Shown here in pieces: positions 1 through 64,000 of a stretch of DNA of 64,000 bases; within the stretch, counting starts at the first letter, position 1; the number at the start of each line of letters is the position of its first letter. The notes under the pieces were generated by a model. It ran no database searches, had not been told where the DNA came from, and was given only the letters and a program-made list of their open reading frames with translations. The stretch spans positions 186,001 to 250,000 of the IMG/VR virus record IMGVR_UViG_3300024239_000011; one strand, given 5' to 3'. Position numbers and translations under genes: made by a program.

Positions 1-274
1 AGGACGGTCATAAACCTCATTGATGATGTGCCACACCCGCTGTTTTGGTTTGGCATCATCAGGAAGAAATGCTGTTATCTGACAAATTTCTTCCCATAAA
101 TCAGGATCGCGTTTGGATAAATACCGAATAGCAGACCGATTGTTATAGCCATTTTCGTATTGCGCAAGATATGCGGACAATTTTGCAAGAACATCCATAC
201 TTCATCTCCGTCTGTTGATGAAGTATTTATCCAATTATAAAAGTCATATCAATTTTTAATATGTTTTCTTCAAA

Positions 275-1060
275 TTACCCGATAAGCAGCCCATATCCTT
301 CTGAACCATCAATGTAGTTCTTCAGTTCCTCTTCCAATTTTTCAAGCTCAGCCATTGCTTCCGATTTGAGGGCATCACCGGGAAGTGATGTTCCGCCTTG
401 CGGACCAACAATCGTCTGGAACTTTGCATAGGCGGTACCAAGCATCAATTTGGCTTGGGCGAGGGCAAAACTGCGAATCCAAGGACGCGCATAGTCATCA
501 TTGAAAATTTCGACCTCGGGACGGAATGTATAAATCCACAGAACCGCAGTTTCAGGCGTATGGATTTGGCGATGGACCGTCAATTGTCGGGTGGTTGGGT
601 TCCAGTGATAATTTAAATCACGCCCAAATAACCGCCCCGCAACTTCTTGAAACTGATGAAACAGATCAAAAGTAAGAAGTCCTCCTTGCCGCCCCGCATC
701 CCGTAGATAAAGGTTGGTATAAGACATTGCAAATGGATCGATCTGGGAGCCACCAGTCTGTCCGCCGATACCACGTCGAAGAATCTGGCGAACTTCTTTG
801 ACCTCGCGAGGCAGTATATATACCTGTTGATCAGGCTGAAGCTCAATAAAGCTGAATTTCTCTTCAACGGAATTACTAGCACGCTGACGGTACCGATCAA
901 GAGCAAGATCGATAGCAAGGTCGTAATGTTCGGGGTCGAGTTCAATATCGACCATACCGCCACCCAGCATCATACCGAGTTCGGTTATCAATTTTTCACG
1001 GTTATAGATATAACCATGAAGCTCTTGGTCATGATTACCGGGCGTGGTCGTGGTCGTCAT
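275..1060 (-). CDS. Neck/head completion protein (T4 gp13-like)
   Basis: 261 aa; LGGGMVDIELDPEHY...A(K)F..I.GPQGG.SL.G..LK.EA pattern recalled from gp13-like neck proteins; TAAATA promoter at ~1088-1093 (minus); next to gp14/gp15-like genes. Confidence 0.8.
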   Translation of the reverse strand: MTTTTTPGNHDQELHGYIYNREKLITELGMMLGGGMVDIELDPEHYDLAIDLALDRYRQRASNSVEEKFSFIELQPDQQVYILPREVKEVRQILRRGIGGQTGGSQIDPFAMSYTNLYLRDAGRQGGLLTFDLFHQFQEVAGRLFGRDLNYHWNPTTRQLTVHRQIHTPETAVLWIYTFRPEVEIFNDDYARPWIRSFALAQAKLMLGTAYAKFQTIVGPQGGTSLPGDALKSEAMAELEKLEEELKNYIDGSEGYGLLIG

Positions 1061-1123
1061 CGCGTTTCCCTTATATTACCTGAATGTATTTATAGGCAGT
1101 AGGGGTTTGCGATGACGATAGTA

Positions 1124-1834
1124 TTACTTCGTCAACCCGTCCAAGTATGTGGAAATTTGCTGTACCAATCGCCCAAACTCATTGCGGCGACGAATCATAG
1201 TTGACCGCATGGTACCTTGTGCAATCATCGTCTTGTACCCATCAGAAGTTTCGTTTGAATACATCGAGAACCGAGTTTCAATGGTAGATAGAACCTCTTT
1301 AACTTGATCCTTAGTTGCCCCCTCAATGGATAGCAGCTTAACCGGAGCTTCGCGATCCTTGAGTAGTTTATCCCCATTTTCAACCAAGGCTATAATCTTG
1401 GTTGCCATATCTACCGGGGTAAGTTTCTTATCAGATTTCTCAATTACGGGCGAGGATACAACAACCTTGTTGTTTTTGATGGCTTCCTTTCCTTCGGTAA
1501 TGATCTCGTTGACTTTCGTTTCGAGCCATTTTTTAGTATCTTCGGTTAGTGGAAAATCATGCTGCTCAAGATAAGCAACCTTACCGATTGTTGTGTAACG
1601 CCAATCCTCAAGCGCACCAAAAGCGTTCTTGGGTTCGATTTTATGATCGCGGGCATACCGTAGGGCATGTGTTTTCAGGGTTTTTGCATCCAACGTTTCT
1701 TGAAGTACACTCAGGCAACGTAGGTACAGTTGACGGTAATTCGGGCTTTTCACCGTTACCCCAGAAAAATCAGGCAATCCCTTCATATCGTCCCTCGTTT
1801 GGTATTGAAAATTGAAGGGTAGCGAAACACTCAC
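1124..1834 (-). CDS. Hypothetical protein
   Basis: 236-aa ORF filling the gap, no recognisable motif. Confidence 0.6.
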   Translation of the reverse strand: MSVSLPFNFQYQTRDDMKGLPDFSGVTVKSPNYRQLYLRCLSVLQETLDAKTLKTHALRYARDHKIEPKNAFGALEDWRYTTIGKVAYLEQHDFPLTEDTKKWLETKVNEIITEGKEAIKNNKVVVSSPVIEKSDKKLTPVDMATKIIALVENGDKLLKDREAPVKLLSIEGATKDQVKEVLSTIETRFSMYSNETSDGYKTMIAQGTMRSTMIRRRNEFGRLVQQISTYLDGLTK

Positions 1835-1887
1835 CCCTATGTCAATTTTCCCAACAAGGGCTAAATACTTCTAAATGGGGGTGCCAT

Positions 1888-2352
1888 ATGGAGGAAATAA
1901 AGGGAATACTGGAAAATCCACTTACTGTCGGATATTTTTCCGCCATTTTGAGTTTAATTATTGGGTTGATTGTCAAAGATATCGCAATCAATTTTGTTTC
2001 CGGGCTTATGTTTTTCCTCGATAAAAATTTCACCGAAGGTGATACCGTTTACATTGACGGTCATAAGGCTGTTATTAGTAAAATTGGTATCAAAATGACG
2101 GTATTTACAATGAATAATGGTCGCGGGTTGACGTGGCGTTTTGTTCCCAATTCAAAAATCCGTGATCTTGAATTGGAAAAGGTCGTTATTCCCAAAGAAA
2201 CACAACTTATCCCAGAAATGCAGCGTAAAATAACAGATATGGAAGATTTCCTTGAACGGGCGCATGCAGAATTCCGAAAGGAAGTCGCAGAGCGTGAACG
2301 CAAAATAGAAGAAAAAGCCAGGGAAGCTCTTGAAAAAGGAGGGTCAGTTTAA
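1888..2352 (+). CDS. Small MscS-like (mechanosensitive channel domain) membrane protein
   Basis: TM helix, then NFVSGL...F..GD.V.IDG..A.I..IG, typical of the MscS beta domain; CTAAATA promoter at 1861. Confidence 0.6.
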   Translation: MEEIKGILENPLTVGYFSAILSLIIGLIVKDIAINFVSGLMFFLDKNFTEGDTVYIDGHKAVISKIGIKMTVFTMNNGRGLTWRFVPNSKIRDLELEKVVIPKETQLIPEMQRKITDMEDFLERAHAEFRKEVAERERKIEEKAREALEKGGSV

Positions 2353-3440
2353 TGTCTAGACTGTCACTATGGCGCAAACAAAAAGGTAACGATTATAATT
2401 TTATTGATCGTACATCCGCAGAACAATTCACCGTAGGCGGGGTAAGTGTCTATATCCACAAATATATAGGACCGTATACCGAGGAAGGTATAAACGAAGA
2501 AGAAGCGTTCTTAGCACCAAAAAATATAAATCAAGCCAAAGCCCCAGAGACATGGATACAGGATTTGCTTTTCATGGAGAACCGTGACCGCAAATACGAC
2601 CCACACATCTATGAACTTCGTGGACATTTCACGGTACAAGACAACGATTTCGATCTTTCACAATTTGGTCTAATGCTATCGAACGACAATATCTACATCA
2701 CGTTCCATCTAAACACAATGATCGATCAGATCGGACGAAAATTAATGTCAGGTGATGTGGTTGAACTACCAAATATGCGCGAAGATGCTATGTTAGATGA
2801 TACCGCAGATGCCATCAACAAATTCTATGTAATTGACGATGCAAACTATGCCGCCGAAGGATATAGCCCATTATGGTATCGCCATTTATGGCGTTGTACA
2901 TGTAAACCTCTTAAGGATAGCCCCGAATTTCGCGACATCCTTGGTACCGGTGAGAAGAAAGACGATCTCAAGAACCTGTTATCCACTTATGCGAAAGACA
3001 TTGCATTAAGCGATTTGTTGATAGAAGCTGCTGAAGCAGAATCACCAATGCGGAATTTTGAAACTGCCCATTTCTATGTCATCCCAGGTGATGACAGTAT
3101 TGGACGTATTCAGCAACCATCAATATGGTCGGGAGATGGCAAGCCGCCAAATGGCGCCGAACCAGTTGGGAGCGGTAAAATGTTTCCGTCCAATGCCCAT
3201 ATGGGTGATTATTTCCTGCGTACTGATTACGAACCGCACGTTCTGTACAAAAAGGAAAAGAATGGTTGGTCACCGATTGAGGTGGACTATCGCCGCACGT
3301 GGTATGCAGCCCACCGCATACTTGAATCATTTGTTGGCTCTACCGATAGCCCTGACCAAACATGGGTTGATGACAAAGGCAAAACTGTTACAGAACGACA
3401 GAATCTCAAAAAAGCGATCAAACCACGCAGTGACGTATGA
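2352..3440 (+). CDS. Neck protein (T4 gp14-like)
   Basis: MSRLSLW..KGNDY.FIDR, IQDLLFMENRDRKYD, DFDLSQFGL motifs; lies between gp13 and gp15 homologues. Confidence 0.75.
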   Translation: MSRLSLWRKQKGNDYNFIDRTSAEQFTVGGVSVYIHKYIGPYTEEGINEEEAFLAPKNINQAKAPETWIQDLLFMENRDRKYDPHIYELRGHFTVQDNDFDLSQFGLMLSNDNIYITFHLNTMIDQIGRKLMSGDVVELPNMREDAMLDDTADAINKFYVIDDANYAAEGYSPLWYRHLWRCTCKPLKDSPEFRDILGTGEKKDDLKNLLSTYAKDIALSDLLIEAAEAESPMRNFETAHFYVIPGDDSIGRIQQPSIWSGDGKPPNGAEPVGSGKMFPSNAHMGDYFLRTDYEPHVLYKKEKNGWSPIEVDYRRTWYAAHRILESFVGSTDSPDQTWVDDKGKTVTERQNLKKAIKPRSDV

Positions 3441-4329
3441 TGTCATCTACCTCGGTATAATTCTTGTCTTTCACATACACCCAGGTGTAACCAGCAGCCT
3501 CGACTAACTGTCGTTTAATGGCGGTTGTGCCTGGGTTATTTTTCTCCTGAAGTTTCTCTACATACCACGACTTGATCTCCACCACGTACTTTCCAAACAA
3601 GATAAAGTCAGCGATATAGAACACCCCAGCATCGGTAAACACAGGACCGTTCCCAATGTGATCATGGGTCAAACCGTGAATATCAAAACAGCGGGTGAGG
3701 AAATCAAGCTCATAACTGGATTGGTACAGCAGATCGGTGTCTCGAAATGGTTTTTGCTTAAAAACATTACGGTCTTTATCACTCAAAGTCTTTATCATAC
3801 TTTCAATCATTTTCTGCTTCGATTCTGGATTGAAAATAGGATTAAATTTTGAAGAGTGCATACGGTCAGATCGCCGTTTCTGATCATCCGACCCCTCATA
3901 CCGGGTATCGAAATAATCGCGAACCCGTTCGTTAAGATCAGTCGTCGCATGCTGTTTTTTCGCCTTTTCACTTAGGCGCTGACGTTCTGCATCAAACCGA
4001 TCAGAATTGCGAAAACGCCACCACCCTTCGCGTTGTTTATCCATAAAATTAGGATCATTTGCGCGCACTTGAAGGAATTCTTGACGTTTCCGTTCTTTAT
4101 CATCTTCTGTCCACATTTTCTTATATGCAGAACGCATTTCGTGAGAGATCAATGGCGCATCGGGAAACCGAGAAAGGTATTCGTCCCGTGTCGTTCCAAT
4201 CGATTTGAAATACTTGTTAGTCAGCCGCTTATACTGATTTCCAGTAAACAAACAGGTAATTACCGCTGGTGTATGATCTGGGTAAGTAATATCCACCGTT
4301 TTTGGGTCGGGACCGCCATAAATAGACAT
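3418..4329 (-). CDS. Free-standing homing-type endonuclease (C-terminal PD-(D/E)XK domain)
   Basis: YQSSYE...YIADF...VVEIKS nuclease motif with basic N-terminal DNA-binding region; antisense insertion between gp14 and gp15; ATG 4329 follows a GAGGTG RBS. Confidence 0.7.
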   Translation of the reverse strand: MSIYGGPDPKTVDITYPDHTPAVITCLFTGNQYKRLTNKYFKSIGTTRDEYLSRFPDAPLISHEMRSAYKKMWTEDDKERKRQEFLQVRANDPNFMDKQREGWWRFRNSDRFDAERQRLSEKAKKQHATTDLNERVRDYFDTRYEGSDDQKRRSDRMHSSKFNPIFNPESKQKMIESMIKTLSDKDRNVFKQKPFRDTDLLYQSSYELDFLTRCFDIHGLTHDHIGNGPVFTDAGVFYIADFILFGKYVVEIKSWYVEKLQEKNNPGTTAIKRQLVEAAGYTWVYVKDKNYTEVDDIIRHCVV

Positions 4330-4427
4330 ATAACACCTCACAGATTTCCGCTGTGAGTATTTATCTTTTGCTATTACGGGCAAATATGTGGTTTGGGTCC
4401 GGTGACCAAAATATGGAGGAAAATCAA

Positions 4428-5798
4428 GTGGCTAACCTTAATTTTTGGTATTCTGGGCAAATTAGGTCGTATATGCTTCAGTTCCTTCGCGTCTTCGCGG
4501 GGTTCCAGATCAAGACGGGGAAGGGCAAAGATGGCACCGAGACATTCATCAAGGTTCCAATTCGCTACTCGGATATGAGCCGTCAAGTTGGACATATTCT
4601 GCGTGAAAACAGCGAAAACATGATGTTATCGTGCCCGTTCATGACTGCGCATTTAACTGAAATTAGCCCTTCGGCGGAACGGCGCCAAACACCGAACCAT
4701 GTTAGTACGGTTCAAGTCACCGAACGCTATCATGACGATGGGTCAAACCAATATACCAACAAAATCGGTCAGGCATACTCAGTGGAACGTTTTATGCCGG
4801 TCCCCTACGATTTGGGCATGGAATTGAACATCTGGACATCGAACACTGACCAGAAACTTCAATTGCTTGAACAACTACTGGTTCTGTTCAACCCGTCCCT
4901 CGACCTTCAGACTTCGAACAACCCTGTGGATTGGTCCGCGTTGACCCTGATCGAGTTGGAATCAATCTCATGGTCGAGCCGCAGCATTCCGCAAGGTGCG
5001 TCGGAAGAAATCGACATAGCCACTTTGTCGTTCAAAATGCCGATATGGCTGAACCCACCGGCCAAGGTCAAGCGTCAGAAGATTATCCAACAGATCGTTA
5101 TGAACCTGATGGAGCATCCCACCATGCTAGACGCAGAACCGGGGGATATCCCGAACTGGACTGCGGACACCAAGCTCGATGCTCGGGTAGTGATCTCGCC
5201 AAATCAGTATCGCATTCGTCTCGAAGGCGATATCGTCACGCTTCTCGACTTCGCCGGAAACGAAAAGGGAGACGATGGTAAGGTATTCGAATGGTCCCCG
5301 CTTCTCGATCAGTATGGACAATACGAAGAAAGTGTATCGCAGATCGTTATTCGTACTTCGACCGACTACGATAACTTCGAGAACAATATCATTGGAACGA
5401 TCAAACTGATCCCGAACCAACCGAACAAGCTTCGGTGGACGGTCGATCCCGAAACGGTGCCGCGTGAAACCATCAAGAACATTCACGCGATCATCGACCC
5501 CCATAAGAACTACCCAGGAAAAGGTTTGCCCGCTCCATCGGTCGGTCAACGGTATCTGCTGCTTGATGAAATCGGACCCTGCGAAGCGTGGGGGAATATC
5601 GCCGCAAGTGCCAACGACATTATCGAATTCACCGGGGCACGCTGGGAGGTATATTTCAACTCAAACCAAATTCGAGAAACCCATATAGTCAAAAACTCAA
5701 ACCCAAACAGTCTAAAACACTACAAATGGAATGGACAGGAATGGGATGAATTAATCAACGGAGAATATTTCCCCGGCTCATGGCGCATCTTTCTGTAA
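4428..5798 (+). CDS. Tail completion/sheath stabiliser (T4 gp15-like) with C-terminal extension
   Basis: FWYSGQIRSY.LQF, VPIRY, MPVPYDL...IWTSNTDQKLQLLEQ.LVLFNPS; GTG start after GGAGG. Confidence 0.8.
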   Translation: MANLNFWYSGQIRSYMLQFLRVFAGFQIKTGKGKDGTETFIKVPIRYSDMSRQVGHILRENSENMMLSCPFMTAHLTEISPSAERRQTPNHVSTVQVTERYHDDGSNQYTNKIGQAYSVERFMPVPYDLGMELNIWTSNTDQKLQLLEQLLVLFNPSLDLQTSNNPVDWSALTLIELESISWSSRSIPQGASEEIDIATLSFKMPIWLNPPAKVKRQKIIQQIVMNLMEHPTMLDAEPGDIPNWTADTKLDARVVISPNQYRIRLEGDIVTLLDFAGNEKGDDGKVFEWSPLLDQYGQYEESVSQIVIRTSTDYDNFENNIIGTIKLIPNQPNKLRWTVDPETVPRETIKNIHAIIDPHKNYPGKGLPAPSVGQRYLLLDEIGPCEAWGNIAASANDIIEFTGARWEVYFNSNQIRETHIVKNSNPNSLKHYKWNGQEWDELINGEYFPGSWRIFL

Positions 5799-5803
5799 CT
5801 AAA

Positions 5804-5965
5804 CGGAACTATCGCATCAGATCAGGTAAACACCATTTGAGCGATATTCCTGTTTCAACGACACGTAGCTGATCAAGCCGTGAGCGACTTGATCCCGGCA
5901 GAGGTATCTCCACAGGCGGTGACGCCGCTAGGCGTCGGTTCGGGCATTCCTTGCCCTACCAAATA
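5804..5965 (-). ncRNA. Putative TnpB omega/reRNA scaffold
   Basis: Minus strand has GGGCAAGGAATGCCC hairpin and CGCCTGTGGAGA...TGAAACAGGAA complementarity, typical of tnpB 3' ends; boundaries approximate. Confidence 0.55.
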
Positions 5966-7048
5966 TTCAAATCCCCAACGCTTGATGTTCAAAGACGCAT
6001 TCGCGTCTCTGTCCATGACCAAACCGCAATTGGGGCAGTTGTAGGTTCGCTGGTTCAGCGGCATTTTCTGCCGATGATCACAGCAAGAACAGACCTGACT
6101 ACTGGGATCAAAGCGGTCAATTTGGACGAAATGCTTTCCCTGCCAGACCGCCTTGTAGGTGAACTGGCGTAGAATTTCGCCCCAACTGGCGTCGGCTATC
6201 GCCTTCGCCAAATTGTGGTTTCGCATCAATCCTTTGATGTTCAGGTTTTCGGCACAAATCACGCTGTAGGTCTTGGTTATCGAACTGGTGAATTTGTGGA
6301 TCAGGTCGGCTCTCTGATTTCGCACCTTGCGGTGTTGGCGGTAGAGCCGTAATTGGCATTTCTTTCGGTTCTGGCTGTCCTTACGAGCTTTGCTCAGACG
6401 GCGTTGCAAGCGGCGTAGCCGCTTCTGTGCCTTCCGCAGATGACGGGGATTGGCGACCACCTCGCCGTCACTGGTCACGACCAGTTCCTTCAGACCGAGG
6501 TCAATACCCACTGTGCTGTCCAAATCGGGAGCGATTGGCTGGTCGGGTATGTCAATCTCACAGACCACACTAATGTACCAATTATTGCCGTCTTGGCTCA
6601 CCGTGGCGGATAACGGACGCCCCTCGGGCAGCCGTCCAGCACGGAACCGCATCGATTCCATCTTTGGTAAATGGACGACATGATCACCAATGGCGAAGGA
6701 TTGGTTGGTCAAATAGAACGAATCACGTAAATTCGATTTCTTCTTGAACCGAGGGAAGCCCTTGCCGCCCTTGAAACATGCCTTCAAGGCACCATCAAGG
6801 TTTCTGGCGACCCGTTGAAGTGAACAAGCTGGTGCCGCCCCGAGCCAATCCGTCTCATTCTTCATCAACGGCAACATCTTTGCCATGTCTGCGTAAAAGA
6901 AGAATTTTTTCTCAGCCGCGTAGCGGTCTTGGTTCAGGTGGAGCAGATGGTTCCACAGCCAACGGCAATTGCCACCAAATTGCTTGAGTTGTTCGGTCTG
7001 GTTGCGAGTTGGATAAAGTCGTAGTTTGAATGCTTTCTGTGTTTTCAT
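5873..7048 (-). CDS. tnpB: RNA-guided endonuclease TnpB (IS200/IS605 OrfB family)
   Basis: KAFKLRLYPT N-terminus, GFPRFKKK, RuvC-I GIDLG, RuvC-II AENL, Zn finger CSCC..CPNCG, RuvC-III DRDANAS; catalytic D/E/D intact. Confidence 0.95.
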   Translation of the reverse strand: MKTQKAFKLRLYPTRNQTEQLKQFGGNCRWLWNHLLHLNQDRYAAEKKFFFYADMAKMLPLMKNETDWLGAAPACSLQRVARNLDGALKACFKGGKGFPRFKKKSNLRDSFYLTNQSFAIGDHVVHLPKMESMRFRAGRLPEGRPLSATVSQDGNNWYISVVCEIDIPDQPIAPDLDSTVGIDLGLKELVVTSDGEVVANPRHLRKAQKRLRRLQRRLSKARKDSQNRKKCQLRLYRQHRKVRNQRADLIHKFTSSITKTYSVICAENLNIKGLMRNHNLAKAIADASWGEILRQFTYKAVWQGKHFVQIDRFDPSSQVCSCCDHRQKMPLNQRTYNCPNCGLVMDRDANASLNIKRWGFEYLVGQGMPEPTPSGVTACGDTSAGIKSLTA

Positions 7049-7217
7049 CTGCTAAATACCAATGCGGGACAGCCCCATACATCTGCTGGGGTTTCATCGG
7101 GAGGTCGAAGGTCCGATGATTACCGCTACTTCTATTTAGCAAAAACGCTCAGTGGCAGTCGGTCAATCTATTGGGTCTACCTGATCTGATGCGATAGTCC
7201 CGTAACTAAATACGGTC

Positions 7218-7709
7218 ATGAAAATCGCATCATTATCCAAAGCTGATTGGAATCCACGCATCTACCTCGACCTAGACGGGGTGGTAGCGGACCTCCGAAA
7301 CGCCATCGAAACCAGAACCGGGCAACTACTGGAAAGTGTTTCTAAACGAACCATTCTCCAAGTAATTCTTGAGACGCCGAATTTCTGGGGAAGGTTGAAG
7401 AAAACAAATGATTGTGACGTATTATGGGAATATCTCAAGTCTCACAAACCAACTATTCTAACTGGAAAAGTCTCAGCCGATCCTCTGTGTGAAACCGGTA
7501 AACGGTTATGGGTTTTTGAAAACCTTGGAACCGAGGATGTTATTGTAACCAAAGGCGTTCTCAAACATACCTTCGGCAAACCCGGTGATATACTAATCGA
7601 TGACACGGAACGCAATATCAGATTGTGGCGTGAAATGGGTGGTATTGGAATTTTACACACCAGCGCAGCAGAAACCATTATCGAATTAAAGAAAATCGGC
7701 GTGCGTTGA
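7218..7709 (+). CDS. HAD-family 5'(3')-deoxyribonucleotidase
   Basis: YLDLDGV, ILTG, K..W, LIDD...NI..W...GGIGILH. Confidence 0.85.
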   Translation: MKIASLSKADWNPRIYLDLDGVVADLRNAIETRTGQLLESVSKRTILQVILETPNFWGRLKKTNDCDVLWEYLKSHKPTILTGKVSADPLCETGKRLWVFENLGTEDVIVTKGVLKHTFGKPGDILIDDTERNIRLWREMGGIGILHTSAAETIIELKKIGVR

Positions 7710-7761
7710 TTGACAGTGTAACAAATAATCGGTATATTCGGCTCTCTTAAACGAGGGACAA

Positions 7762-8979
7762 ATGACCTACATCACCAGTGACGAATTCCACGCCATCATT
7801 ACCCCTGCGACGGTTCGTATCAGCAAGCTGTTTGAGCAAGCTGGGTTCGACATCCGTATCGTCGGTGGAGCCGTGCGTGATTCGCTGCTCCGAGTGATGC
7901 CAAAGGATGTGGACTTCGCGACCAACGCGACCCCCGAAGAAATGATTCGGTTGATGGTTGCCGCTGATCTGTACGTGATCGGCGTCACGGAGTCCCTGCG
8001 GCGTGGTAAGACTCTGAATGAAATCATCGCGCGTATCGATGATATTCCGGGTATCCAGCATGGCACCGTGAGTGCGGTCATCAATGGTGAAACCTTCGAA
8101 ATCACCACGCTGCGATATGACATGGAAACGACCGGTCGGCATGCTAAAGTGGCATTTCATCGGTCGTTCCCGGAAGATGCCAAGCGTCGTGATTTCCGGT
8201 TCAATGCCATGTACGCCAGCATGGACGGGGAACTGCACGACTACGTTGGCGGTAAAGACGATCTCGACCAACAAGTTGTCCGGTTCGTTGGCGCCCCATC
8301 GCAGCGCATTAGAGAAGACTACCTGCGCATCTTGCGGTACTTCCGTTTTGCGGCGCGATTGGGGTTCTCCTTCGATGACGCGGCTGACGCGGCAATCGCA
8401 TACAACGTTGCGGGTCTGACGACCATCAGCGGCGAGCGCATCTGGGCGGAAATGTCCAAACTGTTCATGTATCGTGACCCGGTGAAATACCTGTTGCACA
8501 TGCATGCTCTGGGTGTAACCGAGGCAATCCAGTTGCCGGTGGATATGGATCAGGTGCGGGTGGTGTCCGAGTTCGCTACGTCGCCCGTGTCGGTACTGGC
8601 GGCATCGCTGCGTTCGGTTAGCGAGGTCGATACCCTGGCTGCCAGATGGAAGCTGAGCGGCGTTGAACGCAACTTGGCAGCATTCTTGGTGCAATATCGT
8701 GACGACCGGGTTGGGTTGCGGACTGCCCAGGATATGGTGGTCGATGGTGCCAACCACGACTTCGTTGCTGAACTACTGCGGGTCGGTGGACGTGTTGCCG
8801 AAGCGGATACGTTGGTTGGTTGGGTAACCCCCAAGTTCCCGGTTTCCGGCGCCGATCTGATGGCTTTGGGTATGAAACAAGGCAAAGAACTGGGTGATGC
8901 CTTGAAAAGCATGAAAGAACGCTGGAAACGCAGCGACTTTCAACTGTCCAAGGACGAACTGATGGCTGGCGGGGTTTAA
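7762..8979 (+). CDS. cca: Class II tRNA nucleotidyltransferase (CCA-adding enzyme)
   Basis: VGGAVRD.L....KDVDFAT, EITTLR, DAKRRDF..NA, RIREDYLRILRYFRF, ISGERIW; sigma70-like promoter TTGACA..TATATT at 7711-7738. Confidence 0.9.
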   Translation: MTYITSDEFHAIITPATVRISKLFEQAGFDIRIVGGAVRDSLLRVMPKDVDFATNATPEEMIRLMVAADLYVIGVTESLRRGKTLNEIIARIDDIPGIQHGTVSAVINGETFEITTLRYDMETTGRHAKVAFHRSFPEDAKRRDFRFNAMYASMDGELHDYVGGKDDLDQQVVRFVGAPSQRIREDYLRILRYFRFAARLGFSFDDAADAAIAYNVAGLTTISGERIWAEMSKLFMYRDPVKYLLHMHALGVTEAIQLPVDMDQVRVVSEFATSPVSVLAASLRSVSEVDTLAARWKLSGVERNLAAFLVQYRDDRVGLRTAQDMVVDGANHDFVAELLRVGGRVAEADTLVGWVTPKFPVSGADLMALGMKQGKELGDALKSMKERWKRSDFQLSKDELMAGGV

Positions 8980-8994
8980 CCCGCCAGCTTTTTT
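8965..8994 (+). terminator. Rho-independent terminator
   Basis: GCTGGCGGG-loop-CCCGCCAGC followed by T6. Confidence 0.85.
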
Positions 8995-9030
8995 ATTGGT
9001 CTACGTGTCAATATGGCGTAGGTTGCACCA

Positions 9031-9243
9031 ATGAAATGCAATCACTGTAACCTTGATTCGTCCGATTCCGGCTTCCGTATGAATGTACGGGATGGTGGAC
9101 CGATGTATTGGCGCCGTACCTCTGAAGGCATCATGCAGGCGTTTTGCTCCCCACATTGCAGCACCTCGCAACAACTCACCGACCGGGGTGAAGAAGTTCC
9201 TTCGTGGATTGCCGAACAACGAAAAATGTATGCTGCTAAATAA
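9031..9243 (+). CDS. Small Zn-finger-like protein
   Basis: CNHC...FCSPHC. Confidence 0.5.
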   Translation: MKCNHCNLDSSDSGFRMNVRDGGPMYWRRTSEGIMQAFCSPHCSTSQQLTDRGEEVPSWIAEQRKMYAAK

Positions 9244-9326
9244 TCTCGGCTGAAATGCCACGAACCGTAGGCAGTAAGTCCCTCGCGTCAGAGGGCGGGA
9301 AGTCCTACACGATCAGGAGAAACATC

Positions 9327-10430
9327 ATGGGTGTCCGTATTGAGGGCAATTCCCTCGTTTTTAGCTTTGAGAACGTCCATAAAGATGCCGGATGTTCGGT
9401 CAATTTTCAGCGTACCCTACGCATCCCTGACGACGAAAATACCTACGCGCTGCCACCTGGGTTGGGTAATTTCCCGATCCAAGCAGTAGAGGAATTCGCC
9501 AACGCCCCGTCCAAGTTCAAAGAACATGGTGGCTTCATGTTCCCCATGTATCAGTCCGAAGCCATGTGGATGAGCTTTAACAATTACAACGGCTATCCTA
9601 TCGCGCTGAAGATCGCCGCCGGGTCAATCAACGCGGTTGACGGCAACACCATCGAAGACGGACTGAATAGCAATGGTGAGCAGGACTACTGCGCGATCCC
9701 CGGTCAGCCGTGGCTTGACGGTTTCTGCGTCGAGAAGGGTAAGATTCGGCAGTTCATTGCCATGCCGCTGGGCGGCGGCTTCACTGCGGAAGAGCAGATT
9801 ACCGGCGAATCCCATTTTGGCGGACTTCAGTTCATCGCCTATGCGCTCAAGAAAGAAAAATGGGACGAAATCTGTCAGCATCGTGATGTATTGCGTTGCG
9901 CCTCTACTAAAGGTGGAGCATTTGCTTCGCCGGGCGTTTCCCCTTACATCACGGATTATTCAGAAGTTTATGCATGTGCCACCTCATCCATGGACATGTT
10001 AGATTGCGTTGGGATGGAAAGCGCCGCTATGGGCTTCGGTGCCGGTGGTGCCATGAAGCAGGACATCTATAAGGATGACTACACCATTGACGACTACGAC
10101 CTTGATAACCCGGTCGTCTGCCACGTCAACCTCTGCAACAGCGAAGCGTGGAGCCAGATCACCGGGGCGATGCCGCCGTACCCAGCGCCGACTGCCCAGG
10201 ACTACAGCCGTGCCCGCCTGCCGTGGTTCGACTACTACAGCGAAAAACACGCGGTGGACGGTTCCGCTACCCTAGCTGGGGTGAAATCGGTCAACGAAAT
10301 CCTGCTAGATCAGGGTGCCGACCCACTGCCCAACAATGAACCGGTAACGCCTGGGATGGTGGTGACCAAAATCGATCCGGATATCCAATATCCGGGCGTC
10401 GTGGTCCCCGCCTACAAAGCCCAGGCATAA
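9327..10430 (+). CDS. Conserved hypothetical protein
   Basis: FQRTLRIPDD..Y.LPPGLG.FP, PMYQSEAMW, QPWLDG...IRQF.AMPLG.G, LPWFDYY motifs; AGGAGA RBS before ATG 9327. Confidence 0.75.
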   Translation: MGVRIEGNSLVFSFENVHKDAGCSVNFQRTLRIPDDENTYALPPGLGNFPIQAVEEFANAPSKFKEHGGFMFPMYQSEAMWMSFNNYNGYPIALKIAAGSINAVDGNTIEDGLNSNGEQDYCAIPGQPWLDGFCVEKGKIRQFIAMPLGGGFTAEEQITGESHFGGLQFIAYALKKEKWDEICQHRDVLRCASTKGGAFASPGVSPYITDYSEVYACATSSMDMLDCVGMESAAMGFGAGGAMKQDIYKDDYTIDDYDLDNPVVCHVNLCNSEAWSQITGAMPPYPAPTAQDYSRARLPWFDYYSEKHAVDGSATLAGVKSVNEILLDQGADPLPNNEPVTPGMVVTKIDPDIQYPGVVVPAYKAQA

Positions 10431-10436
10431 AGTAAT

Positions 10437-10469
10437 AAAGCCCACCAGAGATAGTCTGGTGGGCTTTTT
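10437..10469 (+). terminator. Rho-independent terminator
   Basis: AAAGCCCACCAGA/TCTGGTGGGCTTT stem plus T-run. Confidence 0.85.
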
Positions 10470-10681
10470 ACTTAAATATGTCTTATGATAATGAAAATAC
10501 TAAGTCCACTCATTGACTTCTTAATACCACGTGCTAGAATGTACCTTGGTGAAGAACGGAGGGACATGATGTCCACCAAGCAATCCGACGTAAACGTTGA
10601 CGACGGTCTTACCGCGTCCCAGCAGCGTGCAGCCGAACAAGCTAAAATTCAGGCGAAACTTCGCCTATGGCTTAAAAACCA

Positions 10682-11212
10682 TTAATGCTTGTTCGTCATT
10701 AGGACGATCTGTTCGATCCGGTTAGCCAGGGTTTCAAGAGCCTTCGGCATGGCAGCAATCGCCTCAACGAAACGTGCCATTTCACCACGTAGATCGTCAA
10801 AACCACCACCCTTTAATCGTGCTTGAAGGTGCTGCACGACAGATGCCATAACTTTCTTGGCATTGCGTGCTTTATCCGCAATCACCTTATATTCCTGATG
10901 CGTAGCAGCACTTTCACTAAGTTTCAGGGACACCCGCTTGTAAGCGTTGGTTAGGTCGTTTAATGCGTCCTGTAATGCCCCCATTCCCACAGCGGTATTC
11001 ATCCCATCCATCTTACACAGTTCCATGTAAGAGTGACCAAGCGTTTCCAGCTTGCGTACTTCGGTCATGAAGCGTTCAAGGAACTCAACAAAATCACGAA
11101 CAGTTTGGAATTTCTCCGGAAATTCCACCATCCCAAATTTGATTTCAGCTATCTTGGCGGCAAGTTCTTTGAACTCACCAGTTGGGCGTGTCTCGAATTC
11201 AACTAGTCGCAT
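10682..11212 (-). CDS. Helical hypothetical protein
   Basis: Starts MRLVEFE after a GAGAGG RBS. Confidence 0.6.
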   Translation of the reverse strand: MRLVEFETRPTGEFKELAAKIAEIKFGMVEFPEKFQTVRDFVEFLERFMTEVRKLETLGHSYMELCKMDGMNTAVGMGALQDALNDLTNAYKRVSLKLSESAATHQEYKVIADKARNAKKVMASVVQHLQARLKGGGFDDLRGEMARFVEAIAAMPKALETLANRIEQIVLMTNKH

Positions 11213-11285
11213 GAAATTTCCTCTCTTTATACCCATATTTAGTTTTTATGTAGTCATAAATACCCCGACACCATTTATATAGGGG

Positions 11286-11741
11286 GTGCGCATGACGGAG
11301 ATTATCGATTTTGCATCTATTAAAAAGAAATCAACCATAGGTAAAGAATTTACATTTCTTGATGGTGATGCGGCAAGAACCAGGGATAGTTTTGGGTATG
11401 CCGCAATCATGAATGAGGCTCTTCATACCGTTGCACGAAAAATTATTCAAAAAGTTGCAACGGAAGGATTACCGGGCGCTCATCATCTGTATATCAGATT
11501 CGACACAACCACCAATGGCGTGTTTCTGGATGATTATCTTCGATCCAAATATCCGGCGGAAATGGTTATTCAATTACAACATAAGTTTACCGATCTCGAT
11601 GTTACCGACACCGATTTCACGGTCACCCTTCAGTTTGAAGGTACCCCTAAAAAAATTGTGATACCATTTATGTCCATAATTTCAGTGGTCGATCCATCAG
11701 TGCCATTCGGGTTTGGTATGATTGATCCATCAAATGTGTAG
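11286..11741 (+). CDS. sspB: Alphaproteobacterial-type ClpXP adaptor SspB
   Basis: EGLPGAHH.YI.F.T...GV...YL..KYP.EM.I.LQH.F.DL...F.VTL.F.G....VIPF..I..V.DPSV.FG. Confidence 0.85.
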   Translation: MRMTEIIDFASIKKKSTIGKEFTFLDGDAARTRDSFGYAAIMNEALHTVARKIIQKVATEGLPGAHHLYIRFDTTTNGVFLDDYLRSKYPAEMVIQLQHKFTDLDVTDTDFTVTLQFEGTPKKIVIPFMSIISVVDPSVPFGFGMIDPSNV

Positions 11742-11896
11742 TTTCGTCTCGTCCGCGTTTTTCCGTTTGTCAATATATTTTACTTGTAAATCAACAACTT
11801 AGAAATTTTCTAGTTGCCAACGGATAAAAATATGTTGACATAGGGGTGATTAATCGTCCACGCGCCTTGTTGGCGCTATATACGAGGAAGCGAACG

Positions 11897-12793
11897 ATGA
11901 CACGCCTTGCTAGAATTGGAACCGGAATGCCTGTGCCGATCAAGTCGCACGTAACCCCGGAATTGCGCCAACTGTTCAACACAAAAGCGGCAGAAAGCAA
12001 AACCGCCAATCTACCGATGGAACGGCGAACGGTGAAAATTTCCAGTCTCAAACTGGATGCGTCGTACCGGGGCACCAATCCCAAACCCGAGGCGGTTACC
12101 GATCTTGCGGTAAATTGGCAGGATTCCCTCTATACACCCATCATGGTGGTACAGCGTGGTAGGCACCTATTCATTATCAGGGGTCTGCGCCGGGCGCTGG
12201 CGGCTATTTTAACAGGTCGCAATGAGATTGAAGCGTTCATAATCCAATCGCAGGATGCCGAACACGAACTCAGCCTGTTGGAAACCGGCGCGGTACGGAC
12301 TCAGATCAAGCACCAACGTGCCCTGGCATCCCCGGTACATCCATCCCATGCCCTTGCCAAAGAGCTTCAACGCATATGTGATGCAGTAGGCGTGAAAATC
12401 GCGGAACATCAGGCACCGGGTGTCCTGACAGGAACCGAGCGCATGATGGATGCCATCACCAATTATGGTTCGGCACAAGTCGAACACGCACTGCGTTTGT
12501 ACCGCAAAATTTGGGCACGTGATAGGGTGCATGCCTACGTAACCAGCGGATTAACCGCATGGCTATATGCGGTGAAGGATATCCCACATGTCAGTGATGA
12601 TCGAATCATCACCGCTTTCCAACGGGCTTTCCACAGCCATGGCGACGCCATCACCGCCCAAAAAAGCCTCAATACCAACCGGCGACACACCGACCTCGTT
12701 TACTCCGAGCTATTCACTCGGAAATACAACGAAACGATGCACGGTCGTGCAAAGTTGAAGGTGGAAACAGTCATCAACCATCTGACCAAATAA
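11897..12793 (+). CDS. ParB/Srx-like N-terminal domain protein
   Basis: KISSLKLD..Y...PIMVVQRG..LFII.G.RR..AA...G; the usual DG.HR motif is degenerate. Confidence 0.55.
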   Translation: MTRLARIGTGMPVPIKSHVTPELRQLFNTKAAESKTANLPMERRTVKISSLKLDASYRGTNPKPEAVTDLAVNWQDSLYTPIMVVQRGRHLFIIRGLRRALAAILTGRNEIEAFIIQSQDAEHELSLLETGAVRTQIKHQRALASPVHPSHALAKELQRICDAVGVKIAEHQAPGVLTGTERMMDAITNYGSAQVEHALRLYRKIWARDRVHAYVTSGLTAWLYAVKDIPHVSDDRIITAFQRAFHSHGDAITAQKSLNTNRRHTDLVYSELFTRKYNETMHGRAKLKVETVINHLTK

Positions 12794-12808
12794 TGTAGGT
12801 CAAAGGAT

Positions 12809-12847
12809 ATAGGAAAGGGATGGGGTTAGCCCATCCCTTTCCTATTA
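12809..12847 (+). terminator. Long hairpin/terminator
   Basis: ATAGGAAAGGGATGGG/CCCATCCCTTTCCTAT 16-bp stem. Confidence 0.75.
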
Positions 12848-13043
12848 AAACTCTTTAGTTTGTTTATGTCCTTTATCCGAGTGTGTATGCCTGTTTACCG
12901 AGCATTTTAAAATTGGTTAAAGCCCCTTGACCGGTGGGTGGATCGGAACATATCATCCAGCATGCATCGGAGGGGTAGGGACGAATCACCCAATGGGTAA
13001 GGGCTTCCCGAACTCCATACTCCAAACATAGGCAAAAAGGAGG

Positions 13044-13628
13044 ATGGGGAGGATGACTGTCGTTGTTGCACTAAGCCAGGATGGGCAGGTAAATGACACG
13101 GTAACCGTTATACAAGACATTCACGAACGGTGCCGCCAACTTAAAATTAAGTGTCAAATCACCGATCACGAAGGGTTACTCAAAGCCTACCTTTTTGCGA
13201 CGAATTTTATTCCGCGCGATGATCGTTTCATGGTGAAAGCGGTTTTTCGTGAAGTTGCATTCCTGCTGCATGACACCACCGAGCATGATGTGGAAGAATG
13301 GTTCGATATTGTTGCCACATCCGAAGGGTCAAACTTAATGGATGCAGTCCTCGGTGAAGTACGCGAGGACATTGACAGCAACGTATTTGATTCCATGATG
13401 GTGCTTAAGCACACCCTAGAAAATTGCTGTGGCTTGGATATCCACTCTCAAAAAGATAAAATTTTCGAGATTGCGCACATGGTTGCGATGCTGGGCGCGG
13501 TGGATAATCTCGGGCATCCCACGAATGATCTGGCACGGATGCTGATGCACGAAGTGGCGAAACGCTACTTCCATCTCGCATGTGTCTTCATTCCCCCGAA
13601 CCCGGTGCATTTGGAAATCGACTCATAA
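13044..13628 (+). CDS. Hypothetical protein
   Basis: 194-aa ORF with AGGAGG RBS. Confidence 0.6.
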   Translation: MGRMTVVVALSQDGQVNDTVTVIQDIHERCRQLKIKCQITDHEGLLKAYLFATNFIPRDDRFMVKAVFREVAFLLHDTTEHDVEEWFDIVATSEGSNLMDAVLGEVREDIDSNVFDSMMVLKHTLENCCGLDIHSQKDKIFEIAHMVAMLGAVDNLGHPTNDLARMLMHEVAKRYFHLACVFIPPNPVHLEIDS

Positions 13629-13913
13629 CCAGAGTCGATACAGGGTTGCCTCTCGGGGATCGGAAAATGAAACGGTGAGACGGAGCAATATTGCTCCGTC
13701 TCCTACTTCAATACCCATCGCATTGAATGAATGGCTCACGGGCTTTCGAGTTTCGAACCATTCTATGATTCGATCATCGATCCCCACGCTGGACGATACC
13801 CAGTGAACCACCTCATGGTCACGGGGATTGTTCGTTACCTGCTGGATGGCTGACCCGGCGAATTCATCACCGGTTACCCACTCCACTAATAAAAACTCAC
13901 ACCGATCAGTCAC
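13623..13913 (-). CDS. Hypothetical phage protein
   Basis: Probable GTG start overlapping the upstream stop; C-terminal F.D..EA.L.RL.W motif resembles 60588..60923. Confidence 0.5.
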   Translation of the reverse strand: MTDRCEFLLVEWVTGDEFAGSAIQQVTNNPRDHEVVHWVSSSVGIDDRIIEWFETRKPVSHSFNAMGIEVGDGAILLRLTVSFSDPREATLYRLWL

Positions 13914-14592
13914 GCTTTTCGCATTGATCAGGCGTTGTAACCGAGGCGGCAAATTCTGCCTCTGCCTTCACCAGCGTAGATTGGGTCGTGCCATCATCAC
14001 CGACACTGGTCTTCAAGGTCTGGAAAGCTTGCTCAATCTGCCCCAGCGCCGTTTCGAGCTTCTGGATAGCACCATCTTCTTTGGTAGGTTCCTTAACCGG
14101 TTCGGCGGCGCCCAGAACGCTCGTCTCAAGCCGTAAAAGGCGCTCACGGAAATCCTCAATTTCCTTTAAGCGACGGTTCTCTTCCGTCAACGCCTCAATC
14201 TGATCTTCTAGGTCGGTACGAACCTTCTCGGCGTTCTCACAGCGTGCTTTCAAGTCCGTATTTTGGGAACTTAGTTTGGTGTTCATAGCCTTCATCTGAT
14301 AGGCAAAGGTGGCTACCTCTTGGGTTACTTCACCGATCACCGCATCAACATCCTTGCGCATTTCCTTGAACAGGGTGTCAAGATGCCCAGATATGGTCTT
14401 GAGTGCCCAATGAATCTGTTGGGCTTCCGGGACGTTTTCACTAAGTGTATCAATACGTTCTTGGGTCGCAGTCACGTTAAGATCGTTAACTACCGTAAGA
14501 TACCGCTTAATTTCCTTTACTGCCGTCCGAGCTTCCTCGCTACGTAGGGTTTCTGCCGCTGAAAAAGTCATAGTAATAGGATCAACTGACAT
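13906..14592 (-). CDS. Coiled-coil protein
   Basis: Heptad-rich; GGAGG RBS and CTAAATA promoter at ~14632-14638. Confidence 0.65.
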   Translation of the reverse strand: MSVDPITMTFSAAETLRSEEARTAVKEIKRYLTVVNDLNVTATQERIDTLSENVPEAQQIHWALKTISGHLDTLFKEMRKDVDAVIGEVTQEVATFAYQMKAMNTKLSSQNTDLKARCENAEKVRTDLEDQIEALTEENRRLKEIEDFRERLLRLETSVLGAAEPVKEPTKEDGAIQKLETALGQIEQAFQTLKTSVGDDGTTQSTLVKAEAEFAASVTTPDQCEKRD

Positions 14593-14656
14593 AACTTTAC
14601 CTCCGTGTGTGTCGTGTGTTATGTGTGTAGTTATTTAGCTCCCGGTGAAATAGATC

Positions 14657-15259
14657 ATGGAAAACCTCATAAAACGTGCGGCAAAAATCGCAGATGTTCC
14701 GATATCGGCAGCATTCATATACGGCAGTCGGGTATACGGTACTGCAACCTATTCATCTGACTACGATCTCGTGGTAATTTCAGATCAAGCACGGGATGGA
14801 CATGAAATTCGTAATGGTGACCTGAATATCCACCTCTACACGCCTGTGAAATTCCAAGAAAACCTTACCCTCCATAAAGTGGTTGCGGTTGAATGCTACC
14901 ACGCGCCCGACTGTTACAAATATGGAAACGTGGAGCGGTTCCGGTGGGTTGTGGACAAAGCCACCCTGCGCCGGGAATTTTCCGAGAAAGCATCGAATAG
15001 TTGGGTGAAGGGAAAGAAGAAACTTGACGTGGAAGGTGATTTTTATATTGGTCGAAAGAGCATCTTTCACTCGCTTCGTATTATCAAATTCGGTATCCAG
15101 CTTGCCATGACCGGTCGTATTACCGATTTTGGGGCAGCAAATGACCTGTACCAAGAGATTGTACAATCCCCCGAGGAAAACTGGGCTTTCTTCAAGGAAA
15201 AATACCAGCCGCTATACAACGAATTGAGCAGTGAATTCAGACGGCTTGCACCAAAGTAG
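14657..15259 (+). CDS. Pol-beta-superfamily nucleotidyltransferase
   Basis: YGSRVYG....SDYD.VV motif plus helical C-terminus. Confidence 0.8.
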   Translation: MENLIKRAAKIADVPISAAFIYGSRVYGTATYSSDYDLVVISDQARDGHEIRNGDLNIHLYTPVKFQENLTLHKVVAVECYHAPDCYKYGNVERFRWVVDKATLRREFSEKASNSWVKGKKKLDVEGDFYIGRKSIFHSLRIIKFGIQLAMTGRITDFGAANDLYQEIVQSPEENWAFFKEKYQPLYNELSSEFRRLAPK

Positions 15260-15322
15260 TCTTGCCGAACATGTCTGCACGTTGTATAGTGTACCGAATC
15301 TTTTCTCCAAGGGGAGCTTACC

Positions 15323-15718
15323 ATGTCGAATCCCGACGCCGTTGCCAAGTACATCGACCGCACTGCCCTGTCCAAGAGCCTGGGAGAGATCGTTCCCTAT
15401 GATCAGGGATACATCGTCAACGTCGGTGCCCAGTATCCCAACAAAGCTCCGGTGTTCGTCGGCATTCGCATGAGCAATGGCAAGCTGCGTATCACCGATG
15501 GTCGCGAAGGCATCCGACAGATCGCCAACATCAAGCCGAACCTGCCCAGACGCCCTGGCTATTACCTGTGCAAGGCTGCCAAGATGCACGAAGTGCGCTG
15601 CGACGAGGGCGAGGTGTATGCTCTGCTGCCGAAGGGCGCGTCCACCAAGGACGTGATCGATGCCATCCGTGCGGTCGGCTCGGCATCGCAGAATGGCGTG
15701 CTGCTCGACCGCCGCTGA
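15323..15718 (+). CDS. Hypothetical protein
   Basis: GC-rich, strongly codon-biased ORF with GGGGAG RBS and upstream TTGCCG..TATAGT promoter. Confidence 0.6.
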   Translation: MSNPDAVAKYIDRTALSKSLGEIVPYDQGYIVNVGAQYPNKAPVFVGIRMSNGKLRITDGREGIRQIANIKPNLPRRPGYYLCKAAKMHEVRCDEGEVYALLPKGASTKDVIDAIRAVGSASQNGVLLDRR

Positions 15719-15995
15719 TCATACCTACCGCGTGTCGGGTCATTGCCTGGGCGATCAAGACCGGAAAAATCGCGTCTATCTTTGACAGTGAAAATCAGGT
15801 CTGGTCTAATATCGGGTGGGTTATCGTAGCCATTATCAATGCAACGATTTGGTTCATCATCTTCCCGATCACGTTCTACCAATACCAAGAGAAAACCCAG
15901 GAAAAACGGTAAGGAAAAAGAGGGGCGTGTCCCCTCTTTTTTTGTGCGTTTTCAATAAATAAGCGTGGTGTTTACCATTACCAAGGACCACGCGG

Positions 15996-17138
15996 ATGAC
16001 CGACAAAATCAGGAAGTTCATTAACGAAAATGACCCCCAGACCCCATGCGTCATCATTGACGTTGATGTGGTCCGGAGGAATTATCACAAACTCAAATAC
16101 TTCCTTCCCGAAGCCGATGTCTTTTATGCGGTGAAGGCAAATCCTGGCAATCCTATTATTGAATCATTGGCAGAAATTGGGTCATCCTTTGACGTTGCCA
16201 GCATTCAAGAGCTTGATCTAGTTCTAAGTTTCGGCGTTAAACCCGAGAAAATTTCGTTTGGTAACACGATCAAAAAAGAACGTGACATAAAGTACGCTTA
16301 TGACAAGGGCATTCGCCTGTTCGTTTGCGACGCAGAATCCGAGCTTGAGAAAATTGCCCGTGCTGCCCCTGGCGCCAAAGTGTTCTGCCGCATTCTGTGG
16401 CTTGGGGAAGGCGCAGAATGGCCGCTATCCCGCAAGTTTGGGTGTGATCCCGATATGGCAGTAGACTTGCTCATTCGTGCCAAGGAACTGGGTCTGGACC
16501 CCTATGGGGTATCCTTCCACCCAGGCTCGCAACAGAAAGACCTCAATCAGTGGGATTTGGCAATCACCAAGGTCGCAGAAATTTTCCGTCAGGTCTATCG
16601 CGAAGCCGAAATTGAACTCAAAATGATCAACATGGGTGGTGGTTTTCCAGCCCCCGGCTATCGCACCCCGGTACAGAGCCTTGAGTCCTATGCCGACATT
16701 ATTCGGGCATCCATGGAAAAGAACTTCGGTGAAGATGAGTGGCCAAGAATCATCGTGGAACCCGGTCGTTCCATGACCGGAGACGCTGGTATCGTCCGAG
16801 CAGAAATCGTCCTGATTTCGAAGAAGATCGAGTCTGAATTTGAACCGCGTTGGGTCTATCTCGACATCGGTAAATTCAGTGGGCTTGTTGAGACGTTCGA
16901 GGAAGCCATCACCTATCGGTTCAAGACCCCGCGTGATGGTGATGAAGCGGGTCCGGTAATTCTAGCAGGACCAACGTGCGACAGCCTCGACATTCTATAT
17001 GAGAAAACGGAATACAATCTTCCGCTGACGTTGGAAATCGGGGATAAGGTTGAAATCTTGTCCTGTGGGGCGTATTCAACCACATACGCCTGCGTCAACT
17101 TCAATGGCTTCCCGCCGCCAAAGATATACTTCATATAA
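15996..17138 (+). CDS. PLP-dependent ornithine/lysine decarboxylase (fold III)
   Basis: FYAVKANP, FDVAS, KFGC, SFH.GSQ, GGGF, EPGR, GPTCDS.D, GAY. Confidence 0.95.
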   Translation: MTDKIRKFINENDPQTPCVIIDVDVVRRNYHKLKYFLPEADVFYAVKANPGNPIIESLAEIGSSFDVASIQELDLVLSFGVKPEKISFGNTIKKERDIKYAYDKGIRLFVCDAESELEKIARAAPGAKVFCRILWLGEGAEWPLSRKFGCDPDMAVDLLIRAKELGLDPYGVSFHPGSQQKDLNQWDLAITKVAEIFRQVYREAEIELKMINMGGGFPAPGYRTPVQSLESYADIIRASMEKNFGEDEWPRIIVEPGRSMTGDAGIVRAEIVLISKKIESEFEPRWVYLDIGKFSGLVETFEEAITYRFKTPRDGDEAGPVILAGPTCDSLDILYEKTEYNLPLTLEIGDKVEILSCGAYSTTYACVNFNGFPPPKIYFI

Positions 17139-17565
17139 TGTGTTGAGGTTATTTATCAACGCTATTCCTGATCAGCGTTGCCGTAGTGACGCTTCTATCC
17201 CACTTGTCGTTGGGATTGACTCTGGAACAAGCAATCGAACTAACTCATGCAATACAGCACGATCTTGCATGACCGGTTTGAAATGACTGCAACAACCGGT
17301 ACCCATTTTCTGGCGCCGTTATTTTTCCTGCGGTAAAAACTCAAAAATGATTATCGAAATTAACGAAAAGGCAAGCAGTACCCCCGCAGCTATCCATTGT
17401 TCAAACATCACGCATCCCATCCCAAACAAAATACCAATAAATCCATAGGCCATATTACACCTGTCCGATTTCAATATTCATGATAGAACAATGGGCGCGG
17501 TGGTGCCGACTGCGATCTGCACATCACCGCCCACACTCCAACTTATGCAGGTTGAACGGTGCGTA

Positions 17566-17982
17566 TCAAGGCACTGACCGCAAAATCCGTTCCCATCCGT
17601 CAGTCGTCGCCTCAGTGGCAATTTCCTCGTCATCCAACGCCTGATAGCCGACCAATAGGGAACACGCCCACTTAGGTGATCTTTTCTTACGACGTGCAAC
17701 TTCACGCGCCACCGCCTCACGATACCCAGACATGGCGGCATACAAACCAGGGATGGGATCGCGTTGAACCACAAAATCCCAGGTCAACCCGACCTTGCTC
17801 CCTTCACAACTGCAAATCCCGCCGCCAACGCGGACGCGGGTGTAACCAACCAACATCACCACTCGATCATCAGGAAGAACCGCAAGAATGCCTTCTTCCG
17901 TGTCTTCCAATTCACCATAATGAACCGGTAAGCCATGAGCATCGAGTGGTGGGTTGATGAGTTCTGCGGTTTCAATATTCAT
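17566..17982 (-). CDS. Hypothetical protein
   Basis: ORF from ATG 17982. Confidence 0.5.
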   Translation of the reverse strand: MNIETAELINPPLDAHGLPVHYGELEDTEEGILAVLPDDRVVMLVGYTRVRVGGGICSCEGSKVGLTWDFVVQRDPIPGLYAAMSGYREAVAREVARRKKRSPKWACSLLVGYQALDDEEIATEATTDGWERILRSVP

Positions 17983-18016
17983 GATGGACCAATTGTAAGT
18001 GTATTGGGCAGGAAAG

Positions 18017-19822
18017 TCAATGATGACGCCATACCCACCGCAATTTACCACAATCCCATATTCGATCAAAACCAAGTGTCTGCGCAGCAAGACTTTCAGT
18101 CATTTCAGAAGGATTGATACCAAACTTCTCCAATCTTTCCTTACGCAAGATGGATTTATGATACCTACGTTTATAATCCGTATAGTAAAAACTTGGGTCA
18201 ACATTACCATCCAGCATAAATCCAAGACGCTGGTATAGTTTCCCGGTACTGTGGCGATTATCAGAAAAAGAAACTACCGTAGTCGGGCAACATATTTCCA
18301 CAAATGTTTTGAACATTTTCGAAGCAATACCAGGGTAATGAAATCCGTTGGTTGCATATCTCACTAGTTCGTAGTCATATTCACCACGTGGATTGGTTGA
18401 GAACGCCATAACCGCTACGAGAGCATCATCATCGAAGGCACCAAAAATAGTGCCTACGGCAATACCACTCCCTTGTAAATGATGCTTATCTAAAAACTTA
18501 GCAGCAGACGCCCATTCTATCTTGGATATCTCTAATTGTCTTGCCCCGACACCCCGTGGGGCATGTCCAATTAAATGATGTATGCGGCTACGAACTACGT
18601 CATTATTTAGAACCCACTCATCACCGAATATCGTCAGGAGCGAAATTCCTTTTTCATTACATTGGCGCCATTTATCATAGTGATAAAAAGCGTTAGGGCG
18701 CCCCCGCTCGGACCATTGGCTATGAAAATACAACCCGCACATTTCAATCGCCAATGCCAAGTCAGGTAGATAAAAGTCTAGCTCACCCTTAATAATGGTT
18801 TGAGTATTCTTCTTGTAATTTATTCCAGCGTTATCAAGAATACGCTGCATAGCCGTTTCATATCCAGACCGCCCCGGTCGTTCGATCTCATACCGATCCA
18901 TATAGCGTCCAATGGTTCTGTCATTGACCTCCAACTTGACGGCAAGCTCGGATATCGAATACACCTCACAAAGTTGTTCGAACGCTTCTTTGTTTTGAAG
19001 GATATCGTATGCAACTGTAGACATTTGTCCCTGTACCCAATTCGAACGCCCATACCTGTTCAAATAGGTTTGGATACGCTTTGCTTTTACCACATCAGAT
19101 TTTAGAGGATGATCTACCCCTATAGTCGCAACCAAGATATCACGTATCTGCTGCTGAATGACAGGATTGGAAAAAGGGTTATCATATCCTGTTTGTTCGG
19201 TATACGCGGCACGAGCAATGTGCATGGCACTATCAGAACTATACCGATCTTGGCATGTTTGCTTGATTTTCTCTTTCACTTCATCCAATTGGGTATGCCA
19301 TTCCACCCCATATCGTATCAAATTGTTTAGCTTAGTGTTTTCCTTAACCTCTGCTGCCTGGGTATGCCACTCCACCCCATATTTTGCCAGATTTTGCTTT
19401 CGCAATCGGCATTTCACGTCATCTACCATCATGGCGTTTTCTACCCCATAACGCTCGATACAAGTAGAACGCATTTTATCTACAACAGCAGCTTTTTGTT
19501 GATCACTCTGCAAACTATGAAAATTAGATAGTTTATTGGATTGGTTCTCGCGGTTGCAAGAACATTCAACTTTGCTGCCGCAAAACCGAAACCCTTTATC
19601 AAGTGTATTGAATTTTTTACGGTTACCGTTCTTGCAGAATGGCGTCTCATCATGGAGTACAAGATAAACCATTTCGGGTATTGTCAAATCAATACCCCAT
19701 TTTTTGGTTTCTTGATACAACCATGCAAGCAATATCTTGTTTTGATTTATAGAACGCGCATAACCACGTTTTTGACTTAGATTTTTTACGACATCACGCA
19801 TAGTCGAATCCGAATCTCTCAA
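18017..19822 (-). CDS. Hef-like free-standing homing endonuclease (YGVE repeats, Vsr/PD-(D/E)XK nuclease, GNAT-like C-terminal domain)
   Basis: Repeated (K/R)YGVE..Q..VKE units; ELDFYLP..LAIE..G.YFHS...H..K...C...GI.L.TIF.DEW; FL..HHLQG...YELVRY...SFSD.R...G.LY..LGF; AT-rich; start may be ATG 19801. Confidence 0.75.
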   Translation of the reverse strand: MRDSDSTMRDVVKNLSQKRGYARSINQNKILLAWLYQETKKWGIDLTIPEMVYLVLHDETPFCKNGNRKKFNTLDKGFRFCGSKVECSCNRENQSNKLSNFHSLQSDQQKAAVVDKMRSTCIERYGVENAMMVDDVKCRLRKQNLAKYGVEWHTQAAEVKENTKLNNLIRYGVEWHTQLDEVKEKIKQTCQDRYSSDSAMHIARAAYTEQTGYDNPFSNPVIQQQIRDILVATIGVDHPLKSDVVKAKRIQTYLNRYGRSNWVQGQMSTVAYDILQNKEAFEQLCEVYSISELAVKLEVNDRTIGRYMDRYEIERPGRSGYETAMQRILDNAGINYKKNTQTIIKGELDFYLPDLALAIEMCGLYFHSQWSERGRPNAFYHYDKWRQCNEKGISLLTIFGDEWVLNNDVVRSRIHHLIGHAPRGVGARQLEISKIEWASAAKFLDKHHLQGSGIAVGTIFGAFDDDALVAVMAFSTNPRGEYDYELVRYATNGFHYPGIASKMFKTFVEICCPTTVVSFSDNRHSTGKLYQRLGFMLDGNVDPSFYYTDYKRRYHKSILRKERLEKFGINPSEMTESLAAQTLGFDRIWDCGKLRWVWRHH

Positions 19823-19891
19823 GCATCAATCTACAATCATGCCTCAAAATAATTCGAGCGCCAATTTAATTATTACTTGAAATACAATGGT

Positions 19892-19918
19892 TTGGGTAAC
19901 GCGGCTGATTATCTGGGT
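19892..19918 (+). other. Inverted, synonymously different copy of MCP codons LGNAADYLG
   Basis: TTG GGT AAC GCG GCT GAT TAT CTG GGT versus MCP TTG GGC AAT GCC GCG GAC TAC CTT GGG (minus, ~20033-20059); all 8 differences at third codon positions. Confidence 0.85.
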
Positions 19919-19935
19919 TAGATTTGAATAAACAA

Positions 19936-19970
19936 GAAACGGCGCCCGAAGGCGCCGTTTCCCTTTTGTT
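19936..19970. terminator. Bidirectional terminator downstream of MCP
   Basis: GAAACGGCGCC-CGAA-GGCGCCGTTTC stem (cUUCGg loop on minus), T-rich tails on both strands. Confidence 0.85.
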
Positions 19971-19993
19971 CTCGTACTCCAGTAGGAATAAAA

Positions 19994-21193
19994 TCACAAA
20001 AATTTGAGATTCGATGTGTTGATACCAACCAACCCAAGGTAGTCCGCGGCATTGCCCAATGAAGAGGCAGTGTTCGTAAGTTCAATGTAGCCATAACGGG
20101 TCATGAACGACACCACCGGCTCGAAGGTGCGCGGATCGATGATCACGCCCGAAGAAGTCAGCGGCACGTATGGGCAGTAGTACGCAGCAGCGTCGATCTC
20201 GCCCGGACCCTTATAACCGACCAGCACCGGGGTGTTGTCGGAAGCATACTGGTCCACGTACACGCGCATGGAGTTGTTCAGGGTACCGACGAACTTGGTG
20301 TTGGTCGGAGCCTCGAACACACCTTCGGTGGTACGAGCGAAAGCGGAGGTGGTTGCGGACTGAAGAATGGTCAGCGCAGTCGGGGAAACCACAACCCAGT
20401 TACCAGCACCACGACGGGTACGGGCAGCGATGAGGTTTGCCTGACGGTTGATCAGAACGGCCAGAGCGGCATGTTCGTCACCAACGAAGGTGGCGGTACC
20501 AGAGACGTTGCCCTGGTCGTACATGGCGGTCGGGGTGCCCGGCAGAGCGCGAAGGCTCTGAAGGATTTCCTGATCGATTTCAGCAGTGATTTCCTGAGCC
20601 AGAGCGGCCATGATTTCAGCTTCGATGTCGATGCCCTGCTGAGCCTGTGCGTCCTGCGCGGCTTCGAAGGTCCAGCGAGCGGACAGACGACGGGTCTTAG
20701 CTTCGACGGTTTCCTTCAGGATTTGGATGTTCAGGCGAGGACCGGGAACACCTTCCATCGTGGCAGTCGGAGCAGCCTTCGGGTTATTCGGGTCTTGGTT
20801 ACCCGAGTAGAAACGAGCAATGTCGAACGGGGACAGAGCTTCGGTACCAGCAGTCACGCCGCCGCCAACCGCAGGGATCGTGTCGGCATAACGCACACGC
20901 AGGGTGTGAATCTGAGCGACCGGACCAGTCATTGGCTGCACACCAATGATTTCATTGGCAATGACGGTGGGCATAACGCGCCGAATAACCGGCAGAATAA
21001 CCTTGTTCAAAGTTGCGATGTTGCCAGTAGCGGTAGCACCGACAGTGGCGTTTTCCAAGATCGGGGTCTTGGACATCAGGTCTTTGCGAGTGTTCTCAAG
21101 AACAACTTCCATGACCTTCTTCTTATTACCGGTCAGACCCTCGCAGAGAGCATCGCGGGTCTGCTTCCAGTGTGATTCAAAAAGCTTCGACAT
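19994..21193 (-). CDS. Major capsid protein (T4 gp23-like)
   Basis: ILPVIRRVMP..IA.EIIGVQPMTGP, VEAKTRRLSARWT.EAAQD, EITAEID.EI, YCPYVPL, FMTRYG. Confidence 0.97.
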   Translation of the reverse strand: MSKLFESHWKQTRDALCEGLTGNKKKVMEVVLENTRKDLMSKTPILENATVGATATGNIATLNKVILPVIRRVMPTVIANEIIGVQPMTGPVAQIHTLRVRYADTIPAVGGGVTAGTEALSPFDIARFYSGNQDPNNPKAAPTATMEGVPGPRLNIQILKETVEAKTRRLSARWTFEAAQDAQAQQGIDIEAEIMAALAQEITAEIDQEILQSLRALPGTPTAMYDQGNVSGTATFVGDEHAALAVLINRQANLIAARTRRGAGNWVVVSPTALTILQSATTSAFARTTEGVFEAPTNTKFVGTLNNSMRVYVDQYASDNTPVLVGYKGPGEIDAAAYYCPYVPLTSSGVIIDPRTFEPVVSFMTRYGYIELTNTASSLGNAADYLGLVGINTSNLKFL

Positions 21194-21209
21194 GTTCCCT
21201 ATCTCCTTA

Positions 21210-22625
21210 TTAAATACCTGCCATCTTAATACCAGCGAGCATCTTGAACTGATCGAGTTCGGCATCAAATGTTGCCGTATCGGTCTTTTCGTTCAGCGAA
21301 GCTTCGGTAAGACGGTTGTTTCGGTTTCCAGTGACCGCAACAGGTTTGCGCTGCGGAATGCTGTTGTTTTCGACAAGTTTCTTGCGACCATCCTTACGCG
21401 GACCAGCGGTCTCACCCAGTACAGACGGCAAGTATTTGTGGAACGCATCCTTCAGATTATCAGTACGAACATCTGCAAGGAGTTCTTCCATAATGACGCG
21501 CTTATCACGCGCCAGCGGCTTCAGGCATTCATTGAGTACCTTGGTACGCAATGCATTGTCTTCTGCCTTCTTGATGCGAGACTTAGCTTCCGTAAGAACC
21601 ATTTGCTGCTTCTTGACGGCACTAATAGCCTCTGCAAGTTTCTGTTCCACCCCAGCCTTCTCGTGCTGAAGCTTCTTAATTTCGGTACCTTCTGCAAGGT
21701 ACGACGCCATGTATTCAGCGGCGAAAGCCTCGAAAATACGACGACCGAAATTGTTCTCGCGAGCAGCCTTCAAGTCGTCACGGAACTGGGACATTTCTGC
21801 CTTCAGGGTGGACTCGATAGTTTGTTCAACGAGGGTGGCCGCACGCTTGATGAACGCGCTACGGGACTCTTCCAGCTTCTTCTTACCTTCAGCAACCAAT
21901 TTGACACGGGATTCCACGAGTTGCTTTTTGTCCTCGTTGAATTCCTTCATTTCATTGGTCAACTGCTTCAATACGAAGCTTTCTAGTGCCTTGGTACGTT
22001 CTTTAAGCTGCTTGTTGTAGCCAATCTTGGCTTCGCGAAGCTGCTTCTCCATCTTGACGCGCTGTTCTTGCAGAAGACGACGATCCTGAGTGAATTCATC
22101 CATTTCTTCTTTAAGCTGCTTCAGGACAAAGCCCTGTAGCACAGCGGTATGCTCAGACACTTTCTTCTTGTAGAGTGCCTTGGCTTCGGCAACAGCCTTA
22201 GCCAACTTGACACGCTGAGCATCGACAGCCTTGCGGTCATCGGTAAACTCAGCCATTTCCTCAGAAAGCTGCTTCAAGACGAAGGAGTTGAGCAGATCAA
22301 CCTTTTCCTTCAACTTGCTGCGGTAATGTGTCTTTGCTTCTTTGACAGCCTTGTCCAACTTCTCGCGTTGGCGGGAAACCGCCTTGCGATCCATCTGGAA
22401 CTCTTCCAGTTCAGACTTGATGGAGTCAGTAAGCATACGGTCCATGGCTTCAACGAGAAGACCACGGTCGTGGTCATAGCGACGGGCAAACTCTTCGCGA
22501 ACTTCGGTTTCCACCTCTTCGCGAAGGCTCTTCCGCGCCTCGTTCACTTTTTGTTCAATAGCTTCCTGAATTACCTTTTTATTTTCTTCAGAAAGCATTT
22601 TGAACATTTCGTTCTCTTTATCCAT
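21210..22625 (-). CDS. Prohead scaffolding protein (gp22-like)
   Basis: Long coiled coil with FVLKQL..EM.EF..D repeats, between protease and MCP. Confidence 0.85.
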   Translation of the reverse strand: MDKENEMFKMLSEENKKVIQEAIEQKVNEARKSLREEVETEVREEFARRYDHDRGLLVEAMDRMLTDSIKSELEEFQMDRKAVSRQREKLDKAVKEAKTHYRSKLKEKVDLLNSFVLKQLSEEMAEFTDDRKAVDAQRVKLAKAVAEAKALYKKKVSEHTAVLQGFVLKQLKEEMDEFTQDRRLLQEQRVKMEKQLREAKIGYNKQLKERTKALESFVLKQLTNEMKEFNEDKKQLVESRVKLVAEGKKKLEESRSAFIKRAATLVEQTIESTLKAEMSQFRDDLKAARENNFGRRIFEAFAAEYMASYLAEGTEIKKLQHEKAGVEQKLAEAISAVKKQQMVLTEAKSRIKKAEDNALRTKVLNECLKPLARDKRVIMEELLADVRTDNLKDAFHKYLPSVLGETAGPRKDGRKKLVENNSIPQRKPVAVTGNRNNRLTEASLNEKTDTATFDAELDQFKMLAGIKMAGI

Positions 22626-22646
22626 GGGACTACTCCTACTTCAAAA

Positions 22647-23282
22647 TTACTTCAGAGAGTTAATCCATCCCAGCAGTTCCTCACGGAGATACTTCTGAGC
22701 TTTTGGATCATGACGAACGGCTTCCGCCAGTTCTTCAACAATTACGCCACGCTTTGCGTAGTTCAGTGCTTCATACACTGCACGCGGATAAGCTTCAGGC
22801 GCAGACGGCTTCGCCACGATGTCTACGGTAATGATCTCGAAATCCGAGACATAACCACTGCCATCAACGTTACCCGAGCCGCGAGAGGAAACCCCGAGCT
22901 TCACATCGCATTCCAGAAGAGTACGAATAATGTTGCCCATTGGAGTTGGGATGATCTTGAGTTTTCCAAGACCGTTATTCCCATCCATACGCATTTCAGT
23001 AATAACGTGGCTCACACGATCCAAGTTGATGGTGAGTTCTTCCGGGTGGTCAGCTTCCCCAAGGATGCTTTCACCACGCCGGATGCACTCATTGATCTGA
23101 TCCACAGCCTTCGAAATCTCGTTGACCGGATAAACACGCTGATTATGATTACGGCAACCGCCCTGGATAAAAATGCCCTTCATGTAAAGGTCTTTACCAC
23201 CAGTGCTGTTTTCCTTGGTTTCAACAACCATACGGGTTTGATCTGGGGTGAGTGTTTCAAGAAGCTTGGTCTTCATGATCAA
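22647..23282 (-). CDS. Prohead protease (gp21-like)
   Basis: GIFIQG...N.NQRVYP, GEADHP, RVSH, TPMG, LGVSSRGSG, DIVAKPSAP.A. Confidence 0.95.
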   Translation of the reverse strand: MIMKTKLLETLTPDQTRMVVETKENSTGGKDLYMKGIFIQGGCRNHNQRVYPVNEISKAVDQINECIRRGESILGEADHPEELTINLDRVSHVITEMRMDGNNGLGKLKIIPTPMGNIIRTLLECDVKLGVSSRGSGNVDGSGYVSDFEIITVDIVAKPSAPEAYPRAVYEALNYAKRGVIVEELAEAVRHDPKAQKYLREELLGWINSLK

Positions 23283-23288
23283 TTCCCC

Positions 23289-24338
23289 TTACTTGGACAT
23301 GTTCTTTGCACCCATGGTATTCAGAGGGGACTTATTGTTCTCAGCACCAAAACCCTTACCGGAGTTCAGCGTTGCGGACTTGTCACCTTCCTTGGATACC
23401 TTGGTGCCGGTTGGAGCCGACTTGTTCACGTTGCGCGGGCTGGTAGCACCAGTTCCGCTCTTCGTGCCAGGAGCAGCCTCACGGTCGTAACCGGAGTGCT
23501 GGGAGGACTTAACCTCAACAGGCTTTGCCTTGTTTGCGCGATCACCCTTTGGGTGAGACGGCATTGGGGACACGTTGTTCTGAGTCACACGACCACCCTT
23601 GCCGATTTCAGCGTCAGACATCGTGACTTTCACGGTATCAAGCTCATCAAGAGCCGATTCGGTCAGATCATCGAAGTCGGCGCCAAGCAGAGCGTCGAGT
23701 TCTTCAAACACATCTTCTTCGCCATAAATGCTGGCGGATTCAGTGGTTTCTTCTTCGCCTTCTTCGCCTTCGGCGTCATCAGCAGAAGCAGTTTCTCCAT
23801 CAACCTCTTCCCCGTCGATGTCACCGTCGATGTCGCCACCCAGGTCATCGTCGCCTTCAGGAGCTTCCGCACCTTCGCCGTTTAGGGCGTCAAAACTGGA
23901 CTGAAGTTCGTCAAAACGAGCTTCGAGGTCTTCGATCTGGGCTGCCAGATCGCTTTCTTCGCCACCTTCGATATCACCACTGTCAATGGCATCATCGGCT
24001 TCATCACCTTCAACGCCATCACCAGACAGTTCATCAGCAACATCACCCGCAGCGTCTTCGATGCCACCATCGCCGCCCTCGGTGCCTTCTTCGTCACCAA
24101 GGTCATCGTCGCCAAAATATTCTTCGAAAGTCATTTCATCGCTTTCAAGCTGATCTTGATCGTCACCGATCTCATCAGCCGAAGCGTCACCCATGCCCAG
24201 AGCATCGTCTTCTTGCATCAGGCTTTCGTGAATTTCACGAGCCTTCTCAACGAAAATCTGGTGCAGGAGCTTGCGGGCTTTCTCTTCGTCTTTGTTGATA
24301 AGGTACTCTAGCACCTTCTCCAACTTCTGATTCGCCAT
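23289..24338 (-). CDS. Acidic prohead core-type protein
   Basis: Very D/E-rich, directly upstream of the protease; minus TAAATA at ~24386-24391. Confidence 0.65.
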   Translation of the reverse strand: MANQKLEKVLEYLINKDEEKARKLLHQIFVEKAREIHESLMQEDDALGMGDASADEIGDDQDQLESDEMTFEEYFGDDDLGDEEGTEGGDGGIEDAAGDVADELSGDGVEGDEADDAIDSGDIEGGEESDLAAQIEDLEARFDELQSSFDALNGEGAEAPEGDDDLGGDIDGDIDGEEVDGETASADDAEGEEGEEETTESASIYGEEDVFEELDALLGADFDDLTESALDELDTVKVTMSDAEIGKGGRVTQNNVSPMPSHPKGDRANKAKPVEVKSSQHSGYDREAAPGTKSGTGATSPRNVNKSAPTGTKVSKEGDKSATLNSGKGFGAENNKSPLNTMGAKNMSK

Positions 24339-24505
24339 TGTAGTTCTCCTTGTTTGACCAAAACCACAGACAAGTTTCTCGTCTTTATTTACAGGTCTGT
24401 GAATTTTACTTATCGAAAAGCCTCAAAAATTGGGATTTTTTAAAAATTGCCATTTTTCAATCATTTTTGGTAAAACCAAATAACCTTGAGTTGGACGAAA
24501 TACGC

Positions 24506-25327
24506 ATGAAAGACATCATTCTATTTGGCAATTGCCTGGAAACTTTGGATAGTTTCCCGAACAACACAGCTAGGTGTTGTATTACTAGTCCACCTTATTT
24601 TGGACTACGTGACTATGGGCATGAAGATCAAATCGGGAACGAACAAACCCCATCGGAATACATCACCAATTTGGTTAATGTATTTCGAAAGGTTCGTCGT
24701 GTTTTGACTGACGATGGGATTCTATGGGTGAATATCGGGGACAGTTATGCGGGGGCTGGATACAGCAATCACAAAAACACCGGAGGTGCCCAACGAAGTG
24801 ATGGAGGGAAACAACGGCACCTGATTGGTACCGGATGCAAAAATAAAGACTTGATTGGTATTCCGTGGATGTTGGCTTTTGCATTGCGCGAAGATGGTTG
24901 GTATCTTCGGCAAGACATTATTTGGCACAAACCAAATCCCATGCCGGAATCGGTCAAAGATCGATGCACCAAATCCCATGAATATTTGTTTCTATTGTCA
25001 AAATCTGAGAAATATTATTTCAACAGCGAAGCAATTCGAGAACCATGTGTTGGATCATCACAGCAGCGAAGTCGTAGATCGGTTTGGACAGTGCCAATTA
25101 AACCTTACAAAGGGGCGCACTTCGCAACTTTTCCCCAAAAACTGATAGAACCATGCGTATTGGTCGGTTCCGAACGTGGTGATATAATCCTTGATCCGTT
25201 TATGGGGTCTGGTACAACGGCAGAGGTCGCAATTATACACAATCGTCATTATATCGGTTGTGAGCTAAATGATGGCTATAAACCCCTACAAGACCAACGA
25301 ATCATGTATGCGAGACAAAAAGAATGA
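24506..25327 (+). CDS. DNA methyltransferase (N4-C/N6-A, beta class)
   Basis: TSPPY, IW.KPNPMPES..DR, HFATFP, LDPFMGSGTT. Confidence 0.93.
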   Translation: MKDIILFGNCLETLDSFPNNTARCCITSPPYFGLRDYGHEDQIGNEQTPSEYITNLVNVFRKVRRVLTDDGILWVNIGDSYAGAGYSNHKNTGGAQRSDGGKQRHLIGTGCKNKDLIGIPWMLAFALREDGWYLRQDIIWHKPNPMPESVKDRCTKSHEYLFLLSKSEKYYFNSEAIREPCVGSSQQRSRRSVWTVPIKPYKGAHFATFPQKLIEPCVLVGSERGDIILDPFMGSGTTAEVAIIHNRHYIGCELNDGYKPLQDQRIMYARQKE

Positions 25328-26178
25328 AGCCCTTATACAATGTGAATGGTTTAATGTTCTGGTCGGAGGAAGAGGTTCGCCTTCGGGAAACCATGCGTGA
25401 TACCTTTGCTCGTGGAATTCAAAACATCCTCCTGGCTGAAAACCCGGCATGGCAGTTTGTCTATTTCGAAGGTCCATTGTTAACCCCACGCTCGTTAATC
25501 AACCAGAACTACACCAATGATGATGTGTGGGTTCAAGAAGGTGAAGCCGACAAGCTGCGCTCTCAAATTGCGAAGCTGTATGCAGATGATTACCGCGACA
25601 GCGATTATCAGGACCGCAAGGAAGATCAGATCGCGGAACTGGAAGCAAAGCTTGCCCAGTACAGTGATCTTGTGCTGCGTCCGGAGACGACCCCGACTTC
25701 GTACACCTTCGCGCAACACCTCCTGAACAGCCATAGCGGTCACAAGCCGCCGATCTGCGTATGGCAGGCAGGTAAGAGCTTCCGCCGTGAAGCGGAACAG
25801 CCGACCAAGCACATGCGCTTGAAGGAATTCTACCAACAGGAATTCCAGTGTCTCTATACCGCTGACACCAAAAACGACTACCACACCGCCGTTCTGGAAC
25901 CGGTGCGCAAGATGATTGCCCAGGCAATCCCCTTCCCGACCCGTATTGTCGAAAGTGATCGTCTCCCGGCATACAGCCAGATCACCATGGATGTGGAAGT
26001 ATGGAATGAAGATAAGTGGATGGAGGTCTGCTCCATCAGTCGCCGTACCGATTTCCCAGACAAAGCCCGGTTCACAACCAAGAACGGTACCGTGGAAAAG
26101 GACATTTTGGTTTGTGAAATAGCCATTGGTCTAGACCGCTGTGTATACAACTACAATCAGTGGGCACAGAATGTCTAA
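25324..26178 (+). CDS. Class II aaRS catalytic-domain protein (GlyRS/ProRS-like, no anticodon domain)
   Basis: LRPET, WQAGKSFRRE, RLKEFYQQEFQ, MEVCSIS.RTDF, EIAIGLDR. Confidence 0.8.
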   Translation: MKPLYNVNGLMFWSEEEVRLRETMRDTFARGIQNILLAENPAWQFVYFEGPLLTPRSLINQNYTNDDVWVQEGEADKLRSQIAKLYADDYRDSDYQDRKEDQIAELEAKLAQYSDLVLRPETTPTSYTFAQHLLNSHSGHKPPICVWQAGKSFRREAEQPTKHMRLKEFYQQEFQCLYTADTKNDYHTAVLEPVRKMIAQAIPFPTRIVESDRLPAYSQITMDVEVWNEDKWMEVCSISRRTDFPDKARFTTKNGTVEKDILVCEIAIGLDRCVYNYNQWAQNV

Positions 26179-26343
26179 GGCTTATGATCGCCTGCGAAAG
26201 AAATACATCTTTCGCACCGAAATCTTCGAGAGCAAGAAGACCTAAAAAATTATCCGGATGTTGACCGTGTTTGGGGAGGAAGAAGGCTACTTCCTGGCGG
26301 AATTGGTCGATAACATCATGTGGTCAGAGGTGGTGATCAAGAA

Positions 26344-26607
26344 ATGAAAATTCGTTTCCTCGATATCGACCAACCGGAACCGTATTTCTGGGTCAACCGA
26401 AATCGGGACCGGGCACCAATCGAATGCCCGGCGTGTGATGCGGGACTTCCTGTCAGGAAAGTCCACATGGTCAATGCTGTCCCGGTTATCGGGTATTGGC
26501 TCCCCGAGTTAAAACACTCTAAGAACCGTTCAAAACGGGTCTGGAAGAAACTCATCCGCAGACAGTCGAAGCCCATGTATGGTAAACCTGTAGTGGTGGT
26601 ACTATGA
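26344..26607 (+). CDS. Hypothetical protein (CxxC)
   Basis: CPAC; lies in an operon-like run. Confidence 0.45.
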   Translation: MKIRFLDIDQPEPYFWVNRNRDRAPIECPACDAGLPVRKVHMVNAVPVIGYWLPELKHSKNRSKRVWKKLIRRQSKPMYGKPVVVVL

Positions 26608-26954
26608 ACGGATCAGCCGAAGACATACTCAGCCGTATTAAAGCCATGGCGAAACCGTCAGATGCATCCCCCGATCTCCCTGAGTGTGACGATAAGGGCA
26701 TCAACGCATTACTAGATGTGGTTGCTGCACGTGCCGTGACAATTGCCCCCCACACTCATTATGTGGTCGATGATTGTGACACCAGAACGTCAACAGTTGC
26801 TTATTTCGACGGGAATGGTTGGTGGCTTCCTGGGAGTGAAATGATGCATTCTGCTGAAGAATTCGATAATGGTCGTTTCCAAATTAAGTCCAAAATCGCA
26901 GTAACCCACCACGCCTATGGTCCATGGAAAGTTGAAAGCGGAAGGTTCGCTTAA
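26604..26954 (+). CDS. Hypothetical protein
   Basis: Start/stop overlaps with neighbours. Confidence 0.55.
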   Translation: MNGSAEDILSRIKAMAKPSDASPDLPECDDKGINALLDVVAARAVTIAPHTHYVVDDCDTRTSTVAYFDGNGWWLPGSEMMHSAEEFDNGRFQIKSKIAVTHHAYGPWKVESGRFA

Positions 26955-27832
26955 TGCCAACGCTCGATGAATTAAAAGCCAAAGTCCTTGCACTCAAGGA
27001 CCAGCAATCAGAACGTGAAGCTGCTATATTGGCACATCCAGACCTCTTGAGCCGACCGATTGTTGAAGTATCGGAAGTAGGGAAGTTTGCTGGTGAGGTC
27101 TATTACCTCGCTTGCCATATGCCCATGACTTCACTGGAATTTGACGCGGGGGCAGACATCCCCAATGGCAACCATGCCTATGCGACGTGGTACAAAGACT
27201 GTGTGAGCTTTAGCTACGATGGTATACCGTGGCGTACTGTTCGTTCCACTGATCGTTCATCGACCATTTCCGGACGCACCATTGAAGATTTGTTGGTGGA
27301 ACTGAAGCGGTGGCATTTCGAGGTACCAATTAATGCGTACATTTTACGGCTCGCCATCCGCCCAGAACGCCAGCTAACGCTTGATGATTTGCGCGACAAA
27401 CTTCAAAAAATACAGCCACGGGCAGATATTGGGCAGTTCCCCACGTTGCGCGACAAACCAATTCGCGAACACGCAGTCACGAATACCATTCACCTTCAAC
27501 CCCATACGGTGGATATCTACGTTCTTGCGCGAAAAATCCCCTATACCGAAGAAGAATGGGCTTATTTTGATTACGAAACACCCCCGGATGAAAATTGCTT
27601 AGCCTTTCTGACCTTCTACGATGATCGCGTGGATTTTACCCATTGTGATGACGGTATCGTAGTATGGCGCACGATTAATATTGAGGATGATCGTTGCGTG
27701 ACCATTCACGGTGACACGGTTGAACGGTTGCTCGGTGAAGTTCAGAAAGACTACCTGGGTCCGATTCCCGAGGATTGCTTCATTGTGAAAGTGGCATACA
27801 CTCGGCAATACCAGCTACACTCAGCCCGTTAA
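26954..27832 (+). CDS. Hypothetical protein with two tandem homologous domains
   Basis: TLD(E/D)L..K...Y.LA...P...D.V.F...WRT...TI.G.T.E.LL.E occurs twice. Confidence 0.65.
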   Translation: MPTLDELKAKVLALKDQQSEREAAILAHPDLLSRPIVEVSEVGKFAGEVYYLACHMPMTSLEFDAGADIPNGNHAYATWYKDCVSFSYDGIPWRTVRSTDRSSTISGRTIEDLLVELKRWHFEVPINAYILRLAIRPERQLTLDDLRDKLQKIQPRADIGQFPTLRDKPIREHAVTNTIHLQPHTVDIYVLARKIPYTEEEWAYFDYETPPDENCLAFLTFYDDRVDFTHCDDGIVVWRTINIEDDRCVTIHGDTVERLLGEVQKDYLGPIPEDCFIVKVAYTRQYQLHSAR

Positions 27833-27836
27833 AAAT

Positions 27837-28109
27837 ATGGAACACGAAATCTTATATCCGTGCCATCTGATCCACCCTGACCATCCGCATCACGAGCGGG
27901 TGGTCAAGGTGCTATCGCCGTTTGAATGCGAAGACGGGAAACGCATGTTCAGTCGGGTTCAGGTACCGATCAACGTATCGTTTCGACCCGACCCCAAGGC
28001 AAACAAGTTTATAGTCGGTGGGCGGAACTCATACGCAGCAGCACAATTTGCCACCAAGTTGCGACAATGCATTGTTGGCTTGGCTAAACATAATGCAATA
28101 ACAGATTAG
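27837..28109 (+). CDS. Hypothetical protein
   Basis: 90-aa ORF in the same run. Confidence 0.45.
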   Translation: MEHEILYPCHLIHPDHPHHERVVKVLSPFECEDGKRMFSRVQVPINVSFRPDPKANKFIVGGRNSYAAAQFATKLRQCIVGLAKHNAITD

Positions 28110-28242
28110 TTTCTCCGCATCTGCTATTGCAAACCTGAAATTCTGCTGGTATAAATATCGAAAGTTGATTCTGATGCTACCCATTCCGATGTGGTCGTAA
28201 CGGAGTCAAACCCTTAGAAAATAAGCGGTTTGGAGATAACCA

Positions 28243-30018
28243 ATGCGAGAGCTTAATGTAGCTCTTGCCCAGTTGAACCCCAAGGTGGGTGACATCGCGG
28301 GCAATCTGAGCAAGATTCTGACCACCCGTCAGACCAATTCCAACGTCGATCTGATCGTCTTCAGCGAGTGCGTGTTGACCGGCTATCCGGTTGAAGACCT
28401 CGTGCAGCGCCCCGCCTTCATGAAGGCGGTCATGGCGGGCATCGAAGAACTGCGCGCCGCCATCGCGGGCACCGATGGTCCCGAGATCATCTTCGGCACT
28501 CCCTATCTCGAAGGCGGTAAGGTCTACAACGCCGCCATCTACGTCGCCCGGAACGGCAAGGTTCAGGTGCGCTTCAAGTCCGAGTTGCCGAACTACGATG
28601 TGTTCGATGAAGTGCGCAACTTCACCCGCGCCATCCCCGCCGACAACCAGACCTTCCGCATCGGTGATTATCATGTCGGCATGATGATTTGCGAAGATGG
28701 CTGGTACCCGCGCGTTTCCGAAGCCCTGTACAAGGGCGGTGCCGACATCATCTTCTGGATCAACGGCTCGCCGTTCTGCCAGGGCAAGGACCAGCTTCGC
28801 AAGGAAGTCATGGCGCAGCGCGCCAAGGAATGCCCCGGCACCCCGATCCTGTACGTCAATCAGGTCGGCGTTCAGGACGACATCGTGTTCGACGGCGCTG
28901 GTTTCGTTAGCGACCGTGAGGGCAACATCGTCGCCCAGCTTCCGGCGTTCGAGGAAAGCGTGACCGCGTTCAAGCTGGTCAATCACACCAAGAACACCGA
29001 AGTCAGCCTCGACCCGAACGCCCGTTCGCAGGCGTACCCGAGCGAGGACGAGGCGATCTACCGCGCCCTGATGCTGTCGCTGCGGGATTACGTGGAGAAG
29101 AACCGCTTCCCCTATGTGGTCCTGGGTCTGTCGGGTGGCATCGACTCCGGTCTGGTCGCCGCGCTCGCTGCCGATGCTCTCGGTCCCGACCGCGTGTGGG
29201 CAGTTCGCCTGCCGTCGCAGTGGACTTCCGACGAGTCCAACGATCTGGCAACCGAACAGTGCCGCCGCATGGGTATCCGTTGTGACACCATCGCTATCGC
29301 GGAAGCGGTTGCGGTGCTGGAAAACAACATCAACACCCTGGCGCTGTCCGATCTTCCGTTCCCGTCCCGTGACCCCAAGGGTCTGGCGGAAGAGAACGGT
29401 CAGTCCCGTGAACGCGGTCAGACCCTCATGTGGCTGTCCAACAAGTTCGGTCCCATGGTGGTGTCCACCGGCAACAAATCCGAGTACAGCACCGGCTATG
29501 CCACCCTGTATGGCGACATGTGCGGCGGTTACGCCTTGCTCAAGGATGTGTGGAAGCTAGACGTGTTCGCGGTCGCTAAGTGGCGCAACGAAAACCAGCC
29601 CATCGGCAGCCGTTTGCCCCGTGGTCCGAAGCAAACCCTGGAAGTTATCCCGGCGCGTGTGATCGAACGCCCGCCGACTGCCGAACTCAAGCCGGGTCAG
29701 TCGGACGAAGAATCGCTCATGCCCTATGACTTCCTCGACCCGCTGCTGATCGCCATGGTCGAAGACGAAAAGAGCAACGATGACACCGCCCTGATGCTGC
29801 TGGAACGCTTCGGCGCCGTTCGCAACTGGTGCGACGACGTGGACAAGATGCGGCGTCTGCTGGACCTTGCCGAGTACAAACGGCGGCAGGCAGCGCCGGG
29901 TCCGAAAATCACCCGCAAGTCCTACGGCAAGGGTCGTCGCTACCCGATCACCAATGGCTTCGTGGAAGTCTGTTCGGCGGATGTTCGGGCGCTGGTCGAA
30001 AGCAAGATGACCACCTGA
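28243..30018 (+). CDS. nadE: Glutamine-dependent NAD+ synthetase
   Basis: Nitrilase domain (ALAQLN..VGD, E..LTGY, K..LPNY.VFDE, ICED.W) plus synthetase (GLSGGIDS, STGNKSE...GYATLYGDM, PPTAEL, AEYKRRQA). Confidence 0.97.
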   Translation: MRELNVALAQLNPKVGDIAGNLSKILTTRQTNSNVDLIVFSECVLTGYPVEDLVQRPAFMKAVMAGIEELRAAIAGTDGPEIIFGTPYLEGGKVYNAAIYVARNGKVQVRFKSELPNYDVFDEVRNFTRAIPADNQTFRIGDYHVGMMICEDGWYPRVSEALYKGGADIIFWINGSPFCQGKDQLRKEVMAQRAKECPGTPILYVNQVGVQDDIVFDGAGFVSDREGNIVAQLPAFEESVTAFKLVNHTKNTEVSLDPNARSQAYPSEDEAIYRALMLSLRDYVEKNRFPYVVLGLSGGIDSGLVAALAADALGPDRVWAVRLPSQWTSDESNDLATEQCRRMGIRCDTIAIAEAVAVLENNINTLALSDLPFPSRDPKGLAEENGQSRERGQTLMWLSNKFGPMVVSTGNKSEYSTGYATLYGDMCGGYALLKDVWKLDVFAVAKWRNENQPIGSRLPRGPKQTLEVIPARVIERPPTAELKPGQSDEESLMPYDFLDPLLIAMVEDEKSNDDTALMLLERFGAVRNWCDDVDKMRRLLDLAEYKRRQAAPGPKITRKSYGKGRRYPITNGFVEVCSADVRALVESKMTT

Positions 30019-30027
30019 ACCAGAAAT

Positions 30028-30076
30028 CCATAGTGACCATCGTAAAGTTATAAATAAAGCGATGGTCACTATGGAG
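30028..30076 (+). promoter_or_regulatory. RBS-sequestering hairpin with late promoter in the loop
   Basis: TCCATAGTGACCATCG/CGATGGTCACTATGGA 16-bp perfect stem; loop contains TATAAATA; 3' arm overlaps GGAGG. Confidence 0.85.
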
Positions 30077-30082
30077 GGTTAG

Positions 30083-30937
30083 ATGAATAAATTCGCAGCT
30101 AAAACAAAAGCAATACCATACTCCGATACAGAGATAGAACGTCTTCGGGTGTTATGGGTTTCGGGTTCTATGGAAGAAATAAAAGAAGCATTTCCTAACC
30201 GCTCTTTGATTGGACTTGGACAGAAAGCTAAAAGTCTGGGTTTGGAATGTAAAGTTGAACGCGCCAGACGTGGTGATCTGTCCGTATTATTGGATAAATC
30301 ACTAACATCATTTTACTGGCTCGGTTTTATACTTGCCGATGGACATTTCACCAAAACAGGGCAATTAGTCGTTGCATTAATGGAAAAAGATAAAAATCAC
30401 CTTGAACATCTTGCTCAATACCTAAAAACAACAGTCAAATATCCATATAGGCGAGAAAAAGAATACAAAAAGAGGACATCATTAATTTCACCATCAGAAC
30501 AACAATTAAGATCAGTTGTTCGAATAACAGTACAAGACAAAGAAATAGTAGATCAGATCAATTTTTTATTAGGATTGCCATCTTCGAGAAAGACATACAA
30601 CCCTCCTACTAAGTTAGACGACTTGAATACAGACGAAATTACGGCTCTGTTTATAGGTTTCTTTGATGGGGATGGGTCATCAAGTTATAGTTCAATAGAG
30701 GGGTGTGTTCGGAAATCAGCAAGACTTGAAAATCATATTTCGTGGAAACCAGTTTTTGAAATCTTTAGAAATAACAATTTAATACACAACGCTATAACAC
30801 ACAAAAATAAGAATACCGTTTCCGGACATCCTACGAAAACTACTATGATGCGGTTATTAGCGTTCGCCACTGAGTATAAGTTACCAATTCTAATTCGGAA
30901 ATGGTCAATCTGGTTTGACGAAAGCAACTTAAACTGA
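30083..30937 (+). CDS. LAGLIDADG homing endonuclease
   Basis: YWLGFILADG and LFIGFFDGDG motifs; AT-rich island between GC-rich nadE and pncB. Confidence 0.9.
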   Translation: MNKFAAKTKAIPYSDTEIERLRVLWVSGSMEEIKEAFPNRSLIGLGQKAKSLGLECKVERARRGDLSVLLDKSLTSFYWLGFILADGHFTKTGQLVVALMEKDKNHLEHLAQYLKTTVKYPYRREKEYKKRTSLISPSEQQLRSVVRITVQDKEIVDQINFLLGLPSSRKTYNPPTKLDDLNTDEITALFIGFFDGDGSSSYSSIEGCVRKSARLENHISWKPVFEIFRNNNLIHNAITHKNKNTVSGHPTKTTMMRLLAFATEYKLPILIRKWSIWFDESNLN

Positions 30938-30966
30938 TATACTTTTGCTAATTGGAGGATCAACAC

Positions 30967-32397
30967 ATGACCAATTTTGCAGATCGTATTCTTCGTCCAG
31001 AAACGAACGATTATCCTGTTCGGAATTTGACAGATATCGATTTCTATAAATTTAGTATGGGGCAGTTCATTTTCCAAAACTACAAGGGCGTCCGCGTCCG
31101 CTTCGGTCTGATCAATCGCGAGCAGAAAATTCCGCTGGCGCGCATCGTGGATGAAGCGGAACTGCGCGCCGCGCTCGATCACATCTGCACGCTGAAGATT
31201 CGACGCACCGACCTGTCCACTCTGCGTGGTATGGACGTGTACGGGCAGAATATGTTCTCGAATGACTATCTGGCGTTCCTGGCTGATCTGCGCCTGCCGA
31301 CCTACGACCTGAAGCGAGTGGGCGATCAGTACGAACTTTTCTTCGAGTGCGAATGGGCGGAAGTCACGCTGTGGGAAACCATCGCGATGGCTGCCATCAT
31401 GGAATTGTACTATCGCGCTCTGATGCGGAAGCTGCCCAAGCGCGAACTCGAAAACATGTACGGCATGGCGGCGAACAAGCTGTACCGCAAGCTGCTGCGT
31501 ATCAAACAGCACGGCGGCATCCGCCTCGCTGATTTCGGTCAGCGTCGCCGTCACAGCTTCCTGTGGCAGCGTTACGCCATTGACATGGCGAAAGACGTGC
31601 TGGGTGAGCAGTTCACGGGTACCTCGAACACCTACATGGCGTTCGGCGCTGACTTGAATCCCATCGGTACCAACGCGAACAAACTGCCGATGGTGGTGAC
31701 CGCGCTCAAGATGATCGAGGCGCTGAAGGGCGGACTGTCCCGCGAAGACATCATCCCGCTGGTACGTGGCGCTCAATACACGGTGCTTGACCAGTGGGAG
31801 CAGATGTACGGTTCGGGTCTGCGGATCATCCTGCCCGATACCTACGGCAGCAAACAGTTCTTCGCCAACATGTCGGCTGATCAGGCGCGACGTATCGCCT
31901 TCGATTGGCGTGGCATCCGCCAGGACTCTGGCGACCCCGTGGCGGAATGCTGGATGTTCATCAACTGGCTGAAGTCGCAGGGCGTCGCCAATCCGAAGAA
32001 GGCGGGCAAGGTCTGCATTTTCTCGGACGGTCTGGACGTGAAGCTGGACGGTGCTTCGGGTGAACCCGATATCATCGAGCTTTACGAAACGTTCAAGGAC
32101 GAAATCAACACGCCGTTCGGCTGGGGTACCAACTTTACCAATGACTTCAAGGGCTGCCTGTCCTGTGCCGATGATCTGGTGCCGGGTCTGGAAGACTTGG
32201 GGCTGAAGTGGAAGGACGTGTTCAAGGGCTTCTCGCTGGTCTGTAAGGTCATCGCGGTCATCTATGACGGCATCAAGGTCGGTGCTGTGAAGCTGTCGAA
32301 CAACATTCTGAAGGCGACCGGCGCTAAGGAAGATGTGGCGGAATACATCCCCATCTACGGTGAAGACGGTCGCATTGAGCAGAAGGTCAACGTGTGA
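30967..32397 (+). CDS. pncB: Nicotinate phosphoribosyltransferase
   Basis: DIDFYKF.M.Q, TLWET, DFGQRRRHSFLWQ, GTSN, LPDTYG, R.DSGDP, IFSDGLD, FGWGTN.TND, VKLS. Confidence 0.93.
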   Translation: MTNFADRILRPETNDYPVRNLTDIDFYKFSMGQFIFQNYKGVRVRFGLINREQKIPLARIVDEAELRAALDHICTLKIRRTDLSTLRGMDVYGQNMFSNDYLAFLADLRLPTYDLKRVGDQYELFFECEWAEVTLWETIAMAAIMELYYRALMRKLPKRELENMYGMAANKLYRKLLRIKQHGGIRLADFGQRRRHSFLWQRYAIDMAKDVLGEQFTGTSNTYMAFGADLNPIGTNANKLPMVVTALKMIEALKGGLSREDIIPLVRGAQYTVLDQWEQMYGSGLRIILPDTYGSKQFFANMSADQARRIAFDWRGIRQDSGDPVAECWMFINWLKSQGVANPKKAGKVCIFSDGLDVKLDGASGEPDIIELYETFKDEINTPFGWGTNFTNDFKGCLSCADDLVPGLEDLGLKWKDVFKGFSLVCKVIAVIYDGIKVGAVKLSNNILKATGAKEDVAEYIPIYGEDGRIEQKVNV

Positions 32398-32528
32398 TGG
32401 ACGGCGAAGATTACCGTCTGGATCACTGGCTGGTGGAGCGGGGAGCAATCCCCGCTTTCGCCTCATCCTGCCCCTGCTGTAAGGCAAAAACACAACAGAA
32501 ACCCGGCTCGGAACCCGAGCAGAAAACA

Positions 32529-33473
32529 CTAAACAATAATACCCCTCTCTACTAAAATTTGGTAGAATTTGTGCTTGTGGGGATACAATATTCTTATTAA
32601 TTCTATACCATTATTAGCACAATACTTTGTTTTCACATCATCGCGGTATTGCGTATCACGTAAAGATTTTTCCCCTCCCCAATGACCGACAGGGCGGAAA
32701 TGTTGTGCTCCATCATACTCAATAACGGTATGAATACTTGGTAAATAAAAATCAAATCGTAACGGATATCCCGTTGATGGGTTTCGACAATCATCAAATG
32801 TTTTTTGAAAAACATACGCAATATTATTATCATCCAATATTCTCATAAGGCGAATTTCCGCCACAGAACTACTTTTACATTTAGGGCACCCATTCCCGTT
32901 TAAATGATGTCGTGGCGTTTGTTCAAAAATACCGTGATGCGGGCAGTCTATTTGCACCCTTGTATAATCATTTACGTATGACACATAGGAATAGTTGTAA
33001 AACTGCCCATGTATCACGTTGGCTCTTTTACCAAATATTTCAGCCGTTAAAGATTGTTTCTGCGCAGTTTTACGATCACCACATCGGGGACAACCATATC
33101 CATGTGAATGATTATCGGGTGATTGTTCGAAAACACCATGTAACGGGCATTTTATTTTTACTTTTGTGCGTGCATTCTTATACTCCACAAGGTCATATTG
33201 ATAAAACCCTTCATGAATGCTCGTAGATTTGTTGATAAACTCAATTGATTTCTTTTCTATATTTTTCCCTTTATTGCGCACACTACTAGCACAGCGAGGA
33301 CAACCTTGACCTTGTAGATGATTATCAGGTCTTTGAGTAAATTCGCCGTGTACCCGACATGTAATTACCACCGGGGTCTTATTGTTGATGTAGTTAGACT
33401 TATCATAGCTATATTTGCCGTCATGAACAGATAGTGCCAACCCAACAAACCATTCAGTATCCCGTTTTTGCAT
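32529..33473 (-). CDS. Free-standing homing-type endonuclease (Zn-finger repeats plus Vsr-like nuclease)
   Basis: Three H...Y.Y....Y....V.I.C..HG.F.Q.P..H..G.GCP.C repeats; LRFDFYLP...IEYDG.QH. Confidence 0.8.
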   Translation of the reverse strand: MQKRDTEWFVGLALSVHDGKYSYDKSNYINNKTPVVITCRVHGEFTQRPDNHLQGQGCPRCASSVRNKGKNIEKKSIEFINKSTSIHEGFYQYDLVEYKNARTKVKIKCPLHGVFEQSPDNHSHGYGCPRCGDRKTAQKQSLTAEIFGKRANVIHGQFYNYSYVSYVNDYTRVQIDCPHHGIFEQTPRHHLNGNGCPKCKSSSVAEIRLMRILDDNNIAYVFQKTFDDCRNPSTGYPLRFDFYLPSIHTVIEYDGAQHFRPVGHWGGEKSLRDTQYRDDVKTKYCANNGIELIRILYPHKHKFYQILVERGIIV

Positions 33474-33543
33474 AGTTGCCTCACAAACCATCATGTGCTA
33501 TTATTTAGCAAAATTAGCACATGACAGTTCAAAAGGTCGCCAC

Positions 33544-34884
33544 ATGTCTTCCCGCGCCAACACTGATTACACGTTTTTTTGGAAATCCGATTCGCCTTTC
33601 AGCAATTGGCATCCATCTGAATTTGTATTGCCATTCCCTTGGCATTTAATCGATCTCACACGGGGTAATGCGATTCACCGTCCAGCGGTGAAGGCACTAT
33701 TCTCCATGGGCATCACTTTTGATGATCTCAAGTTCAACTGTGTTGAAAAATATATGATGTTCGCCAAAAGTCTTCTCATGGGCGATTATATCACTGCTGC
33801 TAAAATTCTCAAAGAAACTCGCCCAAATGAATTAAAACGATTGGGGCGGGAAGTATCGCCGTGGAACGAAGAATTATGGATCGAACATCGTTTTAATATC
33901 GTGTTCGACGCATGTTGGGCGAAATTCACCCAGAATGAGCATCTACGTGATGAAATGCTTAGCACGGGAACTACAAAATTTGCGGAGGCGAGTCCCAAGG
34001 ATGCTATTTGGGGTCTTGGTATTTCCGTTGACGATCCACGCATTAATACGCCAGCCGTATGGACCGGTTTAAATCTTCTCGGGCAGGTTCTTGACAAGGT
34101 GAAAGCTCGCCTGCGCACCCAACCGGTGATCAAGCGCAAGATTCTGCCCTGGATGTCCGTCCAGAAGCGGGAACCGCGTGTCGCCCTAATGGTCGGACGG
34201 TTCCAGCCACTTCACCGTGCGCACTGCATGGTCATCGAGCGCATGCTTCAGGACAATGACGTGGTGATCATTGGTATCGGGTCGGCGCAGGAATCCAAAA
34301 CCCAACGCAACCCGTATCACGCCGAAATCCGCATGGCGATGCTGAAAAACGTTTTCGGCAACCGTATCGTGACCATGCCGTTGCGTGACTTGGGGTCGGG
34401 GGTTCACACCCAGGAATGGATTACCAACGTCATCGGTAAATGCCATGAAATGCGCCTACCGACGCCCAATCGCTACTACTGCGGATGCCATGACGATTCG
34501 CTCTGGTACCAGGGCTACTTCAGTGGCACCAACCCGAAGAAAATCGAGGTTGGTGACATGGTGAAATACGTCCACACCAGCGAAGACCGGGAACTGATCA
34601 TCCTCGAACGGACGATGAATCACTACCCGAGCGCCACGCGCATCCGTGAGTACATGAACCTGCGAATGGAAGACTGGAAGTGGTGGATTCCCGAGGTCAA
34701 CCACGTCCTAGTGGAAGCTAACTATCCAGCGCAGTTCCGCACCGCGCTGGAAGTCGAAGACTTCAGCGAGTTCACCGATATCCAACCGGAAGGTACGTTT
34801 GTGTACCAACCGACCAATGGCGAAATCTATCAAAAAATCAATGGTGTCTACCAGCCCAAGCGCGAATCGGTGGTCATCGAGTAG
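33544..34884 (+). CDS. NADAR domain fused to NadM-type NMN/NaMN adenylyltransferase
   Basis: FSNW, E.YMM..K, K.LGR.V, KF.QN..L...L.TG...EASP.D.IWG.G...G.NLLG (NADAR); GRFQPLH.AH...IGIGSAQ...RNP...R..M, SAT.IR (cytidylyltransferase-like). Confidence 0.88.
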   Translation: MSSRANTDYTFFWKSDSPFSNWHPSEFVLPFPWHLIDLTRGNAIHRPAVKALFSMGITFDDLKFNCVEKYMMFAKSLLMGDYITAAKILKETRPNELKRLGREVSPWNEELWIEHRFNIVFDACWAKFTQNEHLRDEMLSTGTTKFAEASPKDAIWGLGISVDDPRINTPAVWTGLNLLGQVLDKVKARLRTQPVIKRKILPWMSVQKREPRVALMVGRFQPLHRAHCMVIERMLQDNDVVIIGIGSAQESKTQRNPYHAEIRMAMLKNVFGNRIVTMPLRDLGSGVHTQEWITNVIGKCHEMRLPTPNRYYCGCHDDSLWYQGYFSGTNPKKIEVGDMVKYVHTSEDRELIILERTMNHYPSATRIREYMNLRMEDWKWWIPEVNHVLVEANYPAQFRTALEVEDFSEFTDIQPEGTFVYQPTNGEIYQKINGVYQPKRESVVIE

Positions 34885-34929
34885 TAAATGGGGCGGGAAT
34901 TATCCCGCCCCAAATTATGAGAACAAAAC

Positions 34930-35277
34930 ATGACACAAGTTGCTCTGTATCAAGGGTTCCCGGTTTCCAAGGATGGTTCTGTCGAGGGCGAACTTCCGCC
35001 AGATGTGAAATCGCGTTTTCCATCGGACCCTGATAATATCGACAATTACGATCTGGTACAGGCAGGTTACGAAGTCGTTATTCTATGTATTGATGAAGAC
35101 TCTGATTTCCCCATTGACGATGAGGAAGATCGGAATGAAGAAGGCGAAATTTATCTCGACGTAGCCCTTCAATGGTGCCCGGAACCTCCACCCGGTGAAG
35201 GTTGGAAATTGGCATGGAAAACCCCTCACGGGGATGATTGGAACGTCGTTTGGTGGAGAAAGAAAAATGACAGTTAA
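34930..35277 (+). CDS. Acidic hypothetical protein
   Basis: 115-aa ORF overlapping the next start. Confidence 0.55.
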   Translation: MTQVALYQGFPVSKDGSVEGELPPDVKSRFPSDPDNIDNYDLVQAGYEVVILCIDEDSDFPIDDEEDRNEEGEIYLDVALQWCPEPPPGEGWKLAWKTPHGDDWNVVWWRKKNDS

Positions 35278-36133
35278 AGATCGAGCAATAGGCTCATTTA
35301 TTGGTTTGGCTATTGGCGATGCCCTCGGCACCCCAGCAGAATTCAAGATGCCCGGCGAATTCGAACCCATCACTGGAATGCGCGGTGGTGGGGCTTTTCG
35401 TTTGAACCCTGGCGAATGGACCGACGATACCAGTATGGCGTTGTGTATTGCGTATTCACTGTCCGACAAAGGTGATTTTGTCCCGTCTGATATCATGAAA
35501 CGGTTTGTGAACTGGTGGCAGCACGGCTACGCTTCCCACAACGGGCGCTGCTTTGATATTGGTACCACCACCCGCAAAGCCCTTCAGCGGTTCATAAAGA
35601 CCGGTGAAACGTCAATGCCGGATACAGACCCGATGGCGTCTGGAAACGGCGCCATCATGCGATTCTCACCCATCGCCACGTTCTATCACGACAACATCGA
35701 CCGCATGGTTGAGGTGGCAATTTCCCAGGCAATGATGACCCATCCAACCCCCGAGTCTATTCGGGAGGCGGAAACCTTTGCCCGCATCATTCACGGGGCA
35801 ATGCACGGCAAGACGAAGGAAGAACTTATCGACTGCGAGAAATTCAAGAAAATCCCGGCTGATATGGTCCCGGCAACTGGTTACGTTGTGCATACGATGT
35901 TTGCTGCACAATGGGCAGTTGCCAATTCGGATAATTTCTGCGATGCTCTACTCAAGGCAGTAAACCTAGGGGATGATGCTGATACCGTTGGTGCGGTTAC
36001 CGGTCAAATTGCCGGTGCATTGTACGGCGTCTCTACAATCCCCAACGAATGGCTGTCGGTGCTTGCATGGCGCGAACAATTGTTCGATCTGGCGGAAAAA
36101 CTATACTCAGGTCAACCCAACAACGACATGTGA
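35267..36133 (+). CDS. ADP-ribosylglycohydrolase (DraG/ARH family)
   Basis: GLAIGDALG...EF, GEWTDDT, FDIG, SGNGAIMR, VNLGDDADT.GA. Confidence 0.95.
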   Translation: MTVKDRAIGSFIGLAIGDALGTPAEFKMPGEFEPITGMRGGGAFRLNPGEWTDDTSMALCIAYSLSDKGDFVPSDIMKRFVNWWQHGYASHNGRCFDIGTTTRKALQRFIKTGETSMPDTDPMASGNGAIMRFSPIATFYHDNIDRMVEVAISQAMMTHPTPESIREAETFARIIHGAMHGKTKEELIDCEKFKKIPADMVPATGYVVHTMFAAQWAVANSDNFCDALLKAVNLGDDADTVGAVTGQIAGALYGVSTIPNEWLSVLAWREQLFDLAEKLYSGQPNNDM

Positions 36134-36137
36134 AATA

Positions 36138-36455
36138 ATGGCAAAACATAAACATATTTTTTACGCAAATGAAGACGAAGGAATGATTGATCTTCTTGAG
36201 TTTTTTGGTTGTTATGAGGATATCGAGCATATTTTCGATATCGAAATAGCTTGCGCAGAAAAAGACGGAACCCCGCTATTTCATAAAGATAATCCAAATG
36301 GATTTCATGAAGAATATGATGGAGTTGTATTAGACACTATCTTCAGAAATGCGGACACCAAAGTAATTCATAGGCTTGGAATCAAGGGTTATAAATTTCA
36401 AGTAACGTATGATGATGAAACCGAAGAATTTATTAATGCGAAAATATCCAGATAA
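36138..36455 (+). CDS. Hypothetical protein
   Basis: AT-rich ORF from ATG 36138. Confidence 0.5.
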   Translation: MAKHKHIFYANEDEGMIDLLEFFGCYEDIEHIFDIEIACAEKDGTPLFHKDNPNGFHEEYDGVVLDTIFRNADTKVIHRLGIKGYKFQVTYDDETEEFINAKISR

Positions 36456-36569
36456 CCACTTGCCCAACAATTGAAGGAGACGGTTCATCCTCGTTCCGTC
36501 GGGTTTGATGTTGTTAGAGCAACATCAAACCCCGCTTGTATATTTATCTCGAACGAAAGGGGGCGCGTT

Positions 36570-37086
36570 ATGGCACGGATTGCCGTTTACGCGGGAAGTT
36601 TTCGACCCGATTACCTATGGTCATTTCGACATGATCGAGCGTGCGTTGCCGCTGTTCGACCGGCTGCATGTCACAATTGCGGTCAATCCCGATAAGGATA
36701 GCGGGCTACTCTCGCTCACGGAACGTCGCGAACTGATCGAAGCATGGCTCGCCACCAAAGACTTCAAGGACAAAGTGGTGGTGGTCGATGCGGTCAAGGG
36801 AATGTTGGTAAAGCATTGCCGCCATATTGGCGCCCATTTCATCGTGCGCGGATTGCGTGCGGTATCGGACTTCGATTATGAATTTCAGGTCTACGGCATC
36901 AACCGTGATCAGGCACCAGACATCCAAACCATCTGGTTCCCTGCGTCGCCCGAATTCATGTTCGTGTCCTCGAAAACGGTCAAGGGCATCTTTAAGAGCG
37001 GTGCCGACATCAGCAAGTACGTTCCGCCCCTCGTGGAACAGAAAATGCGCGAGCGCATTCAACAGACTACCTACGAGGTGGTATAA
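36570..37086 (+). CDS. coaD: Phosphopantetheine adenylyltransferase, split by a +1 frame change at ~36600
   Basis: MARIAVYAGSF (frame 0) joins FDPITYGH (frame +1); IVRGLRAVSDFDYE, FVSS..VK. Confidence 0.88.
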
Positions 37087-37098
37087 GGACTACGGATT

Positions 37099-37887
37099 AT
37101 GCTGGACAATCTTCTCTACCAAGAAAAGCTTCTGAGCCTTGAAGAGGAACAGGCGCTTACCAACCGTATGAATGACAAGAAGGCGTTCGACACGCTGATA
37201 TTGGCACATGCGCCCTTGGTCGGGAAGATTGCGCGTAATTTCAAGGGCTATAATCTGCCCATGGACGACCTCATTTCCTGCGGGTTCACTGGACTTGTTT
37301 ACGCTGCCCATCGGTTCGATCCGACCCGTGGCGCTCGGTTCGCAACCTATGTAGAAGACCGCATTCGTTACGAAATTGCCGAATACGTTCTTAAAAACCT
37401 GCGACTGATGCGAGTGGATGTATCAGGTGCGCATCGGAAGTGCTTCTACGCAATTTCCCGTATGCGTCGAAAACATAACATACTTCGTTTCACCGAAGAA
37501 AATGCCGGTCCCGCAGCCGAGGAACTTGGGGTGGAACCCCGTATCCTTGTGGATATGGAGGATCGACTTCAGGCGGTTACTTCACTTGACACCCCTGTGA
37601 AAGATGGTAGTTCCACCACCCTAGCCGACCTTCTGGTAGACGGTTCGACCATGACGACCGTGGAAGACAATCTTGCTGAACGCCAGGAATACAACCAACA
37701 GTGGTGCTGGGTTCAAGAAGCCATCACTACGCTGAATGACCGAGAACAAGACATCATCCGTCAACGCAAATTGATGGATGAACCGCCTACCTTAAATGAA
37801 TTGGCGGTGAAGTATAACGTTTCGTCGCAGCGTATCCGCCAACTCGAAACACGTGCGATGGAAAAAATCATCAGCTATTGCATTTAA
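37099..37887 (+). CDS. RpoH-like sigma-70 family factor
   Basis: LV.KIA..F.GY.LP..DLI..G..GL..A..RFDP.RG.RFATY; LNDREQDII..R...P.TL.ELA..Y.VS.QRIRQLE.RA. Confidence 0.9.
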   Translation: MLDNLLYQEKLLSLEEEQALTNRMNDKKAFDTLILAHAPLVGKIARNFKGYNLPMDDLISCGFTGLVYAAHRFDPTRGARFATYVEDRIRYEIAEYVLKNLRLMRVDVSGAHRKCFYAISRMRRKHNILRFTEENAGPAAEELGVEPRILVDMEDRLQAVTSLDTPVKDGSSTTLADLLVDGSTMTTVEDNLAERQEYNQQWCWVQEAITTLNDREQDIIRQRKLMDEPPTLNELAVKYNVSSQRIRQLETRAMEKIISYCI

Positions 37888-37897
37888 AGGTGTTCCA

Positions 37898-38953
37898 ATG
37901 AGAATTCTCCTAGTACGGCATGGTGAATCCGCTGCCAACGCCAACAAAGACCTCCACGCCAGCATGGCGGATCACGACATCCCGCTATCCGAGCGTGGTT
38001 TGTTGCAGGCGACCGAAGCAGGTAAATTCCTAAACGCATTCTTGAACGAACGTTTGCGTGCTGAAAAAGATATGGGAACGTTTGCGTTAGAAGCATTTGG
38101 GATGAAATCGCCTCTTGGTGATGGGCTTAAATTACCCAAAGTCCGGCTATGGAATAGTCCCTATCGGCGTACACGACAAACGGCGAAGAATATCCTCGCT
38201 CAAATTACACCGAGCGAATTCAACATCGATCAACGTGAAAACAGCCGTTTATGCGAGCAGCAATTTGGGTTGTTCGATGGTATTCCCGATGATGAACGTC
38301 ATCTCCATTTCCCGGACGAAGCCGCACACTATAAAAAGTGTGAGGACCACGGCGGGCATTATTGGGCACGTATGCCGTTGGGCGAGAGCCGGTTCGACGT
38401 GGGCAACCGCGTATATCAATTCTTTGGTAGCGTCCACCGCGATAGCGAAAAACACGGCATCGACACGATCATCGTGATCTGTCACGGCATCACCTTGCGG
38501 GTATTTGTTCAGGAATGGCTCCATTTGTCCCCGGAATGGGTCAATGCCGAACCGAACCCAGATAATTGTTGGGTCCGCTATCTCAGCCAGGGAGAGGATG
38601 ACACTCATGGGCGTCCCGGTAATTGGATCGACCATGGCTATATTTTCACTGGGGAAGGACAGTCCGGTCTTTGGCCAAAACAACGAGCGCCACGCCACGG
38701 ACATCCATGCACGGGCGAATGCAATGGCGCTGCCACTTGGTCATCCAATGGCTGCGGTGCCTGTGGGATCACCGAACACGAGAACGAAACCTGGGAACAG
38801 ATGTCTACCCAGGAACGGTCCCGTATTTTCGCGGACATCACCCTTCGTGATATTACCCCGGCATTGAAAGCGTGTGGGACGTGTCGGTTCCAAGAGGGGT
38901 GTAGCAAGCCGGAAAAACGGGACAATTACTGCAACGAATGGGCAGCATCATGA
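37898..38953 (+). CDS. Histidine phosphatase with Cys-rich C-terminal extension
   Basis: LVRHGES, SPY.RT.QT, L.EQ.FG, GES, CHG. Confidence 0.9.
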   Translation: MRILLVRHGESAANANKDLHASMADHDIPLSERGLLQATEAGKFLNAFLNERLRAEKDMGTFALEAFGMKSPLGDGLKLPKVRLWNSPYRRTRQTAKNILAQITPSEFNIDQRENSRLCEQQFGLFDGIPDDERHLHFPDEAAHYKKCEDHGGHYWARMPLGESRFDVGNRVYQFFGSVHRDSEKHGIDTIIVICHGITLRVFVQEWLHLSPEWVNAEPNPDNCWVRYLSQGEDDTHGRPGNWIDHGYIFTGEGQSGLWPKQRAPRHGHPCTGECNGAATWSSNGCGACGITEHENETWEQMSTQERSRIFADITLRDITPALKACGTCRFQEGCSKPEKRDNYCNEWAAS

Positions 38954-39176
38954 CCGAGAAACCGTTCGTCAGCAGATGTTGTGAGGGCGAGGAATGTTCT
39001 TGCGGTGCGCCTGCTGAACATAAAGTCGAAGAAGTCATCTTCTACGACGACCCGCACCAGCAACGTCACCCGTTCACCGCATACGTTTGCCACAAATGTT
39101 TCGTCCACATCATGGGCAACGCGGCAAAACGTCCCGAAGAGCTATAAACGGAAAGGGCGGCAATTTGCCGCCCTTT

Positions 39177-39449
39177 TCATTTTCCGTCCGGTGGCGTGTC
39201 GTACACGATCAGGATTGTTTCAGCCAGATTGGTCAACGCCTTAAGCGTACTGGTTTCAAACGCGGTGCCTTGGTGAGTCAATGCCAGCGTTGCAACCATT
39301 TTTAGCACACCGATCACTTCCGGGGAATAATTGAACGGCGGTTTGGCGTAATGGTTGGCATTACCAATCAGTTGCTCGATCAGCGGAATGACCTCTGCGT
39401 TGGGTTGCTCCAACGCAGACAGAAAATCAAAACATGAATCAGACAGCAT
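39177..39449 (-). CDS. Hypothetical protein
   Basis: 90-aa ORF ending at the hairpin 39151-39178. Confidence 0.45.
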   Translation of the reverse strand: MLSDSCFDFLSALEQPNAEVIPLIEQLIGNANHYAKPPFNYSPEVIGVLKMVATLALTHQGTAFETSTLKALTNLAETILIVYDTPPDGK

Positions 39450-39484
39450 GTGTCGTTCCTATTCGACGGTAGGCATGATAGCCA

Positions 39485-40027
39485 TCAGGCAGCTTCCTTT
39501 AACAGCAGAGCATACACCTTGGCAATCTCTTCCTCAGTATGGGCAACGCCGCCCGCATTAAGATCGATGTACCACTGAAGCACTTCCTTGCGGGTCTTCA
39601 GATTGTTGATATGGACGGTGAAGGCGCAATCGTGCGGCAGCTTGTCCGCATACTCGCCATACAGCCGACCGAACGCCGGGATTTCGTTCGCCAGGAACCG
39701 GCGAACTGCCTGAAGGCGCTGTTTACCATCAACCAGCACCAATTCGCCCCGGAAATCGTCGTTCCAGCGGGGATGATTGAAGTACAGGTCGCGGCTGGAC
39801 TGCCCGCCGCGCAGGATAAATTCAACATAGCGAATCTGCTGCTTCTCGTTCCACACATGGGCGCGTTGGAAATCAGGGTCGAGGACGAGAACCTGCTGAC
39901 AACCCGGATCGTCCTGATCCGCCAGCCACCCTTCCAGATAGCGCCACGACTGCTCGCACTTGTACGCGGCAGACCGGGTGAACTGCGGGATGTCACGGAA
40001 CCTGTTGAACGGACCCAAGGCAGTCAT
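39485..40027 (-). CDS. DUF262 (GmrS/ParB-like) protein
   Basis: PDFQR.HVW...Q...YVE, VDGKQRL, LN.GG. Confidence 0.85.
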   Translation of the reverse strand: MTALGPFNRFRDIPQFTRSAAYKCEQSWRYLEGWLADQDDPGCQQVLVLDPDFQRAHVWNEKQQIRYVEFILRGGQSSRDLYFNHPRWNDDFRGELVLVDGKQRLQAVRRFLANEIPAFGRLYGEYADKLPHDCAFTVHINNLKTRKEVLQWYIDLNAGGVAHTEEEIAKVYALLLKEAA

Positions 40028-40109
40028 GGTGATCTCTCCATCGAAGAAAGATAAATTAACAGACCTTGGCCGTTATGTCAAGATGGTAGGTTCATTTTGT
40101 GAGGTGGCT

Positions 40110-40580
40110 ATGAATATTCAAATCCCGACTTTCCTCGATTTCGAAGCATCTTCGCTCCATACGGGGTCATATCCAATTCAAGTAGCATGGAATATAGGGG
40201 AGGAATATACTGAATACCTTATCCGTCCACACAAATCATGGACCGATTGGGACTACAACGCCCAGAACATCCATGGGATCGCACAAAATGACCTTCTCAC
40301 CTACGGAAAAGATGCGAAGTCGATTGCCCTGGTCATGAACGAAGCACTTCGGGAACAATTAGTGTTGTCCGACAACCCAGCTTACGAGAAATACTGGCGC
40401 GACCGCCTCTTCGCACAATACGACATTCACCCAGAATTCGAGTTCGCGGATATCCGCTTTAACCTCCCGGTAGAGATTGTTAGTCGCCCGCATTTGATTG
40501 CTCAGCTTGAGAACTGGCGAAAACAAGCCCGAATCAAAGCAGGACCAGCCCACCAAGCGAAAAACGATGTTGCATGCTGA
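40110..40580 (+). CDS. DEDDh-type exonuclease
   Basis: FLDFEASS....YPIQVAW, IHGI, H.A..D; possibly truncated by TGA at 40578. Confidence 0.75.
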   Translation: MNIQIPTFLDFEASSLHTGSYPIQVAWNIGEEYTEYLIRPHKSWTDWDYNAQNIHGIAQNDLLTYGKDAKSIALVMNEALREQLVLSDNPAYEKYWRDRLFAQYDIHPEFEFADIRFNLPVEIVSRPHLIAQLENWRKQARIKAGPAHQAKNDVAC

Positions 40581-40629
40581 GTTGAGACATGGAAAATTAT
40601 GGCAGATGAGATAAAGGCACTCGGAAGCC

Positions 40630-40878
40630 ATGAAAACGAAGCAAATTGAGCAAGGCAAAACCTACGAGGTCAAATCTGGCAAGGAAGCGCGTCGCGTTAT
40701 TCAGATCGGAAAAGATTTGTCACGTCCTCGCTGGAATAGTAAACCCAAGGCAGAGCCGAAACCGGGTGCGACTCCCATCGTTCGTTTCGAAATCATTCGT
40801 GGACCCCATGCCGGGTGCATTGATTCGTTATATCTTTTCCAGTTCGCCTGTTGGGCGCACAAAGAGGTTGCAGTATGA
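40630..40878 (+). CDS. Hypothetical protein
   Basis: 82-aa ORF in run. Confidence 0.5.
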   Translation: MKTKQIEQGKTYEVKSGKEARRVIQIGKDLSRPRWNSKPKAEPKPGATPIVRFEIIRGPHAGCIDSLYLFQFACWAHKEVAV

Positions 40879-41171
40879 AACGCTTTATCTTTCCGCTCGT
40901 CGCCGTTCTGGTATTGACCGCCTGTGGTCTTGACGATGAACAAAAGAAACGTTGTGAAGGACGGTGGCAGGTTTTGTCGTATTACGAGGTGAATAATTCA
41001 CAATCCACCAGATTGGATAGTGAAACACTTTGCGTTCTCTCAGTTGCCGATATGCGCCCGCCTTGTGAAGGCAACCTCAAAACCATTGAATACATTTCCC
41101 GTAGTGGGTCATATTCTACCAGAAATGTATGTATTATGGCAGCAAGCCCAAGCGGAAATTTGAACCAGTAG
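40875..41171 (+). CDS. Putative lipoprotein
   Basis: MKRFIFPLVAVLVLTAC signal peptide with lipobox. Confidence 0.7.
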   Translation: MKRFIFPLVAVLVLTACGLDDEQKKRCEGRWQVLSYYEVNNSQSTRLDSETLCVLSVADMRPPCEGNLKTIEYISRSGSYSTRNVCIMAASPSGNLNQ

Positions 41172-41183
41172 GAAACTCACAAT

Positions 41184-42161
41184 ATGAAACTGAACACCCG
41201 CATCGCGCCGTCTCCGACTGGTTTCATGCACATCGGGACTGCCCGCACTGCTTACTTTAATTTTTTGGCTGCTAAAGCCAGCGGCGGCACTTTCTATCTG
41301 CGCATTGACGATACCGATACTGACCGTGAGGTTGAAGGTGCAGTGGACGTGATCCTGAACAGCTTGTCATGGTTGGGGTTGGATTACGATTCAGAGGTAA
41401 TCTACCAGTCGCAGCGGAAAGATGTTTATCGTCAATGGGCGCGATGGTTGATTTCTATCGGCGCTGCCAAGGAACTCGACAATGGCGCGATTGCCCTGGT
41501 ATGGCAGGATTACATGCCGCGCGTGTGGCATGACGACATCGCGGGCGAAATGGCAATTTCCGACAAGGAAGCCGAACAAATCGACGGGCTGATCCTGATG
41601 AAGGGTGGCGACAAGCTTGGTCAGCCGATCTACCACTTCGCATCCGTGGTCGATGACTGGAACCGAATCAACTGCATCATTCGCGGCACCGATCACATCT
41701 CGAACACTGGCAAGCAGCTTGCCATCTGGGCAGCTATGAACCGGTTCTGTGAGATTCAGAACGAGCGAAAGACGGAACTTGACCCGGTTCATGGTCACTT
41801 CCAAACGCCGCCCGAGTTCCCGCGCATTGCCCATGTGGGTTTGATCCACAAGAACAAGAAGAAAATGTCGAAACGGGACGCGGTGACCGACCCGACGATC
41901 TTCATGGCGTACTATCAGGAAAACAACTATGAACCGGAAGCAGTTCTGAATTTTCTATTGCGTATGGGATGGGGTCCGACTGTGGATGACAAATCCACTA
42001 CTACTCTCCCACGTGAACGTGCAGTGGAACTGTTCCTCGAAGGCGGTAAGATGCGGTCGGCACCCGCAAACTTCGATATGGCGAAATTGGAATCGTTTAA
42101 TCGCAAGTATAAAGGTATGCGCGAGAATGCCCTGAAAGCGACAGTCAATGCAGTGGCTTAA
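41184..42161 (+). CDS. GluRS/Glu-Q-RS-like class I aaRS catalytic domain
   Basis: TRIAPSPTG.MHIG.ARTA, LRIDDTD, Y.FASVVDD, IRG.DH, KMSKR, LLRMGW; no anticodon-binding domain. Confidence 0.88.
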   Translation: MKLNTRIAPSPTGFMHIGTARTAYFNFLAAKASGGTFYLRIDDTDTDREVEGAVDVILNSLSWLGLDYDSEVIYQSQRKDVYRQWARWLISIGAAKELDNGAIALVWQDYMPRVWHDDIAGEMAISDKEAEQIDGLILMKGGDKLGQPIYHFASVVDDWNRINCIIRGTDHISNTGKQLAIWAAMNRFCEIQNERKTELDPVHGHFQTPPEFPRIAHVGLIHKNKKKMSKRDAVTDPTIFMAYYQENNYEPEAVLNFLLRMGWGPTVDDKSTTTLPRERAVELFLEGGKMRSAPANFDMAKLESFNRKYKGMRENALKATVNAVA

Positions 42162-42307
42162 ACGTCTGTTCATCCACTCAAAAGTCCGTGACCAAGAACT
42201 GATGGACCTTATTGATCAAGCTAAAAAGGAACCGATCTGTCCCCCGAGAAAAAAGCTGAAATCAAAGCTAGGACCGAGAAAGTGTTCGAAATAGTGAAGG
42301 GCGCCAC

Positions 42308-43051
42308 TTAGGCGCCCTTCTTCTTTCCGGTGGAGGCGGATACCGCCAACTGATCTGCCCGCTCATTGTACATCAGCGTGGCATGTCCGGGCACATGCTG
42401 GTACGTGACCATTCCAAGCCGTCGATGCTGCTTCTTCAGAATTTCGAGCAGTATCCCATGAACGCCCCATGCCCGACTCTTGGTCATACATTCGACCACC
42501 ATGAGAGAATCGGTCAGCACGGTGACATCTGAATCATCGGGTACTGCGTTGAGCGCGTACACCACCGCCATGATTTCGGGAGCATAGCTATCCGCAATCC
42601 AGGGAATTTCAACCGGATAGCTGCCTTCGCAATACTGTTCACCATCCCCGCCGACAATCACCCACCCAGCACCCATGCGCTTGGTCTTCGGGCGAAACGA
42701 CCCATCGGTGTAGACATCAAACAGCCATACGGACGGCTTCGCTGGGCGTCGGGTCTGTGGTTTGACCCCTTGCCCAACAACTGCCATGAGGTGCTGCTGT
42801 TCATAGAAAGTCAACGACCGAAAATGATATGCGAGGGGACCATTTCGGAGAACATCTAACCCGGCATCAAAGTCGTAAATGTCCCCACGGGCGGCCAACG
42901 CCTTGAGGTCCGGGAACTCCGAGATCAAGCCACAAACCTTCCAGAAAGTGTCTCGCCCGGATGGGTACTGCCCCACACTCGCTTCAAGGCGGAATGCGGC
43001 TTCTTTTGCGCGCTCATTAATCCGCCAACAGATATCATCAATAAAACTCAT
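42308..43051 (-). CDS. Ribonuclease HI with N-terminal extension
   Basis: VYTDGS, GAGWV, E..A...AL, LTDS, HVPGH....NERAD.LA. Confidence 0.9.
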   Translation of the reverse strand: MSFIDDICWRINERAKEAAFRLEASVGQYPSGRDTFWKVCGLISEFPDLKALAARGDIYDFDAGLDVLRNGPLAYHFRSLTFYEQQHLMAVVGQGVKPQTRRPAKPSVWLFDVYTDGSFRPKTKRMGAGWVIVGGDGEQYCEGSYPVEIPWIADSYAPEIMAVVYALNAVPDDSDVTVLTDSLMVVECMTKSRAWGVHGILLEILKKQHRRLGMVTYQHVPGHATLMYNERADQLAVSASTGKKKGA

Positions 43052-43099
43052 CCGACGACCTTTCTAAATACCTCTACCATAACAACGTGGAGGTGTGCC

Positions 43100-43666
43100 A
43101 TGGCAAGATTCGAAGATGCTATTGGGGTAATTTTAGAACATGAGGGCGGTCTAGTCGATCATAAATCTGATCCGGGCGGCGTCACCAACTGGGGTGTTAG
43201 TTTGCGTTTTGCCTTGAGTACATTGAAGCAGGACAAAGACAAGGATGGTTGGCTTGATGGCGACATCGATCACGACGGCGACGTAGATGCGGATGACATC
43301 CGCAAGATGAAACGCGAAGATGCCGTGAAAATCTATCGCCTCCATTTCTGGAAGGACATCTATGGGGATATCGTCTCCCAAAGCATCGCCACCAAACTCT
43401 TTGATATGGCGGTGAACATGGGCGCCGGGCAAGCCCATAAAATCCTTCAGCGCGCGGTCAACAAATGCGGCGATACCATCGACGTGGATGGTGGGTTTGG
43501 ACCAAATACTCTTTCCCATCTGAATGTACAAATCAACAAGCGCAGCGAACGGTACTTCCTGTCCGTGTTGCGCCAAGAAGCATGGGAATTCTACCAAAAC
43601 CTCATTAAGCAAAAACCCGAACTTGCTGCATTTGAAAAAGGTTGGAAGAACAGGGCGTTCTCATAA
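43100..43666 (+). CDS. GH108-family endolysin
   Basis: HEGG..DH..DPGG.TNWGVS, Y...FW, FDMAVN.G, DG.FGP.T, F.KGW.NR; CTAAATA promoter at 43064. Confidence 0.92.
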   Translation: MARFEDAIGVILEHEGGLVDHKSDPGGVTNWGVSLRFALSTLKQDKDKDGWLDGDIDHDGDVDADDIRKMKREDAVKIYRLHFWKDIYGDIVSQSIATKLFDMAVNMGAGQAHKILQRAVNKCGDTIDVDGGFGPNTLSHLNVQINKRSERYFLSVLRQEAWEFYQNLIKQKPELAAFEKGWKNRAFS

Positions 43667-43677
43667 GGAAAATACCA

Positions 43678-44208
43678 ATGCGAGTATTCGAAATAACCGA
43701 AGAAGTATTAGATAGAAACATTCATAATAAAAACAAATTTTTCTATCGCCCGGCAAACGGAGAAATCTTATATGCACCTCGTTGTGACGAGTTTGATCTC
43801 GAACATTCGCATCGAATAATTCAATCACCTGAACTATTTGGTATGACTGCACATGAGATTGGGGAAATTCCAGTCGAGAAACGACAGAATGGTTATCCAT
43901 TGTTAGGCATGGATGATATGGCCAAACTAATCGAAAAAGCACTAGCGCAAGGCTGGGTTCGTGTATGTCTGAATGTAAATGGTAATATTTTCATACACGC
44001 CAAAAACGCCAAACTCGTCCGTCAAACTCTACGGTACCTACGCGATGTGCATAATATATATTCCGCAACCATAGATATCGGACCTGTGGCGGCTCATCCC
44101 GTAATCTCCCTAACACTTGATACTGATGAAGGAATAAGCCGTTTCATCAAACATGGCACTACTGACGATAGTTGGGAAAATGAACAATTGGCGCTAGTCC
44201 GAAGCTGA
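43678..44208 (+). CDS. Hypothetical protein
   Basis: Starts MRVFEITEE. Confidence 0.55.
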   Translation: MRVFEITEEVLDRNIHNKNKFFYRPANGEILYAPRCDEFDLEHSHRIIQSPELFGMTAHEIGEIPVEKRQNGYPLLGMDDMAKLIEKALAQGWVRVCLNVNGNIFIHAKNAKLVRQTLRYLRDVHNIYSATIDIGPVAAHPVISLTLDTDEGISRFIKHGTTDDSWENEQLALVRS

Positions 44209-44249
44209 AAAAATTTGCTGATAATACCATATACGGATATGGTTCTTCC

Positions 44250-44798
44250 ATGGAAGACGATCTCGTAAAACACAGCAAATTCATGAGCCTCATCTTGCGG
44301 CATAAACCCGAGAAAGTAGGTCTTACCCTCGGGGATGGCGGTTGGGTCAATACGTTTGACCTCATCAAGGCGATGAATGACCACAATTACCCGATCACTC
44401 TCGACACCCTCATTACAGTCGTTGAAGACAACGACAAGAAGCGTTTCTCCTTCAACCATGACAGGTCGATGATACGGGCTGCCCAAGGGCATTCGGTTGA
44501 TGTGAAGCTGGACTATCGCCCGAAACGCCCGCCTGATCGACTGCATCACGGTACCGTCTACGCCTTCCTGAAGTCGATCAAGCAGACCGGCTTGGACAAG
44601 GGCAAGCGCCATGCAGTGCATCTGAGCGAGGATTATGCGACGGCGGTCAAGGTTGGATCGCGCCGTGGTGATCCGGTCATCCTGATCATCAAAGCCAAGG
44701 AAATGCACGAGGACGGCTATTCGTTCTTCCAGAGCGACAATGGCGTTTGGCTGACCGACTTCGTGTTACCGAAGTACATCATCTTCCCCAATGACTGA
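44250..44798 (+). CDS. kptA: NAD+-dependent RNA 2'-phosphotransferase (Tpt1/KptA)
   Basis: SK.MS.ILRH.P, K.RF, IRA.QGHS, HGT, R..VHLS, S.NGVWL. Confidence 0.95.
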   Translation: MEDDLVKHSKFMSLILRHKPEKVGLTLGDGGWVNTFDLIKAMNDHNYPITLDTLITVVEDNDKKRFSFNHDRSMIRAAQGHSVDVKLDYRPKRPPDRLHHGTVYAFLKSIKQTGLDKGKRHAVHLSEDYATAVKVGSRRGDPVILIIKAKEMHEDGYSFFQSDNGVWLTDFVLPKYIIFPND

Positions 44799-45198
44799 GG
44801 TATTTTACGCATCGACTGACTATGGTGGGTCTAGACAGTACCTACACCCAGATGATGGTAACCCTCTCATTGGTGACGTATATCGGGATCAGTCTGAGAT
44901 TGGGTGGGAAGGACTTTTGAAATACGCCACAAGCTATATAGGCGATTTCTTCAAGATTTTCCCGTTTGATGTTGAACAAACAGTATTCGGTGAACGAAAG
45001 ATCGTTATTGGCAAATTAATCATCGAGAAAGGTCATAGAATTTGTCCAATTAGATATGATTTCTACATACGGACATCAAACAACGTTCTTGTATATGCAT
45101 TAGAAATGTGGTTGAAGGGCAAACCCATCATTCATACTTTCATAAATCGAGAAATCCATGACAGAATCTATCAGGATGCATGTCATGAAGGGCTATAG
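44791..45198 (+). CDS. Hypothetical protein
   Basis: Overlaps the kptA stop. Confidence 0.5.
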   Translation: MTEVFYASTDYGGSRQYLHPDDGNPLIGDVYRDQSEIGWEGLLKYATSYIGDFFKIFPFDVEQTVFGERKIVIGKLIIEKGHRICPIRYDFYIRTSNNVLVYALEMWLKGKPIIHTFINREIHDRIYQDACHEGL

Positions 45199-45231
45199 CA
45201 AGAATGGGTAGACCTTGTAATCAATCCCTGA

Positions 45232-45474
45232 TTACAGACCCATTCCCATGCCCATACCACCATCATCACCACCATCAGGCTCACCATAAATTAATTCAAG
45301 CATGTCGTTGCGCTGGAGCATTTCCAGACGACGTGTTGCGCGAATTTTTTTGAGTTTATTGAGGTCGCGCAAAGTCAGGCGGCTCTTGCGGGTATCAGAC
45401 TTTTTGAACTGATTGAGTTTATCATCATCCGGATCATAGTAGCCGTAATTCGCGTTAATTTCGCTTGCCTTCAT
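45232..45474 (-). CDS. Small late protein (head-module associated)
   Basis: DTRKSRLTLR.LNKL motif; GAGG RBS; CTAAATA promoter at ~45501-45507. Confidence 0.65.
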   Translation of the reverse strand: MKASEINANYGYYDPDDDKLNQFKKSDTRKSRLTLRDLNKLKKIRATRRLEMLQRNDMLELIYGEPDGGDDGGMGMGMGL

Positions 45475-45578
45475 CTAGTCCCTCACTTGATGGTACTAGC
45501 TATTTAGCACGAACTCTGTGCGGCGACTTGACAGCCCCAAATTGTAAAGGTATGCTGGGTCATCTTACGAGGTGACCC

Positions 45579-46118
45579 ATGGACAAGAATGCCGCCATTG
45601 CCTTGATGCAAGCTGCTGGTATCGCCGCTTCCGACGAGTTCGGTGCGGACATCGACTTCAAGAGCGATGCGGCGCGGCTGGTTCTGGACGACATTCTGAC
45701 CACCCTGATCAACCGGGGTGTCGCCAAGGTTACCAATGCCAAGCCGGGCGCTCCGGTGGCGCTGGACAACCGCAACGAAAAAACCCGCTATGAGGTCAAG
45801 ATCGAATTCAGCGTTGATCATTACAGCGCGGGCATGCACGAGTTCGTTGGTACGATGGATGAATTGAAAGTATCCATCAAGAAAGCTGCCGACAAATTCT
45901 ACCGCGAGGTCGAGGATAACTTCGACAAGTACGGCGATCACCGTTGCTATTGCCCGATGTTGGGTAACGGCTATCCCTGCCGGTCGCCCGATATGGGCGA
46001 CGTGGTGTCGTTCACCGTCATCGATGTCTTTGCCTTGATTGGCGGGCGTAAAGAAGAAGTCAAATACCACAGCGATGTTTACCAGAAATTCCGGCGAATT
46101 GCCCAGGACGAAGAGTAA
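45579..46118 (+). CDS. Hypothetical early protein
   Basis: TTGACA-17-TATGCT promoter at 45528-45556; GAGGTG RBS. Confidence 0.65.
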   Translation: MDKNAAIALMQAAGIAASDEFGADIDFKSDAARLVLDDILTTLINRGVAKVTNAKPGAPVALDNRNEKTRYEVKIEFSVDHYSAGMHEFVGTMDELKVSIKKAADKFYREVEDNFDKYGDHRCYCPMLGNGYPCRSPDMGDVVSFTVIDVFALIGGRKEEVKYHSDVYQKFRRIAQDEE

Positions 46119-46194
46119 CGTTTTCTTCGCGGCATCTTGACAGCCTCAGATAGTAAGTGTATTGTGGTCCCGTTCAGAGAGAAGGAACGGGACC

Positions 46195-46812
46195 ATGAAG
46201 ACCCTTGGCGCTACCGTCTACGAATTCGGTCTGGTAAACAGCACCCCGGTGATCCGGGAACTGATCGTTGTTTCGGTGGACATGAACGGTGGGTACCGGA
46301 CCACTCCGGACACGACCAAGGGTTTCACCATCACCGACACCCGCGACAACGCTGAAGCTGGTCTGCGTGACGTGATCGCGGTTCGTCTGGCTGCTCTGCG
46401 CTCCGAGATTGAGGCGCTGGAAGCGGTCGAGGTGCCCCAGGTGGACACCGCCCGTGACAAAATCACCGACATGGACTTCAAGGGCGTCCGCAACTTCTAC
46501 AAGGCGGCTCCCAAGGTCGTCAGCCCGTTTGCTGTGGGTACCGAAGTGTACCGTGTTTGTATGGGCATGATGGGCGGCACCGTGGTTGAGAAAACCGTGG
46601 TTTCACGCCTCTTCCTCAGTTCAAATCAGGGCAAGCTTACCGTTCTGGTGGGTACCGGGACCGACACCTCGAACTATTCCCTCGCTCGGTATGACGGGGA
46701 AGGTAAGATGGCGAACAACGCCACAGTGTACCATTTGACCAAGGATGTGGCGGAAGCCAATCTGCTCAAGGTAATGTTGGACAAGGCTGCCGAGGAAGTG
46801 TTTACCCGATAA
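46195..46812 (+). CDS. Hypothetical early protein
   Basis: TTGACA-17-TATTGT promoter at 46137-46165. Confidence 0.6.
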   Translation: MKTLGATVYEFGLVNSTPVIRELIVVSVDMNGGYRTTPDTTKGFTITDTRDNAEAGLRDVIAVRLAALRSEIEALEAVEVPQVDTARDKITDMDFKGVRNFYKAAPKVVSPFAVGTEVYRVCMGMMGGTVVEKTVVSRLFLSSNQGKLTVLVGTGTDTSNYSLARYDGEGKMANNATVYHLTKDVAEANLLKVMLDKAAEEVFTR

Positions 46813-47350
46813 ATACGGGCAATAAAAAACCAGCCCTCAGGCTGGCGATAGATATTCCTCTACTAGATGGGCAAGGAAATCGAGTGCCCCTTGCGGCGTG
46901 GTCAACATTGTTACCGGGAGTGGTTGATTTAGCGACAAATGGACAATATTGGATGAAAAGTACCGTATAAGTCCAAAACCCTCGTATCGACCACTTCCGG
47001 GTTCTCTTGGTCCCCACCGCCCTCTCTTTCGTAGCTTCCGTGGGGGTTCGTGAGTCTGCCCTAACAGACTATCACAGGCGGCATAAAAAACTTCCTTTTC
47101 CATGAGCCTATTTATAGCAAAGAAAAAAGGGGAGGTCAACAACCTCCCCTTTCTTACCATCCGCGTGCAATATCGCGCGTGATTTCTAAGTAATCTGGCT
47201 CGTCAACCACCACAATATCAGGTTCGGTTCCCCGTTCCATAATTATAGGGGAATTTTCATGATTGGGTTCCCATACCCATTCCTGCCCATCCCAGACAAG
47301 TTTCCCACCTTTGACACCAAACACGGGCGGAACGACAACTACCAGAACCA

Positions 47351-47818
47351 TCACACCCCGCCAACAATGTCCCGCACGGCTGCCAAATAATCAATCTTAG
47401 TAGGCTTTTCCTCTTGAATATCCGGGAGTTTGACGGTCAAACCCAACCCAGACTTTACCATGGTGAAATATTTCACTTCACCAAAGTTGATCAAATCCCC
47501 ACCAGGGAGCGTATCTACAAGCGACCCACGCGGCTCGATATTTACACGAGCATTATTGACATTGGGTATGTACCCACTGCCTCCACCAGTGCCCGAAACG
47601 GTGATGGATGTTTTATCAACCACCTGAGAATATCCACACCCACCAATGTTGTTTTGGCTGGACGATAACATGGTCATCTTACGAAGATCATCAATCGTGA
47701 ACAAAGACATTTCAGCAAGCTTCATGTTCTTAATTTGTTCCTTATAGAGACGATCACTTTCTTGTTTCTCTGCTTCCGACCAACCGTAACTGATCTCATA
47801 CTTGTCAACTATATCCAT
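47351..47818 (-). CDS. Hypothetical protein
   Basis: Ends DYLAAVRDIVGG, like the next ORF (47154..47354, DYLEITRDIARG). Confidence 0.55.
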   Translation of the reverse strand: MDIVDKYEISYGWSEAEKQESDRLYKEQIKNMKLAEMSLFTIDDLRKMTMLSSSQNNIGGCGYSQVVDKTSITVSGTGGGSGYIPNVNNARVNIEPRGSLVDTLPGGDLINFGEVKYFTMVKSGLGLTVKLPDIQEEKPTKIDYLAAVRDIVGGV

Positions 47819-47832
47819 ATTCCACCTTCTTA

Positions 47833-49593
47833 TTAGAGGTTTAGGTCTGGTCCGGTATCACCACCAGACGCGCCTTCGCCACCGCTAATTGGACTTTCAC
47901 CACCGGTCATGTCCATGTCACCACCTTCATCGCCCATGTCCATATCACCCATACCCATATCGAAGCCGCCACCGCCGCCCCCAATACCAACATCACGCAG
48001 ACCGCCGCTTTTGTCTTCACCGGACTTACCAGACTTATCTTTAACCTTCGAAGCGTTTTCGGCTGCCCAATACTTCTCATTTTCGAGAACTTCGTCTTCA
48101 GTCCAACCAGCATACTTGATAAGACCGTAACGCTTCGAAATCCACGGAATCTGACTGACTTGACCATACAATCCAAGACGCTGAGAATCAATTTCCATAC
48201 GCTTGTATTCACCGAAGTTTTGTGGCTCGTGGAATGCAATCTCGTAGATAGTCGGATGAATTTCGATGCCGTTCCTCTTTAAGAACAACTTGAATTCCAT
48301 ATCAAACATTGGCGCAAGAACATTCTGAAGACGTTGGCAATATTTTGAGAAACGCCATTCCTGAATGTATGCGGTACCTACACGCCCATCACTTACCTGG
48401 GCGGTACCATCTTCTGGTCCAGTCGGTAAATACGATGTTGGAATACGCAGCGCACGGAACAACTTATTGCTGAAGTATTTCACGTCATCGATCTCGCCCA
48501 GGTTCTCACCCGCAGGGAGAGTTTCAACCTTAGAGCCGCGACCCTCGGCTGACTGAGCAAAGAAATAGTCTTCAATGATCGCCATGGGATTATACGCCGC
48601 ATCCAGAATGGATGCGCCACCGCCTGTCCGGTTAGGAATACGACGCTGGTGAATTTCGTTCTTGATTCGTTCCACATAAGCCATCGCCTTATGGGCGGGC
48701 ATGTTACCCACATCCACATAAAATACGCGACGTTCAGGGGCACGCTGGACGCGGTAAATGATCATCGCATCTTCCAGCAATTCCTTCTGCTTATAGACCT
48801 TGAATACCGATTCAAGAATTGAGTTACCAAATGGCCAATTCTGATCCATACCTTCGGACAAAGAAAGGTGAACCACATGTTCTGCCGCCACCGGCACAAC
48901 TTGTTCATTGTGTCCACCACCGAACCGGGTTTGCATAATCGGGGTTGAAGCCAGGGTGGAACCGCCGCCCATCAATGGTTCAGCGCCAGTCTGGGACGGC
49001 CATGCACCATTCATATTCGCAGCATCCTTGCGGAGCGCCGTAGCGGTCTTTGCCATGATGTTCAGGTCCAAATCCTTGATCAAGTATTCCTGGGGTTCCT
49101 TACCCTCGGCTTCATTGACCACGATGGACTGCACCTTGGCATGATCGACCCACATGAGTTCATACGTCTCGGGGTCGCGGATAAAGAACTGATCACCGTA
49201 CTTGATCGTGTTACGGACAACCTTCCAAATGCGACGGCGGAAATCGTTCAGCTTGACCCACTTACGAAGAGCAGTTTCAAGAAGTTCAGTTTCCGTTTCG
49301 GTCGGTTCTTCGTGATACACGATCTCGAACGGCTGATCCTCATTGTCTTCGATCTGGGTACAGAAATCGGCAATGGTATCGAGGGCAGCATTGATTTCAC
49401 TGTCCATATCCATCTGGTCATACTGTGTATAGCGCGCAATGCGGTCGCCTTGACCAGAATAGACCTCGGGGAGCCAGCTTGCGAATTTACCGCCGGTACC
49501 GGCGCCATATGCTCTATCGTCAAGCCCGCTCATCGCGGTAGATGCCTTGAGCTTTTTGCTCGGCACTACCTGAAAGTGCTTCTTCCAACTCAT
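47833..49593 (-). CDS. Portal protein (T4 gp20-like)
   Basis: YDQMDMDSEINAALD, LLEDA.IIYR..RAPERRVFYVDVGNMP.HKA, EDYFF...EGRGSKVETLP.G.NLGEIDD..YF..KL.RAL.IP. Confidence 0.96.
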   Translation of the reverse strand: MSWKKHFQVVPSKKLKASTAMSGLDDRAYGAGTGGKFASWLPEVYSGQGDRIARYTQYDQMDMDSEINAALDTIADFCTQIEDNEDQPFEIVYHEEPTETETELLETALRKWVKLNDFRRRIWKVVRNTIKYGDQFFIRDPETYELMWVDHAKVQSIVVNEAEGKEPQEYLIKDLDLNIMAKTATALRKDAANMNGAWPSQTGAEPLMGGGSTLASTPIMQTRFGGGHNEQVVPVAAEHVVHLSLSEGMDQNWPFGNSILESVFKVYKQKELLEDAMIIYRVQRAPERRVFYVDVGNMPAHKAMAYVERIKNEIHQRRIPNRTGGGASILDAAYNPMAIIEDYFFAQSAEGRGSKVETLPAGENLGEIDDVKYFSNKLFRALRIPTSYLPTGPEDGTAQVSDGRVGTAYIQEWRFSKYCQRLQNVLAPMFDMEFKLFLKRNGIEIHPTIYEIAFHEPQNFGEYKRMEIDSQRLGLYGQVSQIPWISKRYGLIKYAGWTEDEVLENEKYWAAENASKVKDKSGKSGEDKSGGLRDVGIGGGGGGFDMGMGDMDMGDEGGDMDMTGGESPISGGEGASGGDTGPDLNL

Positions 49594-49638
49594 TAAATCA
49601 CCTCAAGTGTGTGTAGTGGTGTGATTAACCGCGACTAT

Positions 49639-51735
49639 TTATGCAGTCTGAACAGCGATTCGCCCGGTATTGTCTGCCATGTCCTTCGTGTGGCGCAATG
49701 TATCTTCCAAACGTTCGTTCTGTTTCTTCAATTCTTCCATCATAACACGTTGCTGCTCTAGTTGAGCTTTAAGAATTTCGATGGTTTCATTTCGGTGGGC
49801 AGTCTGCGCGTCTGCCTGTTTTTGCAACTCTGACTTCTGTTGCTCGGACATAACTGCTATGGGCTGGTCTTTACCACCCATGTTCTGGTTGTTATTAGGA
49901 GAAGTAACCGTCGTCGGAGTTTGTGCGGGTCCGGACGAACCGAAGATTCCAGTTACACTATCCCAGGCGCTACCGATTGCCCCGGTAGTAGTATTCCAGG
50001 CATTTGAAACCGTTGACTTGGCAGACGCATAACTGTTGGTAACGCCGTTTACAAAGCCTGCAACACTATCGATGGCTTGCCTCAACGATTCGAGACTGCT
50101 TTGCCATTTTTCAATTTCACCACCTAGCGACCAATTACTAAGCGATTCCTTGGTTTTGAGCAGCCATTTCGCTATTTCTGCTAATGTTCCATCCCCACCG
50201 GCCAACTCAGCCACCTTCCCCCACAGGTAATCCCATGCTTCCAAGGCTGCGGCACGAAGACGCTCAAAAATACTTTCAAACTTTTTCGTCCATTGCTCAC
50301 TGTCGGTGCCCAAGGTATTAATCTCTTTCATGATGTCCGCAATGGTATCCCATGCTGGACCAAGAAATTTTGCACCCTTGTCAAAAAGGTCGAACGCAAA
50401 CGATTTGAAATTTGCACGCAATGTGCTTAGCGCCTGATCAGCTTGAAGCAAGGTCCGGGTAAACCCAGTACGTCGCTTCATTTCTTCCTCAAACGATTCT
50501 GGTTTCTGGTTCGCAGACTCGCGGGCATGGGCGAGAACGTCCATGACCATTTTGGACTGCGCATCGCCGTCAGACGCCATCTGATTGAGGATTTGTATCT
50601 GGGCTTCTGACATGTTCCCAAGATCAGCCATCAATGCCTTGGTGATGGCTTCCGGGTCTGTCTTCCCACCACTGTTCGCCGTGTTTAGCTGGTTCTGAAT
50701 GGTGTCTAGCGTATTCTGAAGACCAAGCCCTGCATTCGATGCCAGATCGGAGAACCATACACTCCCGTTCTTCACAAACGCATCCATGATCGAATCGGCG
50801 GCGCCCTTACCAGCCTGGGCAGACATATTCTGGTACAACTTCATGAGTTCTTGCTGACTACCTTGACCGCGCATACTCATGGAGAGTTTCCACCCGGAAT
50901 CGTCATTCGATTTAGTCATAGAACCACGTAGAATGTCGTCGCGGCTTCGACCGGTTATGCGCGCCAACATATCTGCGTTCTGGACCAAATCCTTGAAGCT
51001 TTCAGCAGCATCCTTGGCACTCATTGTTTCAAGCTTGCCTGTCTGCTTGAGCATTTTTATGTGCTGGGTGTAATGCTTCTGCACATCCCCCAACGTCATC
51101 CCAAAGTTCTCGACCTTAGCCATCACCGAGGTCATCGTTGAGAAATAGTCGCTGAGTCCTTTTCCACCCAGTGTCGCGGCAGCTTCGGATGCCTCGTTGA
51201 TAGTCTGTGCAAATTGATCAATGGACATATTAGCGTGATATGCCGCTTGACCCATCGCAATGATGTTACCACCAAATGACTGACCGACATTGATCATGTC
51301 ACGGTAGGTATTTCGTGATGCAACCATTTCATCGAATACGTCGGTCATCGCACCAACGACAAGTCCAACGGTCGCACCAAGCAACGAACCAATAAGCGGA
51401 ATTTTACCTAAGGTGTCACCAACCGCGTCCCCCATATCAGAGACCGTCCGAGTGACACTGCGGGCTACATTATCAAAATTACCCAAGTTGTCGAGCGTGT
51501 TATTAACCGACCGTCCAAACTCGACCGAGTCATTACGCAAACTATCAAATATCGTTTTAGTGGCTTTTTCACGAGAAATATCTTTGTTCTTAGCGGCTCT
51601 ATCATCACGAGACCGCTTTCCCCCCATTGCATCCACAAGGTCACGAAGCGTCTTTTCAGTTGCCCAACCGTCGCGTTTATCGATTTGCAATAGAAGACGG
51701 CCAAGCAGTTTTTCGTCAATGTCCATCCGCGTCAC
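49639..51735 (-). CDS. Tape-measure/baseplate-hub-like protein
   Basis: 698 aa, A/G/S-rich helical with W-spaced repeats; divergent from gp26-like gene; minus CTAAATA at ~51785-51791. Confidence 0.55.
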   Translation of the reverse strand: MTRMDIDEKLLGRLLLQIDKRDGWATEKTLRDLVDAMGGKRSRDDRAAKNKDISREKATKTIFDSLRNDSVEFGRSVNNTLDNLGNFDNVARSVTRTVSDMGDAVGDTLGKIPLIGSLLGATVGLVVGAMTDVFDEMVASRNTYRDMINVGQSFGGNIIAMGQAAYHANMSIDQFAQTINEASEAAATLGGKGLSDYFSTMTSVMAKVENFGMTLGDVQKHYTQHIKMLKQTGKLETMSAKDAAESFKDLVQNADMLARITGRSRDDILRGSMTKSNDDSGWKLSMSMRGQGSQQELMKLYQNMSAQAGKGAADSIMDAFVKNGSVWFSDLASNAGLGLQNTLDTIQNQLNTANSGGKTDPEAITKALMADLGNMSEAQIQILNQMASDGDAQSKMVMDVLAHARESANQKPESFEEEMKRRTGFTRTLLQADQALSTLRANFKSFAFDLFDKGAKFLGPAWDTIADIMKEINTLGTDSEQWTKKFESIFERLRAAALEAWDYLWGKVAELAGGDGTLAEIAKWLLKTKESLSNWSLGGEIEKWQSSLESLRQAIDSVAGFVNGVTNSYASAKSTVSNAWNTTTGAIGSAWDSVTGIFGSSGPAQTPTTVTSPNNNQNMGGKDQPIAVMSEQQKSELQKQADAQTAHRNETIEILKAQLEQQRVMMEELKKQNERLEDTLRHTKDMADNTGRIAVQTA

Positions 51736-51805
51736 CTCGGGTTAAAACCCAATAAAATCCGATTATAAATACTGATATCTAAAGTATTTAGTAAGGGATT
51801 ATAGT

Positions 51806-52648
51806 ATGACAGAAATGCCATCAACCAACCCACTGCGCAAATTCTTCCGCGAACCGGGTATATATATCAAGCTCCCAACCATGGGGTACTTCAACCCCGG
51901 TGAGATTGATTTCACGGCATCAGGGGAAATCCCGATCTACCCGATGACGGCTTACGATGAGCTTCTTCTGAAAAACCCTGATGCATTGCTCAATGGTGAT
52001 GCAATCGAACGCATCATCACATCCTGTGTTCCTGATATTAGAAACCCACGAAATCTTTGCACACCAGATGTTGATACTATTCTTTTGGCAATTCGCGCAT
52101 CATCATATGGCGACATCATCGAATACCAATCAAATTGCCCCAAGTGTAACAAAGAAAACACTTATGCAGCATCCATCCGTTTTGCAGTAGAAACCATTGC
52201 ATTCCATGAACCGGCATATCCAGTGGAAGTGGGTAAGAATGTATTAGTGCATATTCGTCCACGGTCGTTTGCAACCGCGACGAAAGCGGCGATCAAAGCG
52301 TTTGAACAGCAAAAACTTCTTCAGGAAATCACCAAAGCAACTGAAATAGATGATCTTGAGAAAAACGCCATCTTCCGTGACAGCTTTGAGAAAATCTCAA
52401 ACCTGAACTTCGAACTGATAGCGGATTCGATTATTTCCGTTACTATCCCGCAAGGCACGGTGGTCGAACCGGAATTCATCAAAGAATGGCTAGTGAATAC
52501 TGACACTCGTTCCGTTAAAAAAGTGGAAAAGGAAATTTTACGAGTAACTGAGATCGGTGTGAACAAAAAACACGCGGTTTCCTGTCCTAATTGTCAGCAC
52601 GAATGGGAGTCGAATATTATCTTCGATCCATCCTATTTTTTCGGATGA
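51806..52648 (+). CDS. Baseplate hub assembly protein (T4 gp26/gp51-like)
   Basis: NPL..FFR.P.IYI.LP, PMTA.DE..LK.PDALLNG, D.D.IL.AIR.SSYG, CPKC and CPNC, ends DPSYFFG. Confidence 0.85.
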   Translation: MTEMPSTNPLRKFFREPGIYIKLPTMGYFNPGEIDFTASGEIPIYPMTAYDELLLKNPDALLNGDAIERIITSCVPDIRNPRNLCTPDVDTILLAIRASSYGDIIEYQSNCPKCNKENTYAASIRFAVETIAFHEPAYPVEVGKNVLVHIRPRSFATATKAAIKAFEQQKLLQEITKATEIDDLEKNAIFRDSFEKISNLNFELIADSIISVTIPQGTVVEPEFIKEWLVNTDTRSVKKVEKEILRVTEIGVNKKHAVSCPNCQHEWESNIIFDPSYFFG

Positions 52649-52869
52649 GGCTCTTGGCAGCAACGCCGGAAGAAATTCAGCATATCCTCCATGAAATGAC
52701 TGAGGAGTCGAGAGCCATAACAAAGTCAATAGCAGACATCGTAACTTACTCAAATGGTGGAGTAGGTTGGTCTGAAGCATGGTCAATGTCTCCGGAATCC
52801 CGCAAAACCATAGCGAAATCCATTGGAGAACTGTTTGAATTTAAGAAAAAAACTGGATTACCATTTTAA
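52645..52869 (+). CDS. Small baseplate/tail chaperone partner (possible -1 frameshift extension of the previous gene)
   Basis: GGV.WSEAW.MSP..R pattern; ATGA overlap; T TTT TTC at 52636-52642. Confidence 0.6.
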   Translation: MRLLAATPEEIQHILHEMTEESRAITKSIADIVTYSNGGVGWSEAWSMSPESRKTIAKSIGELFEFKKKTGLPF

Positions 52870-52936
52870 TTGGGTTTGACACCCTCTACTATCCATGATA
52901 GTATGATATAGTGATCGTTGTTCAGTAGAGGGTGTC

Positions 52937-53377
52937 ATGAGCAACAAACCCGCAATCGGTATTTTCGTCTGGATGGCGTTTGGCACCAAACTCATCAAAA
53001 GCCGATTGTTCTGGGTCGCTATGTGGGCGATCTGGCTGGTATTGTTCCCATGGGCTACCTCACCAAACCCAAACCAAGGTCCAGTACAGATTGTATGGGT
53101 GATCATATCGATCATCATTCTGCCCACCGTGTTCTATATCATTCAAGCGATTCTCTCGAACATCATCGTGAAAATTCTACTTTGGTTATGCGTAGGTTTC
53201 TGTTGGTTTTGGGCAGTAGTGTTTTGGTACAAAGGCTTCGATCCTATTCCGCCTTTGTTCCTTTCGTTAATTCCGTTGGCATTTATTGCCTGGAAGTTCA
53301 CTCTTATTGTGATTTCTGGTGGAATTGCTACCTTAGCACTCGGAACGCGCTGGTCTTTCAGAAAAACTGAAGACTAA
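52937..53377 (+). CDS. Multi-pass membrane protein
   Basis: About four hydrophobic segments; TTGACA..TATGAT-like promoter upstream. Confidence 0.65.
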   Translation: MSNKPAIGIFVWMAFGTKLIKSRLFWVAMWAIWLVLFPWATSPNPNQGPVQIVWVIISIIILPTVFYIIQAILSNIIVKILLWLCVGFCWFWAVVFWYKGFDPIPPLFLSLIPLAFIAWKFTLIVISGGIATLALGTRWSFRKTED

Positions 53378-53384
53378 ACAACTT

Positions 53385-54255
53385 TTAGTTATTGCACCAG
53401 ATCGAGGTACCACCTTCCCTCCCATAAAAGAAGGAAGATGGTAACACGGATTTGCACCGAGTCTCAGTACCCGAACATCGAGGCTAGTGCTTTAAAACAG
53501 CACGGTAGGCGGGTCGTCGTACTCCTACCATCCCCTCTCACCTTCACTCCGACCGGTGCCGATCAGGGACTTGTCGGTAATTCCTGACCGGGTGCCTGTT
53601 GTGGTTCATCACATATCAGGCTCTTTGCACCAAATAACCTAAGGTAATTGGATTTACATAGCTACACTCAGTAGCCGTGTCTATTTCAGTTCGATTGAAC
53701 TGGGGTCCGCTTGGCGTGCCTTGCATTCCCTATCCCGCCGACTGCACTCGTGGTCTTGTTGATCCCACAAGCGGATTTCCAGCGGTTGTGCTACACTCAC
53801 TCAATGTCTTCGTCGGCGGCTGTGTAGCCTATTGTCCGAAGCCAGGGGTACTGCGGGATCACAGTGGTTGAAATCCCTGTGTAGGTATATAATGCTGCGA
53901 GCAGCTACGCTAAATATGTGCATAGCTGTTCGCAGCTATATGACACCTTCCGGTGTCCTGCTTAACTGCCCAGACGGAAACCCTCACCATGCCCGGTGGG
54001 GGTTTCTTTATGTCTGGACATAACCGAGATAGGGTAAACCTATTGAGCCTGTGGACGTGCTGAGTAAAGAGCGGTGTTAACGGAGCCAAGAACGGGATGG
54101 GATTATATCCCTGCGCCGAACCGCAGAAGTCCACAGCTTGGAAATTATATGCGGAATTTTTACCTAACCACATAAGATTTTACCTGAAAGAATCGAAAAG
54201 ACTCGTGCAGGTTGCCGTACACGAGTCTTAACGAATCTGTAGTGGTAGCCGCAAT
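53385..54255. ncRNA. Large structured non-coding region (candidate ncRNA)
   Basis: ~870 nt with no credible ORF and more than 10 visible helices, several with G-U-compatible substitutions. Confidence 0.6.
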
Positions 54256-54262
54256 ATAAAAA

Positions 54263-54505
54263 TTAGGTATGCCTGAGGATTTCCTTGCGGATGATCTTCG
54301 CATCCACTTCAGGTCGTGACGCGATTTTCAGGCTTACCGACGAACCGTGGCACGTACATTCGGTGCCAGTGAATGACACAAATCCAGCCGCGATAACATG
54401 ACCGGGCATAGCATTTGCGATCAACGCATGTTCGATGTAGTTTGGGAAAACGATGGCAGCATCATTTAGACCATTGTCCATAATGACGTATTTGGCGTCT
54501 TTCAT
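54263..54505 (-). CDS. Hypothetical protein
   Basis: KYV....IVFP..I.H...AAGFV...C.G.S.SL.I.SR pattern. Confidence 0.6.
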   Translation of the reverse strand: MKDAKYVIMDNGLNDAAIVFPNYIEHALIANAMPGHVIAAGFVSFTGTECTCHGSSVSLKIASRPEVDAKIIRKEILRHT

Positions 54506-55122
54506 TACAATCCTCGTCTGGTAATGGTGTCGATGGCGCGTTGAAGCATTTCAGTTTCGGAATTGGTCAGAGTGGTGCCCAGTCGGGTACGGATTGATTC
54601 CAGTCCTTCAAGGGTTTCGTCCTTTCTGACTTTCGCGGCGGTTTCCTTTTCCTCTTGTTCTTTCTTCCGTGTTGCTTCGCGTGCTGCTTCGTCCGCTCTA
54701 CGCTTGCGTTCTTTTTCTTCGTATTCCGCAGTAGCAATCGCGATCTCTTCGGTGGTCATAAGACGCCGATGACCATATGCATTTTGAAAGCGCCAGCCCA
54801 AAACCAGCGGTGCAAGGTCGGCAAGGTCGTAGTTTTTGTTGGCGTGGTGTGCCTTGAGGAATTCGGTTTCCCCAAAACCATAAGAGTAGGTTTCCCACAG
54901 GGCATCCACTAGGAGAGCTTGCTTGCCCCAACCATACGGACGGCGAGCGTAGCCCACCAACGCACCATCGACGCGGATTTCCCACCGGGTGCGTTCCTTG
55001 GGATGTCCATCGGGGTTTCCTTCCGATACCCACTGATGGCGCCAGCGTTCGATCTGCGTAAATTCGACCGTGCTGCCGTCGATCATGAAACTGACGGTTT
55101 TGGATTTCGGCTTAGTAGGCAT
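54505..55122 (-). CDS. Hypothetical protein
   Basis: Likely ATG 55122; charged coiled-coil C-terminus. Confidence 0.55.
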   Translation of the reverse strand: MPTKPKSKTVSFMIDGSTVEFTQIERWRHQWVSEGNPDGHPKERTRWEIRVDGALVGYARRPYGWGKQALLVDALWETYSYGFGETEFLKAHHANKNYDLADLAPLVLGWRFQNAYGHRRLMTTEEIAIATAEYEEKERKRRADEAAREATRKKEQEEKETAAKVRKDETLEGLESIRTRLGTTLTNSETEMLQRAIDTITRRGL

Positions 55123-55465
55123 TCGGGTCACCCCATAAATCTTTAAGGTAATAGTCTTGATCCACACACCTTGCGCGCAATGCCATGCAATGTTCGGCAA
55201 GCAAGCTCGGTAGGTTGTCCTTGAAAGTTCCTTCAAAAATCATAGGACGCCCTTCGTGTGACACATCTTTATAGTGTTTTACCGGTGACATATGGGCGAA
55301 CACGATCTTATTTTGAGCAAGGTAAATCCGGTAGACTTTTTCATCGCATTGCATGCGGCACTCGAAGCCCGTAATGTTTCCAGTCTCGATTAATTCGAAG
55401 CCGTGTTTGCACGATGTTACGTGAACATCGGCGTGGGGTTCTAATGGGACGAACGAGACGGACAT
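55112..55465 (-). CDS. Hypothetical protein
   Basis: In a minus-strand run. Confidence 0.5.
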   Translation of the reverse strand: MSVSFVPLEPHADVHVTSCKHGFELIETGNITGFECRMQCDEKVYRIYLAQNKIVFAHMSPVKHYKDVSHEGRPMIFEGTFKDNLPSLLAEHCMALRARCVDQDYYLKDLWGDPNAY

Positions 55466-55480
55466 TTGAATGACCTATGC

Positions 55481-55957
55481 CTACTTGCACATGGGGCAAC
55501 GGATGTAACGCCGTGCCCGATGCGAATGGTTAACCTCGGGATTGGGGACACGTTCGCTACCCTTGCATGTGTCGCAGAACGCTAAATGCTCCGGATGACA
55601 TAGAATGGTGTCACCCCGCCATTTAACCTGAACAATCCCGCTGTCTTCGATCATAACGACCGTGCCTTTATGATCGTAATACCCTTCGGCGTTGCTCCGC
55701 GCAATGCGAACTTTCTGCCCAACCCAGAATTTCTTAGACAAAGTGATGGTATTGAGGTCGAAGATGAATACAACTCCTAGCGGAAGCTTGGACTTGTAAT
55801 GGTACACGGCATGGTCGAAGGTCAGCTTGTTCGGAAAATAGATGCTACATTCATCAACCTCGATTTCCGCACCGTCGCGCTCTCGTATCATGGTTGCCAG
55901 TTTTTCGGCGTTCGCCGGGGTGTTCACCTTGAAAAATTTGTGGAAGCGGATCATCAT
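55481..55957 (-). CDS. Hypothetical protein (SH3-like plus CxxC)
   Basis: VGQKVRI...G.V...V.VKW; CDTC/CPMC. Confidence 0.5.
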   Translation of the reverse strand: MMIRFHKFFKVNTPANAEKLATMIRERDGAEIEVDECSIYFPNKLTFDHAVYHYKSKLPLGVVFIFDLNTITLSKKFWVGQKVRIARSNAEGYYDHKGTVVMIEDSGIVQVKWRGDTILCHPEHLAFCDTCKGSERVPNPEVNHSHRARRYIRCPMCK

Positions 55958-56244
55958 GCCACCGTATTGATGGTGATCGGCATACCGTGGCAGACCCGGC
56001 GTAACGCACCTTTACGTGCAGCGCGGACAGCATCGATAGCCATGCGCCATTCAACACGGTTAATTGTTGAATCAAGGTCATCGGTCTGGAATGCTACTGC
56101 GCGACTTGAACCTTGCCACTCCATATGGACATGGAATTTCTTTTCGGTACCTGCGGTGATCATGGTCGTACTGCGACCAACCGTAATGGTAAAGCCTTTG
56201 ATGCTATTCTCTTCGAGCAGGGCGAGTGCAGTATCGAGTTCCAT
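55954..56244 (-). CDS. Hypothetical protein
   Basis: GAGG RBS. Confidence 0.5.
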   Translation of the reverse strand: MELDTALALLEENSIKGFTITVGRSTTMITAGTEKKFHVHMEWQGSSRAVAFQTDDLDSTINRVEWRMAIDAVRAARKGALRRVCHGMPITINTVA

Positions 56245-56599
56245 ATCAGCCTCACAATTTCACATGGATGATGTGACGTTTACCATCCCACTGGTTGGTC
56301 AGGAAATTCTTCAGCGCAGTTTCCCGCTTGGGAAGAGACATGCGAAAGGATTCGTTGATCGCCCCGCGTTTCCGGCGCCCATAGAAAGTCACTTCGGTGT
56401 AATTGGAGAAATCGTATACCCGCCCGTCGCTGAACCACGCAGTCCCGGACACGGGTTTGCCATTGGTGGTAACCGAGGTGACTTGGCATTTGGTGATGGT
56501 CAGCATGGATGGCTCCTGATTTGAACCAATAGTACCAGCCCAATCCCAAGTTGTCAATCTGGGCCAAAAGAAAACGGGCTGCCGAAGCAGCCCTATGGT

Positions 56600-57394
56600 T
56601 TAGATTACGGAAGATCGTGCGGTTCGTGCTGACTGATGATGGGATGCCCCGCCGTAGGGGTTTGCCATTTCCATGTACTTCAGAAGGTATTGCTCGGGTG
56701 CTACACGGAAATCGATCATCCATGGGGTGTCACCGCGTGGCATCTTTCCGGGTTTCTGGTGCAGGATGGCGATTTTCCACGTGGTGTCTTTAGCAATATC
56801 AACACCAGGGACAACAATCCGGTTCTGGGTGTACGGGGTTTTGATTAGCGACCGGCGCTGTGCTTCATCGTATTCGATTTCCAGCAGACGACGCGGAATT
56901 TGGATGTGGCGCTTGCGCGTTTCATCCAGACTTTCCAAGAACTCATATGAACCGCTACCCTTGACCTGAATGCGGGCAGAGTTGCCATAGAATTTCAGGA
57001 TTTCCGCAACCAGCGCCCGACGCACTTCGCGATGCACTGACATCGGGATGGAGATTACGCTTTCGACCAGCATGAGGATTTGCTTGTCGGTGGCGAAAAG
57101 CCCGTCCCGATGCGTCTGAAGGCTCTCGGGAAGCTCGACCTTCTCCTTGGTGCCAGTCACTACCTTCCGCACGTCAAAGCCCTCTTGGATCGCGGTACCG
57201 AGGGTGTTGATGGTCTGATCCGTGATGGTAGCCAAGAGCTTGGGATCGCGACGGAGCATCCGCATCAATTCCGTGTTCAGGGCGTTGTACAGGACAAGTT
57301 CCTGACCCATAATTGTGCGCACACGGGTCTTATCATGGTATGCAAGCTCTACCGTGTATTGCTGATTTGTTGTTTTCTTATCAATTCTGGTCAT
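56600..57394 (-). CDS. Hypothetical protein, possibly resembling the N-terminal half of TnpB
   Basis: AGGAG RBS; minus TAAATA at ~57459-57464; see finding. Confidence 0.6.
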   Translation of the reverse strand: MTRIDKKTTNQQYTVELAYHDKTRVRTIMGQELVLYNALNTELMRMLRRDPKLLATITDQTINTLGTAIQEGFDVRKVVTGTKEKVELPESLQTHRDGLFATDKQILMLVESVISIPMSVHREVRRALVAEILKFYGNSARIQVKGSGSYEFLESLDETRKRHIQIPRRLLEIEYDEAQRRSLIKTPYTQNRIVVPGVDIAKDTTWKIAILHQKPGKMPRGDTPWMIDFRVAPEQYLLKYMEMANPYGGASHHQSARTARSSVI

Positions 57395-57478
57395 AGTAAC
57401 TCCTTTGTACCCGAAACTCGGATAGAAACATCGCTGATAAATATTTTCAGGATCGTTCTATTTATTTTTCGAGGCAGG

Positions 57479-58180
57479 ATGCGGTACCAAGAACTATTCG
57501 AATGGAGTACGGATGTCCTAGCGTCAGTTAACAATAAGCCGGGATTTCAGGTATGGTTTGGGGAGTCGAAGGTCGTTGATCGCGACGGTTTACCGCTCCC
57601 TGTATTTCACTACACCTCTGCACAGTTCGAGGTTTCGAATTTTCACCCATTCAGTCACTTCGGGTCGGACAAAGCCGCCATGGCGATTTGGCAGCATCGC
57701 TACGACTTGGGGGACAAGCCGGGTCGGATACGACAGAAGACGCTTAATCGGATTACCCAGAACCCAGATGCTTTTTATTGGAAGAATGATGGTCGTCATG
57801 GGCGGGATGATGTCCAACATCGCACCATCCCGGTGTTCTTGAGGATCGAGAAGCCGTTACGAATCGAAGATCACGGTGACGCTCACCGCCCTGAAGTTTT
57901 CCTACACATACTGAGGGATTTGGGGCTTTATGAGCCGGATTTCGATGAACTACACCGTTTAGCAAAGAAGCGGCGTTTACCGGATAATTTTGGTACTGGT
58001 TTGAGCCGTCTGCTCCACGTGTATTCTGATGAGAAAATGAACTCCATTATTCTCGATGTGATGCGCAATGCCGGGTACGATGGGTTCGTTTACAAGAATC
58101 TTAAAGAACACAAGGGTAGTCGGAGTTGGATTATTCTTGACCCATACCAAGTCCGCTCGGTGTTTGAATTCCTTGGATAA
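57479..58180 (+). CDS. ADP-ribosyltransferase-like protein (ART-PolyVal-like)
   Basis: F..WFGESKVVD.DG.PL.VFH.T, HFG, PVFLRI.KPL, GYDG..Y.N..E, QVRS; TAAATA promoter at 57438. Confidence 0.65.
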   Translation: MRYQELFEWSTDVLASVNNKPGFQVWFGESKVVDRDGLPLPVFHYTSAQFEVSNFHPFSHFGSDKAAMAIWQHRYDLGDKPGRIRQKTLNRITQNPDAFYWKNDGRHGRDDVQHRTIPVFLRIEKPLRIEDHGDAHRPEVFLHILRDLGLYEPDFDELHRLAKKRRLPDNFGTGLSRLLHVYSDEKMNSIILDVMRNAGYDGFVYKNLKEHKGSRSWIILDPYQVRSVFEFLG

Positions 58181-58248
58181 TAGGTGATTTGGGACATCCA
58201 AATGGTTCTGAGAGATAAATACTCACATAATAAGTGAGTGGAACCAAA

Positions 58249-59052
58249 ATGGATTATGAACGCATATATGACAATTTGATGGTTAGGGCGTCGAGCCGTG
58301 TATTAGATGGTTATGTTGAAAAACATCATATCATTCCACGATGTGTCGGTGGTTTAGATGATAATACGAACTACGCAATATTGACTCCAGAAGAGCATTA
58401 TCTGGCGCATCTTTTGTTGGTGAAAATGCCGCGTTATAAAGGGCATTCCAAATACAATAAGCTGGTATATGCCGCCAACATGCTCACCGTTGGGGGAAGT
58501 CGTAATAACAAATCTTATGGATGGTTAAAACGCAAGTTGGGCGCGTTGGTGCGCGAAAACAATTTAGGTAGAAAGCAAAGTGAAGAAACTATTGAGAAAC
58601 GGGTAAGTAAAACGCGCGGACAGAAACGAACTGACGAAACCCGTCAACGCATTCGTGATGCGTTGACTGGGCGAACACGACCCGAATTTTCGGAAGAATG
58701 GATCGCAAAACTACGTCAGGCGAATACCGGTGAAAACAACAATATGTTCGGTAAGAAACATAGTGATGAAAGTCGTCGCAAGATGTCCGAAAGTAAAAAG
58801 GGCAAACATCTATGGACTGATGATCAAAAACGTGAAATTGGAGAACGCATGCGCGGTCGTGTTGATACCGAAGAAACAAAGAGGAAGAAGTCTACTGCGA
58901 TTAAGTCATCATGGGAAGATAATGATGAACGCAAAAAACAGTTAAGCGAAAAAATGCGCGGTCGTGTTCTTTCAGAAGAAACCAAAAAGAAATTATCTGA
59001 TGCTGCTAAGCGGCGTTGGCAGAAAATAAAGGAAAACGCCAATGAATTCTAA
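58249..59052 (+). CDS. HNH homing endonuclease with NUMOD3 repeats
   Basis: EKHHIIPRC.GG.D...N...LT.EEH.LAHLLL; repeated (H/Q)SEET..K.S units. Confidence 0.9.
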   Translation: MDYERIYDNLMVRASSRVLDGYVEKHHIIPRCVGGLDDNTNYAILTPEEHYLAHLLLVKMPRYKGHSKYNKLVYAANMLTVGGSRNNKSYGWLKRKLGALVRENNLGRKQSEETIEKRVSKTRGQKRTDETRQRIRDALTGRTRPEFSEEWIAKLRQANTGENNNMFGKKHSDESRRKMSESKKGKHLWTDDQKREIGERMRGRVDTEETKRKKSTAIKSSWEDNDERKKQLSEKMRGRVLSEETKKKLSDAAKRRWQKIKENANEF

Positions 59053-59539
59053 AAACAAAGGTAATACGTTCGAGCGTAAGATTGCCAATTTGTTTTCGAA
59101 ACGGTTTGCTGAGAAAACTGGTATTGCCCAAGCGTTCAGACGTAATATCGATTCTGGTAGTTTTTTTGGCGGTTCAAATCAAAAACGAACGGAAACGCAT
59201 AATACTGAGAACGCAGTATTTGGTGATATTAATTGCCCGAGTAATTTTAACTATTCGCTTGAATGCAAGCATTACAAAGCTGGTCCCTCATTTGCCAATC
59301 TCATGAAGCAAAATTGTAAGGATTGGGATGGGTGGATTAGTCAAGCCGAACAGGATAGTAAAAATTCTGGAAAGAAAATGGCTATCATCGTCAAATATAA
59401 CAATGTTGAGGAAGTAGTCATTCTGTCGGAACCGGTCCCGGATTGCTACAATATGCCGTACAAGGCTTATTTTGTGGCGCCGTTGGTAGATTTTCTTAAA
59501 ATGGACGACAGTGTGTTCTTTCCAGAAACGGTGGATTGA
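59042..59539 (+). CDS. Holliday junction resolvase-like PD-(D/E)XK nuclease
   Basis: SK.KG..FER.IA, F.R...SG, GDI, ECK.YK, W..QA. Confidence 0.75.
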   Translation: MNSKNKGNTFERKIANLFSKRFAEKTGIAQAFRRNIDSGSFFGGSNQKRTETHNTENAVFGDINCPSNFNYSLECKHYKAGPSFANLMKQNCKDWDGWISQAEQDSKNSGKKMAIIVKYNNVEEVVILSEPVPDCYNMPYKAYFVAPLVDFLKMDDSVFFPETVD

Positions 59540-60201
59540 TGGTAGAGCGGTTGGAGCCTCGGGAAATTCTACGGCGGTTTGGCTCGCCGGAATATAAGCA
59601 GCAACGGCAGCGCAAGATGTCGAACTACCAGAACGTGGTGTTCGATAATTGCGAACGGATTTTCGGAAAGTACCATTCTTGGGTGCGGTACTCTGAAATG
59701 CTGTTATGGCTCCAACCCAAAGATCGCGGGCTGTTATACGTCCACCCACAGGTTTTCCCGTTTGATGGGCGCCTGGGGGTGGTTGTTTCGGAAATTCTCC
59801 GGTACACCTCAATCAAGCTTCAGAAGAATGGGTCTGATTTGGTCAAGGGAAGTGAGGTAATCCGGGGCGGTGAACACATCATCGACGTGGAACGGCAGAT
59901 GGATGACGCGGATCACCTACAAATAAGCTGTCGCCTCCCGTTTAGCTCTTACCATATGGCGGGAATGGTTGACGACAAAGCGTGTCATTTTGTCAACCTG
60001 ACTAACATGAACCTTCCGGCGCGGGGATCAAGTAACGGACCATACCCATCGGTTTGTGCAATTTTCCTGAAACAAGAGGACGCCGGGAAATACCGTGATT
60101 GGTTGGTCAACCTGATCCATTCCAATCCAGAATATTTCTCGTGGGAAGGGTCGAACCTATATTTCAGTCCACTCTATCCAGAATTCCCGAAGGATTTTTG
60201 A
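59536..60201 (+). CDS. Hypothetical protein
   Basis: 221-aa ORF overlapping the previous stop. Confidence 0.55.
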   Translation: MMVERLEPREILRRFGSPEYKQQRQRKMSNYQNVVFDNCERIFGKYHSWVRYSEMLLWLQPKDRGLLYVHPQVFPFDGRLGVVVSEILRYTSIKLQKNGSDLVKGSEVIRGGEHIIDVERQMDDADHLQISCRLPFSSYHMAGMVDDKACHFVNLTNMNLPARGSSNGPYPSVCAIFLKQEDAGKYRDWLVNLIHSNPEYFSWEGSNLYFSPLYPEFPKDF

Positions 60202-60587
60202 TGTCAACCGATAATTATTGTATGACCAAACAAGAAATTCTCAAGGCGTTACTGGAAGGTATCAAAAAGAAACCCGATCCTCCACCTGAAATTGATCCGG
60301 AAGTTAAACAGTTTTTCGAGGACAGCCGATCTGAACCACCTGATTAGTTTTAATCTCGGACAGAGCGATGCGAGCTTTTTCAACCATCATTGAGCAGAAA
60401 TCTGGGTCTTCAATTAGATCAAACCATTCATTTATTCTGTCTAATTTTGGTACGTTGATACTCCAACCGGCATCGGGATACCACATCATAGGTGATGAAA
60501 GACCCTTATCGGATGCCAAAACTACCAACGTACCAGTATAGTCGCGTGCCACGATCATAACGACCCCCAAAATTTGTTTTGGGCTAT

Positions 60588-60923
60588 TTATTCTTGCCAC
60601 TTCAATCGGAGCATAGTCGCCTGACGCCGGTCTTTGCAGTAGATGCGGTACCGGTAATAGGTAAATTCACCCTTTATGACAGTGTTACGTGTTACGACAA
60701 TTGGCGATGTGGTACCGACGTTTAGCCAATCGATCAAATCCCTGTCGAACGCATCATGCCGGTCTTCGTCAATGTCCACCGTGAACGATGTCCAAAGGAG
60801 GTAAACATTGGGAAGCGGGATTGGTTCGGACGGACCAATACCAAACACGCTTCTACCAATATTCTTTCGGTTAAGTTCAGTGATGTTCTGAAGATTAAAC
60901 TGCACGAGTTTGTTGCCATTCAT
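60588..60923 (-). CDS. Hypothetical phage protein
   Basis: C-terminal D...ATM.RLKW motif. Confidence 0.55.
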   Translation of the reverse strand: MNGNKLVQFNLQNITELNRKNIGRSVFGIGPSEPIPLPNVYLLWTSFTVDIDEDRHDAFDRDLIDWLNVGTTSPIVVTRNTVIKGEFTYYRYRIYCKDRRQATMLRLKWQE

Positions 60924-61161
60924 GTTCCCACATCAACAAGATTATATCCGCTGGTTTTTTATGGCTTCAATTTTTTCGCGCTTCCGCTGGAACGGCAGGA
61001 AAACCGATACGGCTGGTCGTATAGCTCAGTTGCTCAAGCAGGCTGGTGAACAGCACATGCCCTATTCACTGCTAGTGCGGTAGACGGGGCACCCCGCCAG
61101 AACGAAGACTCACGCGACCACCACAAACCGCAAACAATCAGAAGAATAAGTGGGTTTATTT

Positions 61162-63498
61162 CTAATCTTCGAATGTTGTGAATTTATTTTCTTTGCGTGC
61201 GATCAGAATATGGCTCGACCTAGTTTGCAATTCTTCGCGATGTGTTACCAGCATGATGCATTTATTTCTATCCCGTCCCATCTCTTTAAGTATATTGAAT
61301 GCCATTTCACTACCTTGTGTATCTAGACCGGCATCAATGATTTCGTCGCAAAGAAGTATATTAATAGGACCATTGAGATTTTCCCAGATATCGCGGAAAG
61401 CTAGGGATAATGCGATAGACAGACGGGTACCTTCGCCGCGAGACAGGTTTCCGATGTCTAATTCACGACCGTACTGGTTGATTTCCGCCGTTAAGTCATT
61501 ATGGAACGTGACCTGATGGGGTAGTCCGATCTTACTCAGATAGTTAGCAAGGCGGGTATTGAGAAAGTTCAAGTTCTGGTCGATGATCTTCTTACGGATG
61601 AAACTCTTCTTATCCACCAGAAGGTCTTTGAGGAATTTTTGGTGATCCAGTAAGCGCGTCAACTCATTCAGACGATCATAGCGCGGCGGGGTAAGGTTCT
61701 TTTGAAGTGTTTCCGCTTGTTCGGTGTACGGGTTCAACTTTGCCTTTTCAGTCGCGAGATCACGGGTGAACTGTTCGAACAGAGCCTTCGCCTGATAGGC
61801 GTCGTTACGGGTCGGGAAGATCGACGTAGGACGCACGCCAAGCCCGGTTATAGCGGCTTCTTTATCGGCCAGTATGGCATGCTTTTCCGACAGAACAGAC
61901 CCGATCAATTCTGCCTGTGCGTTCTTTTCAGTAATTTTGTCTGCTATAACCTTCGCTGCTGTTTCGGCTATCGCTTTGACTTCAGCAATCTGCTGGGTGA
62001 CTTCGCCTATGCGACGTTCAAGGTCCATCTGGGTGGAGATCGTTTCTCCCTTCAGTTTGCTAACAACTGCCTTGGTGTCGGACTGGATTTGCTTGATTTC
62101 GCGATCCCGATCCATTTCAAGTTTGGTAATGTCGTTCCCGGATCGTGCGATTTCATTGATCAATTGGGTATGGTGTTTTTCCATTTCCGTCTTGATCGTG
62201 GTAATGCGGGTTTCGATGCGTTCTATTACGTCATGAATATGCGCTTCGTCTTTCAACGCCTGTCCACAAGCTTTACAATTCTTACTGTCCGGGTCGGACA
62301 GTTCTGCTTCTGCTTTCGTAAGCTCTTCCTGTAATGCGGCGGTACGAGTTGCTGTGCTGACTTTGGTGGCTTCTAGAGTCGCACCAACACGCCCGATGGC
62401 AGTTTCAGTCTGGGTATTGATGCGGGCAATAGCTTCTTCGCATTGGCGTTCAGTGCGCTCAACCTGGGCAGCAACGGTAGTATCCAGTTGGTCAAGATCA
62501 CGTTGATAGCGGTCTAGTTCGTTCTGAAGTCGCGTGACTTGCTGTTCATCGACGCCAGAACTCGTTTCAAGTTCCTTGATCTCAGCAAGCAAACGAGTGG
62601 CTTCGGTTTCGATCTGACGGATTTCTTGGGTAATAACATCCCGATCCGCTTTCAACGCTTGTATGGCACGGTCATAGATGTCTTGATCATCAAAGGCTTT
62701 CACTTCGGCATCGAAGTCGATACCGGAAAGGGCACTGAGGTTGCCTTCGATTTCTGCGATGGTGTTATGCTGGGTGGTATCCCAACGTTGCACCTTCAAC
62801 ATCAGGTCATCAATGCTGGTTTGGATTTTATCGTTCGCTGCTTTGATAGCCTCTATTTTATTCTCTTCCGACTCAATCTCGCGCTTAGAGTTGCGCATCA
62901 ACTCCATGATCGTTTCAGCTTTTTCAGACAGCAACTTGATACCAAGAATTTGCTCGATGATTTCGCGTTGCTCGGTTGGCTTCATCATCAAAAACGGGGC
63001 AGTGTAAGTGTTCATAGCTACGACGTGCTTGAACATCTCAAAGTCGATACCGACCACCGTATCAATGGCTTCCTGTGTATCCTTACCAGTACCCTGTTGG
63101 TCGCCAACCTCTTTGACGATTTCCTCGGAATTATCGGACGCACGAACAACGCCGTCCACAATCCACCGAAAGATTTTGGGTTTCTGCCCCCGTTCAACCC
63201 GGTACGTGTGACCTTTCTTCTGGAATTCCAAGGTCACTAAACTCTGTTTATTGTTGATGTTGTTTACAAAGTTGCCCACACGCCGAATCGGTGAAATGGC
63301 ATGTCCGTACAGAGCATAAGAAATGCCATTTACGATGGTGGTTTTTCCAACCCCATTTCTCGCAGAATTGTCGCCCTGTGGCTGGTCTAGGTTCTCGCCC
63401 AGGATGAGGGTCAGTCCCTTACGATCTAGAGATACTACCTGCTCGACGTTACCCACCGAGAGAAAGTTTTTCATCGTGATCTTGGTGAATTCCAACAT
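61162..63498 (-). CDS. Recombination ATPase gp46 / Rad50-SbcC
   Basis: KNFLSVG, Walker A NGVGKTT, coiled coils with CKAC Zn hook, signature LSRGE, Walker B LCDE, H-loop VTH. Confidence 0.95.
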   Translation of the reverse strand: MLEFTKITMKNFLSVGNVEQVVSLDRKGLTLILGENLDQPQGDNSARNGVGKTTIVNGISYALYGHAISPIRRVGNFVNNINNKQSLVTLEFQKKGHTYRVERGQKPKIFRWIVDGVVRASDNSEEIVKEVGDQQGTGKDTQEAIDTVVGIDFEMFKHVVAMNTYTAPFLMMKPTEQREIIEQILGIKLLSEKAETIMELMRNSKREIESEENKIEAIKAANDKIQTSIDDLMLKVQRWDTTQHNTIAEIEGNLSALSGIDFDAEVKAFDDQDIYDRAIQALKADRDVITQEIRQIETEATRLLAEIKELETSSGVDEQQVTRLQNELDRYQRDLDQLDTTVAAQVERTERQCEEAIARINTQTETAIGRVGATLEATKVSTATRTAALQEELTKAEAELSDPDSKNCKACGQALKDEAHIHDVIERIETRITTIKTEMEKHHTQLINEIARSGNDITKLEMDRDREIKQIQSDTKAVVSKLKGETISTQMDLERRIGEVTQQIAEVKAIAETAAKVIADKITEKNAQAELIGSVLSEKHAILADKEAAITGLGVRPTSIFPTRNDAYQAKALFEQFTRDLATEKAKLNPYTEQAETLQKNLTPPRYDRLNELTRLLDHQKFLKDLLVDKKSFIRKKIIDQNLNFLNTRLANYLSKIGLPHQVTFHNDLTAEINQYGRELDIGNLSRGEGTRLSIALSLAFRDIWENLNGPINILLCDEIIDAGLDTQGSEMAFNILKEMGRDRNKCIMLVTHREELQTRSSHILIARKENKFTTFED

Positions 63499-63514
63499 AG
63501 TTCGCCTTTTGTTC

Positions 63515-64000
63515 TCATACTGGGAATATTAATAGCTCAGTTTTCTCGGTGGCTGCAATTTTCTTCCCGTTGTCGGTTTCCACCTTGGTCTGCTGGATCG
63601 TGTATTTGGCATCAAACGCTTCAATACGCGCCCACGAGTAAAGGTCACGGATTTCTGGGCAGTCGTCATATGACAGCACCCACGGGTGTGGACATACCCG
63701 CAGAAGGTCTGCCATGCGGCGGTGATCGTCCTCGGTGAAGGCATGCTGGTACAGATCACCGCCCTTCATGTAATACGGCGGGTCCAAATAGATGAAAGCT
63801 GGTCGGCTGGTGTCGGTGATCATTGCAGCAAAATCGCTGTTGGTGACCCTCGCATCGACCGAAATAAACTGCTTGTGGATCAGGTCGATTTTCTTGCAGA
63901 TGTTGGATGGACTCCAACGGCAATCAATTGGGTACTTGGTATTGGCATCTTGGTTGCGCCCACCTAATGGACCGCCGGATTTGACGCCGAGACCTGAGTA
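63515..64000 (-). CDS. DNA adenine methyltransferase (Dam/D12 class), 5' part outside window
   Basis: IYLDPPYY, W.LSYDD; frame stays open to the window edge. Confidence 0.85.
   Translation of the reverse strand, partial: YSGLGVKSGGPLGGRNQDANTKYPIDCRWSPSNICKKIDLIHKQFISVDARVTNSDFAAMITDTSRPAFIYLDPPYYMKGGDLYQHAFTEDDHRRMADLLRVCPHPWVLSYDDCPEIRDLYSWARIEAFDAKYTIQQTKVETDNGKKIAATEKTELLIFPV

What the first reader, a model, noticed from the sequence alone, without database searches (positions are those of the whole stretch)
4330..4465. Second endonuclease also has a copy of its neighbour's conserved sequence beside its promoter
Seen: TTTTGCTATTACGGGCAAAT (4366-4385) matches gp15 5' coding sequence TTTTGGTATTCTGGGCAAAT (4443-4462; F-W-Y-S-G-Q-I) at 17/20. 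It abuts the endonuclease's late promoter (TAAATA on minus, 4358-4363). A CTCACAG/CTGTGAG hairpin (4337-4357) overlaps the RBS. This parallels the MCP case with a different nuclease, suggesting a general target-mimic design. Adjacency to the promoter fits an autorepression operator.
Basis: partly seen in the sequence, partly recalled or inferred. Interest (0 to 1): 0.6.

Follow-up and report, generated by a model that had tools for sequence, protein, structure and literature searches.

The report
Nuclease gene carries copy of target
A selfish nuclease gene wedged in front of a tail gene of a huge phage keeps a short look-alike of that tail gene's first codons right beside its own promoter; this most likely lets the nuclease switch itself off, as phage T4's I-TevI is known to do.

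Summary
4366-4385 and 4443-4462 match at 17/20 (about 1 in 2000 shuffles), and the motif occurs nowhere else in the 543-kb phage genome.

The minus-strand ORF 3418-4329 is a predicted PD-(D/E)xK nuclease of an unnamed family. It is absent from the nearest relative, where the two flanking structural genes are adjacent, and from 80 of 80 gp15 loci in IMG/VR. Every full-length homologue whose surroundings I read lies divergently next to gp15. It therefore looks like a gp15-specific free-standing homing endonuclease.

GATAAATAC (4357-4365, minus) matches this phage's late-promoter motif; TAAATA is 15-fold enriched upstream of gene starts. The hairpin covers the Shine-Dalgarno sequence, and a late transcript should lack its 5' arm.

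In about a dozen diverged cassettes of the same family, a gp15-5'-like element starts right after the nuclease's TAAATA box, on the other side of the box and in the other orientation than here. Target-like DNA beside the promoter is therefore recurrent. This fits I-TevI-type autorepression, a known kind.

Nothing shows binding. The homing site is inferred, not mapped. The claimed MCP parallel was not reproduced. Confidence in the operator reading is about 0.5.

The parts
2352..3440 (+). Upstream virion structural gene, in the position of T4 gene 14. Its last 23 nt overlap the 3' end of the nuclease ORF.
   Evidence: phrog_11591, E 2e-97. In relatives L012 and L018 it lies directly before gp15.
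3418..4329 (-). Predicted free-standing homing endonuclease, 303 aa (P0001). It has a weakly ROS/MucR-like N-terminus, a helical middle part and a C-terminal PD-(D/E)xK nuclease domain with E207, D241, E251 and K253 invariant.
   Evidence: No Pfam family. 15 homologues at 33-43% identity with invariant catalytic residues. Model pLDDT 83; C-terminal domain matches TnsA at Z 8.3, I-Bth0305I at Z 8.1 and Vsr at Z 7.2. ROS_MUCR E 0.008.
4317..4325 (+). CATAAATAG, a late-promoter-like box on the gp15 strand. It lies antisense inside codons 2-4 of the nuclease and is a candidate promoter for gp15.
   Evidence: It is the only plus-strand TAAATA between 1862 and gp15. The motif is defined. Its distance to the gp15 start, about 103 nt, is unusual for this phage. 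Inference.
4336..4339 (-). Shine-Dalgarno GAGG of the nuclease gene, 6 nt before ATG 4329.
   Evidence: Read from the sequence. The start agrees with the family alignment and with the public gene call of 303 aa.
4337..4357 (.). 7-bp hairpin (CTCACAG, 7-nt loop, CTGTGAG). On nuclease-sense RNA it sequesters the SD.
   Evidence: -11 kcal/mol with the 5' arm present; -2.7 kcal/mol with the SD free if the RNA starts at 4352. Also listed by the terminator scan on both strands.
4357..4365 (-). Late promoter of the nuclease gene, GATAAATAC.
   Evidence: ATAAATA, TAAATAC and CTAAATA are the most intergenic-enriched 7-mers of the genome. Consensus is G[A/C]TAAATA[C], mostly 20-40 nt before starts. TAAATA is 14.8-fold enriched at -55 to -12. 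Here it lies 28 nt before the ATG.
4366..4385 (+). Copy 1: non-coding look-alike of the gp15 5' codons, directly upstream of the nuclease promoter box. Proposed operator.
   Evidence: 17/20 to copy 2, p about 5e-4. It is also the best match in the intergenic region to a matrix built from 72 nuclease-free gp15 5' ends of other phages, p 0.003-0.006.
4415..4419 (+). Shine-Dalgarno GGAGG of gp15.
   Evidence: Read from the sequence. It lies 8 nt before GTG 4428.
4428..5798 (+). gp15 homologue (tail sheath stabiliser / tail completion protein).
   Evidence: PF16724, E 5e-32. phrog_11196, E 6e-112. Relatives in Atu_ph07, Phosso and PA5oct.
4443..4462 (+). Copy 2: native gp15 codons 6-12 (F-W-Y-S-G-Q-I). 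Inferred to be part of the nuclease's recognition site.
   Evidence: Homologous to the most conserved nucleotide stretch at the insertion junction in nuclease-free phages. That it is the target is an inference.

Best explanation
The ORF at 3418-4329 is a free-standing homing endonuclease of an uncharacterised PD-(D/E)xK family whose members home to the junction in front of gp15.

Its recognition sequence probably includes the conserved first codons of gp15 (inferred). Copy 1 (4366-4385) is a target-like binding site placed against the nuclease's own late promoter. Once nuclease protein accumulates, its DNA-binding part occupies this site and hinders RNA polymerase at GATAAATAC, so the enzyme limits its own synthesis (inferred, by analogy with I-TevI).

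A second layer acts on translation. The hairpin 4337-4357 hides the SD on any transcript that enters from upstream. A transcript started at the late promoter begins at about 4351-4352, lacks the 5' arm and is translatable. The spacing is shown here; the start site is inferred from T4.

gp15, whose own promoter was displaced by the insertion, is probably served in one of two ways. Either the CATAAATAG box embedded antisense in the nuclease's first codons drives it, or read-through from the promoter at 1862 does (inferred).
For: 1. Nuclease. The catalytic residues are invariant across the family and the fold is PD-(D/E)xK. The architecture is modular with a MucR-like N-terminus. A paralogue in the same genome has ROS_MUCR, NUMOD3 and a Vsr/DUF559-like domain.

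2. Mobile-element behaviour.
- L012 (gp15 61% identical) has the two structural genes adjacent, with a 54-nt spacer.
- L018 against L007 shows a 990-nt cassette inserted exactly between a stop codon and the gp15 ATG.
- 0 of 80 IMG/VR gp15 loci carry the gene.
- All 14 distinct full-length homologues whose context was read (33-43% identical to P0001) are divergent neighbours of gp15.
- Other endonuclease types use the same neighbourhood: GIY-YIG in L069 and HNH in L007.

3. The promoter motif is established for this genome.

4. Copy 1 is unlikely to be chance.

5. Recurrence. A matrix built only from nuclease-free gp15 5' ends finds its best hit starting 1 nt after the nuclease TAAATA box.
- Hits: L004, L007, L098, L100, L101, L105, L107, L111, L112 and L113. 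L017 has it shifted by 3 nt.
- Scores are 7.7-22.8 (L017 1.9). Only about 8 false positions score 8 or more in 1.07 Mb of control DNA.
- These nucleases are only 44-65% identical to each other, so a neutral leader would have decayed.
- The window has the look-alike on the opposite side and in the opposite orientation. That argues for a second, independent acquisition of 'target beside promoter'.

6. Precedent. I-TevI binds an operator that is 15/20 identical to its homing site and overlaps its late promoter. RBS hairpins bypassed by late promoters occur in I-TevI, I-TevII, I-TevIII, segB and mobE. Neighbours' promoters embedded in endonuclease ORFs are also known (PMC2988022).
Against: - There is no biochemical evidence of binding, cleavage or repression.
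- The homing site is not mapped. That it includes the F-W-Y-S-G-Q-I codons is inferred from the insertion position and from conservation.
- Copy 1 abuts the promoter box but does not overlap it.
- The layout differs from that of the relatives, so one could argue these are two unrelated phenomena.
- L014 and L104 have no such element, and L015 has at most half of one.
- The relatives' leader element may be conserved for another reason. It contains their SD.
- Only identical or near-identical strains of this phage are available, so conservation of copy 1 itself cannot be judged.
Confidence: 0.5

Rival explanations
1. Recombination scar. Copy 1 is a functionless leftover of gp15 5' sequence, either brought in with the cassette from a donor phage or templated locally during repair of a break at the target.
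For: - Copy 1 reads like a gp15 N-terminus (F-C-Y-Y-G-Q-I).
- In its 3' half it is closer to the canonical allele of the clade that carries most cassettes than to the window's own allele (14/15 against 12/15).
- It lies at the outer edge of the cassette, where a junction is expected.
- There is no start codon and the frame differs from gp15.
Against: - The patch has sharp borders with unrelated flanks on both sides. This requires two junctions, or a roughly 45-nt deletion that removed the donor's promoter, RBS and ATG while leaving the patch flush against the TAAATA box.
- The same kind of look-alike is conserved next to the box in cassettes whose proteins are only 44-65% identical. That indicates selection rather than decay.
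Confidence: 0.22
2. The element serves gp15 rather than the nuclease. Copy 1 would be part of the gp15 mRNA leader, for example a small stem-loop or a piece of a terminator/attenuator formed with the 4337-4357 hairpin and the T-rich run. Alternatively it is an RNA-level site shared with the gp15 coding start.
For: - Copy 1 folds into a 6-bp stem-loop on plus-strand RNA.
- The hairpin plus the T-rich run is listed as terminator-like on the plus strand.
- Copy 1 would be transcribed in a gp15 leader that starts at the embedded box.
- In the relatives the element lies in the nuclease mRNA leader and includes its SD.
Against: - The fold of the leader region is no better than shuffles (z 0.28 and -0.85).
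- Terminator-like sites are no more frequent than in shuffles (7 found against 6.0 expected).
- No Rfam family matches.
- An RNA-level role cannot unite the two layouts. Here the copy lies outside the late nuclease transcript; in the relatives it lies inside it.
Confidence: 0.12
3. Chance resemblance in a short spacer, picked out after the fact.
For:
- 17/20 is the lowest score class among the 43 local repeats of the genome.
- The match to the independent matrix is modest (score 4.4, p 0.006).
Against: - p is about 5e-4 for this spacer, and about 1 such pair is expected per whole genome.
- The copy lies exactly against the promoter box.
- An analogous element occurs in relatives.
Confidence: 0.08

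Closest known systems
[quoted passage not shown]
   Same: A sequence resembling the enzyme's homing site (15/20 in T4, 17/20 here) sits at the endonuclease's own late TAAATA-type promoter. The enzyme is modular, with separate DNA-binding and catalytic parts. A second, translational layer acts through an RBS hairpin (PMC2988022).
   Different: The nuclease here is a predicted PD-(D/E)xK enzyme, not GIY-YIG. It is free-standing and divergently transcribed, not intron-encoded. The look-alike abuts the promoter box and does not overlap it. In relatives it lies in the transcribed leader. Binding, repression and the homing site are untested here.
RBS-sequestering hairpins bypassed by late promoters (T4 I-TevI, I-TevII, I-TevIII, segB; Aeh1 mobE; T4 genes e, soc, 25, 26, 39)
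   Same: The hairpin covers the SD. The late promoter box lies immediately before the 5' arm, so late transcripts should lack that arm.
   Different: The transcription start is not mapped in this phage. The relatives of this nuclease do not share the hairpin.
T4 seg and mob free-standing homing endonucleases
   Same: The gene is inserted between conserved genes and distributed sporadically among relatives. A neighbour's promoter may be embedded in the endonuclease ORF, as for gene 32 within segG.
   Different: The catalytic fold and DNA-binding modules are different. The host phage is a 543-kb jumbo phage of the Atu_ph07/PA5oct kinship. The orientation is opposite to the flanking genes, as with segD.
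PD-(D/E)xK homing endonuclease I-Ssp6803I and the Vsr-like EDxHD family (I-Bth0305I)
   Same: Restriction-endonuclease-like core. The I-Bth0305I catalytic domain is the second-best structural match (Z 8.1). I-Bth0305I is also phage-borne, with a separate N-terminal DNA-binding region (PMC3384342).
   Different: No sequence match to any solved chain. The conserved residues are E...D...E-x-K with a lysine, not the E-D-x-H-D histidine pattern. I-Ssp6803I is a small tetrameric bacterial enzyme without extra DNA-binding modules.

Membership tests
PD-(D/E)xK nuclease superfamily | Restriction-endonuclease-like alpha/beta core | tested here: met
   Residues 189-303 of the model (pLDDT mostly above 85) align to TnsA (Z 8.3), I-Bth0305I (Z 8.1), NGO0050, Vsr and VRR-NUC. 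Nearly all top rows are nucleases of this fold. Z about 8 is borderline by the tool's own note.
PD-(D/E)xK nuclease superfamily | Acidic residues plus lysine in the order E ... (P)D ... (D/E)-x-K | tested here: met
   E207, D241, E251 and K253 are invariant in all 16 family members.
Free-standing homing endonuclease gene | Optional gene inserted between conserved genes whose order is otherwise kept | tested here: met
   L012 and L018 lack it with the flanking genes adjacent. 0 of 80 IMG/VR gp15 loci have it. All 14 distinct full-length homologues whose context was read sit at the same junction.
Free-standing homing endonuclease gene | Site-specific cleavage of the endonuclease-free allele near the insertion point, and gene conversion in mixed infection | not testable with these tools
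   This needs the purified enzyme and a cassette-free substrate, or phage crosses. The host is unknown.
Free-standing homing endonuclease gene | Endonuclease-carrying alleles diverged at the target site | tested here: inconclusive
   The gp15 5' site of nuclease-carrying loci is less consensus-like than that of nuclease-free loci after allowing for the next 48 nt (Mann-Whitney p 1.3e-4). The test is not corrected for phylogeny, and L004 and L017 keep a consensus-like site.
I-TevI-type autorepression by a homing-site-like operator | Sequence similar to the homing site at the endonuclease's own promoter | tested here: inconclusive
   Similarity to the gp15 5' end is significant and the copy abuts the promoter box. 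Relatives have the same kind of element after the box. The homing site itself is only inferred.
I-TevI-type autorepression by a homing-site-like operator | The enzyme binds the operator about as well as the homing site, cleaves it poorly, and represses the promoter | not testable with these tools
Late-promoter bypass of an RBS hairpin | Stable stem that includes the SD, with the late promoter placed so that late RNA lacks the 5' arm | tested here: met
   -11 kcal/mol against -2.7 kcal/mol. The box ends at 4358 and the 5' arm is 4357-4351. The start about 6-7 nt after the box is taken from T4 knowledge, not measured.
EDxHD (I-Bth0305I, Vsr-like) homing endonucleases | Conserved E-D-x-H-D active-site pattern with a histidine as general base | tested here: not met
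   The family alignment shows E-x-K with an invariant lysine and no conserved H-D. The definition is from PMC3384342.
ROS/MucR DNA-binding domain (PF05443) | Score above Pfam's gathering threshold | tested here: not met
   P0001 residues 20-66 score 16.7 bits against a cut-off of 25.4 (E 0.008). The genomic paralogue passes with 28.7 bits. It is a lead for the DNA-binding part, not a membership.

The most novel reading that the evidence does not exclude
Keeping a look-alike of the homing site against one's own promoter may be a general, repeatedly evolved self-limiting device of homing endonucleases. Here it would have arisen at least twice within one uncharacterised phage PD-(D/E)xK family: after the promoter box in most cassettes, and before it and inverted in this phage. 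If so, the look-alikes reveal the recognition sequence of an unstudied nuclease family (roughly the gp15 codons for F-Y-D-G-Q-I-R) without any experiment. They would also give a sequence-only way to predict the targets of orphan homing endonucleases.
Probability: 0.4. Interest if true: 0.65.

Novelty: new variant of a known kind. Interest (0 to 1): 0.55.

Why it matters
Autorepression through a homing-site look-alike has been shown for a single enzyme, I-TevI, and proposed for two others, all intron-encoded in T4. Finding the same logic in a different catalytic family, free-standing and in huge environmental phages, would suggest it is a general solution to how a selfish nuclease keeps itself harmless to its carrier. 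Here it appears in two different layouts.

It also gives a concrete, testable prediction of the DNA target for a nuclease family that has no Pfam model and no characterised member. It further marks the junction in front of gp15 as a hot spot used by at least two kinds of endonuclease, with a third (HNH) in flanking positions.

Tried and rejected
- Nucleotide and protein searches of the phage collection with the region and with the nuclease found nothing.
- A single-protein scan of IMG/VR with the nuclease found nothing.
- The PDB sequence search gave only noise. Foldseek on the whole model gave no row at E 0.001 or better, though nearly all weak rows were PD-(D/E)xK nucleases. The wide structural search was needed.
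- A direct test of each relative's spacer against its own gp15 5' end was negative: best 11-15/20, p above 0.02. The element appeared only when the spacers were scanned with a matrix of nuclease-free alleles, in both orientations.
- CAAATA inside copy 1 as a variant gp15 promoter was rejected. One-mismatch variants of TAAATA are enriched only 1.5-2.7-fold, against 14.8-fold for TAAATA.
- The motif as a general regulatory site was rejected. There is no further copy in the genome.
- The MCP parallel was not reproduced. The spacer before the DUF7487 protein (18017-19822, downstream of the Gp23 gene 19994-21268) was compared with the MCP gene. The best match was 14-15/20, p 0.29-0.86. I did not have the coordinates of that other finding.
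- A profile comparison of the family with that DUF7487 protein was not significant.
- Rfam found nothing relevant.
- Public runs gave one near-identical strain with 3 SNPs, none in 4330-4465, and no run on record as RNA, so there is no transcript evidence.
- No complex prediction was run, because the question is protein-DNA.

Full report
**Setting.** The window is bases 186001-250000 of a 543-kb virus record from a subsurface or soil metagenome. Its gp15 homologue is nearest to those of jumbo phages Atu_ph07, Phosso and PA5oct, at 38-42% identity. Around the finding lie four genes:
- a virion structural gene (2352-3440, plus; phrog_11591);
- a 303-aa ORF on the minus strand (3418-4329, P0001);
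- the gp15 homologue (plus; PF16724, E 5e-32);
- a TnpB-like gene (5873-7048, minus).

**The observation.** The 30 bases on either side of each copy are unrelated.
- Shuffling the 98-nt spacer and comparing it with the first 120 nt of gp15 reached 17/20 once in 2000 trials.
- Genome-wide, 43 pairs of this quality lie within 150 nt of each other, against 0-3 in Markov shuffles. Most of them are tRNA-like sequences, coding repeats or a repeat array.
- No third copy exists in the genome.
- gp15 starts at GTG 4428, not further upstream. GGAGG lies 8 nt before it, the N-terminus M-A-N-L-N matches M-A-S-L-N of relative L012, and the public gene call has 456 residues.

**The neighbour is a nuclease and behaves as a mobile gene.** P0001 has no Pfam family, but it has 15 metagenomic homologues at 33-43% identity. 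In these, E207, D241, E251 and K253 are invariant.
- Structure: a model built on that alignment (pLDDT 83) has a C-terminal domain that aligns to TnsA (Z 8.3), the catalytic domain of the homing endonuclease I-Bth0305I (Z 8.1), Vsr (Z 7.2) and many other restriction-endonuclease-fold nucleases.
- DNA-binding part: the N-terminus is weakly ROS/MucR-like. A paralogue elsewhere in the genome combines ROS_MUCR (above threshold), NUMOD3 and a Vsr/DUF559-like domain. This is the modular build typical of phage homing endonucleases.
- Absence in relatives: L012 (gp15 61% identical) has the same gene order, but the structural gene and gp15 are adjacent with a 54-nt spacer. In another clade, L018 (gp15 81% identical to that of L007) has the stop codon of the structural gene abutting the gp15 ATG. 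L007 has a 990-nt cassette exactly there.
- Frequency and position: none of 80 IMG/VR gp15 loci carries the gene. All 14 distinct full-length homologues whose surroundings I could read lie divergently next to gp15.
- Other endonucleases use the same neighbourhood: a GIY-YIG gene directly before gp15 in L069, and HNH genes in flanking positions in L007 (downstream of gp15 and upstream of the structural gene).

**Promoter and hairpin.** The most intergenic-enriched 7-mers of this genome are ATAAATA, TAAATAC and CTAAATA.
- The aligned sites give G[A/C]TAAATA[C], mostly 20-40 nt before start codons.
- TAAATA is 14.8-fold enriched at -55 to -12 of gene starts, while its one-mismatch variants are not.
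- The nuclease gene has GATAAATAC 28 nt before its ATG.
- The hairpin folds at -11 kcal/mol and includes three of the four SD bases. An RNA that begins at 4352 folds at only -2.7 kcal/mol and leaves the SD free.
- In T4, late transcripts start 6-7 nt after the box (my knowledge of T4; not measured here). Late RNA would then lack the 5' arm.
- This is the arrangement described for I-TevI, I-TevII, I-TevIII, segB and mobE (PMC2988022).
- gp15 has no TAAATA in its spacer. The only plus-strand box nearby is CATAAATAG at 4317-4325, antisense in nuclease codons 2-4. This recalls host promoters embedded in T4 seg and mob genes, but its function here is an inference.

**What copy 1 resembles.** In 72 distinct nuclease-free junctions the first codons of gp15 are the best-conserved nucleotides. 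A matrix of that stretch, which contains no nuclease-carrying locus, was scanned over the spacers of the nuclease-carrying loci.
- In the window the best hit is copy 1, p 0.003-0.006.
- Its 3' half (TAT TAC GGG CAA ATA) is nearer to the canonical TAT GAC GGN CAA ATA than to the window's own gp15. Its 5' half follows the window's own allele.
- In L004, L007, L098, L100 and L101, and in L105, L107, L111, L112 and L113 from the metagenome scan, the best hit starts one base after the nuclease's TAAATA box. There it reads on the nuclease strand and runs into the SD.
- L017 has it shifted by three bases. L106 has it weakly. L015 has at most half of it. L014 and L104 have none, and L104 has a sigma-70-like promoter instead.
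- Scores of 7.7-22.8 compare with about eight false positions at 8 or more in 1.07 Mb of control DNA from the nuclease-free loci.
- The nucleases of these cassettes are only 44-65% identical to one another. The surrounding spacer is not conserved. The element is therefore under selection.

**Interpretation.** Target-like DNA set against the endonuclease's own late promoter recurs in this family. In the window it occurs in a second layout: the other side of the box and the other orientation. A double-stranded DNA site fits both layouts. A role in the nuclease mRNA fits only the relatives.
- The closest known mechanism is I-TevI autorepression. There an operator 15/20 identical to the homing site overlaps the late promoter, and the enzyme binds it as well as its target but hardly cleaves it.
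- I therefore rate the operator reading as the best explanation, at about 0.5.
- The main rival is a functionless recombination scar. It accounts for the gene-like reading of copy 1. It does not account for the sharp borders, the exact placement, or the conservation of the analogous element in relatives.
- Chance is unlikely, but it cannot be excluded for the window alone.

**Weak points.**
- The homing site is inferred from the insertion position and from conservation, not mapped.
- The gp15 5' site of nuclease-carrying loci is less consensus-like than that of nuclease-free loci (p 1.3e-4). The test ignores phylogeny, and two carriers keep a consensus-like site.
- Only identical or near-identical strains of this phage were found, and none has a difference in 4330-4465.
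- No run on record as RNA holds the region.

**Novelty.** The regulatory logic is known from T4. What is new is the enzyme family (a phage-borne, free-standing, modular PD-(D/E)xK nuclease tied to gp15), the host phage type, and the two alternative placements of the look-alike.

Noticed in passing
window 5803-7203: A TnpB-like gene (5873-7048, minus; OrfB_IS605, Cas12f1-like TNB and HTH domains) is flanked by a 29-nt imperfect inverted repeat (5803-5832 and 7175-7203, 27/29). In relative L012 gp15 is followed directly by the CCA-adding/poly(A) polymerase-like gene, which here lies at 7762-8979. The element therefore looks like a second insertion next to gp15. Two public contigs of the same phage end exactly at 5832.
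   Followed up: partly
genome 303369-304290 (outside the window; window coordinate about 117400): An array of about 13 copies of a roughly 37-nt partly palindromic repeat (core CGCACCACG ... CCGTGGTA) spaced 67-72 nt apart. It looks like a CRISPR array. No check for cas genes or spacer matches was made.
   Followed up: partly
window 18017-19822 (minus): A 601-aa protein with DUF7487 (E 2e-22) lies just downstream of the major capsid gene (19994-21268, Gp23) and behind a strong terminator hairpin (19926-19971). A weak profile alignment shows a possible PD...E-x-C nuclease-like motif. No TAAATA box precedes it, and no significant copy of MCP sequence lies in its upstream spacer.
   Followed up: partly
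genome 382375-383490 (L002:1375-2490): A paralogue shares the N-terminal half of P0001 (25% identity, E 1e-14). It has ROS_MUCR, NUMOD3 and a Vsr/DUF559/MTES_1575-like nuclease domain, so it is another likely homing endonuclease of the same phage. Its neighbours were not examined.
   Followed up: no
window 30083-30937 (plus) and 32529-33494 (minus): An ORF with a LAGLIDADG_3 match (E 1e-6), and an ORF with DUF723, a treble-clef zinc finger and a CapR homology domain. These are further candidate mobile nucleases or regulators in the window.
   Followed up: no
L007:3711-4502 and L007:8053-8817; L069:2971-3492: In relatives, gp15 and the preceding structural gene are flanked by other endonuclease genes: HNH with an I-TevI-type DNA-binding domain, HNH with NUMOD3, and GIY-YIG directly before gp15. 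The junction is a hot spot for several endonuclease families.
   Followed up: partly
L115-L151 (metagenome loci): About 36 further loci encode proteins that match only the C-terminal nuclease domain of P0001 (residues about 185-300, 26-43% identity). This suggests the domain is combined with other N-terminal parts, perhaps at other target genes. Their contexts were not read.
   Followed up: no
L104 (upstream of the nuclease start at about 1158): One cassette has no TAAATA box and no target-like leader. Instead it has a near-consensus sigma-70 promoter (TTGACA, 17 nt, TATACT) before the nuclease gene. This is a different solution for expressing the same gene.
   Followed up: no
window 4337-4369 (plus strand): On the plus strand the same hairpin is followed by a T-rich run (TATTTATCTTTT), so it is listed as terminator-like. 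If it functions, it would stop or attenuate plus-strand transcripts just before gp15. Terminator-like sites are no more frequent than in shuffles in this region.
   Followed up: partly
window 1888-2352 (plus): A 154-aa protein with a mechanosensitive-channel beta-domain match (PF00924, E 3e-8) sits inside the neck/tail structural module. It is conserved at the same place in L012.
   Followed up: no
L014 (gp15 start region): The gp15 homologue of this nuclease-carrying contig has a run of 14 T at its 5' end, and its called start lies 53 nt downstream. This is either an assembly slip or a real frameshift at the very site discussed here.
   Followed up: no
window 3941-4090 and 4370-4519: Two 151-nt pieces identical to the window occur in a wastewater run labelled as RNA-Seq. 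Other wastewater and sludge runs hold small shares. The phage or a very close relative is therefore not confined to the subsurface samples. The run may in fact be DNA.
   Followed up: partly

What the first reader, a model, noticed from the sequence alone, without database searches (positions are those of the whole stretch)
5796..7210. Intact TnpB packaged between 28-bp TIRs and an 8-bp target duplication
Seen: CGGAACTATCGCATCAGATCAGGTAAAC (5804-5831) and its inverse (7175-7202, 26/28), flanked by TAACTAAA on both sides. Removing the element restores the gp15 stop joined to the CTAAATAC late promoter of the next gene. Established: IS200/IS605 and IS607 elements have no TIRs and make no TSD; TIRs with an 8-bp AT-rich TSD mark DDE transposons such as IS1595. 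Inference: TnpB has been captured by a DDE-mobilised non-autonomous element, as eukaryotic Fanzors were. The omegaRNA would run through the TIR. If the guide is the flank (TTTAGTTACAGAAAG..., minus), the empty allele has a different upstream pentamer (CCGTA versus TTCCG), allowing self/non-self discrimination and homing between phages. Both TIR mismatches would be G-U pairs in the tnpB-sense RNA.
Basis: partly seen in the sequence, partly recalled or inferred. Interest (0 to 1): 0.85.

Follow-up and report, generated by a model that had tools for sequence, protein, structure and literature searches.

The report
TnpB cassette of a phage IS1595 transposon
A huge T4-like phage carries a 1.4-kb mobile cassette: an intact RNA-guided nuclease gene (tnpB) inside the inverted-repeat ends of an IS1595-type cut-and-paste transposon whose transposase has been deleted, and one of those ends also appears to be the last part of the nuclease's guide-RNA scaffold.

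Summary
A 28-nt inverted repeat (26/28) lies at 5804-5831 and 7175-7202, flanked by TAACTAAA on both sides, and encloses an intact 391-aa tnpB on the minus strand.

A sibling copy 130 kb away in the same 543-kb phage contig has the same ends. It also has a 305-aa IS1595-family DDE transposase just upstream of tnpB. Full transposase + tnpB units recur in three other metagenome contig sets. Four independent insertions have perfect AT-rich 8-bp duplications. Six copies, the window's among them, are independent internal deletions that lost the transposase but kept tnpB.

TnpB looks active: the RuvC D/E/D residues and zinc finger are kept, and dN/dS is about 0.1. A covariation-supported RNA fold matches the published ISDra2 omegaRNA layout. 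Its last hairpin and pseudoknot strand are made of the tnpB-proximal inverted repeat, so the scaffold ends at the element's last base and the guide should be the flank.

Homing into empty alleles is inferred, not shown; no empty allele was found.

TnpB linked to DDE transposases within inverted repeats was reported in 2023. The IS1595 partner, the huge-phage setting and the double-duty repeat are the new parts.

The parts
5796..5803 (.). Left copy of the 8-bp target-site duplication TAACTAAA; its first three bases are the gp15 stop codon
   Evidence: native stop position confirmed with L183
5804..5836 (-). tnpB-proximal terminal inverted repeat (TIR-R in tnpB sense). It is both the transposon end and the predicted stem 4 3' strand (5815-5810), stem 4 loop, and pseudoknot 3' strand (5808-5805) of the omegaRNA
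5804..5960 (-). Predicted omegaRNA scaffold, 157 nt, read 5960 to 5804. It overlaps the last 88 nt of tnpB and the 69-nt tail down to the last base of the element
   Evidence: alignment A4 of 10 family members; 48 pairs, 96.8% paired, 15 with compensatory change, 0/500 shuffles; coordinates
5784..5803 (-). Predicted guide region (flank: duplication plus the last gp15 codons), read 5803 downwards as TTTAGTTACAGAAAGATGCG
   Evidence: inference from the scaffold ending at 5804 and the ISDra2 layout (PMC10097598); not measured
5873..7048 (-). tnpB, 391 aa, intact; RuvC D183/E267/D348 and CxxC...CxxC zinc finger conserved
   Evidence: closest solved natural structure is ISDra2 TnpB at 6.9e-69; dN/dS 0.08-0.13
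7050..7141 (-). Conserved structured element just upstream of the tnpB start: outer stem, inner stem and two hairpins. Its 5' strand reads GCTAAATAG. Function unknown
   Evidence: 28 pairs, 13 with compensatory change; coordinates
7144..7153 (-). Remnant around the stop codon of the deleted IS1595 transposase gene (ACTGAGCGTT); the deletion junction is just outside it
   Evidence: compared with full copies L002, L011 and with copy C2
7170..7202 (-). Transposase-side terminal inverted repeat (TIR-L in tnpB sense); with 7154-7169 it is homologous to the left-end leader of the full element
7203..7210 (.). Right copy of the 8-bp target-site duplication TAACTAAA

Best explanation
The element at 5804-7202 is a transposase-less internal-deletion derivative (a mobile insertion cassette) of a composite insertion sequence. 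The full unit reads: inverted repeat, IS1595-family DDE transposase, structured leader, tnpB with its omegaRNA, inverted repeat.

Shown:
- The full autonomous form exists in the same phage genome and in other phage contigs.
- Insertions make 8-bp AT-rich duplications.
- Deletion derivatives arose repeatedly and always keep tnpB.
- TnpB is under purifying selection with an intact active site.
- A conserved RNA fold spans the tnpB 3' end and the adjacent inverted repeat.

Inferred mechanism:
- The IS1595 transposase, supplied in trans by the full copy at about 60 kb of the contig, binds both repeats and moves the cassette by DDE transposition.
- The tnpB transcript is processed into an omegaRNA. 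Its stem 4 and pseudoknot 3' strand are the RNA copy of the tnpB-proximal repeat.
- The scaffold therefore ends at the transposon's last base, and the next 16-20 nt (duplication plus flank) become the guide.
- TnpB then cuts genome copies that have the uninterrupted site, where a TAM precedes the target. The occupied site is spared because ...TTCCG precedes the same sequence there.
- The phage's own recombination repair then copies the cassette in. This gives homing or retention among co-replicating and co-infecting phage genomes.

The repeat is thus under two constraints, transposase binding and RNA folding. That fits its near-invariance while TnpB diverged to about 67% identity (L014) and synonymous sites were saturated in that comparison.
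For: Anatomy and chance.

Transposase in the sibling copy: DDE_Tnp_IS1595 7.7e-41 plus Zn ribbon, co-linear with the window copy.

Other copies: a third copy on another 326-kb contig has an independent deletion and a perfect TAATAAAT duplication. Full transposase + tnpB units occur in L011/L012, L014 and L177, with 99-100 nt between the genes. All have the same repeat core, with at most 3 differences in 25. The four measured deletions have different sizes, 968, 858, 890 and 543 bp.

No close relatives in 185,579 species genomes (37% at most). The relatives whose context could be judged lie on phage-like contigs.

Active-site residues are invariant. The closest solved natural structure is ISDra2 TnpB, 6.9e-69. 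dN/dS is 0.08-0.13 with dS 0.64-1.0.

RNA fold. It matches the published ISDra2 order of stem 1 with coaxial pseudoknot, stems 2 and 3, stem 4, pseudoknot 3' strand at -6 to -2, then the guide (PMC10097598).

Pseudoknot partner tracks the hairpin loop in four states: GGAA/TTCC, GGAC/GTCC (L177), GGCTA/TAGCC (L020) and ATGCC/GGCAT (L022). It always lies 25-47 nt after the core motif.

The phage encodes an SbcC/gp46-like recombination nuclease and a homing endonuclease.

Altae-Tran et al. 2023 found inverted terminal repeats around all six DDE-associated TnpB branches, and a TnpB 3' end within 250 bp of the transposon end in most examined cases (PMC10691335).
Against: No RNA data: the omegaRNA ends, the guide and the TAM are all predicted.

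The pseudoknot covariation inside the IS1595 family rests on one lineage (L177). The L020 and L022 support comes from 5-nt matches that each have a few percent chance of arising by accident.

Stem 4 covaries with a sequence that is also mirrored in the other repeat, so a DNA-level cause is not fully excluded.

No empty allele of this site was found in 8 samples, so homing has no population evidence here.

Three copies (L002, L010, L013) and L177 lack a duplication.

Cut-and-paste excision already leaves a break. That is one published explanation for why DDE transposons rarely carry TnpB, since the nuclease would add little (PMC13565253).

The deletion in the window copy could have happened in place after insertion, so mobilisation in trans is not proven for this copy.
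Confidence: 0.72

Rival explanations
1. Nested insertion with a fixed guide. An IS1341-type tnpB-only element once inserted just inside the right end of an IS1595 element. Its scaffold ends near 5837-5846, and its guide is the inner part of the inverted repeat (ATGGTGTTTACC...). TnpB would then home only into IS1595 copies that lack it.
For: Strict sequence similarity of the scaffold to TnpB relatives without IS1595 (L020, L022) stops at the core motif GAAnCrGGAA. The sequence after it differs between subfamilies and coincides with the inner edge of the repeat. A TCAA-like motif follows the core in the window and in L020. The association must have begun with some capture event of this kind.
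Against: The region after the core is paired (stem 4), including G-U compatible changes that only work in the tnpB-sense RNA. The hairpin-loop complement needed for the pseudoknot lies at the very tip of the repeat, not before it, and it changes with the loop in L177. L020 and L022 also have a hairpin plus loop complement after the core, so the canonical scaffold does not end at the core either. No copies with these repeats lack tnpB. Six transposase-deleted copies keep an intact tnpB, although most lack the left homology that such homing would need. The proposed left junction at about 7162 is transposase-leader sequence.
Confidence: 0.12
2. TnpB is a passenger with a role other than homing. 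It could be a phage weapon or regulator whose guide is irrelevant to the element's spread, or a cargo that is still intact only because capture was recent.
For: No empty allele and no target were found. Nuclease-dead TnpB relatives that act as RNA-guided transcription factors are known (PMC13622181, listed). A conserved structured leader of unknown function precedes tnpB.
Against: The catalytic D/E/D residues and zinc finger are invariant. dN/dS is about 0.1 over dS up to saturation, so the gene has been maintained for a long time. tnpB is retained in every deletion derivative while the transposase is lost. The scaffold is conserved with compensatory changes right up to the element's last base.
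Confidence: 0.1
3. The inverted repeats and direct repeat are a chance or assembly artefact around an ordinary IS200/IS605-type tnpB.
For: None beyond the general rule that IS200/IS605 elements lack such ends.
Against: There were 0 chance matches in shuffles. The same ends occur in independent assemblies from many samples. An IS1595 transposase sits inside the same ends. Four independent 8-bp duplications exist.
Confidence: 0.01

Closest known systems
DDE-transposase-associated TnpB branches (DDE-1 to DDE-6) of Altae-Tran et al. 2023, PNAS (PMC10691335)
   Same: TnpB sits inside a transposon bounded by inverted terminal repeats together with a DDE transposase. Solo TnpB copies are flanked by near-identical ends. 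The TnpB 3' end lies close to the transposon end (69 nt here), which implies that the guide is taken from the flank.
   Different: The families named for those branches are IS630 (main text) and ISL2, IS630 and IS1031 (review PMC13565253). IS1595 does not appear in the main text; the supplement was not available. No paper in the library treats IS1595 and TnpB as one unit. Here the family is seen on huge-phage and other phage-like contigs and in no bacterial or archaeal species genome, and the repeat can be assigned to specific omegaRNA helices.
IS1595 family insertion sequences, including their passenger-carrying forms and transposase-less cassettes
   Same: A DDE_Tnp_IS1595 transposase with an N-terminal zinc ribbon, terminal inverted repeats and 8-bp duplications. 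That this family makes 8-bp duplications, and that some members carry passenger genes, is from my own knowledge of ISfinder and Siguier et al. 2009, not checked here.
   Different: The passenger is an RNA-guided nuclease whose RNA scaffold shares sequence with the transposon end. The window copy has no transposase.
ISDra2 (IS200/IS605) TnpB-omegaRNA
   Same: It is the closest solved natural protein (6.9e-69) and has the same catalytic residues. The predicted RNA has the same order of stems, pseudoknot and guide.
   Different: ISDra2 has no inverted repeats and no duplication, and it moves by a Y1 TnpA with scarless excision. Here stem 4 has a roughly 33-nt loop holding the inner repeat, and mobility is by a DDE enzyme.
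Eukaryotic Fanzor in DDE transposons (Bao and Jurka 2013, PMC3627910)
   Same: A TnpB-family nuclease carried as cargo between the inverted repeats of DDE transposons.
   Different: Fanzors are eukaryotic or giant-virus proteins with added domains. This is a compact prokaryotic-type TnpB in a bacteriophage. No descent relationship was tested.

Membership tests
IS1595 family (DDE transposon) | Encodes a DDE_Tnp_IS1595 transposase with an N-terminal zinc ribbon | tested here: not met
   The window copy has no transposase ORF, only about 10 nt around its stop codon. Sibling copies with the same ends do encode it. The window copy is therefore a non-autonomous derivative, not an autonomous member.
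IS1595 family (DDE transposon) | Terminal inverted repeats | tested here: met
   28 nt at 26/28, extending to 34 nt at 88%. The same core is present in 10 copies.
IS1595 family (DDE transposon) | 8-bp target-site duplication | tested here: met
   TAACTAAA in the window. TAATAAAT, TCAAGAAA and TAATTATA are found at three other independent sites. Four copies lack one.
IS200/IS605 family, IS1341 group (tnpB-only) | No terminal inverted repeats and no target-site duplication; asymmetric ends with subterminal hairpins used by a Y1 TnpA | tested here: not met
   The element has both inverted repeats and a duplication. No Y1 transposase was seen in any related locus examined.
TnpB / OMEGA RNA-guided nuclease | RuvC-like D, E, D catalytic residues and a zinc finger | tested here: met
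   D183, E267, D348 and C320/C323/C338/C341 are invariant in 11 relatives. The Pfam domains OrfB_IS605, Cas12f1-like_TNB and HTH_OrfB_IS605 are present.
TnpB / OMEGA RNA-guided nuclease | Structured omegaRNA overlapping the 3' end of tnpB and ending at the transposon end | tested here: met
   48-pair fold, 96.8% paired, 15 compensatory pairs, 0/500 shuffles, slid controls at most 42%. The pseudoknot partner lies at bases 2-5 from the element tip. This is a prediction from sequence only.
TnpB / OMEGA RNA-guided nuclease | Guide taken from the flank, and TAM-dependent DNA cleavage | not testable with these tools
   Seven of eight left flanks end in TA just before the duplication position (reading), against three of eight on the right. 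This is suggestive only.
DDE-associated TnpB (Altae-Tran 2023) | TnpB and a DDE transposase inside one pair of inverted terminal repeats, with the TnpB 3' end within 250 bp of the end | tested here: met
   Met by the full copies L002, L011, L014 and L177. The distance from stop codon to element end is 69 nt.
Fanzor | Eukaryotic or eukaryotic-virus host, with Fanzor-specific extensions | tested here: not met
   The host genome is a T4-like phage with portal, gp15 and gp46-like genes. The protein is 391 aa and closest to ISDra2 TnpB.

The most novel reading that the evidence does not exclude
This would be a co-evolved fusion of two unrelated mobility systems, seen so far only on phage contigs, several of them huge. 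One 30-odd-nt sequence is at once the binding end for an IS1595 (Merlin-related) DDE transposase and stem 4 plus the pseudoknot strand of a TnpB omegaRNA. Every new insertion would then automatically reprogram the nuclease against the empty version of its own site. That would turn a cut-and-paste transposon, and even its transposase-less deletion derivatives, into self-retargeting homing elements that spread through phage populations.
Probability: 0.45. Interest if true: 0.75.

Novelty: new variant of a known kind. Interest (0 to 1): 0.6.

Why it matters
TnpB is the ancestor of Cas12. Its known biology is tied to IS200/IS605 and IS607, whose scarless excision explains why a flank-derived guide helps the transposon.

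How and why TnpB works inside cut-and-paste DDE transposons is an open question. The arrangement is rare in prokaryotes and common for eukaryotic Fanzors.

This family offers a compact, testable case:
- A full element and several natural deletion derivatives are available.
- The scaffold is close to the well-studied ISDra2.
- There is a specific prediction that the transposon end doubles as RNA scaffold.
- The phage host has its own recombination machinery, so homing can be measured.

It also shows that the huge phages sampled here carry their own insertion-sequence family.

Tried and rejected
- DNA searches of the annotated phage collection with the locus and with the element found nothing.
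- Rfam at a permissive threshold gave no relevant family for 5000-8000.
- Scans for the repeat in IMG/VR and in JGI metagenomes found only three copies, all with tnpB, and no MITE-only or other-cargo copies. A scan for the conserved scaffold core added none.
- The transposase found only itself in IMG/VR.
- Species genomes hold no TnpB relative above 37% identity, so no host could be named.
- Empty alleles were sought through a gp15 relative, which at 35% identity was too distant for DNA comparison. They were also sought through exact-protein look-ups of both flanking genes, which returned only occupied sites. Several contigs end at the repeat or in the tnpB leader, as expected for a repeated element.
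- I tried to fix the canonical right-end boundary from multi-copy relatives. The L100 group turned out to be a different, IS607-like architecture, and plasmid relatives were at most 40% identical. Both routes were dropped.
- My first idea was that GGAA in the motif CAGGAAT pairs with the repeat tip. I rejected it because L177 changes the hairpin loop, not that motif.
- L142 is a distant IS1595 + TnpB pair. Its ends and duplication could not be defined, and its ORF runs almost to the putative end.
- The sigma-70 and terminator scan of the element gave nothing above chance.
- The supplement of the 2023 classification paper was not available, so I could not check whether one of its DDE branches is IS1595.
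Full report
**1. The observation**

The window between 5796 and 7210 reads as described. In order it holds:
- TAACTAAA;
- a 28-nt terminal sequence at 5804-5831;
- a minus-strand ORF of 391 aa at 5873-7048;
- the inverse of the terminal sequence at 7175-7202, with two mismatches;
- TAACTAAA again.

With up to three mismatches the terminal sequence occurs only at these two places in 64 kb, and never in 100 shuffles. The repeat finder extends the pair to 34 nt at 88%. The ORF carries HTH_OrfB_IS605, OrfB_IS605 and Cas12f1-like_TNB.

The upstream gene is a T4 gp15-type tail sheath stabiliser. Its stop codon is the TAA of the left duplication. A distant gp15 in another huge phage ends at the homologous residue, so the insertion did not truncate it.

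**2. What the ends belong to**

The window lies in a 543,035-bp IMG/VR contig. About 130 kb away the same contig has a second element with the same ends (L002:448-2956). Between its left end and its tnpB (85% protein identity) sits a 305-aa ORF with DDE_Tnp_IS1595 (7.7e-41) and Zn_ribbon_IS1595.

The alignment of the two elements shows what the window copy keeps:
- about 50 nt of the left end;
- about 10 nt around the transposase stop codon;
- everything from the tnpB leader to the right end.

It lacks only the transposase gene.

A third copy sits on a 326-kb contig of the same metagenome. It keeps the last 100 nt or so of the transposase gene, so its deletion was independent, and it has a perfect TAATAAAT duplication.

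**3. A family, not a one-off**

Protein searches and context look-ups found further copies.
- Full units: L011/L012 (transposase 96%, TnpB 85-88% identical to the copies here), L177 (78% / 75%, next to a T4 rIIB gene) and L014 (83% / 66-67%). Each has 99-100 nt between the two genes.
- Deleted copies: L010, L013, L017 and L099. L099 lies in a 457-kb phage contig.

The repeat core differs by at most 3 of 25 bases in the window-type copies. The 59-62% subfamily (L017, L099) keeps the outermost 12 bases and changes the rest.

Perfect 8-bp duplications flank four independent insertions. Four copies have none. The four measured deletions have different sizes.

No bacterial or archaeal species genome has a TnpB above 37% identity. 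A more distant IS1595 + TnpB pair (42% / 37%) exists in a GC-rich viral contig, L142.

The window itself encodes a portal protein, virion proteins, an SbcC/gp46-like nuclease, a homing endonuclease and NAD synthetase, so the host genome is a phage.

**4. Is TnpB functional?**

The RuvC D, E, D residues and both CxxC pairs are invariant. ISDra2 TnpB is the closest natural solved structure (6.9e-69). Outside the RNA overlap, dN/dS is 0.08-0.13 for every pair. Within the 85% group dS is 0.64-1.0, and it is saturated beyond that group. The repeat stayed nearly constant over the same divergence.

**5. Where the guide comes from**

I aligned ten copies, from 150 nt inside tnpB to 25 nt past the element. 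RNAalifold and an explicit pair count support a 157-nt fold:
- 48 pairs, 96.8% of cells paired;
- 15 pairs with compensatory change;
- no shuffle out of 500 as good;
- at most 42% paired when partners are slid.

Its order matches the ISDra2 omegaRNA as described by Nakagawa et al. (PMC10097598):
- a first hairpin, on which a pseudoknot stacks;
- a long-range stem (CCUGUGG with ...CAGG);
- an internal stem with a variable hairpin;
- a last hairpin (stem 4);
- a short pseudoknot strand, one unpaired base, and then the guide.

In this family the 3' strand of stem 4 is GCGAUA inside the repeat (5815-5810). The stem 4 loop is the inner repeat. The pseudoknot strand UUCC is bases 2-5 from the element's tip (5808-5805) and pairs with the loop GGAA of the first hairpin (5950-5947, inside the codons for GQGMPE).

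L177 has GGAC in the loop and GUCC at the tip, which also changes Met to Leu in the protein. Two relatives that have no IS1595 and no repeats show the same rule with other sequences: GGCUA with UAGCC in L020, and AUGCC with GGCAU in L022. In all lineages the partner lies 25-47 nt after the conserved core motif.

The scaffold therefore ends at 5804, and the guide should be the flank, read from 5803 downwards.

- In an empty site the guide-matching sequence is preceded by ...CCGTA.
- In the occupied site it is preceded by ...TTCCG.

Across eight left flanks, seven have TA at the two bases before the duplication position, against three of eight on the other side (my reading). This is a candidate TAM, or a transposase target preference. 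The difference between the two sides is not significant.

**6. Mechanism and rivals**

The best-supported account has these steps:
- DDE transposition by the IS1595 enzyme, in trans for the window copy.
- Automatic capture of the new flank as the guide, because the repeat is the end of the scaffold.
- TnpB cleavage of uninterrupted alleles, followed by recombinational copying.

The anatomy, the family and the fold are shown. RNA ends, TAM, cleavage and homing are inferred.

The nested-IS1341 model with a repeat-derived fixed guide is disfavoured for four reasons:
- The region it needs as a guide is paired.
- The pseudoknot partner lies at the tip of the repeat.
- No tnpB-less copies with these repeats were found.
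- tnpB survives in deletion derivatives that could not home that way.

No empty allele was found. The site is occupied wherever contigs reach it, in at least 8 samples.

**7. Comparison with what is known**

Altae-Tran et al. 2023 reported six DDE-associated TnpB branches, all with inverted terminal repeats. They also found solo TnpBs inside near-identical ends, and a short distance from TnpB to the transposon end in most examined cases. A 2026 review names ISL2, IS630 and IS1031 as the partner families.

No paper in the library links IS1595 with TnpB as one element, and none describes this in huge phages. The supplement that would settle the branch identity was not available.

I therefore rate this as a new variant of a known kind. 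The partner transposase family, the phage restriction and the helix-level assignment of the repeat are new. The general principle is not.

Noticed in passing
window 7050-7141 (minus strand): A roughly 90-nt conserved structured element lies directly upstream of the tnpB start codon: an outer stem, an inner stem and two hairpins. 13 of its 28 pairs show compensatory change across ten copies. Its outer 5' strand reads GCTAAATAG (GATAAATAAA in the distant subfamily), like a T4-type late promoter, and the 3' strand is its inverse. It is absent from TnpB relatives without IS1595 (L020, L022) and has no Rfam match. Function unknown.
   Followed up: partly
L002:440-2970 (contig position about 59.9-62.5 kb): The full transposase + tnpB copy has no target-site duplication (TTTTCAAA against TTGGTCTA). 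It interrupts a 140-aa ORF with a weak dual-specificity-phosphatase match, and that reading frame continues for 32 codons on the far side. It also has a 145-nt insert with a 21-nt direct repeat between the transposase stop and the tnpB leader.
   Followed up: partly
L186:1, L187:1, L188:1, L189:1: In four other samples the assembled contig of this phage stops exactly at the outer edge of the repeat (G + TAACTAAA...) or inside the conserved tnpB leader. This is the pattern expected where a multi-copy element breaks a short-read assembly.
   Followed up: yes
window 1862, 7207, 11257, 43065, 51766, 58216 (+); 4363, 1092 (-): TAAATAC occurs 16 times against about 9 expected, and half of these lie 11-40 nt upstream of an ORF of at least 80 aa. 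All four insertion sites with duplications sit on similar AT-rich motifs (...ATAC after the duplication). The element may prefer late-promoter-like sequence.
   Followed up: partly
window 18017-19822 (minus strand): A 601-aa ORF matches PHROG homing endonuclease / HNH families (4.2e-97). It is a second kind of selfish nuclease in the same window.
   Followed up: no
L005:760-1208: On the 326-kb contig, just past the third copy, a gyrase-A-like ORF reads ...PPAAMRY and then CVTGDTRVWVDG... This looks like an intein at the classic GyrA site. It was read by eye and not tested.
   Followed up: no
L010:856-2545 and 2800-3633, 8152-8988: The 104-kb contig holding the 86%-identical tnpB-only copy has FlaF, FlbT and a flagellin C-terminal-domain gene next to two QueC genes. 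This is unusual cargo for a phage, or a hint at an alphaproteobacterial host.
   Followed up: no
L142:3075-5233: A GC-rich 107-kb viral contig has an IS1595 transposase (42% identity) immediately upstream of a TnpB (37% identity). The pairing therefore recurs at great distance or arose twice. Its ends could not be fixed.
   Followed up: partly
L022:4200-4225: In a 52%-identical phage TnpB without IS1595, the predicted scaffold end falls about 10 nt inside the next gene (an HNH endonuclease). The start codon of that gene would then be supplied by the element.
   Followed up: no

What the first reader, a model, noticed from the sequence alone, without database searches (positions are those of the whole stretch)
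18017..20110. Endonuclease locus stores an inverted, wobble-different copy of the capsid gene: guide RNA or operator for a non-self MCP allele
Seen: between the MCP terminator and the Hef-like endonuclease, plus-strand 19892-19918 reads TTG GGT AAC GCG GCT GAT TAT CTG GGT (LGNAADYLG). The MCP C-terminus encodes the same peptide about 115 bp away on the other strand as TTG GGC AAT GCC GCG GAC TAC CTT GGG. All 8 differences are third-position and synonymous, which is not expected from chance or simple duplication. The intergenic copy uses codons common in the MCP body (GGT, AAC, GCT, CTG), while the last ~30 resident codons use atypical ones (TCA, CTT, GGG, ACA, TTT). Inference: the resident MCP end was recoded for immunity and the copy represents the target allele of endonuclease-free relatives. 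Model A (novel): it is the spacer of a short RNA, from a promoter-like TGAAATAC at 19878 to the terminator at 19936-19970, that guides the nuclease or silences a competitor's capsid gene. Model B (precedent in T4 I-TevI autorepression): it is a non-cleavable operator mimicking the homing site.
Basis: partly seen in the sequence, partly recalled or inferred. Interest (0 to 1): 0.9.

Follow-up and report, generated by a model that had tools for sequence, protein, structure and literature searches.

The report
Inverted capsid-gene scrap beside homing endonuclease
A jumbo phage carries, between its capsid gene and a selfish homing-endonuclease gene, a real 27-base inverted piece of a different capsid allele, which is most likely a scar of endonuclease-driven recombination and not a guide RNA.

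Summary
Plus strand 19892-19918 and minus strand 20059-20033 both encode LGNAADYLG and differ at 8 third-codon positions. It is the only 9-residue peptide duplicate in the 64-kb window (none in 20 shuffles). The locus is identical in at least five independent assemblies.

- The nuclease is a protein-only DUF7487/Hef-like homing endonuclease.
- No promoter or Rfam family delimits a small RNA.
- The endonuclease lacks the TATAAATA late promoter that this phage and related endonuclease genes use, so there is no promoter for an operator to cover.
- About 75 related capsid loci, at least 16 with Hef-like genes right after the capsid gene, show no such copy. The closest endonuclease relative (38% identity) has none either.
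- The exact copy allele is found nowhere but in this phage.

The resident capsid tail uses atypical codons. Synonymous divergence from the nearest relative peaks there. The copy is somewhat closer to relatives' alleles than the resident is.

Best reading (about 0.55): a non-functional relic of another capsid allele, left 9 nt from the cassette boundary by aberrant repair at an endonuclease target. A homing-site mimic bound by the protein remains possible (about 0.15).

The parts
19994..21193 (-). Major capsid protein gene (Gp23 family, 399 aa)
   Evidence: Pfam PF07068, E = 8e-98. It is 81% identical to the Sinorhizobium phage Phosso MCP. It is translationally coupled to the upstream gene.
20033..20059 (-). 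Resident coding of the conserved LGNAADYLG block
   Evidence: It is an outlier among 104 natural alleles of this block: GCG at codon 5 occurs in 3/104 and GGG at codon 9 in 1/104.
19997..20110 (-). Capsid 3' tail with atypical codons and lower G+C; candidate co-conversion tract or homing-target region
   Evidence: G+C falls from about 0.60 to 0.45. GC3 falls from 0.75-0.85 to 0.55-0.60. Codon typicality is lowest here. Synonymous divergence from L209 is 2.1 times the gene mean at codons 361-380, with 15 of 18 codons differing.
19934..19963 (.). Bidirectional intrinsic terminator hairpin after the capsid gene
   Evidence: Scored on both strands. It is homologous to the hairpin in L209, with a compensatory stem change and a shared TTGTTTAT tail.
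19892..19918 (+). Inverted, synonymously different 27-nt copy of the LGNAADYLG block (possible degenerate extension to about 19929)
   Evidence: It is followed by TAG. It starts 9 nt beyond the point where similarity to L209 ends. Its G+C is 52%, within an AT-rich spacer (about 33% G+C by my count).
19802..19891 (-). AT-rich leader upstream of the endonuclease gene, without a recognisable promoter
   Evidence: No sigma-70-like site. No TATAAATA or relaxed variant, whereas the endonuclease genes of L209 and L223 have one.
18017..19801 (-). Free-standing Hef-like homing endonuclease gene (594 aa from the ATG; the ORF opens at a TTG at 19822)
   Evidence: Pfam DUF7487. PHROG 3339 'homing endonuclease', E = 7e-97. 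A Vsr-like ELDFYLP...AIEMCG...FHS block aligns with relatives. Some homologues carry Pfam Vsr, DUF559 or PF18741 hits. The nearest homologue is 38% identical.
19258..19393 (-). Tandem 69-nt repeat inside the endonuclease gene (two DUF7487 modules, YGVEWHTQ)
17566..17982 (-). Downstream 138-aa gene; end of the low-G+C cassette
   Evidence: It has no counterpart after the capsid gene in Phosso or L209, so the region after the capsid gene is hypervariable.

Best explanation
The 27-mer is a relic: a short non-coding piece of a second capsid-gene allele, left in inverted orientation at the edge of the homing-endonuclease cassette.

Proposed history (inferred):
1. Hef-like endonucleases of this family home into the spot just after the capsid gene.
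2. They probably do so by cutting the highly conserved 3' end of endonuclease-free capsid alleles, in or next to the LGNAADYLG block.
3. Normal repair copies the endonuclease gene and the donor's capsid tail into the cut genome. This would explain why the resident tail looks foreign.
4. In one aberrant repair, the broken end carrying the recipient's (or a third phage's) version of the block was joined in reverse beside the palindromic terminator. Most of it was later lost.

The differences are all synonymous because the two alleles diverged while each was a working capsid gene, not because anything was designed.

Shown: the copy, its position, the endonuclease family and its recurrent site, and the atypical resident tail.
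Inferred: the cleavage site, the repair event and the lack of present function.
For: 1. The endonuclease belongs to a family that has repeatedly colonised exactly this site. At least 16 related capsid loci have a DUF7487 gene right after the capsid gene, in either orientation and only 25-40% identical to each other. PA5oct and E. coli phage ph0011 are among them.
2. The copy starts 9 nt beyond the point where similarity to the nearest relative (L209, capsid 93% identical) ends. That point is just after the shared terminator and its TTGTTTAT tail.
3. The copy is not coding or expressed in any recognisable way. A stop follows at once, there is no ATG/GTG start or ribosome-binding site, no promoter and no RNA family.
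4. It is absent from all other loci, including those of the closest endonuclease relatives.
5. The resident tail is atypical in G+C and codons, and the copy fits the gene body better.
6. Synonymous divergence between the window and L209 peaks at codons 361-380, including TCN/AGY serine switches. The 3' bins are mildly elevated across the clade.
7. Eight wobble differences is the ordinary distance between independent codings. Natural alleles average about 5 differences from one another.
8. A similar tail-to-tail junction is seen in 12 IMG/VR contigs of three sequence variants, where one capsid gene is cut 8 nt after the same block.
Against: - The cleavage site of this endonuclease is unknown, and no endonuclease-free sibling genome was found, so the source allele and the repair event are inferred.
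- The 27-nt core has no amino-acid-changing difference. The 9-11 nt after it, if homologous, carry two changes that both make stop codons. That uneven decay (roughly p = 0.03-0.1 by my estimate) would fit constraint on the core.
- The boundaries coincide with the most conserved block, the size of a protein-binding site.
- The tail-to-tail contigs could be a systematic assembly chimera.
- All copies of the locus are identical, so neutrality cannot be measured.
Confidence: 0.55

Rival explanations
1. Homing-site mimic. The 27-mer keeps the sequence the endonuclease recognises in susceptible capsid alleles and is bound, but not cut, by the protein. It would act as an operator or decoy, as in I-TevI autorepression.
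For: - Precedent: the I-TevI operator shares 15/20 nt with its homing site (PMC2988022).
- The copy lies 74-100 nt upstream of the endonuclease start codon.
- It is closer to the consensus of relatives' alleles than the resident at codons 2, 3, 5 and 9.
- The core is intact while its flanks show no capsid similarity.
- The resident allele is an outlier, as expected of a cleavage-immune allele.
Against: - No promoter overlaps or neighbours the copy. This phage uses TATAAATA late promoters, and the endonuclease genes of L209 and L223 have them, but this one does not.
- No related endonuclease locus has any motif-like site beyond chance.
- A binding site has no need to keep codon phase, so the periodic pattern points to origin rather than function.
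- A fully cleavable site in the phage's own genome would be harmful.
Confidence: 0.15
2. RNA weapon or guide. The copy is transcribed either as a short plus-strand RNA ending at the terminator that guides the nuclease, or as the antisense stretch of the capsid read-through or endonuclease leader RNA that silences a competitor's capsid message.
For: - The terminator works in both directions.
- The minus-strand RNA would pair perfectly with a copy-type allele (-52.5 kcal/mol) and only weakly with the resident message (-21.5), which is weaker than 95% of random synonymous recodings.
Against: - No promoter of either type on the plus strand and no Rfam family.
- The nuclease has no RuvC, TnpB, Cas or Argonaute-type domain and belongs to a protein-only homing family.
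- A plus-strand RNA carries the sense sequence.
- There is one spacer, with no repeat or scaffold.
- No genome with the target allele exists in the collections searched.
- It is not conserved in any related locus.
Confidence: 0.04
3. Structural RNA element. In read-through transcripts, the antisense copy pairs with the capsid motif to form a long imperfect stem around the terminator. This would control processing or read-through into the endonuclease gene.
For: The minimum-energy fold of 19790-20070 (-) pairs the two arms. Its z-score is -4.1 against shuffles.
Against: - The stem has a 1x1 mismatch at every third position.
- Only 1 of the 8 differences is G-U compatible (read from the two sequences).
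- The duplex is weaker than 95% of synonymous alternatives.
- Much of the z-score comes from the terminator itself.
- It is absent in relatives.
Confidence: 0.04
4. Chance resemblance, or an assembly artefact.
For: At the raw nucleotide level, 19/27 is within the range of chance matches in this region.
Against: It is the only 9-residue duplicate in the window, with 0 in 20 shuffles, and it lies within 114 nt of its partner. The locus is identical in five independent assemblies.
Confidence: 0.01

Closest known systems
Free-standing homing endonucleases of T4-like phages (Hef of phage U5, SegG, MobE) with co-conversion of flanking markers
   Same: - The gene is a Hef-like endonuclease inserted between conserved genes, next to an essential and highly conserved target gene.
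- It is present or absent among relatives.
- The adjacent gene end looks imported.
- The region forms a boundary of genetic exchange (PMC2988022; PMC10448857).
   Different: An inverted fragment of the neighbouring gene at the cassette edge is not mentioned in the two papers I consulted (PMC2988022, PMC10448857). Cleavage and homing were not tested here.
I-TevI operator (homing-site-like sequence upstream of the endonuclease gene, autorepression)
   Same: A sequence resembling the presumed target lies upstream of the endonuclease's own gene (for the precedent).
   Different: - The I-TevI operator overlaps a defined late promoter, and none is found here.
- The enzyme family differs (GIY-YIG against a Vsr-like PD-(D/E)XK with DUF7487 repeats).
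- The copy here keeps codon phase, which a binding site does not need.
- It is not conserved in related loci.
Gene relics and short pseudogene fragments left by illegitimate or fold-back repair of double-strand breaks near palindromes
   Same: It is a short inverted fragment next to a hairpin-forming palindrome at a recombination boundary. The fragment comes from a diverged allele, and there are no signals of expression.
   Different: The event itself cannot be reconstructed. The two arms are not equidistant from the palindrome centre: the copy lies 18-61 nt away and the resident block 65-106 nt. A simple fold-back is therefore not enough without a later deletion and an allele replacement.

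Membership tests
Hef-like / DUF7487 free-standing homing endonuclease | DUF7487 repeat region | tested here: met
   PF24308, E = 2e-22. PHROG 3339, E = 7e-97.
Hef-like / DUF7487 free-standing homing endonuclease | Vsr-like PD-(D/E)XK nuclease core | tested here: inconclusive
   The ELDFYLP...AIEMCG...FHS block aligns with relatives. Some homologues carry Pfam Vsr, DUF559 or PF18741 hits. The query itself gave no Pfam hit for this part and no PDB sequence match.
Hef-like / DUF7487 free-standing homing endonuclease | Free-standing gene beside a conserved essential gene, present in some relatives and absent in others | tested here: met
   It lies after the capsid gene here and in at least 16 relatives. 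It is absent in Phosso, Atu_ph07 and many IMG/VR loci.
Hef-like / DUF7487 free-standing homing endonuclease | Site-specific cleavage of the endonuclease-free allele, followed by homing | not testable with these tools
   Needs a cleavage assay or mixed infection.
I-TevI-type autorepression operator | Sequence similarity to the enzyme's homing site | tested here: inconclusive
   The homing site is unknown. The copy matches relatives' capsid alleles at 19-24 of 27 nt.
I-TevI-type autorepression operator | Overlap with the promoter of the endonuclease gene | tested here: not met
   There is no sigma-70-like or TATAAATA-type promoter in 19802-19995. This phage's TATAAATA sites all precede ORFs.
I-TevI-type autorepression operator | Binding without cleavage by the endonuclease | not testable with these tools
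   Needs EMSA and a cleavage assay.
RNA-guided nuclease with guide RNA | Nuclease of an RNA-guided class (RuvC/TnpB/IscB/Cas/Argonaute) | tested here: not met
   Only DUF7487 and homing-endonuclease PHROGs were found.
RNA-guided nuclease with guide RNA | Defined small-RNA gene (promoter, scaffold, terminator), conserved next to the nuclease gene | tested here: not met
   Only the terminator is present. There is no promoter, no Rfam family and no counterpart at other loci.
Antisense RNA against a capsid allele | Existence of a target with extended complementarity | tested here: not met
   The exact allele was found only in this phage's own copy. The nearest natural allele differs at 3 of 27 nt. 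Pairing with the resident is -21.5 kcal/mol, against -52.5 for a perfect match.

The most novel reading that the evidence does not exclude
The 27-mer is a working copy of the endonuclease's homing site, kept inside the mobile cassette. The protein would bind it for self-regulation or self-protection. Alternatively, as the antisense stretch of the read-through RNA, it would be used against capsid messages of endonuclease-free competitors. Either would be the first such element for the Hef-like family.
Probability: 0.18. Interest if true: 0.65.

Novelty: new member of a known kind. Interest (0 to 1): 0.35.

Why it matters
If the relic reading is right, the 27-mer is a dated footprint of a homing event. 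It points to the LGNAADYLG-coding block of Gp23-type capsid genes as the probable target of a large, uncharacterised endonuclease family (DUF7487/Hef-like) that sits after the capsid gene in many jumbo phages. That makes the family's specificity directly testable with a handful of synthetic alleles. It also helps explain why the capsid 3' end marks a boundary of genetic exchange. If the site is instead bound by the protein, it would extend I-TevI-style autoregulation to an unrelated endonuclease family.

Tried and rejected
- Extension of the copy to 41-44 nt, suggested by blastn hits to L022 and L048. Rejected in part: the ATAAACAA stretch is the terminator's T-tract, which L209 shares although it has no copy. 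Only TAGATTTGA remains as a weak possible extension.
- Source allele. Searches used a degenerate pattern in IMG/VR, 79 capsid loci, 5.8 billion proteins and the exact 24-mer in JGI metagenome contigs. No exact or near-exact source was found, and no endonuclease-free sibling genome.
- Mosaic analysis of the capsid gene against relatives. All relatives except L209 are only 65-77% identical in DNA, too distant to map a conversion tract.
- Orthologous endonuclease loci. The nearest homologue is 38% identical, so conservation of the copy could only be tested on distant paralogues.
- More inverted motif pairs in IMG/VR at gaps of 0-120 nt. These returned only this phage and one family of tail-to-tail capsid contigs.
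- Allele-likeness test. The copy cannot be told apart from a random synonymous recoding (P = 0.29), because the pool is dominated by low-G+C phages.
- Sandegren et al. 2005 on Hef is not held in the library.
Full report
**What is there.** The window comes from a 543-kb IMG/VR jumbo-phage contig. On the minus strand lie, in order:
- a Gp23-family major capsid gene (19994-21193; PF07068);
- a strong bidirectional terminator (19934-19963);
- a 132-nt AT-rich spacer (19802-19933);
- a 594-aa gene (18017-19801).

The 594-aa gene matches DUF7487 and the PHROG 'homing endonuclease' family 3339 (E = 7e-97). In GenBank phages its relatives are annotated as Hef-like homing endonucleases. The nearest cultured relatives of the capsid gene are Sinorhizobium phage Phosso (81% aa), Agrobacterium phage Atu_ph07 and the PA5oct/Rak2-like jumbo phages.

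**The observation.** Plus strand 19892-19918 and minus strand 20059-20033 both encode LGNAADYLG. They differ at eight positions, all third-codon positions.
- As a plain inverted repeat, 19/27 is no better than other 27-mers of the gene achieve in the same flank.
- The in-frame peptide identity is the only 9-residue six-frame duplicate in the 64-kb window, with none in 20 shuffles. It lies 114 nt from its partner.
- The locus is base-identical in contigs from five separate assemblies, so it is not a chimera.
- Eight synonymous differences is the ordinary distance between two independent codings of this peptide: 37% of random recodings reach it.

What needs explaining is therefore a second, independently coded copy of the motif, not the wobble pattern itself.

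**What the copy is not.**
- It is followed at once by TAG. In-frame it has no ATG or GTG start, and an in-frame TTG at 19877 has no ribosome-binding site.
- No sigma-70-like promoter occurs on either strand of 19700-20100.
- This phage uses T4-type late promoters. All five TATAAATA sites in the window lie 13-93 nt upstream of long ORFs in the right orientation. The endonuclease genes of two relatives have such sites. The 194 nt upstream of this endonuclease gene have none, even in relaxed form.
- No Rfam family reaches its threshold.
- The nuclease has no domain of any RNA-guided class.
- In a read-through minus-strand RNA, the antisense copy can pair with the resident motif. That duplex has a mismatch at every third base and only one G-U-compatible difference. 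At -21.5 kcal/mol it is weaker than 95% of synonymous alternatives.

**Comparison with relatives.** LGNAADYLG is one of the most conserved blocks of these capsid proteins, with more than 120 IMG/VR hits to the degenerate pattern and 104 distinct natural codings.

DUF7487 endonuclease genes sit directly after the capsid gene in many relatives:
- PA5oct-like phages and E. coli phage ph0011;
- 13 of 78 related IMG/VR capsid loci, in either orientation;
- L209, whose capsid is 93% identical to the window's;
- L223, which carries the closest endonuclease homologue at 38% identity;
- L224, which has two in tandem.

These endonucleases are only 25-40% identical to one another. The site is therefore a recurrent landing place for the family.

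None of these loci contains a second copy of the motif. This holds for a translated search, for a nucleotide search against a within-gene null, and for inspection of the spacers. The exact 24-mer of the copy occurs in the JGI metagenome contigs only in this phage. The nearest natural allele differs at 3 of 27 positions. 'Relatives match the resident better than the copy' is not met: the copy is 3-8 differences from relatives and the resident is 4-11.

- The last ~35 codons of the resident capsid gene have lower G+C and GC3.
- They also have the lowest codon typicality in the gene, with codons absent from the body such as GGG and ACA.
- The copy fits body usage better (-9.5 against -15.3 log-likelihood).
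- Against L209, synonymous divergence peaks at codons 361-380. Fifteen of 18 same-residue codons differ, with 21 nt changes including TCN/AGY serine switches. The gene-wide rate is 39%.
- Across unsaturated pairs in the clade, the two 3' bins are mildly elevated, at 1.1-1.65 times the mean.
- The resident coding of the motif is farther from the natural pool than 99% of natural alleles.

All this fits a capsid 3' end that is repeatedly replaced or selected at silent sites, as expected for a homing target and its co-conversion tract (general mechanism: PMC2988022; phage-wide pattern: PMC10448857).

**Position of the copy.** The terminator is homologous between the window and L209. It has the same loop, a compensatory G:C to A:T change in the stem, and a shared TTGTTTAT tail. 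Similarity ends there. The copy begins 9 nt further on. It therefore sits at the very edge of the cassette-specific DNA. At 52% G+C it is an island in an AT-rich spacer (about 33% G+C by my count), which suggests origin from a capsid gene of a G+C-richer genome such as this one.

The apparent 41-44 nt extension seen by blastn is mostly this terminator tail. Only TAGATTTGA, compared with TTG-(A/G)TT-GGA in relatives, may be a degenerate continuation. If so, it carries two changes that both make stop codons.

**Best explanation (confidence about 0.55).** The copy is a relic of another capsid allele. It was left in reverse orientation by aberrant repair of an endonuclease-induced break at or next to the conserved block, beside a palindromic terminator that favours strand switching. 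The resident tail was brought in with the endonuclease cassette. The synonymous-only pattern reflects divergence of two working capsid genes before the event.

A possibly parallel structure exists in 12 IMG/VR contigs of three sequence variants from four samples. There, two capsid genes lie tail to tail, their arms are 76% identical, and one gene is cut 8 nt after the same block. I could not exclude a systematic chimera for those contigs.

**Rivals.**
- A homing-site mimic bound by the protein has the I-TevI precedent (15/20 nt). The intact 27-nt core with unrelated flanks argues mildly for it. The absence of a promoter and of any counterpart in related loci argue against it (about 0.15).
- Guide or antisense RNA: about 0.04.
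- An RNA stem in read-through transcripts: about 0.04.
- Chance: about 0.01.
- The remainder is unassigned.

**Verdict.** This is a real and statistically non-random feature at an ordinary kind of locus, a free-standing homing endonuclease beside a capsid gene. It is most likely a recombination scar. The high-novelty readings are not supported, but a protein-binding role is not excluded. Its main value is that it nominates the LGNAADYLG block as the homing target of an uncharacterised endonuclease family. Interest 0.35.

Noticed in passing
L005:1880-4185, L066:1880-4185 and L213-L222: Twelve IMG/VR contigs (four samples, three sequence variants about 96% identical to each other) carry two Gp23-type capsid genes tail to tail. 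The arms are only 76% identical in DNA. One gene is truncated 8 nt after the LGNAADYLG block and abuts the stop codon of the other. This is either a real inverted duplication of the head module or a systematic chimera.
   Followed up: partly
window 1087, 28150, 30049, 47109, 51764: All five TATAAATA sites lie 13-93 nt upstream of long ORFs in the right orientation, so this jumbo phage appears to use T4-type late promoters. The endonuclease genes of L209 and L223 have such sites. The one in the window has none.
   Followed up: partly
L128-L196, L209:5326-7044, L223:291-2072, L224:1317-4800, L002:4301-5878, L003:4319-5917: DUF7487/Hef-like endonuclease genes, 25-40% identical to each other, recur directly after the capsid gene in many jumbo phages, in either orientation. 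L224 has two in tandem. The genes further downstream are unrelated between relatives, so this is a hypervariable boundary.
   Followed up: partly
window 19934-19963 and L209:5245-5275: The terminator after the capsid gene is conserved between the window and L209. It has an identical loop and a compensatory G:C to A:T change in the stem.
   Followed up: no
window 19258-19393: A tandem 69-nt repeat (70% identity) inside the endonuclease gene encodes two DUF7487 modules with the same YGVEWHTQ octapeptide. The protein carries about seven such modules.
   Followed up: no
window 15996-17138 (+): A 380-aa gene with Orn/DAP/Arg decarboxylase Pfam domains lies two genes beyond the endonuclease. It is a possible auxiliary metabolic gene of the phage.
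   Followed up: no

Follow-up and report, generated by a model that had tools for sequence, protein, structure and literature searches.

We propose that a 6.6-kb locus of a huge, T4-like phage is a phage-borne Preiss–Handler module, most likely sustaining NAD+ levels in infected cells. It lies in a stretch of 64,000 nucleotides (the window; positions 186,001 to 250,000 of IMG/VR record IMGVR_UViG_3300024239_000011). The record spans 543 kb, part of a genome measuring 870 kb or more; as it is a genome fragment, genome-wide absences are provisional. Open reading frames and family profiles agree with an earlier sequence-only reading in placing genes for a glutamine-dependent NadE, PncB and a NadM-type adenylyltransferase at 28243–34884, with only a LAGLIDADG gene, an opposite-strand HNH-type gene and a 52-aa ORF between them (Table 1). 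Long ORFs that run antisense to NadE and PncB are without family match and were taken as spurious. The strongest terminator-like hairpin likely marks the end of a co-directional gene block starting near 24350.

Table 1. Features of the NAD locus and its surroundings (window coordinates)
Feature	Position	Strand	Evidence
nadE, glutamine-dependent two-domain (type F) NAD+ synthetase, 591 aa	28243..30018	+	CN_hydrolase + NAD_synthase
LAGLIDADG homing-endonuclease gene, free-standing	30083..30937	+	PF14528 (LAGLIDADG_3), phrog_4645 endonuclease
pncB, nicotinate phosphoribosyltransferase, 476 aa	30967..32397	+	PF17767 (NAPRTase_N) + PF04095 (NAPRTase)
52-aa ORF	32397..32555	+	no family match; called as gene in three assemblies
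HNH/DUF723-type homing-endonuclease gene	32529..33494	-	phrog_559 E 1.9e-76, PF05265
NADAR-NMNAT fusion, 463 aa	33493..34884	+	PF08719 150.5 bits, PF01467
115-aa ORF	34930..35277	+	no family match; called in other assemblies
Tri1/DraG-like ADP-ribosyl(arginine) glycohydrolase	35234..36133	+	PF03747 236 bits
coaD, phosphopantetheine adenylyltransferase	36508..37086	+	TIGR01510 145 bits vs cut-off 103.3; FDPITYGH motif
sigma-70-family factor	37099..37887	+	family assignment; conserved in L009
histidine phosphatase with DUF1289	37853..38953	+	family assignment; conserved in L009
terminator-like hairpin, 13 pairs, strongest	39150..39178	+	consensus scan only
Tpt1/KptA RNA 2'-phosphotransferase	44250..44798	+	PF01885 166.7 bits

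Homology, motifs and a fold model bear out the view that the three proteins form a credible set leading from nicotinate through NaMN and NaAD to NAD+. At the level of sequence and model this chemistry is well supported; from it we infer the substrate choice of each enzyme, including the use of NaMN by the NadM-type domain, and the order of the last two steps, adenylation and then amidation. NadE scores 620.5 bits against the NAD+ synthase profile NF010588 (cut-off 479), and its best solved match is the glutamine-type NAD+ synthetase (NADS) of A. baumannii (5kha; full length, E 3e-117), in alignment with which the Glu/Lys/Cys glutaminase triad and the SGGIDS motif are visible. Its closest named cellular relatives are from Rhodospirillales (~50%), and the GC content of the gene is 61% against 49% for the window. 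PncB aligns over its entire length with the A. tumefaciens NAPRTase 1ybe (E 6e-87), keeping the FG.RRRHSFLWQ block, and matches NF003704 at 302 bits (E 5e-90), under the cut-off of 379. Its ORF opens at TTG 30952; the ATG at 30967, which gives the tabulated protein, is the start used by gene callers in other assemblies.

The third protein is a fusion, in which an N-terminal NADAR domain (~33574–34116, residues 28–208) is followed by a NadM-type NMN/NaMN adenylyltransferase domain (~34177–34737) and a 45-aa tail; its start is either ATG 33493 (463 aa) or ATG 33541 (446–447 aa). Judged by motifs, aligned residues and predicted fold, the adenylyltransferase domain is complete. It carries GRFQPLHRAH (HxAH) and PSATRIR (SxTxxR), and in our reading of the alignment R236, H241, H244 and R385 correspond to R11, H16, H19 and R136 of 1ej2. 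The AlphaFold model of the fusion (pLDDT 80.8) matches whole chains of the archaeal NMNATs 1hyb, 1ej2 and 1f9a with TM-scores of 0.74–0.79, and the NADAR structure 8bau with 0.69. Furthermore, the NMNAT part can be aligned from one end to the other with the 180–205-aa NMNATs of phage PncB clusters, and it shares 53% identity with the NMNAT that the relative L054 encodes as a stand-alone protein. The second nearby "cytidylyltransferase-like" gene was rejected as an NAD enzyme: it scores above the TIGR01510 cut-off, carries the FDPITYGH motif and encodes CoaD, outside the NAD route. The fusion is therefore the sole adenylyltransferase in the 543-kb record able to close the pathway. The CoaD identity of this gene, the NADAR domain and the Tri1-like hydrolase had been missed in the sequence-only reading.

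The fusion of NADAR to NMNAT is rare and new here: among 1.84 billion representatives it makes up a single cluster at 50% identity, and only three sequences were found. Known NADAR hydrolases (the YbiA family; DarT1-associated enzymes and phage gp30.3) share with it the PF08719 fold, the active-site Glu/Lys and the ADP-ribose phosphate site, whereas they stand alone or are fused to Macro, SLOG or DUF4326. By our own alignment reading, compared with PMC11543638, E85, K92, E165 and the K..GR pyrophosphate site are kept, and the glutamate in the last strand is a YbiA-type marker. The predicted activity of the domain is removal of ADP-ribose, either from guanine in DNA or from small derivatives of ADP-ribose.

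The clustering of the NAD genes exceeds chance. Across the 543-kb record the NAPRTase and NadE families occur once each and CTP_transf_like twice, both copies at this locus; by our own arithmetic, three such genes would fall within 6.6 kb with a chance of ~1e-4 to 1e-3. Linkage of the three functions is also kept across diverged phages, with gene order preserved in relatives of only 35–66% identity. The relative L009 has NadE (64% identity), PncB and the NADAR-NMNAT fusion (53% identity), and downstream of its cluster the same pair of sigma-70 factor and histidine phosphatase (46% and 57% identity); in L054 the NadE, PncB and NMNAT genes abut without endonucleases. A co-occurrence survey across phages, which the sequence-only reading had called for, covered 32 distinct IMG/VR PncB loci and revealed NadE within 10 kb of PncB at 26 of them, and an NMNAT and a PncA-like protein, the latter closest to solved nicotinamidases, at 16 of the 32 each.

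PncB has been exchanged between lineages while the pathway was retained, and homing endonucleases flank it, an observation new here. In the tree, the PncB proteins of the window and L009 fall into different, well-supported clades. The LAGLIDADG gene (GC 36.5%) is missing in L009 and L054, where nadE adjoins pncB. The HNH gene (GC 38%) has paralogues elsewhere in the record, and its L009 copy, 45% identical, sits on the other side of pncB. The 3' end of the 52-aa ORF overlaps the end of the HNH gene; L009 has an 82-aa ORF in this position, which the 52-aa ORF resembles in its first six residues only.

The sequence-only reading regarded the route as an undescribed third chemistry, which is not borne out in that form: the cluster is widespread in IMG/VR, complete pncB-nadD-nadE clusters in jumbo phages such as Kuafu_71 were published in 2024 from bioinformatics (Microbiome; PMC11662467), and the third experimentally shown pathway, NARP3, is PnuC+NadR (PMC13464706). 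In the NAD-jumbo phage clusters, too, the genes for PncB, a mononucleotide adenylyltransferase and NadE are neighbours, a set sufficient to take nicotinate to NAD+, and both they and the present cluster are known from sequence only. They differ in that their adenylyltransferase is annotated nadD (PMC11662467), whereas that of the window is NadM/archaeal-type and NADAR-fused, with two homing-endonuclease genes inserted and ADP-ribosyl hydrolase genes adjoining. Among cultured phages, Sinorhizobium phage Phosso has NadE, PncB, Nudix, NMNAT and PncA in one cluster, and Agrobacterium phage Atu_ph07 likewise has the set. These phages and the ~450–490-kb IMG/VR relatives share with the window the NMNAT subfamily (34–41% identity), the PncB/NadE linkage and the gene order; however, clusters of the Phosso/Atu_ph07 type encode a nicotinamidase of their own and, immediately before the NMNAT, a Nudix gene, in whose position the window has the fused NADAR, and their PncB is of another clade. 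In addition, Phosso NadE is of the single-domain NH3 type, in contrast to the two-domain enzyme here. In the cellular Acinetobacter network, PncB is likewise followed by a bifunctional NadM that uses NaMN and by a glutamine-type (type F) NADS (PMC3376133), but this network is dispersed in the genome, includes PncA, and its NadM has a C-terminal Nudix rather than an N-terminal NADAR domain.

The experimentally characterized phage pathways use other enzymes. NARP2 of the KVP40 NadV-NatV type (NAMPT with NadM-type NMNAT/Nudix) resembles the module in pairing a PRPP-dependent pyridine phosphoribosyltransferase with a NadM-type adenylyltransferase; this amidated route takes nicotinamide directly, needs no NadE and counters NADase defences experimentally. 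NARP1 (Adps + Namat) and NARP3 restore NAD+ during infection, as proposed for the window, from ADPR plus nicotinamide and from imported nicotinamide riboside, respectively. No NAMPT, NadR, PnuC or Prs-like gene was found in the 543-kb record. Likewise pncA and prs, correctly noted as absent from the window, were found nowhere in the 543 kb when the suggested search beyond it was run. The route as encoded thus cannot take up nicotinamide, the NADase product, and, as the sequence-only reading had stated, requires an outside nicotinamidase and PRPP.

Does the module serve only the phage's own metabolism? It could simply provide NAD+ for phage enzymes and for the very heavy load of replication in subsurface hosts that grow slowly, with no specific link to NADase immunity, a possibility we regard as less probable. 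The record encodes NAD+ users, Tpt1/KptA and a SIR2-family protein (163.6 bits), whose demand alone could account for the module; the DNA comes from a subsurface or soil metagenome; NADase-derived nicotinamide is not a direct input, since pncA was not found in the 543 kb; and the 2024 survey describes phages of this kind as rebuilding the NAD+ that they themselves consume (PMC11662467). However, a nicotinamidase is present in the majority of related clusters, pointing to nicotinamide recycling, and the neighbours are ADP-ribose-reversal and anti-CBASS genes, not metabolic ones. The NAD module is part of a small NAD+/ADP-ribose conflict island. The ADP-ribosylglycohydrolase, predicted to remove ADP-ribose from proteins, matches NF041672 Tri1 (E 1.9e-89, under cut-off) and, among solved structures, best the Serratia Tri1 6dre (E 1.9e-74); it and the 115-aa ORF are absent at this place in L009. 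The relative L067 has a bona fide Acb1 (110.6 bits) between NadE and PncB, with a Macro gene close by. Supply of the phage's own enzymes and counter-defence are compatible, not mutually exclusive.

It is improbable that the steps run in the Francisella order, in which NadE would amidate NaMN to NMN and the NadM-type domain adenylate NMN, again yielding NAD+, so that the adenylyltransferase would not have to accept NaMN at all. NMN synthetase in Francisella is a NadE with a single domain. NadM enzymes handle NMN well, and the replacement of NadD by NadM in Francisella goes along with an NMN-synthetase NadE; yet the window NadE is of the two-domain glutamine type, closest to the Acinetobacter enzyme, a conventional NADS beside NadM, and M. 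jannaschii NadE showed no NMN-synthetase activity (PMC3376133). Least probable is that the fusion protein has a main function other than NAD+ biosynthesis, its NMNAT-like domain serving NADAR, for instance through binding or re-use of ADP-ribose-type nucleotides, and NAD+ synthesis being incomplete: the fusion is very rare, its NMNAT domain scores under curated NCBIfam cut-offs and NADAR genes inside the NAMPT-NMNAT clusters of cyanophage B3 suggest some functional tie, but every NMNAT catalytic motif is kept, L054, the closest relative, has a stand-alone NMNAT directly after NadE and PncB, and no other adenylyltransferase in the record could close the pathway.

We therefore favour a Preiss–Handler module whose context suggests an anti-defence role and which we presume to be expressed, although RNA runs contain only 5–9% of sampled words. 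PncB would convert host-supplied nicotinate and PRPP to NaMN in an ATP-driven step, the NadM-type domain would adenylate NaMN to NaAD, and the two-domain NadE would form NAD+ from NaAD and glutamine. Against it, such a route is expensive, with three ATP-consuming steps besides PRPP and glutamine. Our literature search found no test of the deamidated route against NADase defences and no experiment on a phage Preiss–Handler cluster; for NARP1-3, the rebuilding of NAD+ has been proven to counter defence (PMC13464706 for NARP3). If the host contributed a nicotinamidase, nicotinamide set free by NADase defences would be recycled through the route. The module would thereby most likely maintain an NAD+ pool subject to drain from two sides, the NAD+-depleting immunity of the host and the NAD+ users of the phage itself.

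ORF listing and family scans bore out the coordinates and gene order read from the sequence alone: nadE, pncB and the gene for a NADAR–NMNAT fusion form a cluster that is interrupted by two endonuclease genes and a small ORF. The two endonuclease genes had been supposed to be insertions, and comparison with a 9.6-kb contig of a close relative (L054) revealed that they are. In that contig the genes for NadE (66% identity), PncB (66%–70%) and a stand-alone NMNAT (53%) abut or overlap, without endonuclease genes and without NADAR; furthermore, the GC content of the inserted genes is 36%–38%, against 51%–61% for their neighbours. Each of the NadE, PncB and NMNAT functions is present in one copy in the 543-kb record, so adjacency by chance is unlikely, and the conserved synteny settles the point. 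On the strand opposite nadE and pncB run long ORFs that match no family; they are artefacts produced by the high GC content of the coding sequence. For the 52-aa ORF, an origin as a remnant of the N-terminal extension that the fusion protein has in L009, a 37-kb ENA contig of another close relative, was considered and rejected, as the two share no similarity.

Features of the NAD+ cluster and its surroundings (window coordinates)
Feature	Position	Strand	Remark
Aminoacyl-tRNA-synthetase-like gene	25324-26178		class II core, 284 aa
nadE (CN_hydrolase + NAD_synthase)	28243-30018	+	NF010588
LAGLIDADG gene	30083-30937	+	
pncB	30952/30967-32397	+	real start probably ATG 30967, chosen by gene callers elsewhere
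52-aa ORF	32397-32555	+	
HNH/DUF723 endonuclease gene	32529-33494	-	
NADAR–NMNAT fusion	33493-34884	+	463 aa
Tri1-like ADP-ribosylarginine hydrolase	35234-36133		best solved relative 6dre, E 1.9e-74
coaD	36508-37086		TIGR01510
Sigma-70-family factor and histidine phosphatase with C-terminal DUF1289	37099-38953		
GmrSD_N (DUF262-type) ORF	39485-40027	-	180 aa
Aminoacyl-tRNA-synthetase-like gene	41184-42161		Glu/Gln-type catalytic domain, 325 aa
Tpt1/KptA	44250-44798		

Downstream of the cluster, a second CTP_transf_like gene was considered as a spare NMNAT and proved to be coaD instead (145 bits vs a TIGR01510 cut-off of 103). The content of its position, between the NAD genes and the sigma factor, varies: L009 has an unrelated 194-aa gene there. 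The sigma factor and the histidine phosphatase–DUF1289 protein are conserved as a pair directly downstream of the cluster in both the window and L009 (L009:5910-7606). This phosphatase gave only weak CobC/PGM-type matches, which do not support a role as the ADPR-1''-phosphate phosphatase of an extended NARP1; the methods of the extended-NARP1 paper search NARP1 operons for Macro-domain proteins. The Tri1-like hydrolase gene is absent at the corresponding place in L009. On either side of the region there is an aminoacyl-tRNA-synthetase-like gene that looks truncated, and the GmrSD_N ORF lies just past a terminator-like hairpin at the likely end of the gene block.

NadE combines PF00795 and PF02540, that is, a nitrilase-like glutaminase fused to a synthetase, and scores 620.5 bits against an NF010588 cut-off of 479. 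It matches the glutamine-dependent NAD+ synthetase of A. baumannii (5kha) over its full length (E 3e-117), and the alignment retains the Glu-Lys-Cys triad (FSEC, ELPNY and MICED) together with the ATP-pyrophosphatase loop LSGGIDS (SGGxDS). These features point to a glutamine-dependent, type F NAD+ synthetase. PncB is covered over its full length by PF17767 (NAPRTase_N, 52 bits) and PF04095 (NAPRTase, 92 bits) and aligns end to end with the A. tumefaciens NAPRTase 1ybe (residues 20–480 vs 25–440, E 6e-87). Every solved relative that the search returned is a NAPRTase rather than a NAMPT; the PHROG match to the NAMPT family is weak (E 4e-8). Its scores lie under the curated NCBIfam cut-offs (NF003704, 302.3 vs 379; TIGR01514, 171.8 vs 269.55), and by its sequence PncB reads as a divergent member of the family with several insertions. 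The alignment with 1ybe shows that it keeps the FG.RRRHSFLWQ block, in which FGQRRRHSFLWQ aligns with FGTRRRHSFLWQ of 1ybe. FGQRRRHSFLWQ is invariant in four phage PncBs, and the histidine of FG.RRRHS is presumably the phosphorylated one, as in the Salmonella enzyme and in keeping with the ATP-coupled phosphohistidine of this enzyme class.

The fusion protein consists of a NADAR domain at residues 28–208 (PF08719, 150.5 bits vs a cut-off of 35.1) and an archaeal/NadM-type NMNAT domain at residues ~229–415, which bears the motifs GRFQPLHRAH and PSATRIR (GRxQPxHxGH-type and SxTxxR). Sequence searches detect only the first 60–70 residues of the NMNAT domain, and its scores are under the curated cut-offs (NF002243, 66.9 vs 127; TIGR01527, 59 vs 181.2). 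Over its entire length the domain can be aligned with a family of phage NMNATs of 180–205 aa. In the AlphaFold model of the fusion (pLDDT 80.8), Foldseek gave TM scores of 0.74–0.79 to whole chains of the archaeal structures 1hyb, 1ej2 and 1f9a, and the NADAR part superimposed on 8bau with a TM score of 0.69. Read by eye from the printed alignment, NADAR residues E85, K92 and E165 correspond to those of 8bau and to residues reported in PMC11543638 and PMC11125620. On this reading, the catalytic Glu and Lys are conserved, as are the K..GR that binds pyrophosphate and the Glu in the last strand that is typical of YbiA; these residues would make the domain a member of the YbiA-type ADP-ribose N-glycosidases.

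Pfam finds no Nudix domain in the fusion: instead of the C-terminal Nudix of bacterial NadM, it has an N-terminal NADAR. Since the usual upstream partner in this NMNAT subfamily is a Nudix, either as an adjacent gene or as an N-terminal fusion (the latter in the relatives P0261 and P0280), NADAR occupies the Nudix slot. Few proteins share this combination: a word-indexed search returned two other NADAR–NMNAT fusions among 5.8 billion proteins, phmmer run exhaustively against 1.84 billion representatives gave no other cluster matching over both domains, and the deposited phages contain none. Synechococcus phage B3 carries a NADAR gene, annotated as hypothetical, between a NadM-type NMNAT and a NAMPT in a NARP2-like cluster (L050, 42316-45491), so the association of NADAR with NAD salvage recurs outside the lineage of the window. 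A further NADAR-bearing protein of 285 aa (P0300) joins the domain to a tRNA-binding domain (PF01588), in line with the connection to RNA repair that has been proposed for some NADARs.

With these assignments, the following three-enzyme route is very probable: PncB would convert nicotinate to NaMN, the NadM-type domain would convert NaMN to NaAD, and NadE would convert NaAD and glutamine to NAD+. Use of NaMN by the fusion is predicted from its linkage to PncB and NadE and from the lack of an NMN source in the 543 kb, a search of which gave no NAMPT, NadR or PnuC; acceptance of NaMN by NadM-type enzymes has direct precedent in the literature. Alternatively, the enzymes might act in the Francisella order, in which NadE takes NaMN to NMN and the NadM-type enzyme then takes NMN to NAD+. 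The Francisella NadE is a single-domain enzyme, whereas the NadE of the window has two domains. Either order ends in NAD+.

As for the inputs of the Preiss–Handler order, the absence of pncA and prs noticed in the window extends throughout the 543-kb record, in which Adps-like and Namat-like genes are also missing; nicotinate and PRPP must thus come from the host. The 292-aa ORF upstream of nadE was considered as a hidden nicotinamidase and rejected, given that Pfam, PHROGs and NCBIfam gave nothing and the best protein atlas score was 0.60. The self-containment of NARP pathways, which start from NADase products or from an imported precursor with their own transporter, is not seen in the 543 kb.

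The cluster recurs in other phages. L009 contains genes for NadE (64% identity), an HNH protein, PncB and a NADAR–NMNAT fusion (53%), with a small ORF before the last of these. An IMG/VR scan with a single PncB sequence confirmed nothing, whereas a scan with a PncB alignment found 37 loci, 32 of them distinct. At these 32 loci, within 10 kb of PncB there is a NadE at 26, a phage NMNAT at 16, a PncA-like isochorismatase at 16 and a Nudix at 12. Among the 23 IMG/VR PncB loci with enough flank, 12 have both NadE and NMNAT, and 10 of these 12 also have PncA. The PncA-like protein of the related clusters is closest to solved nicotinamidases (1ilw and 3pl1). In cultured phages, Sinorhizobium phage Phosso has NadE, PncB, Nudix, NMNAT and PncA together, and Agrobacterium phage Atu_ph07 has unannotated PncA-, NMNAT- and Nudix-like genes beside PncB, with NadE elsewhere in its genome.

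A maximum-likelihood tree placed the PncB of the window with that of L054 and a few metagenomic sequences, in a clade that includes PncBs of named bacteria as well, and the PncB of L009 in the clade of Atu_ph07-type jumbo phages (100/99 support for both clades). PncB has therefore been swapped between lineages, while NadE and the fusion remain 64% and 53% identical between the window and L009. In the window, the swapped gene is the one bracketed by the two homing-endonuclease genes. In a T4-like relative whose PncB is 58% identical (L067:1862-9401), NadE and PncB are separated by an anti-CBASS gene, Acb1 (110.6 bits), and a Macro-domain gene is found 3 kb upstream.

The window covers positions 186001-250000 of the virus record (543,035 bp, 48.7% GC, 66 tRNA genes). 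Just upstream of the cluster, on the opposite strand, the record encodes Gp23, a major capsid protein of T4 type, together with a prohead protease of family S77, which assigns it to a very large T4-like phage. Nearly all the tRNA genes lie between 77 and 172 kb of the record, on one strand. The 7.9-kb region had no Megablast match among 50,697 deposited phages. The public runs that contain the window sequence are subsurface and soil metagenomes, and in public RNA runs only 5%–9% of the sampled words were present. In ENA sample ERZ27245855, a MEGAHIT contig (k141_178484) of 869,618 bp is 99.99% identical to window positions 20967-42000 (21 kb) and extends beyond position 1 of the record, in agreement with an independent assembly; at the far end, other contigs continue past it. 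Hence, the record is a fragment of a larger genome, although CheckV rates it as 100% complete. Provided that the 869,618-bp contig is not chimeric, the phage genome measures at least 870 kb and would exceed the 735 kb and 716 kb that PMC11662467 gives for the largest genomes. The genome-wide absences accordingly cover 543 of at least 870 kb, with ~326 kb outside the search.

The proposal that the cluster is an undescribed third chemistry did not survive comparison with the literature. Clusters of pncB-nadD-nadE in some jumbo phages, sufficient for the Preiss–Handler pathway and described by annotation only, were published in 2024 (PMC11662467), and a third reconstitution pathway, NARP3, consists of PnuC and NadR (PMC13464706). 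With its 543 kb and its PncB, NMNAT and NadE, the present phage falls among the "NAD-jumbo phages" of PMC11662467 (>200 kb, with all genes of at least one salvage or Preiss–Handler pathway). This kind of cluster is already known from sequence; the variant with the NADAR–NMNAT fusion is new. Osterman et al. demonstrated NARP1 and NARP2, and their preprint makes no mention of the nicotinate branch. All of NARP1-3 avoid the deamidated branch, in contrast to the cluster of the window, and our literature search found no experiment on a deamidated phage NAD+ route against NADase defence. The survey of Iyer et al. (2022) lists only NadV, NadM and NadR and states that every NadM phage has NadV; the window locus and the Atu_ph07-type cluster are exceptions that contradict this generalisation.

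The observation made from the sequence alone is confirmed and its interpretation is partly supported. We consider it probable that the cluster has the chemistry described here together with a role in maintaining NAD+. A specific function against NADases is possible, yet doubtful. In its favour are the established benefit that phages draw from NAD+ reconstitution, which gets them past Thoeris, DSR, SIR2-HerA and similar defences by three demonstrated routes, the nicotinamidase in most related clusters, and the neighbouring genes. The rival explanation is housekeeping, as the phage itself encodes NAD+-using proteins, namely Tpt1 and a SIR2 protein; the lack of pncA in the searched 543 kb and the costly route also count against counter-defence. 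The SIR2-family protein is encoded in the tRNA region (G000 149376-149897) and a Macro domain elsewhere in the record (G000 479418-479786). Neither an NAD-dependent ligase adenylation domain nor a PF03496 ADP-ribosyltransferase was found in the 543 kb.

The most far-reaching form of the counter-defence reading, which we regard as unlikely, takes the cluster to be a fourth pathway of NAD+ reconstitution, running through the deamidated branch, that would beat NADase defences by drawing on the output of the host nicotinamidase. The fusion would then be a two-in-one protein in which NADAR has displaced Nudix: the NADAR half might strip ADP-ribose from phage DNA after DarT1-type attack, or destroy ADP-ribose-derived products, and the NMNAT half would rebuild NAD+. 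The dependence on host PncA, if true, would be exploitable by the host.

In summary, the cluster is well suited to experimental testing. The fusion places NAD+ resynthesis and ADP-ribose removal in a single protein and offers a lead on the cellular role of phage NADARs, and the nicotinate branch emerges as a recurrent module of giant phages, kept together by selection while its parts are exchanged between lineages.
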